From Gemmatimonadota bacterium (lineage in GTDB: Bacteria; Gemmatimonadota; Gemmatimonadetes; Gemmatimonadales; GWC2-71-9), in contig QHTW01000086.1 of NCBI GenBank assembly GCA_003220955.1, positions 1 to 32,605 on the forward strand: DNA of 32,605 nt, given 5' to 3'. Under the pieces are notes generated by a model that was not told the DNA's origin, searched no databases, and was given only the letters and a program-made list of their open reading frames with translations. Of the stretch, positions 1 through 32,605 are shown one piece after another; position 1 is the first letter of the stretch; every line of letters begins with the position of its first letter. The position numbers were made by a program, and so were the translations under genes.

Positions 1-780
1 GATCGGTTCGCCACCGTGATAGAACGCCGTCGCGAGGTTGGGCCAGCGATCGCCAAGCTCTCTCGCGATCTGCTCGACCTCCGCCCTGGTTGGCACAAAC
101 ACCGCGACACCCCGCCGTTCGCGGATAACGCGCTTCATGAAACGGTCGTGTAAGAACTCGAGTGGCTGCTCTGCCAGCACATTGACTTGCGCGGCCTTCG
201 CGGGGTCGAACGCCCGCGTCTCCAAGACTTCGGCGGACCGGAGATAGTCGGAATAGAAGGTCGGATCGACCGTGGCGGATAACCAGATGAATCGGCAGCG
301 GGCCCGTTTGCCAAGCGCCAGGCACAGCTCCATTTCGGCCGATGTCTGATGGATTTCGTCGACGACGAGCGTGTCTTGCGCCGTGATCAGGCCGTCCTGG
401 AACCAGCGCCGCGCTATGCCGGTGGTGACGATCACGACGTTCCAGGTCGGAGTTTCCGGGGTGGCTTCTCGCTCGCGATTGACCACTCCGACCTTCAGCG
501 GCGCTTGCAGGATGGTCTCCGCCATGCTGCGGATGGCTAGCGTCTTTCCGGTGCCGGTACCGGCGACGATCCCAAAGCCCTGACCAGATCCGGCCAGCCG
601 GCGGATATCGTCTCCATGTTCGCGCTCCAGGAGGGTCTCGAGCCTGAGTCCCAGGGCCAATTCGATCGTTTCGCAGGCCGCGCGCGTGGGCGCGATGACG
701 ATGACTCGCCCGGTGGATGGCTCAGCTGCGAGGAAGGCCTGGGGATCGGGGGGGAGGAAGTGGTCGCGGGATATTCGCAC
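1..780 (-). CDS. DEAH-box (HrpA/HrpB-like) ATP-dependent helicase, N-terminal part; the gene continues past the window start
   Basis: Absent from the ORF track because no stop falls inside the window. My minus-strand translation from GTG 780-778 gives ...GFGIVAGTGTGKT (Walker A, complement of ~541-567), LVVDEIH (motif II, DEIH), WLSAT (motif III) and AVFVPTRAEVE. An in-frame stop upstream at 843-841 bounds the start. The start codon is uncertain: GTG 780 or a downstream TTG. Confidence 0.7.
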   Translation of the reverse strand, partial: MRISRDHFLPPDPQAFLAAEPSTGRVIVIAPTRAACETIELALGLRLETLLEREHGDDIRRLAGSGQGFGIVAGTGTGKTLAIRSMAETILQAPLKVGVVNREREATPETPTWNVVIVTTGIARRWFQDGLITAQDTLVVDEIHQTSAEMELCLALGKRARCRFIWLSATVDPTFYSDYLRSAEVLETRAFDPAKAAQVNVLAEQPLEFLHDRFMKRVIRERRGVAVFVPTRAEVEQIARELGDRWPNLATAFYHGGEPI

Positions 781-814
781 CGCTGGAATATAGAAACAGG
801 GCCTACAAAGAATT

Positions 815-840
815 CCCCCTCTCCACGGCGGGAGAGGGGG
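815..840 (-). terminator. Candidate intrinsic terminator after the small secreted-protein gene
   Basis: Perfect 10-bp stem ccccctctcc (815-824) / ggagaggggg (831-840) with a 6-nt loop, 15 nt downstream of the stop at 855-857. On the minus strand it is followed by AAUUCUUUGU, a moderately U-rich tail. Confidence 0.45.
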
Positions 841-854
841 TCAGGTGTTAGGTC

Positions 855-1136
855 CTACCAGTCCCGGTGATAGCGATGCCGGTGATACCGATAAGGCCGC
901 ACGAAGATGACTCGCGGCTCCCGGTAGTAACGCGGCTCCAGCACGATTACGGGCACGGGGCGGTGGCGATAGAAGTAGGGGTATGCGTAGCGGTGGTAGT
1001 ACGGGCGGCCGACAACGACCTGGCCGGCAAAATACGGATGTCCAAAACTCAATGAAACACCGACGCGAGTCTGCGCGCGTCCGACTGAGGTGCCGAGACC
1101 AACCAGCAATCCAACGAGAACGAGTATGCGTTTCAT
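855..1136 (-). CDS. Small secreted Tyr/Arg/His/Pro-rich protein (hypothetical)
   Basis: Track ORF 855..1181. I prefer ATG 1136 (MKRILVLVGLLVGLGTSVGRAQT...) because AAGGAGGAAGAC sits directly 5' of it and the N-terminus is a classic signal peptide. The mature part is dominated by Y, R, H and P (RPYYHRYAYPYFYRHRP...RPYRYHRHRYHRDW). Confidence 0.55.
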   Translation of the reverse strand: MKRILVLVGLLVGLGTSVGRAQTRVGVSLSFGHPYFAGQVVVGRPYYHRYAYPYFYRHRPVPVIVLEPRYYREPRVIFVRPYRYHRHRYHRDW

Positions 1137-1274
1137 GTCTTCCTCCTTGATTGGAGGCTTCAATAGAAAGAGGCGTGCCAAAAGAGGTGGTCGCTGTAAG
1201 TTGTGTATTACAAGATACTTATGGTAGGAAGATCGTACCGGTGCGTGTCCATACGCCGAAACACCTGTCCTCCT

Positions 1275-2342
1275 CTAATCTCCGAAGCTCACTCCCAGAT
1301 CCCGCGCCGTAGCGATGGTATCAGAGTCGAGCGGCACGCGGCGTGGAGCCGCAAGCGCCTCTTGGATCGCGATCGGGACGATCCGGGGCGGCTGTAACGC
1401 CACCATCATCCCGAACTGCCGCTCGGCGACCAGGCGGACGGCGGCGGCACCAAATCGCAATGCCAGCAATCGATCAAAAGTCGTCGGGCTACCGCCGCGC
1501 TGCAGATGTCCGAGCACCAGCGACCGCGTCTCCTTTCCCGTCATCTGTTCGATGGAATGGGCCACCTTGTCGCCGATGCCGCCGAGTCGTTCGTGGGCGG
1601 GATCGATCAGAGAGACCGCGCCGCGTTTCGGAGCGGCGCCCTCGGCGACGACGACAATGCTGAAGTGCCGCCCCTCGGCTTCGCGGCGGCGGATCTTGTC
1701 GCACACTTTGTCGATGTCGAATGGGATTTCGGGAATCAGGATGACATCCGCCGAGCCGGCGATTCCTGAATGCAGCGCGATGAACCCCGCGTAGCGGCCC
1801 ATCACTTCGACGACCATCACCCGCTCATGGCTTTCGGCGGTCGAATGGACCTTGTCGATCGCGTCTGTGGCGGTGGACACCGCGGTGTCGAAGCCAAACG
1901 TCGCGACGGTGCCACCGACGTCGTTGTCGATCGTCTTGGGCACGCCAACGACTGGAAGGCCCTTCTTCCACAGCGTCAGGACGATGCCGAGCGTCCCTTC
2001 GCCGCCGATCGCCACGAGAGCATCCAGCCGATTCGAGCGAAAGGATTCGAGCAGCTCGTCCGTCCGATCCAATTCCGCCCACGCCCCGTCCGGCTGCTGC
2101 ATGCGCCATTTGAGCGGATTGCGGCGGTTCGACGTGCCGAGAATCGTGCCGCCGAGATGCGTGATCCCGCGAACCTCGTTGGGGCCCAGCGGCATGAGCT
2201 CGCCTTCGCCGAGCAGGCTCCCGAATCCCCGCCTGATTCCGACGCATTCCCAACCGCGATGGACGGCGCTCAACACCACGGCGCGGATGACGGCATTCAG
2301 CCCCGGGGCGTCACCGCCGCCCGTGGAGATCGCAATCCTCAC
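1275..2342 (-). CDS. pfkA: 6-phosphofructokinase
   Basis: 355 aa starting MRIAISTGGGDAPGLNAVIRAVV, with IGGEGTLG, GVPKTIDNDV, MGRYAGFIAL and LGHLQRGG, which are canonical PFK family motifs. GTG start at 2342. Confidence 0.9.
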   Translation of the reverse strand: MRIAISTGGGDAPGLNAVIRAVVLSAVHRGWECVGIRRGFGSLLGEGELMPLGPNEVRGITHLGGTILGTSNRRNPLKWRMQQPDGAWAELDRTDELLESFRSNRLDALVAIGGEGTLGIVLTLWKKGLPVVGVPKTIDNDVGGTVATFGFDTAVSTATDAIDKVHSTAESHERVMVVEVMGRYAGFIALHSGIAGSADVILIPEIPFDIDKVCDKIRRREAEGRHFSIVVVAEGAAPKRGAVSLIDPAHERLGGIGDKVAHSIEQMTGKETRSLVLGHLQRGGSPTTFDRLLALRFGAAAVRLVAERQFGMMVALQPPRIVPIAIQEALAAPRRVPLDSDTIATARDLGVSFGD

Positions 2343-2593
2343 CGCTTGGTGGAGGGAGGGTTGGGGCCGGCTGCCCCGCGAATCAGCCGCAGCACTTCAC
2401 CGGGTTCGGCATGCCGCTTGGTGGTTTTCTTGGAGAAGACTCGACGTCCGTCGACGTCGACCTCGAAGACGCCTCCTGACGATTGGATCAGCCGCACGTC
2501 AGCATGCGGGAAGGCATCGCGGAGCTCGGCCGCCAGACCGGTGGCCCGAGGCTCGTAGTTTCAGATGACGCAGTATTCGATGGTGACGGTCAT
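2339..2593 (-). CDS. SelW/SelT/SelH (Rdx) family thioredoxin-fold selenoprotein; in-frame TGA (2563-2561) read as selenocysteine
   Basis: Hand translation from ATG 2593: MTVTIEYCVI-U-NYEPRATGLAAELRDAFPHADVRLIQSSGGVFEVDVDGRRVFSKKTTKRHAEPGEVLRLIRGAAGPNPPSTKR*. It shows the IEYC-x-x-U redox motif, then GGVFEV, G..VFSK and PEPGE, all typical of the family. A hairpin follows the TGA. The stop TGA (2341-2339) overlaps the pfk GTG start. Confidence 0.75.
2522..2554 (-). promoter_or_regulatory. Candidate bacterial SECIS stem-loop
   Basis: The RNA is GAGCCUCGGGCCACC-GGUCU-GGCGGCCGAGCUC and starts 7 nt 3' of the UGA. Outer pairs are GAGC/GCUC and UCGG/CCGA, and the upper stem is CC.CC/GG.GG with one A-C mismatch and bulges. 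The apical loop GGUCU lies 21 nt after the UGA. Confidence 0.55.
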
Positions 2594-2649
2594 GGCGTGA
2601 AGGATAGTCGCGCTTGACACCCCGCGCCACGTCGCCGACCTTGCGCGAC

Positions 2650-4741
2650 ATGCGGCTTCCGTCGCGCTTCTCGGCGGCACCGGCGCTCATCGTGCGTCTC
2701 GCGGTTTCCATTGCCGCACTGGTCAGTTTCGGCGCTGGGCTTGTCGCCTACGTCAACGGCCGCGTTCCCGCGGGGCAGAACCTGCCGCTCGCCGGCGTGC
2801 TGCTCGTCCTCGTCGCCGCGATCACACGCCGCTACGGCATCGCGCTCCCGGGAAACGGCTTCTCGTCGTACGTCCTCGGCGTCATGCTGTACGCCATTCT
2901 CGACCGCGGCTGGGCCTTCGCCGCCATCGTCGCGCCCTTCGCGATGCTCGTGGGCGACGTGCTCCTCCGGCGTATGCCGGTGCGCACCGCGCTTGGAAAC
3001 GCCGCGCACCTGACGGCGGGATCCGCGTTCGTCGGCTGGATGTATCTCCGTCTCAGCGGCGCCACCGGGGCCGCGGCTTTGTCCGCGGACAACGCCTGGG
3101 TCGTTGCCCTCACGGTCGTCCTGTTGCCGGTCATCGTGAACGGCACGTTCTATCTGGAGCTCGCGCTCGGGCAGACGATTGCGTGGGTGGACGCGCAGCT
3201 CACGCTGCGCTGGGAATCGATCGTCTATCTCGTGTCTGCGGCGCTGGCGCTGACGTGGCTGGCCGTCGCGCATGCGCTCATTCCCGTTGGGACGCGCGCG
3301 TTCCTGTTCGCCGCCCTCGGGATCGCCACGGCGGGCAGCTTGCAGGTGTTGCGACTGGGCGTGCGTGCGGACGAGTTGAACCTGATTCAACGACTCGCCC
3401 AGGTCATCGCCGCCGAGTTGACGTTGCTACAGAGCTTCAAGCGCGTACAGGAGCTGACCAGACAGCTCGTCCCCTGGGAACAGATGGGATTTGCCCGCTA
3501 CGATGCACGGACGCGGCAGATGGAGCTCGTGGCCGATAATGCGGCGCAGCCCGGAACCACGTTTCGCTTCGATTCCGCTGAAGCGCCCCGTCGTAGCCCA
3601 TGGCCTTGCAAAGGATCAAGTCATCGTGCCGGGCGGGGAAACGCCGGGTTCGGAGATGCTCGTCCCACTCTACCACGCCGGACAGCTGGTGGGACTATGG
3701 AGCGTGCGGCACTCGGATCCGGCGATGTACCGCCAATCGGACGGAGATCTCCTCGAGCTACTGGCGCCGCAGCTCGCGTTGATGGTCGCGATCGATGGCT
3801 CGTTGCGCCCAGTCACGGGCGCCTCTGATCAGACGATGCAATACGTGCAGACACTCACGGCCACCACGGAGGAGATCCACGCGTCGAGTGAGGAGGTTGC
3901 AGCCGCCGCTCAGCGCGCCAGCCACGGCGCAGGGCAGGCAGCGACTCTGGTCGCCACGGCGTCACGTGAGGCCGGCCAGCTGAGAGACAGCGCCGCCGAG
4001 CTGGCGGCGGCCGGTGATCGGACGCGCGAGGCGGGGGCACAAATGGAGAAAACCGCCGACCGCGTGCGGACCGGGACTCAGGACGCCGTGCGTCAGTTGA
4101 CTGATCTCGGCGCCACCACCGAAGAAAGCGCCGCCGAGGTCGGGCGGCTGCGGGAAGTCGCCACGCAGGTCGAAAAGTTCTCGGAAACGCTCGGGTTCGT
4201 CGCGAATCAGACGAATCTGCTCGCCCTCAACGCAACGATCGAAGCGGCGCGCGCGGGCATTCACGGGCGAGGATTCGCGGTGGTCGCCGACGAGGTCCAC
4301 AAGCTCGCTGAGGCCAGCGGCCGTGAGGCGCGCAACGTCGGCAAGGCGGTCCAGGACACGCGCCGGGCGTTGGACCGCGCCGCCCAACTGATCGAACGAA
4401 TCCGTGGCGATTTGGGCCAGGTCGTTCAGAACTCCGCCGCGTGGCTACAGGACCTCGATCGTATCGCGGAGGCCGCCGCCGAGACCGCACGCGCCGGAAA
4501 ACAGGTGGCGGAGTTCGGTCGCCAGAGTACCGACCTGGCGGCGAAAATCACCGAGTCGCTCGGTCAGGCGCGGGCCGGAGCCCAGACCTCCAGTCAGGAG
4601 GCCGAAGCCGTTGCGGCAGCGGCCGCCGAGCAGTTGCGGGCCATCCAGGATCTCGCGCATGGCGCGACCGAGTTGTCAGCCCTGGCCGAGCAGTTGAGCC
4701 AGGCGCTCCGTTTCATTCGTGGCGGAAACGGGCACCCCTAG
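2650..4741 (+). pseudogene. Polytopic membrane / GAF / methyl-accepting chemotaxis protein, reading frame interrupted near 3586-3589
   Basis: Track ORFs 2614..3828 and 3491..4741 lie in adjacent frames. The first encodes about 7 hydrophobic helices and the start of a GAF-like domain ([36 protein letters not shown]). The second continues it ([41 protein letters not shown]) and ends in the MCP signalling domain ([36 protein letters not shown]). Removing one C from CCCC 3586-3589 joins them. The likely start is ATG 2650 (MRLPSRF...). Confidence 0.65.
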
Positions 4742-4827
4742 ACCAGGCGGATGGTGACGCGCGCTACAGGGGTTTCTCAACCCGAGCTCGATTATTAAAG
4801 TGGAGTGCCGCTAACCTCGGGAGAGAC

Positions 4828-6273
4828 ATGCGCACGCGGACGACGCTACTGTTGCTGGGCCTGAATACGTTTCCTGCCCTCTGCGTCGCGCAGCATGCTC
4901 ATCAGTTCGAAATGGGCGCGTTCGGCTCGTTCACCCGCTACGACCGCGCGTTCACACTGGAACATCAGATTGGCGGTGGGGGCCGGCTCGGGTACTTCTT
5001 TGGTCCGGCGATCGGGTTCGAGCTCGAGCTCGGCTACGAGCAGCCGACACCCTTCGCCGGCGGGGCGAACGCGACCGTCGCGCTGGGCAGCGGCAGCCTC
5101 GTTCTGAACCTGGGCAACGAGCGCAACCTCTTCTATATCCTTGGCGGCTACACCCGCCTGCAGTTCCAGGACATTCCCGGATACAACTTCACCGATAACG
5201 CCGTTCACGGCGCAATCGGCGACCGGCTGTTTGTCGGCGAGCGCGTCGCCCTGCGGATCGAGGGACGTGCGATCTACTCCCCCAGCACAAGATTCGCCGG
5301 CGGCAACTGGGCGGGACACATCGTCGGCTCCGCCGGATTGTCGATCTTCACAGGTCCGAGTGCGTTCCGTGACACCGATCGAGACGGCGTTCCCGACAAG
5401 AAGGACAATTGTCCCAACACACCGGTGGGTGCCGTCGTGGACGCGAAGGGGTGCCCGCTCGATTCCGATCGCGATGGCGTGCCTGATGGCCTCGATGCAT
5501 GCCCGAACACGGTCGAGCACGCGGAAGTCGATGCTCGCGGCTGTCCCAAGGACAGCGACGGCGACGGTGTGTACGACGGCATCGACAAGTGCCCCGGCAC
5601 TCCCGTCGGCGCCCGCGTGGACGCGCAGGGATGTCCCACCGATGCCGACTCCGACGGCGTGCCGGACGGGCTCGACCAATGCCCCAACACGCCGAAGGGC
5701 GCGACGGTCGATGCGACCGGCTGTCCGGTGGACAGCGATCACGACGGCCTGCCGGATGCCATGGACAAGTGCCCTAACACGCCCCCGGGGACGGAGGTCG
5801 ATTCCGTCGGTTGCCAGCGCGTGACGGATAGCGACGGCGACGGTGTCGACGATGCGAAGGACAAATGTCCCGGGACGGCTGCCGGCACTCGCGTCGATTC
5901 GGTCGGCTGCCCCATTCTCTTCACCGAAGCACGGACGCCTGTCGTCCTGCGGGGCGTGACGTTCGAGATCGGCCGGTCGGCGCTGAAGCCGGATTCCTAC
6001 ACGATCCTCGACATCGTCGCGGCTTCACTGGTCGCCAACCCGGACATCAAGATCGAAATCGCGGGCCACACCGACAATACAGGGTCGGCTGCCACCAACA
6101 CGCGCTTGTCGCAGGCGCGAGCGGAAGCGGTACGCGCCTATCTCGCGAGCAAGGGTGTCGCGCCGGACCGAATGATCGCCAAGGGCTACGGTCCCACGCA
6201 GCCCGTCGCGCCGAATACGACGCCCGCCGGCCGGGCGCAGAACCGGCGCGTCGAGCTGCGGCAGACCAACTGA
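4828..6273 (+). CDS. OmpA-family outer membrane protein with thrombospondin type 3 (Ca-binding) repeats
   Basis: Track ORF 4441..6273. The likely start is ATG 4828 (MRTRTTLLLLGLNTFPALCVAQ, a signal peptide with GGGAGAG upstream). It has an N-terminal beta-barrel-like region, six DxDxDGVxDxxDxCPNTP..G..VD..GCP units, and a C-terminal OmpA domain (IEIAGHTDNTGS...NRRVEL). Confidence 0.85.
   Translation: MRTRTTLLLLGLNTFPALCVAQHAHQFEMGAFGSFTRYDRAFTLEHQIGGGGRLGYFFGPAIGFELELGYEQPTPFAGGANATVALGSGSLVLNLGNERNLFYILGGYTRLQFQDIPGYNFTDNAVHGAIGDRLFVGERVALRIEGRAIYSPSTRFAGGNWAGHIVGSAGLSIFTGPSAFRDTDRDGVPDKKDNCPNTPVGAVVDAKGCPLDSDRDGVPDGLDACPNTVEHAEVDARGCPKDSDGDGVYDGIDKCPGTPVGARVDAQGCPTDADSDGVPDGLDQCPNTPKGATVDATGCPVDSDHDGLPDAMDKCPNTPPGTEVDSVGCQRVTDSDGDGVDDAKDKCPGTAAGTRVDSVGCPILFTEARTPVVLRGVTFEIGRSALKPDSYTILDIVAASLVANPDIKIEIAGHTDNTGSAATNTRLSQARAEAVRAYLASKGVAPDRMIAKGYGPTQPVAPNTTPAGRAQNRRVELRQTN
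5371..5913 (+). repeat. Six tandem ~90-nt coding repeats (TSP3-like units)
   Basis: Hand count of units starting DTDRDG, DSDRDG, DSDGDG, DADSDG, DSDHDG and DSDGDG, each ending in GCP or GCQ. Confidence 0.8.
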
Positions 6274-6286
6274 GCGGAGGCACAAC

Positions 6287-7897
6287 GTGAGAACGATCGC
6301 CACAATCGTGATGATGATGGTTGCGACAAGCAGCCTCTCGGCTCAGTACGACCGGCGCTACGAAGTCGGCTTGTTCGGCGCCTTCACGAAATACGACAAG
6401 GCGTTCAATCTGGCCAGCAAGATCGGCGGCGGCGTGCGCTTCGCCTATGCCTTCACACCGATGATCGGCGTCGAGGTCGAGGCGCTATTTCAATCACCGC
6501 AGGACGTGGGGACCGTACACCTCGAGCCGTTGATCGGCGGCGGCAGTCTGGTGGTGAACGCCCTGAACGCCCCCCGCATGTCGGTCTACGTGCTGGGCGG
6601 ATATTCCCGGCTGGACTTCGGCGCGACCAGCCCGTACCGGTTCACGGACGGAGGATTCCACGGTGGCGCGGGCGCGAAGTTTTTCATGAGCTCGCGGTTC
6701 GCGCTGCGATTCGAAGCCCGCGGCATCTACACTCCGAGCACGACGAGCGCGTTTCCCGGCGCCAGCACGAGCGCGACCCATCTCGCCGCATCCGCCGGGT
6801 TTTCCTTCTTCCAGCCGGACACGCGCACGAAAGGACCGGCGGGCGCGCTCGATAGCGATCACGATGGCGTCCCGGACAAAGACGACGCCTGCCCCAACAC
6901 TCCGCTCGGCGCGACCGTCGACGCAAGAGGCTGCCCGCATGATTCCGATGGTGACGGCGTGCTGGATGGCATCGACCAATGCCCCAATACGCCCGCGGGG
7001 ACCAAGGTTGATGACAAAGGTTGTCCGCTCGCGGCGCCGACCGCGGTGTCGGTCCTCGATTCCGACGGCGATGGCGTGCCGGACACACTCGACAAATGTC
7101 CGAACACGCCGGCTGGAGCCAAGGTCGACGCGGACGGCTGCCCGATCGACTCCGACCACGACGGCGTGTGGGACGGCCTCGACAAGTGCCCGGACACGCC
7201 CGCAGGGGCGACGGTCGATGCGAATGGCTGCCCGCACGATTCGGACGGCGACGGCGTCTTTGACGGCATCGATCAGTGCCCCAATACGCCGACCGGGACG
7301 CCCGTCGATGCCACCGGCTGCCCGCTCGACAGCGACAAGGACGGTGTGCCGGACAACCTCGACAAATGCCCCAACACGCCGGCCGGCATCAAGGTCGATG
7401 CTAACGGCTGCCCGATCGAGCACGACAGCGACGGCGATGGCGTGCCCGATTCGCGCGACCGCTGCCCGAACACGCCGCCGGGATCCAAGGTGGATCAGTT
7501 CGGCTGCGTGCTGCTGTTCGAGGTCACGCCGGCTCCGCCCGGGGCACCGCCGGCCCGCCCGACGCTGATTCTGCAAGGCGTCAATTTCCAGACGGGACGC
7601 TCGATCCTGACGCGGGAGTCGTACGCGGTGCTGGACCAGGTTGCGGCCTCGCTGGTCGCGAACCCGGAAATACGGATCGAGATCGCCGGATATACCGACT
7701 CGACCGGCCGCAAACTCACGAACATGCGGCTCTCGATGGGACGGGCGGGAGCGGTGCAGCACTATCTCGCCCGCAAAGGAGTCAATCCGATGCGGATGCG
7801 CGCGCGGGGATTTGGCGCCTCTGGCTACATCGCGCCGAACTCGACGCCGGAAGGACGAGCAAAGAACAGACGGGTCGAGTTGCATAAGCTGAACTAG
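6287..7897 (+). CDS. OmpA-family outer membrane protein with thrombospondin type 3 repeats (tandem paralog)
   Basis: 536 aa with a GTG start 14 nt after the upstream stop and GGAGG at ~6276-6280. The architecture matches the upstream gene: barrel region, seven TSP3-like units, and an OmpA domain (IEIAGYTDSTGR...NRRVEL). Confidence 0.85.
   Translation: MRTIATIVMMMVATSSLSAQYDRRYEVGLFGAFTKYDKAFNLASKIGGGVRFAYAFTPMIGVEVEALFQSPQDVGTVHLEPLIGGGSLVVNALNAPRMSVYVLGGYSRLDFGATSPYRFTDGGFHGGAGAKFFMSSRFALRFEARGIYTPSTTSAFPGASTSATHLAASAGFSFFQPDTRTKGPAGALDSDHDGVPDKDDACPNTPLGATVDARGCPHDSDGDGVLDGIDQCPNTPAGTKVDDKGCPLAAPTAVSVLDSDGDGVPDTLDKCPNTPAGAKVDADGCPIDSDHDGVWDGLDKCPDTPAGATVDANGCPHDSDGDGVFDGIDQCPNTPTGTPVDATGCPLDSDKDGVPDNLDKCPNTPAGIKVDANGCPIEHDSDGDGVPDSRDRCPNTPPGSKVDQFGCVLLFEVTPAPPGAPPARPTLILQGVNFQTGRSILTRESYAVLDQVAASLVANPEIRIEIAGYTDSTGRKLTNMRLSMGRAGAVQHYLARKGVNPMRMRARGFGASGYIAPNSTPEGRAKNRRVELHKLN
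6851..7510 (+). repeat. Seven tandem ~90-nt coding repeats (TSP3-like units)
   Basis: Hand count of DSDxDGVxDxxDxCPNTPxGxxVDxxGCP units. One unit carries an 8-9 residue insertion (LAAPTAVSVL). Confidence 0.8.
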
Positions 7898-7919
7898 CAG
7901 GCGTGCAAACGGGGCTGAC

Positions 7920-7961
7920 GGGGTCAGGACGAGCAAATCGTCCTGACCCCTAGTATTTTTT
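7920..7961 (+). terminator. Rho-independent terminator of the OmpA pair
   Basis: 12-bp perfect stem ggggtcaggacg (7920-7931) / cgtcctgacccc (7939-7950) with a 7-nt loop, followed by tagtatttttt. Confidence 0.8.
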
Positions 7962-7988
7962 GCTCGCCCCGATCGGATCGAGCTGCGT

Positions 7989-10040
7989 ATGCGTCTGCAA
8001 CACGCTTTGGTCGTTGGATTCGTCCTCCTGCCAAGCACACTCTTGCCGCAGCAGCGGCCCTGGCAGTCCACCGACTACTATCGATTGACCGTCGTCAGCA
8101 ATCCGGCGCTCGCTCCCGACGGCCGGCGAGTGGCTTTCGTGCTGACGACGGTCGTGGAAGACAAGGACCGCCGCCACACCGAGATCTGGATGGCGCCGGC
8201 CGATGGGTCTGCCCCGGCATTCCGCTACACCAGCCCGTCGACGGAAGCCTCGAGTCCCCGCTGGTCGCCGGACGGCAGCCTGCTCGCGTTTTCGAGCAAG
8301 CGCGAAGGCTCGGACGACGACGTCTGGTTCTTGCGGACATCAGCCCCGGGCGGCGAAGCGTTCGAGATCAAAGGCGTCCACGCGATGCCGGTCTTTTCGG
8401 CGGATGGCCGCTGGCTCGCCTACGCCTGGCGCGGCGACGAGCCGGACAGCGTGAAGAAGGAAACGTGGCGCACCCGCGTCTCGCCGAGCGCGATCACTCA
8501 CGGACCCGACCCAAAGCGGTTCGACGGGCGCGTGTACACGTCGATCCCGGTCGTGGCCGATGAGCGCGGCTACCTCCCGCCGCGCGAAACCCGGCGCCCC
8601 AGTCATCTCTATCTGGTACCGATCGGCGGCGGCACCCCGCGCCAGCTCACCAGCGGCGAGCTGAGCCAGAACTCTCCCGTCTGGTCGCCAGACGGCAAGA
8701 CGATCATGTTCGAGCAGGATTCGACCGAGAACCAGGAAGTTCGCGACGACACATATCCAGCGCTGTTTCTGCTCACGATTGCGGACGGCACGACCCGCGC
8801 GCTGCGGACCGGGTTCTCGCAGAGCAGTTCGGCCGCGTGGTCGCCCGATGGCAAGACGATCGCCTTCATCTGCTCGAAGGGACGGGGAGTCGAGAACGAC
8901 GTCTGCGTCATTCCGGCGGGCGGCGGAGCCGCGCGCAATCTGACGACCGACTGGAGTCTCGACCCGAGCGATCCCACCTGGTCGGCCGACGGCAAGACGA
9001 TCTACTTCAACGCCGAGACCAACGGCAACGTGCACCTGTTTTCTGTCGCGGCCGCGGGTGGTCCGATCCGCCAGGTGACGTCCGGCGAGCGCACGCTGCG
9101 CGGCTTCTCGTACAGCGCCGACGGGCGCTCCCTCGCCTACACGTCGAGCGACATCACCCACGGCACCGAGCTGTACGTCAACTCGCGACGCCTCACATCC
9201 TTCAACGATTCGCTGTTCAAGCAGGTAGCGCTCATTCCCGCCGACACGTTCTGGTTCACGGGCGTCGGCGGCTTGAAGGTCGAAGGGTGGTTGATGAAGC
9301 CGTTCGGCTATCAGCCCGGGAAGAGTTACCCGCTCGTGCTGTCGATTCACGGTGGGCCGCACTCGAACTACGGCAACGTGCTGTTTCCGGAATTCCAGAT
9401 GCTAGCCGGCCAGGGGTACTGGATGCTCTTTACCAACCCCCGTGGCTCGACCGGATACGGCCATGCGTTTACCTATGCGACACGGGGCCGCTGGGGCATG
9501 GAGGACTACCAGGACTTGATGCAGGCCGTCGATCTCGCCATCGCTCGCGCCAAAGGGGGCGTGGATACCACGCGCATGGCGGTGCTGGGCGGCTCGTACG
9601 GTGGATTCATGACGAACTGGATCGTCGGCCACACGAATCGCTTTCGAGTGGCGCAAACTGATCGTTCGATCTTCAACTGGTATTCCTGGTACGGCTCGTC
9701 GGATGCGCAGGGGCTGACGGAGTACGAGTTCCGCGGCGCGCCGTGGGAGAGCGATTCTCTGTACCGCGTGCTGTCGCCGATGGCCTACGCCACCAACATG
9801 CATACGCCGATGCTGATCGTGCATTCCGAGGACGACAAGCGGGTGCCCATCACCGATGCCGAGCAGCTGTTCATGTCGCTCCGCAAGCGGGGCGTTCCCG
9901 CGGAGTTCGTGCGGTACCCACGCTCCTTCCACGGCTTGTCCCGCACCGGCCCGCCGTGGTTGCTGGTCGACCGGACGTGGTTCGCGCACTGGATCGGAAC
10001 AGGCGACACGGCGCCGGCCGTAACGACGAGGGGGCATTGA
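7989..10040 (+). CDS. S9 family serine peptidase (prolyl oligopeptidase / acylaminoacyl-peptidase type) with an N-terminal beta-propeller
   Basis: 683 aa with repeated WSPDG propeller motifs (PRWSPDGSLLAF, PVWSPDGKTIMF, AAWSPDGKTIAF, PTWSADGKTIYF). Nucleophile elbow is LGGSYGGFM, with Asp in HSEDDKRVP and His in RSFHGL. Confidence 0.85.
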   Translation: MRLQHALVVGFVLLPSTLLPQQRPWQSTDYYRLTVVSNPALAPDGRRVAFVLTTVVEDKDRRHTEIWMAPADGSAPAFRYTSPSTEASSPRWSPDGSLLAFSSKREGSDDDVWFLRTSAPGGEAFEIKGVHAMPVFSADGRWLAYAWRGDEPDSVKKETWRTRVSPSAITHGPDPKRFDGRVYTSIPVVADERGYLPPRETRRPSHLYLVPIGGGTPRQLTSGELSQNSPVWSPDGKTIMFEQDSTENQEVRDDTYPALFLLTIADGTTRALRTGFSQSSSAAWSPDGKTIAFICSKGRGVENDVCVIPAGGGAARNLTTDWSLDPSDPTWSADGKTIYFNAETNGNVHLFSVAAAGGPIRQVTSGERTLRGFSYSADGRSLAYTSSDITHGTELYVNSRRLTSFNDSLFKQVALIPADTFWFTGVGGLKVEGWLMKPFGYQPGKSYPLVLSIHGGPHSNYGNVLFPEFQMLAGQGYWMLFTNPRGSTGYGHAFTYATRGRWGMEDYQDLMQAVDLAIARAKGGVDTTRMAVLGGSYGGFMTNWIVGHTNRFRVAQTDRSIFNWYSWYGSSDAQGLTEYEFRGAPWESDSLYRVLSPMAYATNMHTPMLIVHSEDDKRVPITDAEQLFMSLRKRGVPAEFVRYPRSFHGLSRTGPPWLLVDRTWFAHWIGTGDTAPAVTTRGH

Positions 10041-12397
10041 TGCTGCGAAACGGCGTGCTCCTGGCGCTGGCCGGAATTCTGCTGGCGGCACCCGTACCCG
10101 CCCAGCAGCGGCGCGCGCGGCGCCCCTCCGCCGCGGCGCCGCCCGCCTCCGGCCGCCGGGCTACTCCCGCGATCCCCACGCCGCGGTCCATTCTCGGGTT
10201 CGAGCCCGGGGACGATCGCAAGCTCGTCGAATGGCCGGTTTTGGTGCGCTATTACGAGGCGCTGGCCCGCGCGAGCGATCGCGTCGATTTCCGCGAGCTC
10301 GGCAAGACGACACTGGGGGCGCCGTTCATCGCCCTTGTCATTTCGAGCCCGCAGAACCTGCGACGGCTCGACTCGTACCGGCAGCTCAACGCCGAACTGG
10401 CCGACCCGCGCAGCTTTCGCACCAGCCGGGCCGCGCGTGATGCGCTGCAGAACGGCAAGACGATCGTACTGATCACGTCGAGCATTCACTCGACTGAAGT
10501 TGGCGGCCATCTCTCGCCGGTTGCCCTGGCCTATCGGTTGGCGACCGACACGAGCGCTACCACGCGCGCCATCCTCGACAATGTGATTCTCTGGCTGGTC
10601 CCGTCATTGAATCCCGACGGCGTGACCATCGTGGCCAAGTGGTATAACCACACGCTCGGCACCAGCGCGGAGGGGACATCGCCGCCGGAGCTGTACCATC
10701 ACTACGCCGGCCACGACAACAACCGGGACTGGTACGCGTTCACTCAGGTCGAAACCCAGCTGACCGTCGATTCGCTCTACAACGTCTGGCACCCCCAGAT
10801 CGTGCACGACATTCACCAGATGGATGCCACCGGTGCACGGCTGTTTCTTCCTCCCTATCTCGATCCGGTCGAGCCCAACGTCGATCCGTTGCTAATCGAC
10901 GGCGTCAACGCGCTGGGGACCGCGATGGCCTGGGAGCTCGGGGGTCAGGGCAAGACGGGGATCTCGATCAACTCGACCTACGACGCCTGGACCCCGGCCC
11001 GCGCCTACCAGCATTACCACGGCGGCGTGCGCATTCTGTCGGAGACGGCCAGCGCCGATCTCGCCACTCCCATCGACATACCCTTCGACCGCCTGCAGGC
11101 CCGCGCGCGCGGCTACAATCCGCGCGAGCGGTCGTGGAATTTTACAAATCCGTGGCGCGGCGGGCGCTGGTCGTTACGGGATATCGTGTCGTACCAGTCT
11201 GAAGGCGCGTACGCGCTGCTGGCGCACGCCGCGCAGGCGCGTGAGCGGTGGCTCGCAAATTTCTTCAACGTCGAAACGCGCGCGATACGCGGGTGGCGTG
11301 ACTGGCCATACGCCTATGTGATCCCGGCACGCCAAGACTCCGTTGGGCTGAGCGCGATGCTCGGCATCCTTCGGCGTGGCGGCGTCGAGATTCGCACCGC
11401 GCTGCAGTCGTTCACGGCCCAGGGACAGCGCCACGCGGCCGGCACCTATGTCATCGTGCTGCGGCAGCCGTACGCGGCGTTTGCGAAAACGCTGCTCGAG
11501 CCGCAGCACTATCCCGATCGCCGGTTGTATCCCGGCGGCCCACCCGAGAAACCCTATGACGTGACAGCCCACACGCTGCCCCTCCTGATGGGTGTAAGCG
11601 CGGTGGCGGTGAACGACTCACTCCGGGTACCGCTCTCCGCCCCGATCACACCGCGATCGGTAAGTCCGATTCCACCCTTTGCCGCCGACACGCCGCGCAT
11701 CGGTCTATACAGGTCATACGACGCAGCGATTGACGAGGGCTGGACCCGGTGGGTCTTCGACAAGTGGAAGGTGCCGTACACGTCCCTCGTCGACTCGGTC
11801 GTGCGCGCCGGCAAGCTGCACGATCAGTTCGACGTGATCATCCTTCCCGACCAGTCCCCGAACGAGATTCTCGGGGGACTGCCGCCGCGCTATCCCGCGC
11901 CGTATTCGGGAGGCATCGGTACCGACGGCAGTGAGGCGCTGCGGCAGTTCGTGCTCGACGGAGGAACCTTGGTCGCGCTGAACGAGGCGAGCCGTTTTGT
12001 GATCCAAGCGTTGCTCCTGCCCGTACGCAACGTTCTGGAGGCGGTGAGCGACGAGGACTTCTACGCACCCGGGTCAATTTTCCGACTCGAGCTCGACACC
12101 TCGAGCGCGATCGCACGCGGCATGCCGCGCGAAACGATGGGCTGGTTCCAGGGCGGACCAGCGTTCGAGGTGCTCGACTCGACGGTGACGCACGTCGTCG
12201 GGCGGTGGCCGGATGATCCCGCGCGCGTTCTGCTCTCCGGTTGGGTTCTCCGCCCCGAGCGCATCGCAGGCAAGGCCGCCATTCTCGAAGTGCAACAGGG
12301 AGCCGGACGGATCATCCTGTTCGGCCTGCGGCCGCAGTATCGCGGCCAGAGCATCGCGTCGTACCCCTTACTATTCAATAGCTTACGAAGTAAATGA
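10040..12397 (+). CDS. Large secreted M14-family zinc carboxypeptidase-like protein
   Basis: Track ORF 9743..12397. The likely start is ATG 10040, overlapping the upstream TGA (TGATG), giving MLRNGVLLALAGILLAAPVPAQQ as a signal peptide. M14 motifs are present: SSIHSTEVGG (HxxE), PSLNPDG, HDNNRDW and HDIHQ. Confidence 0.75.
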   Translation: MLRNGVLLALAGILLAAPVPAQQRRARRPSAAAPPASGRRATPAIPTPRSILGFEPGDDRKLVEWPVLVRYYEALARASDRVDFRELGKTTLGAPFIALVISSPQNLRRLDSYRQLNAELADPRSFRTSRAARDALQNGKTIVLITSSIHSTEVGGHLSPVALAYRLATDTSATTRAILDNVILWLVPSLNPDGVTIVAKWYNHTLGTSAEGTSPPELYHHYAGHDNNRDWYAFTQVETQLTVDSLYNVWHPQIVHDIHQMDATGARLFLPPYLDPVEPNVDPLLIDGVNALGTAMAWELGGQGKTGISINSTYDAWTPARAYQHYHGGVRILSETASADLATPIDIPFDRLQARARGYNPRERSWNFTNPWRGGRWSLRDIVSYQSEGAYALLAHAAQARERWLANFFNVETRAIRGWRDWPYAYVIPARQDSVGLSAMLGILRRGGVEIRTALQSFTAQGQRHAAGTYVIVLRQPYAAFAKTLLEPQHYPDRRLYPGGPPEKPYDVTAHTLPLLMGVSAVAVNDSLRVPLSAPITPRSVSPIPPFAADTPRIGLYRSYDAAIDEGWTRWVFDKWKVPYTSLVDSVVRAGKLHDQFDVIILPDQSPNEILGGLPPRYPAPYSGGIGTDGSEALRQFVLDGGTLVALNEASRFVIQALLLPVRNVLEAVSDEDFYAPGSIFRLELDTSSAIARGMPRETMGWFQGGPAFEVLDSTVTHVVGRWPDDPARVLLSGWVLRPERIAGKAAILEVQQGAGRIILFGLRPQYRGQSIASYPLLFNSLRSK

Positions 12398-12433
12398 GGC
12401 CTTAATCCTTGCCCGGTTGGGGGTCAGTTTCCT

Positions 12434-13636
12434 ATGTTGGTCACCCCTATGAAGTTGGCTCGGCAGGCCAGCGCTCTGTTGCTCTGGGCCGCGACTCTCA
12501 GTCGCGGCCTTTTTGCCCAACAACTTCCCTCGTCGCCCGACAAGTTTCAGCTCCGCGGCGTCGAGCTGCGGTACGTCCTGCCGGAGCCGCTCTTCGATAA
12601 CGAGCAGACGACCGAACCGATCAAGGCCCTCTACGTCAACGCGTGGGCGTTTGGCTCCAGCAAGCTGGCGCAACTGGTTCGGCTCGCCGACTCGACCGAG
12701 ATCAACGCGTTCGTGGTCGACGTCAAGGATGACACCGGATGCCTGTTGTATCCCTCTGACGTCAAGGTCGCGCAGGAGATCGGAGCGACGAAGTGCGTGC
12801 GCACAAAGGACGTCGAGTCGCGGCTCGACACGCTGCGCGCGCACGATATCTACGCCATCGCGCGCATCGTCGTCGCCAAAGATCCGCTGCTCGCCGAGCG
12901 CCGGCCCAAGTGGTCGGTGCAGAATCGCGACGGCAGCGGGTTGTGGCGCGATCGGATCGGTATCGCGTGGGTGGATGCGTACAACGACTCGGTATGGATC
13001 TACTCGGCGCAGCTGGCTCAGGAAGCGGTGAAGCTCGGGTTCAACGAGGTCCAGTTCGACTATGTGCGCTTCCCGGATGAGCCGAAGGAAGCGATGGCAC
13101 AGGCGGTCTTCGCCGCTCGCAAACCTGGTGAATCGCAGCGCGAAGGCGTCCAGGCGGGGATCGCGATACTCACGCATCGCATCCAGCCGCTTGGTGTGCC
13201 GGTCACGTTCGACATCTTCGGGCTGACGGCGTCCGCCACGAATGACCTCGGCATCGGTCAGGTGTGGGAAGATTTCGTCAGCGTCGCCGACGTCGTATTA
13301 CCGATGGTGTATCCCAGCCACTACTATCGCGGCAGCTACGGACTCGCCTGGCCGAACGGCGAGCCGTATCGGGTCGTGCGCAATGCATTGAGTGAAGCGC
13401 TCGAGCGTTCTCGACCGCTGGTCAAGGCCGCCACGATTCGGCCGTATCTCCAGGCATTCACGCTCGGCCGGCGCAAGCCACGCTACACGCCGCACGAAAT
13501 TCGTGAGCAGATCCGCGCGGCCGAAGAGCTGGGCATCGACACGTGGGTGCTTTGGAATCCGCGCAGCGTCTATCAGCGCGACTCACTGCGCCCCTACCGG
13601 GAGCAGGTGGCGATAGTTCCGGGCGGCACGCCGTAG
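12434..13636 (+). CDS. Putative glycoside hydrolase-like TIM-barrel protein (COG1306/DUF4015-like), secreted
   Basis: 400 aa with a signal-like N-terminus (an alternative start at ATG 12449 gives MKLARQASALLLWAATLSRGLFAQQ). YVNAWAFGS...EINAFVVDVKDDTG and EVQFDYVRFPDE resemble that family from memory. Family assignment is tentative. Confidence 0.5.
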   Translation: MLVTPMKLARQASALLLWAATLSRGLFAQQLPSSPDKFQLRGVELRYVLPEPLFDNEQTTEPIKALYVNAWAFGSSKLAQLVRLADSTEINAFVVDVKDDTGCLLYPSDVKVAQEIGATKCVRTKDVESRLDTLRAHDIYAIARIVVAKDPLLAERRPKWSVQNRDGSGLWRDRIGIAWVDAYNDSVWIYSAQLAQEAVKLGFNEVQFDYVRFPDEPKEAMAQAVFAARKPGESQREGVQAGIAILTHRIQPLGVPVTFDIFGLTASATNDLGIGQVWEDFVSVADVVLPMVYPSHYYRGSYGLAWPNGEPYRVVRNALSEALERSRPLVKAATIRPYLQAFTLGRRKPRYTPHEIREQIRAAEELGIDTWVLWNPRSVYQRDSLRPYREQVAIVPGGTP

Positions 13637-13651
13637 CGCCATATTCCCGCA

Positions 13652-14389
13652 ATGAAAAAGCTGTGGATACCCTTGGCGCTCGCCGGAGTGCTCGGCGCGT
13701 GCTCCGGCACGAGTGGCGTCGATCCGGATGCGATCCCCGCCCGCGAACTGCTCGCCGTGCACACCGCCCTCGATTCCGCTTTCCTCCACGATACGACGCT
13801 CGATCGTGCCTTCACCGGAGACTCCGGCCTCTATGCCCTGATGTCGACGCTCGTTTTCTTCTTCATCGATCGGGCATCGCGGATCGGTCAGGGCACCGAC
13901 ACGACGCGGGTCGTGGGAATCGAGTTCGACATCGACGCGACCCAGAATGGCACGCGCGTGATCAGTGACTTCACGACAGTGCTCGCGTGGAAGGGCTATG
14001 ACTCCACCACCAGCACGGTGGACTCTGTCTTATTCTTGCTGGGGTCCGGGCGCGCTCCGGTGAACGATTCGCTCCGGCCGCGCTTCACGCTCGATTCCGC
14101 GGGCACGGGAACGGGCTTCGTCATTCATCAGGCGAGGGACTCGAGAGTCACCAAGTGGTGGTCACGCGGCGGCCACCTGCGAACGACGTCGAGTCAGTAT
14201 GGAACCGGGCACGGTACTGCGTCCTTCTCCGTCGCCCGTGGTTCCTTGAGCGGCGCGTTCACCATCAACGCGAAATTGGTTCCGGATTCGAGTACGGCGG
14301 TGACGTCCGCGCTGGATTTTGGAAATGGCGCGCGGGCGATCAAGGTGAAGATTCGAGGGACTCTACCATCCCCGGCGCCCATGCGGTGA
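13652..14389 (+). CDS. Hypothetical lipoprotein
   Basis: MKKLWIPLALAGVLGAC has a lipobox-like L-G-A-C. It starts 15 nt after the upstream gene. I recognise no family. Confidence 0.55.
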   Translation: MKKLWIPLALAGVLGACSGTSGVDPDAIPARELLAVHTALDSAFLHDTTLDRAFTGDSGLYALMSTLVFFFIDRASRIGQGTDTTRVVGIEFDIDATQNGTRVISDFTTVLAWKGYDSTTSTVDSVLFLLGSGRAPVNDSLRPRFTLDSAGTGTGFVIHQARDSRVTKWWSRGGHLRTTSSQYGTGHGTASFSVARGSLSGAFTINAKLVPDSSTAVTSALDFGNGARAIKVKIRGTLPSPAPMR

Positions 14390-16337
14390 TGTAGCCGGTG
14401 ATGGCCGAGGCGGCCACCGTATAGGGGTTGGCAAGGTAGAGTTGACCGGGGCCAGAACGGCCCGGGAAGTTGCGGTTGATCGCGCTAATGGTGACTTCTT
14501 CCCGCGTCTTCGACACGCCTGGTCCCGCATTGATGCAGGCTCCGCACGACGGCTCCAGGAATGTCGCGCCCACGCGCTGAAAGATGTCCAGGTACCCGCG
14601 CTGCTCGCAGTAGCGCTTCACGTCCTGCGACCCACACTGAATGAAGAAGCGCACCCAGGGCGCCACCCGCTCGCCACGCGCGGCCGCGTCCGCCAGCACG
14701 CGCGCATACATATCCATGTCTTCCTTCTTCCCCGCGGTGCAGGAGCCCGCGTATGCGATGTCGACCTTGATGCGCTGAGCGACGTCCTCGATATAGAGCC
14801 CGTTCCCGGGATCACCCGGGAGCGCGATCATCGGCCGGATGCTGGCGGCGTCGATCGCGATGACTTGGCAGTACTCGGCACCGGGGTCGCTGGCGAGACC
14901 GGAACAGAGCCGCTCCGCATCCGCGCGCGATAGCTTCCGATAGTCCATCAGGAACTCGACCGTCTTCTCATCCGGTGCCACATAGCCCGTAAAGCCACCC
15001 ACTTCGGCCGTCATGTTGGTCATCGTGGCCCGTTCGTCAACCGACAGCGACGCGACAGCATCGCCACAATACTCCACCAGCTTCCCGATGGCCTTCCCGG
15101 TCTTCACGTAGGGATGACGCAGCACTTCCAGCATGAAGTCCTTGGCCGTGACGTTGTCGGGTTTCTGGCCGCTGATCACGACCTTGACCGTCTCCGGCAC
15201 CTGCAGGCGCACATCCTTTGTGATCCAGGAATTGAAGATCGCCGTCGTTCCCACGCCGAAGGCGATGCACCCGACGGCCCCGGCATGCGGTGTATGCGAA
15301 TCGGAGCCGATGATCACCTGACCGGGGAGCGCATGCGCCTCGAGAATCTTCGAGTGACAAATCGCTTCCGAGCCGTGGTGGCCAAGCCGCAGCTCGCCGT
15401 ACAGCTTGATCCCCTGCGCCGCCGCGAACTCGCGCTGCTTCTTCTCCAGCTGCATCGCGACATCGAGCAGTCCTTCTTTGATGCGCTCCGGTGTCATGGC
15501 CTCCGGCAGGAACGTGAGATGATCGCGAAACATCAGGATCGAGCCGGGATCGTGGACCTTCGCGTCCTTGCCGACGAGCTGCTCGAAGAAGATTGCGGCC
15601 ATCGGTGTCACGTATTCGTGGCTGAATCGGATGTCGGTGAGGACGAATCCCTCGTCGCCGGGCTTCACGGCGGGCACCCCGATCTTGCCCTTGGCGGGAT
15701 CGACCACCCAGCGACGCGCAAGAATCTTCTCACCCAGCGTCATCGGGCGGCGCGGCGTTTGGGGTGGATGGAGGACGAGCTCACCCTTCAGGCGCGCCAT
15801 GTTGTAGTTGAACAATCCCCCATGTTCGATGATGCCGCGCGTGATCTCACCCTCTCCCGCCGTGAACACGGAGAGCGGGATGTCTTCGCCGCGACGGACC
15901 TTGTGGAGCATGGAGAAATCGGTCGTCGTAAGGATCCCGAGGTTCTGACAGTTCTCGCGGTAGATGCGTTCGATGCTCTCGGCCACGACCAGCTTGATTC
16001 CGGCACACATCTCGGCGTAGGGGGACTGCTCGCGGGAGGAGCCTTTACCCCGGCGCTTGCCGCTGACCGCGGCGACGAAACCGCCGCCCTTCACGGCCCC
16101 GCGCGTAATGGGGAACTCGTCGCGGCACTTGAGTCCGAGATAGGGAAAGTCACCCAGTGTTTCGTCGTAGTAGTAACAGATGTATGCGGGGGTGATTTCA
16201 TCGGTGGAGATATCGTCGCGCAACTTGTTGGCCGGCGTCCACGTGGGGTCATTCCCGGCGAGCTGCGCCCGCACGAACGCGGGATCCTCGGTGAGATAGA
16301 GGATGCGCCCCTGCAGTCGGACGTTCGCGTCGCGCAT
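14340..16337 (-). CDS. Aconitase-family hydro-lyase with an N-terminal swivel (LeuD-like) domain fused to a LeuC-like catalytic domain
   Basis: Track ORF 14340..16394. The N-terminal part carries DDISTDEITPA and GKGSSREQSPYAE...AESIERIYRENCQNLGIL (swivel domain). After MTLGEKILARR comes the catalytic part with GSDSHTPHAG, AGSCTAGK and EPSCGACIN (Fe-S ligands). I prefer the start at ATG 16337 (MRDANV...), but 16394 is possible. Confidence 0.8.
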   Translation of the reverse strand: MRDANVRLQGRILYLTEDPAFVRAQLAGNDPTWTPANKLRDDISTDEITPAYICYYYDETLGDFPYLGLKCRDEFPITRGAVKGGGFVAAVSGKRRGKGSSREQSPYAEMCAGIKLVVAESIERIYRENCQNLGILTTTDFSMLHKVRRGEDIPLSVFTAGEGEITRGIIEHGGLFNYNMARLKGELVLHPPQTPRRPMTLGEKILARRWVVDPAKGKIGVPAVKPGDEGFVLTDIRFSHEYVTPMAAIFFEQLVGKDAKVHDPGSILMFRDHLTFLPEAMTPERIKEGLLDVAMQLEKKQREFAAAQGIKLYGELRLGHHGSEAICHSKILEAHALPGQVIIGSDSHTPHAGAVGCIAFGVGTTAIFNSWITKDVRLQVPETVKVVISGQKPDNVTAKDFMLEVLRHPYVKTGKAIGKLVEYCGDAVASLSVDERATMTNMTAEVGGFTGYVAPDEKTVEFLMDYRKLSRADAERLCSGLASDPGAEYCQVIAIDAASIRPMIALPGDPGNGLYIEDVAQRIKVDIAYAGSCTAGKKEDMDMYARVLADAAARGERVAPWVRFFIQCGSQDVKRYCEQRGYLDIFQRVGATFLEPSCGACINAGPGVSKTREEVTISAINRNFPGRSGPGQLYLANPYTVAASAITGYITAWAPGMVESLESSP

Positions 16338-16392
16338 GCGCGAAGTATCACCCCTTGCCGCGGGGCGAGCAAGCGGATTTTCTTGGAAGCTC

Positions 16393-17256
16393 ATGTTCCT
16401 TCCTGCCGTGCTTTTGTTGCAAGCGACGTTTCACAGCCCGCGCGTCATCGAGAGCTCCGGCGTAGCGGTGAGCCATGCCTATCCCGGCGTGTTGTGGACC
16501 CACAACGATTCCGGGGATGGGCCCTATCTGTACGCGACGGATCTGCGCGGCACCGACCGCGGCGCGTTGCTCGTGCCGGGCGCGCAGGCGATCGACTGGG
16601 AGGACGTCGCACTGGGTCCCTGCCCGGTCACATTTTTGCCGAAGGCCGGCTCGTGCCTCTATCTCGCGGACACGGGCGACAATTTCGAGTTCCGTCCGTT
16701 CGTGACGGTCTACGCGATTCCAGAGCCACCACCGCCGGAACGTGCGGGAGATACGCTGGGAACCACTCGCGCGCCGGCCGTCGTGCACCTTCGTTATCCG
16801 GATGGTCCGCACGACGTCGAGGCGGTTTATGTCTCCCCGGGCGACACGGCTCTGTATCTGGTGAGTAAGGGAGCGCTGCGAGGTAGCGCGATCCGTTTGT
16901 ATCGGGTGGATCGCCGCGGCTGGAGCATTCCCGACACGACGTTCGACGTCGTGGTCGCGACGCTCGTACAGACCCTGGACATCCGCCCCAGCCCTGAAGC
17001 GGGCCGCGTCGTGACCGCGGGAGCCATTCGACAGGACGGGCGCCTTGTGGCGCTGCGCACCTACTCGGAGATCTACCTGTTCTATCCGGGAGTTGGTGGC
17101 CGCCTGTTGCCCGCTCGCGAGCACCCTTGCAGCATTGCCGGGCTGGAGATCGGCGGTGAAGCGATCGATTTTCTCGATGATTCGACGTTCGTCCTGACGA
17201 GCGAAGCGTCCGGCACGCGCCTGGGCAGAATCGACACCGTGACCTGCCGTCCCTAA
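16393..17256 (+). CDS. Hypothetical protein, possibly a secreted beta-propeller/phytase-like fold
   Basis: Track ORF 16303..17256. Motifs WTHNDSGDG, EDVALG and LADTGDN resemble phytase-like or SdiA-regulated propeller families (weak recall). The start is unresolved between 16303 and 16393. Confidence 0.45.
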   Translation: MFLPAVLLLQATFHSPRVIESSGVAVSHAYPGVLWTHNDSGDGPYLYATDLRGTDRGALLVPGAQAIDWEDVALGPCPVTFLPKAGSCLYLADTGDNFEFRPFVTVYAIPEPPPPERAGDTLGTTRAPAVVHLRYPDGPHDVEAVYVSPGDTALYLVSKGALRGSAIRLYRVDRRGWSIPDTTFDVVVATLVQTLDIRPSPEAGRVVTAGAIRQDGRLVALRTYSEIYLFYPGVGGRLLPAREHPCSIAGLEIGGEAIDFLDDSTFVLTSEASGTRLGRIDTVTCRP

Positions 17257-17270
17257 TGGAGTCGTGACAC

Positions 17271-18838
17271 ATGACGCACAAATGTTGGAATACTGTCGCG
17301 ATGCTGGCGCTCGCTGCGAGCACCGCCGCGGCGCAGCGATCGACCCCGATCCCCGTCGACACGGCGGCCATGGATGCGCATCTGCGTTTCCTGGAAAGCG
17401 ATCTGCTCGAGGGTCGTGCCCCGGCGACGCGCGGTGGCCGCCTGGCGGCGGAATACATCGCCGCGCAGTTCCAGGCATTGGGACTCGAGCCCGCGGGCGC
17501 GAATGGAACGTACTTCCAGCCGGTCGCGCTCGTGGGCATGACGCCGCAGCCGACGCTCGTGCTCGGTGACAGTCTCGCCTATCGCGATCAGTTCGTTGCC
17601 TGGGCGGAACGCCCCGAGGCCGACATCTCGACGACAAGTGAAGTCGTCTTCGTCGGCTACGGCATTCGCGCGCCCGAGTGGCAATGGGACGACTACAAGG
17701 GCGTCGATCTGCACGGCAAAGTGCTGCTGATGCTCGTGAATGACCCCGGGCTCGTGAACTCCACAGTATTCCTCGGCAAGGTCCTCACGTACTACGGGCG
17801 GTGGACCTACAAGCTCGAGGAGGCCGCCCGGCAGGGCGCCGCCGGCGCGATCATGATCCACACGGCGGAAAGCGCGACGTACCCCTGGGAAGTCGTGCGT
17901 GGCTCGTGGTCGGTCGAGCAGTTCAAGCTGGATCAGCCACGATCGCCCAGCCGGCGAGTGCCCGCGCGGCGCTCGCCAAGGTCGGGCTGAACTTCGATTC
18001 GTTGAGTCAGGCCGCGGCGCATCGTGATTTCCATCCGGTATCGACCGGCCTCAGCGCCACGGTGCGCGTTCACAGCGCGCTGCGCCGCGTGGAGTCGGAG
18101 AATGTCGCGGCGCGGCTCCCTGGTCGGGATCCGCGATTGGCCTCTCAGGCGGTGCTCATAACGGCTCACTGGGACCACAAGGGGATCGGCCCGATCGTGC
18201 ATGGTGATTCGATCTACAACGGCGCCGAGGACAATGCCTCGGGGGTTGCGGCAATCCTCGGCGCCGCCAAGGCGATGACGCAGCTCCCGCGACCCGCGCG
18301 CTCCATCTTGTTCGTCGCCACGACCGCCGAAGAGAGTGGCCTGCTCGGCGGTGAGGCTTACGTACAACACCCGCTCATTCCGCTCGCACAGACGGCGGCT
18401 GTGCTGAATCTGGATGTGACGAACGTGCGCGGCGCCACGCGCGATATCGGGGCGCTCGGGATGGATCGCTCAACGTTGGGCTCCGTGTTCGTGGCCGTCG
18501 CGCGCGCGGAGTCGCTGAAAGTAGAATCCCAACCGGATGTGCGCGGGTCGTTTTTTCGCTCCGATCACTTTCCGTTTGCGCGCTCCGGCGTGCCCGCGCT
18601 CTCGATCAAACCCGGCCTCGATTTCGTCGGACGTCCGAAGGGTTGGGGCGAACAGCAGGAGAACCTGTACAACCAGGAGCGCTATCATCAGCCAAGCGAT
18701 GAGTATCAGCGGGCGTTCCGCTATGATGGCATGGCGCAACAAGTGCGCGTCACGGTGCGAACGGCGCGCGCGATCGCAAACGATCCAGCGATGCCCCGGT
18801 GGTTGACTGCTTCGGAGTTCCAGCGCCCCCAGCCCTGA
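17271..18838 (+). pseudogene. M28-family aminopeptidase with PA domain, reading frame interrupted near 17925-17945
   Basis: Track ORFs 17271..17990 and 17801..18838 lie in different frames. The first has a signal peptide, the peptidase N-terminus and a PA-like domain (DLHGKVLLMLVNDPG). The second has the catalytic core: ITAHWDH, NGAEDNASG, ATTAEESGLLGG and FRSDHFPF. A one-base gap near 17939 would give ...EQFKLDQPTIAQPASARAALAKVGL... Confidence 0.65.
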
Positions 18839-18909
18839 GCCATGCAACAGATTGCACCGTTGCGGGAGGTTCGGAACATCTTGGAGCGTAATGGGTTAAT
18901 CTCCGGCGA

Positions 18910-18938
18910 TTGCCTATTGGCCGAGGGGCGGGTAAGTT
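18910..18938 (+). promoter_or_regulatory. Candidate sigma70-type promoter for the downstream hypothetical gene
   Basis: TTGCCT (18910-18915), a 17-nt spacer, then TAAGTT (18933-18938), in a locally AT-richer 147-nt gap about 47 nt upstream of ATG 18985. Confidence 0.3.
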
Positions 18939-18984
18939 TGCGCCCGTTTTCAACCCAGCAGCATCAGCTGTCCCGACCTCCTAC

Positions 18985-20103
18985 ATGGGAGCGGCGTTGG
19001 AGATTCCCTCCACGCACACGGTGCCTCTCTCGTGGTTGTACGAGGCAGCCAGTCTTCCAATTCAGTATCGCACGCTCACCGAAGTTGTCCCCGAGCCGGC
19101 TCGTGACTTCGAACAAGTAACCGCGCTCCGCGAGCAGATCCTGCATTACAAGGAAGCTCTCGCGATCGCTCGCAAGCAGAAGGACACGGGGCTCTGGGGT
19201 GCGAATCTGCTGGCACCGGCACCATCGAAGGCCATGGGGTGGAAAGAAGTCGGTACCATCACCCAGTACCGCCGTTTGCTCGAGCTGGGCTGGCCAGGTG
19301 ACGCGCGGGTGTTTCGGTTCGCCGATCGGTTCCTGTTCCGGCTGCTGTCGCGTGATGACGATCCCGCGCTGCTCGTCGAGTTCCAGCGAGCCGCCAAGAG
19401 TGATCCCGGCCTCGGCCTCTGGGCGCGGGGGATGGGAGCGCAGGCGGCTGCGGCGGCACTCGGACGCGGCGCGCACCAGGACGATCCGCGGTTGCGCGGC
19501 GCGGCGCATCGCATCGCGAGCGATATCTCCATGTATCTGCGCAGCGAGATCGCGCAGAAGCCGTTCAAGAAGGCGCAAGGCAAGACGGTGCTCGACCCGC
19601 TCGCCTATCCGCCGACCGTCTTCTCGATCGAGATGCTCGCGTTCATGCCGGCGGTCCAGCGTGAGCGGGCCGGCTTTCTCGAGCGGCTGGCGTCCTACTT
19701 TTCGAGTCCGACGCCGCGCCGGTCACTCTTCATTCTGGCCGGCAAGAAGGTCTATCGGCCGCTGTTCGAGCTCCTGGGCGACCCGCTGCATGCCGACGCC
19801 CAGGGTCGGGTGGGCGATGTGGCGTTCGCGGTCTATTGGCTGGAATTGCTCGCCCGCTTGGGGATCGTCCGCCAGGTGACCAGCGCCAATCGGGTATTGG
19901 CTCGGCTGTACAGCGAATGCGACGAGAGCGGCATCTGGAGCCCCGCGGGCCTCCGCGCGATGCCGAAGTCCACGAATCCCGTGATTTCGCATTACTTCCC
20001 CCTCGAAGGCCCAGGCAAAAGTCCGGCACAACGCCAGACGGACGTCACGTTCCGACTGGCGTTAATCGCCCGAATTCTGGGGATTCCGCTGAACATCATC
20101 TAG
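18985..20103 (+). CDS. Hypothetical protein, largely helical; possibly an alpha/alpha-toroid (prenyltransferase/cyclase-like repeat) fold
   Basis: Track ORF 18910..20103. I prefer ATG 18985 (MGAALEIPSTH...). DTGLWG and ESGIWSP resemble the Q-x-x-DGGW type repeat of terpenoid cyclase/prenyltransferase folds. This is a weak inference. Confidence 0.45.
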   Translation: MGAALEIPSTHTVPLSWLYEAASLPIQYRTLTEVVPEPARDFEQVTALREQILHYKEALAIARKQKDTGLWGANLLAPAPSKAMGWKEVGTITQYRRLLELGWPGDARVFRFADRFLFRLLSRDDDPALLVEFQRAAKSDPGLGLWARGMGAQAAAAALGRGAHQDDPRLRGAAHRIASDISMYLRSEIAQKPFKKAQGKTVLDPLAYPPTVFSIEMLAFMPAVQRERAGFLERLASYFSSPTPRRSLFILAGKKVYRPLFELLGDPLHADAQGRVGDVAFAVYWLELLARLGIVRQVTSANRVLARLYSECDESGIWSPAGLRAMPKSTNPVISHYFPLEGPGKSPAQRQTDVTFRLALIARILGIPLNII

Positions 20104-20125
20104 TCGTGGTGTATGGCAGGAATAA

Positions 20126-20145
20126 GTAGTAGTATTTGCTACTAC
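20126..20145. promoter_or_regulatory. 7-bp inverted repeat immediately upstream of the TrmB-like regulator gene (candidate operator or promoter element)
   Basis: GTAGTAG (20126-20132), tatttg, CTACTAC (20139-20145), in an AT-rich 43-nt gap that ends 1 nt before GTG 20147. Confidence 0.3.
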
Positions 20146-20146
20146 A

Positions 20147-20815
20147 GTGGCACTCGATCTGACACCCTTTGGCTTCACGCCCACCGAGTCATTGGTCTAC
20201 GCGACTCTGCTCCGTCTCGGGCCCTCGACAGGGTATGCCGTCGCCCGCGGTGCCCGGTTGGCGCGCGCGAACGCGTACGGCGCCCTGGAGGGGCTGGTCG
20301 CGCGCGGTGCCGCCTCGCGGACGCCGCCACCCAACCGGCCGGCTCGCTATCGACCCACGGACCCGCAGTCTCTGCTTGCGCACCTCGCGACGCTGCAGGG
20401 GGAGGCCTTGGATCGCCTCGGCCGGCAACTCCGCGACTTCTCACGCCCGGGCGAACCGGTGGTCAGGGAAGTCGCCGGCTCTCGCGCCGTGGCCAATCTC
20501 GTGATGCAGTTGGTGGCACGCGCCGAACGAGGTGTAGAAGGGGTCATGACGCTGGAGCTGTGGCGACCGACGCTGCCCGCCTGGCGACGGGCTGCTGAAC
20601 GTGCGCAGCTGAAGGTTCGCATACGCGGCGGGATGCCCGAAGACGCCCCGTCCTGGCTCGAGCCGGCAAGCGATACACTCGATGCCACGCTGCTCGTCAT
20701 CGATGAGGCCCACCTTGTGATCACGTCGGGCGATGGCGATGCGGTCACAGGCTTGTGGACCTCCCATCCACTCATTCTCGTGCTCGCGCGACGCGCCTTG
20801 CAGACACTCTCATGA
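20147..20815 (+). CDS. TrmB-family transcriptional regulator
   Basis: The N-terminus LTPFGFTPTESLVYATLLRLGPSTGYAVARGARLARANAYGALEGLVARGAA is a TrmB-type winged helix. GTG start. Confidence 0.75.
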   Translation: MALDLTPFGFTPTESLVYATLLRLGPSTGYAVARGARLARANAYGALEGLVARGAASRTPPPNRPARYRPTDPQSLLAHLATLQGEALDRLGRQLRDFSRPGEPVVREVAGSRAVANLVMQLVARAERGVEGVMTLELWRPTLPAWRRAAERAQLKVRIRGGMPEDAPSWLEPASDTLDATLLVIDEAHLVITSGDGDAVTGLWTSHPLILVLARRALQTLS

Positions 20816-21786
20816 GTGCCCGGCGATTCGTGTGCTGCGGCATCATCCTGGTGTGTGCCTGCCGCGCAGCCCCGATTCCAGAAGCGCAACGCTATCCTGC
20901 GGGCACCCCGTTCCGCGCCCAGTACCGCACAGTGGATGGAACGCGGCTCCGGCTGATCGACTCCGGAAACGGGACACCGGTCGTGTTCATTCACGGCATC
21001 GGCGCTTCGATGTATGGCTGGCGCTATCAGCTCGCCCCACTCGTGGCCGCGGGGTACCGCGTCGTCGCATTTGATAATCGCGGCTTTGGATTCTCCGATA
21101 AGCCGGCGCACGGATACCACAATGCCGAGTACGCCCACCTGGTTGTGTCGCTGCTCGACTCGCTGGGGATCGCGAGTGCGGTGCTGGTCGGTCACTCGAT
21201 GGGGGGGGCGATTGCCGCCGAAGTCGCCCTGGTGCATCCCGACCGGGTGCGGGGTCTCGTCTTGATCGACGCCGCCGGCTTCGGCGTGAGCTGGCCGGGA
21301 GTGTTGAAGATCGCGCGCTGGCCGTTCGTGGGCGCGATCGCCACCTCGTTTCGAGCCCGCTGGGTCACGGCCCGCATCGTGCGTTCGACCTTCGCCGATC
21401 CGAACAAAGTCACCGAAGCCGATGTCGATCAGTACTACGCACCGGTCCCCGACCCGCGTTTTGGGCGCGCGTTGCGAGGTGTCCTTCGGGAATTCAGCTT
21501 CGACACGCTCGGTGGACGTCTTGCCAGCGTGCAGACACCCACGCTGATTTTGTGGGGTGATGCGGATCGGTTGATTTCGGTCCGGGACGGTAGCCGCTTC
21601 GGGCGCGAGCTGCCGCGCAGTGAGTTCGTTTTGCTCCAGCACGCCGGCCATAACGCACAAGAAGAAGCCGCTGACAAAGTGAATCGTTTGCTGTTGGATT
21701 TTCTCAAGGAAGGTCTGTCCCGCATTCCGGAGAACGTCGCATGGTCCACGCCGCCCTCGCGCTCCTCGCGCTCCAGCAACCGGTAG
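20812..21786 (+). CDS. Alpha/beta hydrolase
   Basis: Track ORF 20755..21786. The likely start ATG 20812 overlaps the TrmB stop (ATGA). Motifs: VVFIHGIGAS (HG), GHSMGG (nucleophile elbow) and QHAGHNAQEE (catalytic His). Confidence 0.8.
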   Translation: MSARRFVCCGIILVCACRAAPIPEAQRYPAGTPFRAQYRTVDGTRLRLIDSGNGTPVVFIHGIGASMYGWRYQLAPLVAAGYRVVAFDNRGFGFSDKPAHGYHNAEYAHLVVSLLDSLGIASAVLVGHSMGGAIAAEVALVHPDRVRGLVLIDAAGFGVSWPGVLKIARWPFVGAIATSFRARWVTARIVRSTFADPNKVTEADVDQYYAPVPDPRFGRALRGVLREFSFDTLGGRLASVQTPTLILWGDADRLISVRDGSRFGRELPRSEFVLLQHAGHNAQEEAADKVNRLLLDFLKEGLSRIPENVAWSTPPSRSSRSSNR

Positions 21787-24488
21787 ACACGGCTTACACC
21801 GCAAAGATTCGTGAGCTGACGACCGAGCCGCGGTTCAATACCGAGCTCACCGACCACCTCCCGGCTGACGCCCGCGTCCCGACGCCCCTGAAAGTGCTCG
21901 GGTATGTGCCCGGGACGGTCGGGCATCTCTCCTACGTCGCCGACATCACGCGCTACTTCCACGCGCTCGACGATGCGTCGCCGCGGGTCAAGGTCTTCGA
22001 CCTCGGCAAGAGCGATGGGGGACGGCCGATGATCGTCGCAGCGATCGCCGATTCGGCCACCATCGCGCAGCTCGATCACTATCGCGACATCACCGCCGCA
22101 CTGGCCGACCCGAGACGGCTGAACGGCGACTCCGCGCAGCGGCTGATCGCGGCCGGGAAACCGATCTACTACGCGAGCGGTTCGATCCACTCGCCGGAGA
22201 CAGGCTCGCCGGAAATGCTGATGGAGCTGGCCTACCGGCTGGCCGTCGAGGAGACGCCCTTCATCCGGCAGATTCGCGACAGCGTCATCACACTCATCAC
22301 GCCAGTGACCGAGGTGGATGGCCGGGACCGCATGGTCGACATCTATCGCTACCGGAAGGCGAACAAGAACGTCGGCCCTGGATTGATCTACTGGGGCAAG
22401 TACACCGCTCATGACAACAACCGCGATGGCATCGTGATGTCGCAGGTGCTGACCCAGACCATGATGAAGGCGTTCTTCGACTGGCACCCCACCGTGCTCC
22501 ACGATCTCCACGAGTCTGTCCCCTTCCTCTATACATCGACCGGGACCGGGCCATACAACCGGGAGCTCGACCCCATCGTCATCAGCGAGTGGAACGAGCT
22601 CGCGTTCCAGGAGATCACGGCGCTGACGAGTCGCGGGCTCCCCGGCGTGTGGACCCATGATTTCTACGACGGCTGGACTCCCAACTACATGTTCTGGGTG
22701 GCAAACGGGCACAACTCGATCGGCCGATTCTACGAGACGTACACCTCGCGCGGTGCCGACTGTCATACCGTGAAGCTTCCCGATCGTCAGACCTCGGTCG
22801 AATGGTTCCGGCCCAACCCGCCGCTCAACGGCGTGCGGTGGTGCATTCGCAACAACATCAATTACCAGCAATCGGCCTTACTCATCGCGCTGAACTACAT
22901 GGCGCGCAATGGACATCGCTATCTGGACCAGTTCTATCGCAAGGGTGTGCGCGCCGTGGAGCGGGGGCATGCGAAAGACGGCCCGAACGCGTTTCTCATT
23001 CCCGCGAGCCAGGCTCGGCCGGTCGAGGCGGCGAATCTCGTGAACCTGCTGCGCTTTCACGGCATCGAGGTGCGACGCGCGGATCAGCCGTTCCAAGCCG
23101 GCGGTGCGGACATCGCGGCGGGTGACTACATCGTGCCGCTCGATCAACCGTATGGGCCGCTCGCGAAGAGCTACTTCAGCAAACAGGACTACGGGGCGAA
23201 CGATCCACCGCCGTACGACGATACCGGGTGGACGCTGCAGTACGTTCGCAATGTCGCGCTGCGTCCGATCAACGACACAACGGTACTTCACGCTGCAGCG
23301 ACCCTCATCACGGCGGATGCGCGAGTCAAAGGTCAGGTGTCGGGTGCCAGCGGGGCCGCGGCATATCTGATCGCTCCGACGACCGAGAGCGGGCTGATCC
23401 AATTCCGATTCGCGTTGCGTGACATCCGCATGTGGGCGAGCGAAGACTCGTTCAGCGTCGACCGCCGCTCATTTGGCAGGGGGACGACAGTTGTCGATGG
23501 AATCGCGCCAGCGCGGATCAAACAAGCCGCGGAGTCTCTTGGACTCAACGTCGTGAGCGTGGCGACTGTCCCAACAGTCGCCAAACACGAGCTCGACCTG
23601 CCGAAGATTGCCCTCGTGCACTCCTGGTTGAACACGCAGAACGAGGGGTGGGTGCGCTACGCGTTCGACGTACTGGGAATCCCCTATCGATATCTCAGTG
23701 TCCAGCAGCTCAAGAACCGTGAATTGCTGAAGCAGTTCAACGTGCTGGTCCTCCCGTACGTGTCGAACAACGCGCAGCAAATCGTCAACGGGCTGCCGCT
23801 GACCGGGCCGCCGATTCCGTGGCGGCGCAGCGCGCTCACGCCGAACCTGGGCGGGGTGGATTCCACTGACGACATCCGACCTGGCATCGGTCTTGACGGC
23901 ATGGCCGCACTCAGTCAGTGGATCGCCGCGGGTGGAGTGGTGATTACGGAGGGTGGCACGTCGGCTGTGTTCACGGACTACGGCGTGACGCGCGGCGTGG
24001 ACATCACGCCGGCCCGCCAACTGCGCGCGTCCGGGGCCATCTACAGGGCGGTGACGAAGGACCCCAGCAGTCCGATCGCGTACGGATACCCCGACACGCT
24101 GGCCGTCTACTTCAACCAATCGCCGCTCTTTCAGGTGGATACCAGCACCGACATTCCGGAGGATCAGGATGCCGACCTCACGGCCGCGCAGGCGCGGATG
24201 CGCCCGCGGGTCGTGTTAGCCTTCCATCAGAAGCGGGATTCCCTGCGGCTGTCGGGACTGCTGGTGAGCGGGGAGGAGCTGGCCGGTCGGCCGGCGGTGC
24301 TCGATGCCCCCGTGGGTCAAGGGCATGTCGTGTTGTTCGCCATCCGGCCGTTCTGGCGCTGGGAGACCCAGGGGAGCTTTGCGCTCGTATTCAACACGAT
24401 TCTGAACTGGAACGACTTGGGCGTGCAGTGGCCTGCCGCTCCCAAGCCAACAGCGCGGCCAGTGGCGGCGCCGAGCGATGGACCATAG
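21741..24488 (+). CDS. Large M14-family zinc carboxypeptidase-like protein (paralog of 10040..12397)
   Basis: 915 aa with GSIHSPETGSPE (HxxE), AHDNNRDG and LHDLHES. Overall length and layout match the first M14 gene. The ATG at 21741 is the only start after the in-frame stop at 21672, and it overlaps the hydrolase 3' end by 46 nt. Confidence 0.75.
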   Translation: MVHAALALLALQQPVDTAYTAKIRELTTEPRFNTELTDHLPADARVPTPLKVLGYVPGTVGHLSYVADITRYFHALDDASPRVKVFDLGKSDGGRPMIVAAIADSATIAQLDHYRDITAALADPRRLNGDSAQRLIAAGKPIYYASGSIHSPETGSPEMLMELAYRLAVEETPFIRQIRDSVITLITPVTEVDGRDRMVDIYRYRKANKNVGPGLIYWGKYTAHDNNRDGIVMSQVLTQTMMKAFFDWHPTVLHDLHESVPFLYTSTGTGPYNRELDPIVISEWNELAFQEITALTSRGLPGVWTHDFYDGWTPNYMFWVANGHNSIGRFYETYTSRGADCHTVKLPDRQTSVEWFRPNPPLNGVRWCIRNNINYQQSALLIALNYMARNGHRYLDQFYRKGVRAVERGHAKDGPNAFLIPASQARPVEAANLVNLLRFHGIEVRRADQPFQAGGADIAAGDYIVPLDQPYGPLAKSYFSKQDYGANDPPPYDDTGWTLQYVRNVALRPINDTTVLHAAATLITADARVKGQVSGASGAAAYLIAPTTESGLIQFRFALRDIRMWASEDSFSVDRRSFGRGTTVVDGIAPARIKQAAESLGLNVVSVATVPTVAKHELDLPKIALVHSWLNTQNEGWVRYAFDVLGIPYRYLSVQQLKNRELLKQFNVLVLPYVSNNAQQIVNGLPLTGPPIPWRRSALTPNLGGVDSTDDIRPGIGLDGMAALSQWIAAGGVVITEGGTSAVFTDYGVTRGVDITPARQLRASGAIYRAVTKDPSSPIAYGYPDTLAVYFNQSPLFQVDTSTDIPEDQDADLTAAQARMRPRVVLAFHQKRDSLRLSGLLVSGEELAGRPAVLDAPVGQGHVVLFAIRPFWRWETQGSFALVFNTILNWNDLGVQWPAAPKPTARPVAAPSDGP

Positions 24489-24516
24489 ATTTCGTCAACC
24501 AAACGGTTGACGAAAT
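24489..24516. promoter_or_regulatory. Perfect 12-bp inverted repeat, candidate TetR operator (alternatively an RNA hairpin after the M14 gene)
   Basis: ATTTCGTCAACC (24489-24500), AAAC, GGTTGACGAAAT (24505-24516). It begins the base after the M14 stop (24486-24488) and ends 6 nt before the TetR GTG at 24523. Confidence 0.5.
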
Positions 24517-24522
24517 TGCCCA

Positions 24523-25113
24523 GTGCCACCTAAGCTAAGCAATGATAGGGCATTACGTATTGTCGCGGCAGCCCGCGAAGAGTTCGCCAAGCGCGGCTTC
24601 GCGGGTGCGCGCGTAGAACAGATCGCGCGCCGGGCAGGCGTCAACAAGCAGCTGATGTTCTACTACTACCACTCGAAGCGCGGCCTCTTTCAAGCCGTGC
24701 TCACCCAATCCGCCGGCGAGCTGGAGAGGGCGCTGGCGGAGCTGGCGCTCCCGCTGGGCGGGCCGTTGGAACGCTTGCGGCTGACCCTGTCCGCGCAATT
24801 CGACTTTCTGGCCCAGGATCCACAGATGGTCGCGCTGATAGGGCAGGGCACACGCTCGGGGGCCGCCTTCGCACCCGCCATCAATCGACTCGTCGTATTG
24901 CTCGCGGAAGGACAAGGGCTGGGCCAGGTGCGAGATGATCTCGATCCGCACCTGGCCGCTGCCCAAGCCCTGATTCTGATGGTCGGCTATCTCACTATGG
25001 AAGCGGTGGTCGCGGCCAGCGCCCGCCCCCTGGGCGCGGATGAACCCTCACTCCGCGAGCGCTGGCGCGAGGCGGCCGTCGACTTAGTGGTGGCCGGAGT
25101 GAGCGCCAGCTAG
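24523..25113 (+). CDS. TetR/AcrR-family transcriptional regulator
   Basis: [45 protein letters not shown] is a canonical TetR N-terminal HTH. 196 aa. Confidence 0.85.
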
Positions 25114-27490
25114 ACCAATCGGCGCTTCCGTCTCGAAGATCAGGTGCCCCGATTCGAATCGCGCCCCGCGCAATGCCAGGCTGAGGACGTCGCCCAGCTC
25201 CTCGACGAGATGCACGTCGAGCGTCTTCCGCACTTCCTCCGGCAGGTCCTCCAGGTCGCGCTCGTTTTCTTTCGGCAGAATCACGGTTGTGATGCCCGCG
25301 CGAACCGCGCCAAGCACCTTTTCCTTCACTCCGCCGATGGGGAGCACGCGGCCCCGCAGCGTGATCTCACCGGTCATGGCGATGTCGTGCCGAGCCGGTC
25401 GCCGAGACAGGGCCGACACGAGGGCCGTGGCCATCGTGATTCCGGCGGACGGACCGTCCTTGGGAATCGCGCCGGCCGGGACGTGGACGTGAATATCCGT
25501 GTCGATAAACGCCCCTTCCGGGATGCCCAGCAGATCAGCGTGTGACTTGGCGTAGGTCAGCGCGGCCCGTGCCGACTCCTTCATGACGTCGCCGAGCTGC
25601 CCCGTCAGAACCAGCTCTCCCTTGCCGCGCATCACGCTGGCCTCGACGAACATGATGTCGCCGCCCACCGGCGTGTAGTACATCCCGGTGGCCACGCCGA
25701 CCTGATCCTCGCCCGCCATACGCTCGGGGTGTACCTTCGGCCGCCCGATGAGATCGGGGATGTCCTTCGGTCCGACGGTGACTTGCTGCGCGGCGCCATC
25801 GGCGATCTTGCGGGCGATCTTCCGTCCCAGCTTGCCGATCTCGCGCTCGAGCTGACGGACACCGGCCTCGCGCGTGTAGCTCGCAATGATCTCGCTCAGT
25901 GCCCCGTCACTCAACGTCAGTTGATCGGCACGGAGTCCGTTTTCTCTGAGCTGCCGCGGCACGAGATAGCGCTTGGCAATCTCGAGTTTCTCGCGCTCGG
26001 TGTACCCCGCGAAATTGACCGTTTCGAGGCGGTCGAGCAGCGGTCCAGGAATGTTCTGGATGAAGTTCGCGGTCGCGATGAACAGGACCTCAGACAGATC
26101 GAACGGCACGCCGAGATAGTGGTCGGTAAACGTGTCATTCTGCGCCGGGTCGAGCACTTCGAGCAGCGCCGCGGCGGGATCTCCCTGGAAGGAGATGCCG
26201 AGCTTATCGACCTCATCGAGCAGGAAGATCGGGTTTTTTGCGCCCGCCTGCTTCATGCCCTGAATGATGCGGCCCGGCATCGCCCCCACGTACGTGCGCC
26301 GGTGGCCGCGAATGTCGGCCTCGTCACGCGCGCCGCCGAGCGAGATGCGGACGTAAGGACGCCCCATCGACCGCGCGATGGACTTGGCGATCGATGTCTT
26401 GCCGACGCCCGGCGGCCCGACAAACAACAAGGTCGGTGCGCGTGAGGCACGATCATCCTCGTTGCCCGGAGCCTCCGTCTTGGGCTGCTGTTGCCGCAGC
26501 TGCCTCACGGCCAGAAACTCGAGCACCTGATCCTTCACATCCTGAAGCCCGTAGTGGTCTTCTTCGAGGATCTCCTCGGCCCGCTTGAGATCGAGCGACT
26601 CCTCCGCGCGCTTGTTCCACGGCAGCTCGGCGACGGTTTCGAGATAGGTCCGAATGACCTGCGCTTCCATCGATTCCCGGCCGGCGCGCTCGAGGCGCGC
26701 GAGCTCGCGATCGACTTCTTTTCGGGCGGCCTCGGGCAAGTCGAGGGCGTCGAGCCGCTTTTTGAGATCGTCGGCCTCCGCCGCCTCTTCCTCCTCGCCG
26801 AGCTCTTTGCGAATGGCCTTCATCTGCTCGCGCAGCAACATCTCACGCTGGCGCTCGCCAAGCTCTTCCTGCACCTGGGACTTGATGTCTTCCTGGGCGT
26901 CCAACACCGCGATCTGGCGCTGGACGTGGACGAGCACCCGGCGCAGCCGGTCTTCCACAGCGAGCGTTTCGAGCAGCTGCTGGCGTTCGAGCGACTGAAT
27001 GTCGAGATGTCCGGCGACGAGGTCGGCGAGTGCGCCGGGGTCCGCGACTCCCTGCAGGACCTGCTGTACGACCTCGGTCGGCAGGCCGGACTTCTGCTTC
27101 GCGATGCAGCGCCAGGAACGCCGGATCTTTCGCATTGAGGGGAGGCAGATCAGCCGCTTCCCGGACGGTCGCCTCGAGATAGCCGGTCGTCTCGGTATAG
27201 TGGACTGCCGTACCGCGGGCGTCGCCATGGAGGATCAGCTGGACGCCACCGAGATTGCGTTGCACCTGGCTGATCCGCGCGATCGTGCCGGTGGTATAGA
27301 GCACACCGGGGGTGACCTGATCGACGTTCTCTTTCTGAGCGACTGCAAAGACCTTGCGGTCGGGGTGCTTCAGGGCGGCTTCTATGGCGCGCAATGTCGC
27401 TGGACGGCCCGCGCCGATCGGCGTCGCAACGCCCGGAAATAACACGGCATCGCGCAGCGGCAGGACGGGCAAAGTCATCCGGTCTGACAT
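25084..27490 (-). pseudogene. lon: ATP-dependent Lon protease (LonA), reading frame interrupted near 27090-27125
   Basis: Track ORFs 26843..27490 (N domain: LPVLPLRDAVLFPGV...) and 25084..27228 (the rest) lie in adjacent frames. The second carries LREQMKAIRKELGE, GPPGVGKTS, LLDEVDK and [18 protein letters not shown]. Homology support switches frame between ...DPAFLALHR and KQKSGLPTEVVQQ...ADPGALADLVAGHL. Confidence 0.8.
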
Positions 27491-27510
27491 GGATTCTCCG
27501 ATCTTGGGTC

Positions 27511-27537
27511 ACGGGGACAACATTCCGGGACGGTCAA
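27511..27537 (-). promoter_or_regulatory. Candidate sigma32-like heat-shock promoter upstream of lon
   Basis: The minus strand reads TTGACC (27537-27532), 15 nt, then CCCCGT (27516-27511), against the E. coli-type consensus TTGAAA-N13-17-CCCCAT. GGAGAA precedes the lon ATG at 27490. Confidence 0.25.
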
Positions 27538-27668
27538 CGCACCGTCCATGCCACGAAAAAACACCTTAGACGGCAGGTCCGTTCCGAATTACGCCGCCAA
27601 AGCGGCGCGTGGCTGCCAAGTCGACGCTTGACGAGTATCTTTTGGCCTCGAATGGATTGCAGAGACGC

Positions 27669-29561
27669 ATGAGCGATCTGCTGGCGCAGCGGCTGAGTCA
27701 GGCCCTGGGGTCCTCCTTCACGCTCGACAGGGAGATTGGCCGCGGCGGCATGGGCGTCGTCTATCATGCCCGCGATGAGCGCCTCAAGCGGGCGGTGGCA
27801 GTCAAGGTGCTCCCGCCCGAGCTCGCGTTCCGGGAGGAAATCCGCATGCGTTTTCTCCGGGAAGCGGAAACGGCCGCGCGTCTGTCCCACCCGCACATCG
27901 TCCCGATTCATTCCGTCGGCGAAGGTCCCGAGGGACTCGTGTACTTCGTGATGGCCTATGTGGACGGTGAATCGCTCGCGGCGCGCCTCAAACGCCGCGA
28001 GCGACTGCCACCTGAAGAAGCCCGGCGCATCTTGATGGAAACGGCGGACGCCCTCGGCGCCGGACACGCCCTCGGCATCATCCATCGCGACGTCAAACCC
28101 GACAACATCCTGCTTGAGGGAAGCCGCGGCCGAACGATCCTCACCGACTTCGGGATCGCGAAGGCGCTGACGTCCACGACCGGGCCTGGGACGCTGACGG
28201 CGACCGGGGTGGCCATCGGGACCCCCCACTACATGAGCCCCGAGCAGGCAGCCGGCGATCGGGAGATCGACGGGCGGTCGGACATCTACAGCCTTGGGGT
28301 GGTCGGCTATCAGATGCTCGCGGGGGAGCTGCCGTTTTCCGCACCAACCGTGCCCGGCATTCTGCTCAAGCAGATCACGGAGCAGGCGCCGAACCTGCAG
28401 GATAGGTCTCCGACCTGTCCAGACGATCTCGCCTCGTGTGTGATGCGCTCACTCGAAAAAGAACCGGAGGCGCGCTGGCCGACTGCGGACGCGCTGCGGC
28501 GCGCACTCGAATCGCGCAGTGCGCCGCCGTATCGTCCCTCGCGTCGCCCGAGCGGCGGAGGGGTTGGGCTGGGTGCGCGCGCGCTCGCGCGACCCGAGTC
28601 GCGTCTGGGTGGCGGCCCCCCGGCACGTCAGTCGGGCGGTGGCCGGCCCGAGCGACGGCCCACGCGGCCGGCCCCGAAACGCGATCCCAAAAGCGACCTC
28701 ACACCGAGTGGGGAAGCCCGGATGGTCGCGAGGTTCAGGGATTCGTTCGTTTCGTGGGCGTCGGTCTGCGGCGGACTGACGCTGATCGATCTGATTCAAG
28801 GCGGGGGGCTGGGGTGGTCGCTCTTCGTCACCGTCCCGTGGGGCGCGTTTGGGTTGCTCCCGCAGTACATGAAGCTGTGGCAGAATGGTTACTCGTGGCG
28901 CGACGTCCTCAACCGCCCGGTGGCACCCGATGCGCAGGAAGCCCTGCTGGGCCCGCGCCGCGCGTTGGCACCGCCCAAAGCGGATGAATTCGGACGCCAT
29001 GTGAATACGATCCGACTGGTCCGCAACGACCGCGAGGCCATTCTCAAGATCATGGAGCGAGTGCCCACGTCAGAGCGCAAGCTGCTGCCGGACGTGGTCG
29101 CGACCGTCGACGCGCTGCTGAAACGAGCCGAGGACCTCGCGCGCATGTTGTACGGAATGAGCGCGGACATGGACGATGGCGCCCTCGCGCGAATCGAAGT
29201 GCGTATCGAGGCGGTGAAGCATCATGAGGAGGGGGCGGAGCGCGAGCGGCAACTCAGCCTACTCGATCGCCAGCGGCAGGCGTTGAGCGATCTGCTGGGG
29301 CGTCGCAAGAACGTCGAAGAGCAGATCGAGTCGTGCGTGCTGGCCATGCAGAACGTCCGGTTCGACCTGCTGCGACTGAGATCCGCGGGTGTGGCGGCGG
29401 TGCTCAGTGATCTGACGCATGCCACGCAGGAGGCGCGGGCGCTGTCGCGAGACGTCGATCACGTCATCGCGGCCGCGGGTGAGATCCGCGACGTGCTCAG
29501 TTCGAGCCCTTCCCCTTCCGTTCGACAACCCCGCGGGGGGGGCCCGGCCTCGCCCCGCTAG
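27669..29561 (+). CDS. Ser/Thr protein kinase with a Pro/Arg/Gly-rich linker, two TM helices and a C-terminal coiled-coil domain
   Basis: Track ORF 27609..29561; I prefer ATG 27669 (MSDLLAQRL). Kinase motifs: GRGGMGVVY, AVKVL, HRDVKPDNILL, DFGIA and GTPHYMSPE. Hydrophobic pair: FVSWASVCGGLTLIDLI and GWSLFVTVPWGAFGLL. Confidence 0.8.
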   Translation: MSDLLAQRLSQALGSSFTLDREIGRGGMGVVYHARDERLKRAVAVKVLPPELAFREEIRMRFLREAETAARLSHPHIVPIHSVGEGPEGLVYFVMAYVDGESLAARLKRRERLPPEEARRILMETADALGAGHALGIIHRDVKPDNILLEGSRGRTILTDFGIAKALTSTTGPGTLTATGVAIGTPHYMSPEQAAGDREIDGRSDIYSLGVVGYQMLAGELPFSAPTVPGILLKQITEQAPNLQDRSPTCPDDLASCVMRSLEKEPEARWPTADALRRALESRSAPPYRPSRRPSGGGVGLGARALARPESRLGGGPPARQSGGGRPERRPTRPAPKRDPKSDLTPSGEARMVARFRDSFVSWASVCGGLTLIDLIQGGGLGWSLFVTVPWGAFGLLPQYMKLWQNGYSWRDVLNRPVAPDAQEALLGPRRALAPPKADEFGRHVNTIRLVRNDREAILKIMERVPTSERKLLPDVVATVDALLKRAEDLARMLYGMSADMDDGALARIEVRIEAVKHHEEGAERERQLSLLDRQRQALSDLLGRRKNVEEQIESCVLAMQNVRFDLLRLRSAGVAAVLSDLTHATQEARALSRDVDHVIAAAGEIRDVLSSSPSPSVRQPRGGGPASPR

Positions 29562-32500
29562 CCGGTCGCATTGCCTGGCACTGTCGCACTAACGCCGGGC
29601 CATCCTGCCGCTCGATCCCGAACTGCAGCATCTCGATGAACTCGGACACTGCGACGTCGCACGACCCTGCGCGCACGGCGGCTAAAGCGCGCAACTCGCG
29701 ATACCGAGCCATGCCCGGGCGACTCGCCACCGCAACCGCCATCACACTGTCTGCAAGCGATGGCGGCCCATCCAGCGTGAGGTGCCCCAGAGCTTCGCTC
29801 AGGAAGTAGGCGGCATACGGATGGCGGAAACTGCCTCTGCCCGCGCGGAGCGCGCCGAGGGCCTCGGTCGCCGCTCGTTTCCAGGAGGAGTCTCGCACCG
29901 CGAGCAACGCGAGGGCGGCGCGCGCTTGCGCGGTATCCGCACCAGCGGCGAGGGCGGCGTCGAGGAATCCCTGCACGCGAGACGCCGGCTTCTGCCGGGC
30001 CATCGCGATCAGCCCCTCGAGGAGTTGTGCGTCGGCCCACGCTCTCCCGTCCCGCCGTCCGCGTGCCTGCACGTTGGAAACCATGACCTCCGCGCTGACC
30101 GTGTCGTGCAGGCCGAGCCGAATGCGGGCGTCGCGCACCGTATACTCACCGGGAACCGGCTCGGCGCGCCGCAGAGCCTCAAGGTACGGCAGGACGGCGG
30201 CATCGCCCCGGCGCATCGCGAGCGTCCGAGCGAGCAGCAAGGCGGGAGGTCCATCACCACCCGCAGCGCCGATCTGCGCGAGCGAGTCAAAGACGGCCCC
30301 CACGCTATTATCGGGCGCCAGAAAACTTCGTGCCGCGGCAAACTCGAGGCGGGGATGGTCGTCGGTATGCGTGAAGCTGGCGCGGGTGAGGAGGCCACTG
30401 ACGCCGCGCTCGCCGAGCAGTCGGTGGCCGAGGTACTCCGCCGGCGCGTCGATGTTGAGCCACTCGCGCGCGAGGTCACCCAAGGCACCGGTAGGTCCCA
30501 CCAGGCGGCGGACCCACGTCGAGTCATACGACAACGGGTGTGCGGAGCCAAGCACGAGCAGGTCGGGATACTCGCCGAACCAGACCTCAACATGTGGGTA
30601 TACCGCGCGCACGTTGCGCACGATTCCGGCAACGATGGGCAATGGGAGCTGATAGAGCTGGACCCATTGGCAGAAAATGCCGTCATCCGTGAGGTGGCGG
30701 CGCACGATCCTAAAGAACTCCGGCGTGTACAGCGTGGCGATCCCCGCAATCCACGGATTTGAAGGTTCTGAAACGATCACGTCGAAGCGGTCCCGCTGCA
30801 GCTGCAGGGCGCTTCGCGCATCGTCCGTCACACTCGACACCCCGGGTTGGTCGAGCACGCGGCCGTTGACGTGATGGAACAGACTGTCCATCGCAAGGAC
30901 GGCGGGTTCGATTTCGATCACGCGCACCTGCTGCATTCCGGGCGTCGCGGCGAGGACGTGGGCCGTGACGCCGCTGCCATATCCGATCACTAGTCCCCGG
31001 GATGCCCCGGGGCGGGCGGCAATCGGCGCGAGCCCCAACATGACCTCGGTGCCCATGTCGCCCCGATCAGAGGCGTCGACTTTGCCGTTGACCCGCAGCG
31101 AGCGGCCCACTTCGCTCTCCCAGACGCTCACCGTCGCGTTGCGGCCTTCGACAAACGCGAGCTGCCGGGCGCCCTCGTGTTCGAGAAAGGCCCGGCGGGT
31201 CCCAGCATCCATTTGCTGGCGCGCGTAGATCGTGGGTGCGAGATCGATGAGGCGCGTGCTCCAGTCCCGGGCGGCCACGGCGACAACGAGCGCGATCATC
31301 CCCAGGATCGCGGCGCCCAGGACGCGATTCTGCATCCGCCGGTGCTCGGTCGAGTGCTCCGCGATCCCCCGCGCGCTCACCCATGCCAACGCGAGCGCCG
31401 CCACTCCGTTGATCACTAGTCCGATGCGAAGCGTCGCCTGCGTGCCAATCGTGGCGACCAGCACGAAGCCGGCGAGCACGGCACCGAGAATGCTCCCGGC
31501 GGTGTTGAGCGCGTAGGCCATCCCGACGTCCGCTCCGCGCGCCTCGCGCCGGCGCGCGGTAAGCTCGACGAGCAGCGGGAACGTCATGCCCATGCCGAGC
31601 GCGGGCACGAGGAGCGCGGCACCGATGGCCACGCCCAGGAAGAGCAGGCGGCCTGCGGCGCCAAGGTTCGGGATCTGAAAAACGGTGATGACGTAGCCCG
31701 GCACTAGGGCAAGGAACAGGAAAAACGCGGCCGCGCCGACGCCGGTGAGACCCTGCGCCAACCCCGCTGCCGCGGCGGTGTCGGCGCGGGGGATGCTCTC
31801 CCGCGCGACGAACACGCTGCCAAGACCGACGCCCATCAGGAACACCAGCAGGATGAGTGTAAACGCGTACGTGGACCCCCCGACGACCATGACCAGCACG
31901 CGGGTCCATGCGATCTCGTCCAGCAGCGACGCAAAGGCGGTGAGGGCCAGAAGCACCAGGGCGAGCGTCCGAAGATGGTCACGCGGAAAATCGGGGGCCT
32001 CCCCGGGGTCGTGACTCGGCTCAACCGCGGCATCTCGTCGGCCGAGTGAGATCGCCGCCGCCCCAATCGCGAGGCTGATCGCCGCGGTGATCCAGAGCGA
32101 CGTACGCACCCCGAGAGACTCGATCAGGAAGAACCCGGCGAGCGCGGTGCCCGTCATCGCGCCGAGTGTGTTCAAGCCGTAGAGACGGCTCAGTGACTGC
32201 TTGAGCAACCCACGGTCTTCGCCCGTCAGAGCGCGCGTTAACACGGGCAGTGTCCCGCCCATGAGGGTGGTGGGGATCATGAGGACGAGCGCGGCCAGTC
32301 CAAATCGGAGTGCGACACTCGCGCCGCCACCGAGCGATACTGCTCCAGCCGTGCCGATGTAGATCCAGTGCGCGAGACCGAGCACCAGCGGCGACACGAT
32401 GCCGAACACGCCGATCGCGATCTCGAGCCAACCGTACAGCACGGCCGGGCGCGGCGAGCGGTCCGCGACCCGGCCCAGCAACCAGGCGCCCAGGCCGAGG

Positions 32501-32605
32501 CCGCCCATGTAAGCGGCGACGACGGTGGTCACGGACTGAATGGTGGAGCCGAACGACTGATAGAGGATGCGGACCCAGAGGAGCTCGTAGCTGAGCCCAG
32601 TCGCA
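29497..32605 (-). CDS. Fused polytopic-membrane / spermidine-synthase-like protein with a C-terminal helical (TPR-like) extension; 5' end beyond the window
   Basis: The track ORF starts at 32532, but the frame stays open to the window edge (upstream reads ...LSYELLWVRILYQSFGSTIQSVTTVVAAYMGGLG, typical of this family). There are many TM helices, then LVIGYGSGVTAHVL and DVIVSEPSNPW (aminopropyl/methyltransferase fold). Confidence 0.75.
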   Translation of the reverse strand, partial: ATGLSYELLWVRILYQSFGSTIQSVTTVVAAYMGGLGLGAWLLGRVADRSPRPAVLYGWLEIAIGVFGIVSPLVLGLAHWIYIGTAGAVSLGGGASVALRFGLAALVLMIPTTLMGGTLPVLTRALTGEDRGLLKQSLSRLYGLNTLGAMTGTALAGFFLIESLGVRTSLWITAAISLAIGAAAISLGRRDAAVEPSHDPGEAPDFPRDHLRTLALVLLALTAFASLLDEIAWTRVLVMVVGGSTYAFTLILLVFLMGVGLGSVFVARESIPRADTAAAAGLAQGLTGVGAAAFFLFLALVPGYVITVFQIPNLGAAGRLLFLGVAIGAALLVPALGMGMTFPLLVELTARRREARGADVGMAYALNTAGSILGAVLAGFVLVATIGTQATLRIGLVINGVAALALAWVSARGIAEHSTEHRRMQNRVLGAAILGMIALVVAVAARDWSTRLIDLAPTIYARQQMDAGTRRAFLEHEGARQLAFVEGRNATVSVWESEVGRSLRVNGKVDASDRGDMGTEVMLGLAPIAARPGASRGLVIGYGSGVTAHVLAATPGMQQVRVIEIEPAVLAMDSLFHHVNGRVLDQPGVSSVTDDARSALQLQRDRFDVIVSEPSNPWIAGIATLYTPEFFRIVRRHLTDDGIFCQWVQLYQLPLPIVAGIVRNVRAVYPHVEVWFGEYPDLLVLGSAHPLSYDSTWVRRLVGPTGALGDLAREWLNIDAPAEYLGHRLLGERGVSGLLTRASFTHTDDHPRLEFAAARSFLAPDNSVGAVFDSLAQIGAAGGDGPPALLLARTLAMRRGDAAVLPYLEALRRAEPVPGEYTVRDARIRLGLHDTVSAEVMVSNVQARGRRDGRAWADAQLLEGLIAMARQKPASRVQGFLDAALAAGADTAQARAALALLAVRDSSWKRAATEALGALRAGRGSFRHPYAAYFLSEALGHLTLDGPPSLADSVMAVAVASRPGMARYRELRALAAVRAGSCDVAVSEFIEMLQFGIERQDGPALVRQCQAMRPASGARPGPPRGVVERKGKGSN

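Follow-up and report, generated by a model that had tools for sequence, protein, structure and literature searches.

A very probable SelW-like selenoprotein gene with an in-frame UGA and a candidate SECIS hairpin upstream of pfk in Gemmatimonadales

Gene organization of the locus

The window analysed in this study is a stretch of 32,605 nucleotides from a Gemmatimonadota bacterium (contig QHTW01000086.1 of assembly GCA_003220955.1). Near one end of the window, a short reading frame precedes a co-oriented 6-phosphofructokinase gene (pfk) on the minus strand, and upstream of it lies a divergent gene for a GAF-MCP chemoreceptor, which has such an upstream neighbour at 74 of 80 orthologous loci as well. 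The features of the locus are listed in Table 1. Read on the minus strand from the ATG at 2593, the frame starts with MTVTIEYCVI, meets a TGA at 2563-2561 and then continues through 73 open codons, NYEPRATGLAAELRDAFPHADVRLIQSSGGVFEVDVDGRRVFSKKTTKRHAEPGEVLRLIRGAAGPNPPSTKR, up to a stop TGA at 2341-2339. This reading had been proposed in an earlier note on the same DNA, and every coordinate given there was accurate.

The same note held that the gene was absent from the track of open reading frames. Since the mechanical list offers only a 52-aa fragment at this site, starting from a GTG (2339-2497), the gene is indeed missed or truncated by such callers. Between the TGA and this GTG at 2497, which is codon 33, the window contains no ATG, GTG or TTG, and the part after the TGA makes sense as read-through only, as had also been claimed. 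Given the 80 of 80 orthologous loci, the combination of an ATG, nine further codons, a TGA and an open frame is far beyond what chance would produce. A scan for sigma-70 promoters gave no match near the selW gene.

Table 1. Features of the selW-pfk locus in window coordinates
Feature	Position	Strand	Evidence
SelW-like (Rdx family) predicted selenoprotein CDS	2339..2593	-	84 sense codons including one UGA (Sec), plus stop; translation, profiles, 80/80 orthologs
Start codon ATG	2591..2593	-	ATG in 81/81 sequences; Rdx profile from residue 2
Cys8 codon (TGC), first residue of the CxxU redox motif	2570..2572	-	Invariant Cys across all orthologs; equals the first Cys of CxxC in PDB 2fa8 and 3dex
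In-frame UGA, predicted Sec codon, residue 11 (second CxxU position)	2561..2563	-	TGA in 80/80 orthologs; TGT (Cys) in three lineages; equals the second Cys of CxxC in solved Rdx structures
SECIS-like hairpin, nt 10-42 from the U of UGA	2522..2554	-	RNAfold, MFE -17.8 kcal/mol; lower stem variable
Conserved upper stem and loop GGCCRCC-GGUCU-GGCGGCC, nt 18-36	2528..2546	-	Synonymous codon entropy ~0; pair 18-36 covaries
Apical loop GGUCU, nt 25-29	2535..2539	-	GGU-CUG hexamer as at the E. coli fdhF SECIS apex, same reading frame
GTGA overlap of selW stop TGA (2341-2339) and pfk start GTG (2342-2340)	2339..2342	-	54/57 loci where pfk follows
6-phosphofructokinase (pfk), downstream, co-oriented, likely same operon	1275..2342	-	Pfam PFK 345 bits; directly downstream in 57/80 loci

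Family membership and predicted fold

With U read as C, the translation matched the Pfam family Rdx (PF10262) with 76.3 bits (E = 2e-21, cut-off 22.6) over profile positions 1-73 of 74. It also exceeded the curated cut-offs of NCBIfam TIGR02174 (CXXU_selWTH; 63.3 bits against 34.2) and of the NCBIfam equivalog NF041051, named 'SelT/SelW/SelH family (seleno)protein' (99.8 bits against 88). Each of the three matches began with the first strand, ran across the TGA and reached the domain end. When the part after the TGA was searched alone, the match started only at profile position 10-11, and hence the full match spans the TGA. These results bore out the suggestion that the protein belongs to the Rdx/SelW family and resembles it on both sides of the TGA.

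A search of the PDB sequences returned the bacterial Rdx proteins 2FA8, 3DEX, 2OJL, 2OKA and 2OBK as well as human MIEN1. The CxxC motifs of these proteins align with C8 and the TGA column, so that IEYCVI-U-NY was aligned to YCTQCNW in 2fa8 and to YCTQCRW in 3dex. The fold was modelled on a natural full-length Cys ortholog (P0001), which is 74% identical to the protein encoded in the window. The AF2 model of this ortholog had a pLDDT of 89.7, with strand β1 at residues 2-8, helix α1 at residues 14-27 and the motif in the loop between them. In Foldseek comparisons, the model gave TM scores of 0.83-0.88 to bacterial SelW-related crystal structures, with 0.88 for 2fa8, and scores of 0.77 and 0.75 to mouse SelW (2npb) and MIEN1 (2LJK), respectively. 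With the Cys ortholog as a proxy, the model thus predicts a thioredoxin-like α/β fold in common with SelW. The SelW-like protein may act as a thiol/selenol oxidoreductase.

Conservation of the in-frame TGA

Orthologs were collected from one genome per GTDB species, which gave 80 loci of up to 20 kb each, all from Gemmatimonadales. At all 80 loci an ATG and nine conserved codons (M[TRK]VTIE[YF]CV[VI]) were followed by TGA and NYEPRA..., and there were 76 distinct sequences among the orthologs, so these loci are not assembly copies of a single sequence. The pattern used for retrieval (…EPRA.GLAAE) lies downstream of the TGA, and the other pattern, which coded C, W or R at that column, cannot match a TGA; the 80 of 80 is therefore not an artefact of ascertainment. 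The column holds a true TGT (Cys, in CVVC or CVIC) in three rarer lineages. An R form was also seen, with an AGA codon, on an 883-bp contig. The TGA accordingly lies in the Cys/Sec column of its orthologs, as had been anticipated in the earlier note.

The closest proteins in the database come from Gemmatimonadetes MAGs. Most of these calls are truncated to 47-65 aa and start with 'MAAE…', and a few are full-length with C, W or R at the column, in agreement with the claim that ORF callers split such genes.

Among the 81 sequences, the codons on both sides of the TGA showed conserved amino acids together with synonymous variation. Thr4 and Pro15 are each encoded by four different codons while the amino acid is kept in 81/81 sequences, and Glu14 is encoded by both GAG and GAA. 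Purifying selection on the protein hence acts before as well as after the TGA. Since protein-level constraint extends to codons 12-19, upstream of every possible internal start, ribosomes must pass the UGA. An in-frame UGA that aligns with the Cys of homologs and is flanked by coding constraint on both sides is what would be expected of a selenoprotein gene.

A conserved hairpin downstream of the UGA

The earlier note did not mention a candidate SECIS hairpin, which was found immediately 3' of the UGA (Table 1). The consensus used in bSECISearch places the apical loop 16-37 nt from the UGA, with a G among the first loop bases. The apical loop of the hairpin consists of 5 nt, the first of which lies 21 nt after the UGA. 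In size, G content and distance from the UGA, the candidate element therefore conforms to a SECIS stem-loop. Its folding energy was no better than that of shuffled GC-rich sequence (z ~0), and Rfam searches at gathering and permissive thresholds gave no match in its vicinity, neither to a SECIS nor to any other family. Comparative evidence was needed for these reasons.

Synonymous codon entropies for codons 16-22 were 0.52, 0.38, 0, 0, 0, 0 and 0.26 bits in the 81 sequences, compared with 0.8-1.9 bits where these amino acids recur in the rest of the gene. The frozen codons include Gly GGT, Leu CTG and Ala GCG, each in 81/81 sequences, and the frozen stretch coincides exactly with the upper stem and loop. 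For codons of at least four-fold degeneracy, the difference between the inside and the outside of codons 16-22 was significant (Mann-Whitney, p = 1.6e-4). The loop codon GGT was changed in two of the three Cys (TGT) lineages, to GGC and to GCT (Ala), but was kept in all 82 TGA forms (Fisher p = 8e-4). This stretch is under constraint at the RNA level.

In 78 distinct sequences, pairing within the hairpin was found in 84.5% of cells, against 20-52% in slid controls. Covariation was sparse, with double changes in two cells only, because the stem is nearly invariant. The closing pair 18-36 is G-C in most sequences, A-U in three lineages and C-G in a Sec form that is 59% identical and has different neighbours; in the latter, Arg has changed to Ile in the 5' arm, and the 3' arm carries the matching change, GCC to GCG, which is synonymous. 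The lower stem showed no conservation. A search of the window and the related DNA for a second gene with an in-frame TGA and a GGU-capped hairpin returned off-frame noise only.

Search for the Sec machinery

The window contains no tRNA gene, and the 80 related loci yielded no credible tRNA-Sec. In tblastn searches with E. coli SelA, SelB and SelD, no match was obtained in the window and the 80 loci (~1.4 Mb, ~20 kb per genome); the SelA and SelB queries were shown to be adequate. ARAGORN reported a tRNA-SeC at 17840-17940 in the locus of the closest relative (L002). This call proved to be false: it falls within lytB/ispH (Pfam 237 bits), has no Rfam tRNA match even at E<=10 and does not form a cloverleaf.

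A metagenome scan with a GC-biased SelA motif retrieved 120 true selA loci, 71 of them with an adjoining selB. Two composition classifiers, one based on tetranucleotide frequency and the other on a 5th-order Markov model, judged none of the 120 to be Gemmatimonadales-like. The best selA lead (L096), whose Lhr helicase is 63% identical to that of a reference locus, belongs to Candidatus Binatia. In the literature and supplements, no published statement on Sec use in Gemmatimonadetes/Gemmatimonadota was found.

Alternative explanations for the in-frame UGA

An in-frame UGA could be translated if this codon were reassigned throughout the genome, as in genetic codes 4 or 25, and the JGI gene calls do give W at the column. 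These W forms are TGA in the DNA, translated as Trp by the caller, and in the same calls even the terminal TGA has become W, an artefact. TGA is an ordinary stop for seven of the 18 genes in the window, including the Pfam-supported OmpA and peptidase S9 genes and selW itself. The standard code therefore holds elsewhere in the window, and genome-wide reassignment is refuted. There is equally little room for a pseudogene, in which an Rdx CxxC gene would have been killed by a nonsense mutation from TGY to TGA. The TGA is one base away from TGT or TGC, and public annotations that carry the gene as truncated 47-65-aa products only would fit such a loss. However, 80/80 species have the TGA at this column, in a frame that is otherwise open, and it is flanked on both sides by protein-level conservation with synonymous variation. 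Unchanged persistence across a whole order is not expected of a dead gene, and with 76 distinct sequences that are not copies of one, we consider this explanation effectively refuted. A further possibility is that the UGA is a stop and that an internal start downstream of it yields the functional product (MAAEL..., 47-65 aa), as in the NCBI and JGI calls. This is how MAG annotations call the gene, but the product would be without strand β1 and the whole redox motif, whereas the family profiles and the solved structures require the N-terminal strand. The window offers no ATG, GTG or TTG from the TGA to codon 33, and codons 1-19 are under purifying selection, which makes a functional internal start extremely improbable.

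The UGA might also be read through without the Sec machinery, with the hairpin stimulating decoding by a near-cognate tRNA such as that for Trp or Cys, in a lineage devoid of selA, selB, selC and selD. The absence of any recognizable Sec machinery from the window and ~1.4 Mb of related DNA (~20 kb per genome) is in line with this proposal, and what the data establish is read-through and a selected hairpin, whereas the inserted residue is a prediction. Nevertheless, the family is that of the textbook CxxU selenoproteins, and the fdhF SECIS, which binds SelB, has an identical apical loop at almost the same distance from its UGA. For the insertion of Cys a TGY codon would be simpler, and the rare TGT lineages show that the switch is easy yet uncommon; Trp at the catalytic redox position would be chemically senseless. 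Hence, read-through without Sec is regarded as very unlikely.

Very probable decoding of the UGA as selenocysteine

The preferred explanation is a genuine SelW-like CxxU selenoprotein gene with a SECIS element, which we consider very probable. Because the CxxU chemistry of the family, the alignment of the TGA with Cys and an fdhF-like SECIS under selection all point to the same residue, we infer with good confidence that the inserted amino acid is Sec. On the comparative evidence, the conserved RNA hairpin almost certainly helps the UGA to be decoded as selenocysteine. At the sequence level, the gene has every feature of the SelW-like family and of a bacterial selenoprotein gene.

The product would be an 84-residue SelW-like (Rdx / SelT-SelW-SelH) protein of the thioredoxin fold, with the redox motif Cys8-Val-Ile-Sec11. 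In the proposed mechanism, the UGA at 2563-2561 would be recoded to Sec during translation, and the hairpin of nt 10-42, with its upper stem and GGUCU loop at nt 18-36, would serve as the bacterial SECIS. By binding SelB, the hairpin is expected to bring this factor and its Sec-tRNA(Sec) to a ribosome that has paused at the UGA. The ribosome would then continue to the selW stop TGA at 2341-2339, within the overlap with the pfk start codon.

Comparison with known selenoproteins and SECIS elements

Bacterial SelW-like selenoproteins were catalogued by Zhang and Gladyshev in surveys of the Sargasso Sea, of complete genomes and of the GOS data (PMC1088965, PMC1794560, PMC2398784). In the Sargasso Sea survey no selenoprotein family was more abundant than that of the SelW-like CxxU proteins, which are listed among the bacterial selenoproteins with more Sec than Cys forms (PMC1088965, PMC1794560). 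The window gene shares with the catalogued proteins the profile family, a CxxU motif with Sec predicted at the second position, a length of ~80 residues, the predominance of Sec over Cys forms and a hairpin, here a candidate SECIS, inside the coding sequence immediately 3' of the UGA. It differs from them in its apparent translational coupling to pfk and in its host, since soil Gemmatimonadales are not mentioned in the surveys or in the literature found.

The Cys-containing Rdx structures Atu0228 (2FA8), SAV_2001 (3DEX), 2OBK, 2OKA, 2OJL and 2P0G have the same fold as the modelled ortholog (TM 0.83-0.88), and their CxxC corresponds to C8/U11. They contain Cys instead of Sec, are ~20 residues longer and are 27-40% identical. 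Mammalian SelW (2NPB) and MIEN1 (2LJK) also have the Rdx fold, with CxxU or CxxC in the β1-α1 loop (TM 0.77 and 0.75, respectively). Their identity is ~27%, and the eukaryotic SECIS is located in the 3' UTR and depends on the SBP2/eEFSec machinery.

The hairpin was compared with the E. coli fdhF SECIS, the sequence of which was verified as 100% identical in the annotated Sec-containing fdhF of >5,400 E. coli genomes. Both elements are hairpins of the coding sequence just after the UGA, and both have an apical GGUCU(G) derived from GGU-CUG in the same reading frame. In fdhF the apex is at nt 22 versus nt 25 here, and is thus one codon closer to the UGA. The fdhF element has a helix with a bulged U, whereas the hairpin of the window gene has a GC-rich upper stem of 7 bp, with an A-C mismatch in the lineage of the window, and a lower stem that is not conserved.

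Taken together with these precedents, the window gene is genuine but unremarkable. It belongs to a family of bacterial selenoproteins that has long been known and whose genes are routinely cut short by gene callers, and it leaves the understanding of Sec recoding unchanged. Its main value concerns annotation. Calls in Gemmatimonadales MAGs present either a 'hypothetical protein' of 47-65 aa without the active site or a protein with Trp at the catalytic position, and this mis-annotation hides the apparent use of selenocysteine by an abundant soil order. The conservation of the TGA at 80 of 80 loci implies that Sec decoding would be a stable, order-wide trait of Gemmatimonadales, a description of which was not found in the literature for Gemmatimonadota.

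Probable coupling of selW and pfk

The gene directly downstream of selW is pfk at 57 of the 80 loci, and at 54 of these 57 the selW stop and the pfk start share a GTGA. The two genes thus appear to form an operon and to be translationally coupled. An evident Shine-Dalgarno sequence is lacking for pfk, and together with the frequent overlap this indicates that pfk translation may depend on ribosomes that have finished selW. The phosphofructokinase would then probably be translated by termination-reinitiation. The conserved coupling provides a small lead on the function of bacterial SelW-like proteins.

One idea that arises from this arrangement is that the UGA and SECIS of selW act as a selenium-dependent gate on glycolysis, which we regard as unlikely. 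If it were true, scarce Sec-tRNA(Sec) would lead to termination at codon 11 and lower the output of pfk, so that the phosphofructokinase level would be tied to selenium or redox status across soil Gemmatimonadales.

The PFK Pfam domain begins at residue 2 of the pfk open reading frame. An identical encoded copy of the adjoining pfk was also observed on a soil metagenome scaffold.

Codons at and around the UGA

Synonymous variation in the selW gene, which encodes a SelW-like protein of the Rdx family, was also unusually low in the codons flanking the UGA (codons 7-13) across the 81 aligned sequences. Codon 9, a Val codon, is GTC in 80 of the 81, and the remaining Val columns carry 1.0-1.4 bits. 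This low variation may reflect a context requirement for selenocysteine (Sec) decoding that reaches 5' of the UGA.

Variants at the UGA column itself were found among the related loci L082-L087. All three lineages with Cys at this position use TGT, and one short contig has AGA (Arg). TGC is the strongly favoured Cys codon in these genomes, and Cys8 of the same gene is TGC in 77/81 sequences. Since TGT and AGA each differ from TGA by a single base, the codons suggest recent changes from Sec to Cys or from Sec to Arg; for AGA, a sequencing error is the alternative.

Gene context and upstream region

The gene for 6-phosphofructokinase (pfk) directly follows selW in 57 of 80 species, and a DEAD-box helicase or a HAD hydrolase takes its place in other lineages. 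The selW stop and the pfk start share a 4-nt overlap (GTGA or TTGA), which is conserved in the window and in 54 orthologous loci.

On the other side, the selW ATG and the earliest possible start of the divergent chemoreceptor (GAF-MCP) gene are just 20 nt apart. The 35 nt upstream of selW are 60-80% conserved across the 81 loci and lack a Shine-Dalgarno sequence in this set; a TATCCT/TATCGT box ends 8 nt before the ATG, and a sigma-70 scan gave no match near selW. The box and the lack of a Shine-Dalgarno sequence hint at a selW mRNA that is leaderless or has a very short leader.

Coordinates of features at the selW locus in the window
Feature	Positions	Strand	Remark
selW/pfk overlap	2339-2342	minus	stop/start
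selW codon 9	2567-2569	minus	Val
selW upstream region	2594-2630	minus	5' of ATG 2593
GAF-MCP, first reading frame	2614-3828	plus	split gene
GAF-MCP, second reading frame	3491-4741	plus	split gene

Gene calls and database records

In the window the GAF-MCP gene falls into two reading frames; L002, the locus of the closest relative, carries it as one unsplit ORF of 718 aa. Sequence comparison showed that at ~3577 the window is shorter by ~37 nt than the near-identical scaffold L001 and by ~28 nt than L002; either a genuine frameshift or an assembly indel accounts for this.

ARAGORN called a 101-nt tRNA-SeC with anticodon TCA at L002:17840-17940. The call is a false positive: the site falls within lytB/ispH, Rfam gives no tRNA match there, and the sequence does not form a cloverleaf. 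This program can mistake GC-rich coding sequence for tRNA-Sec.

The selW orthologs are systematically mis-annotated in public protein records. NCBI MAG records (P0002, P0005, P0012, P0018 and others) give 47-65-aa 'hypothetical proteins' that lack the N-terminus, and some JGI records (P0004, P0011, P0117) show Trp at the Sec UGA as well as at the terminal one.
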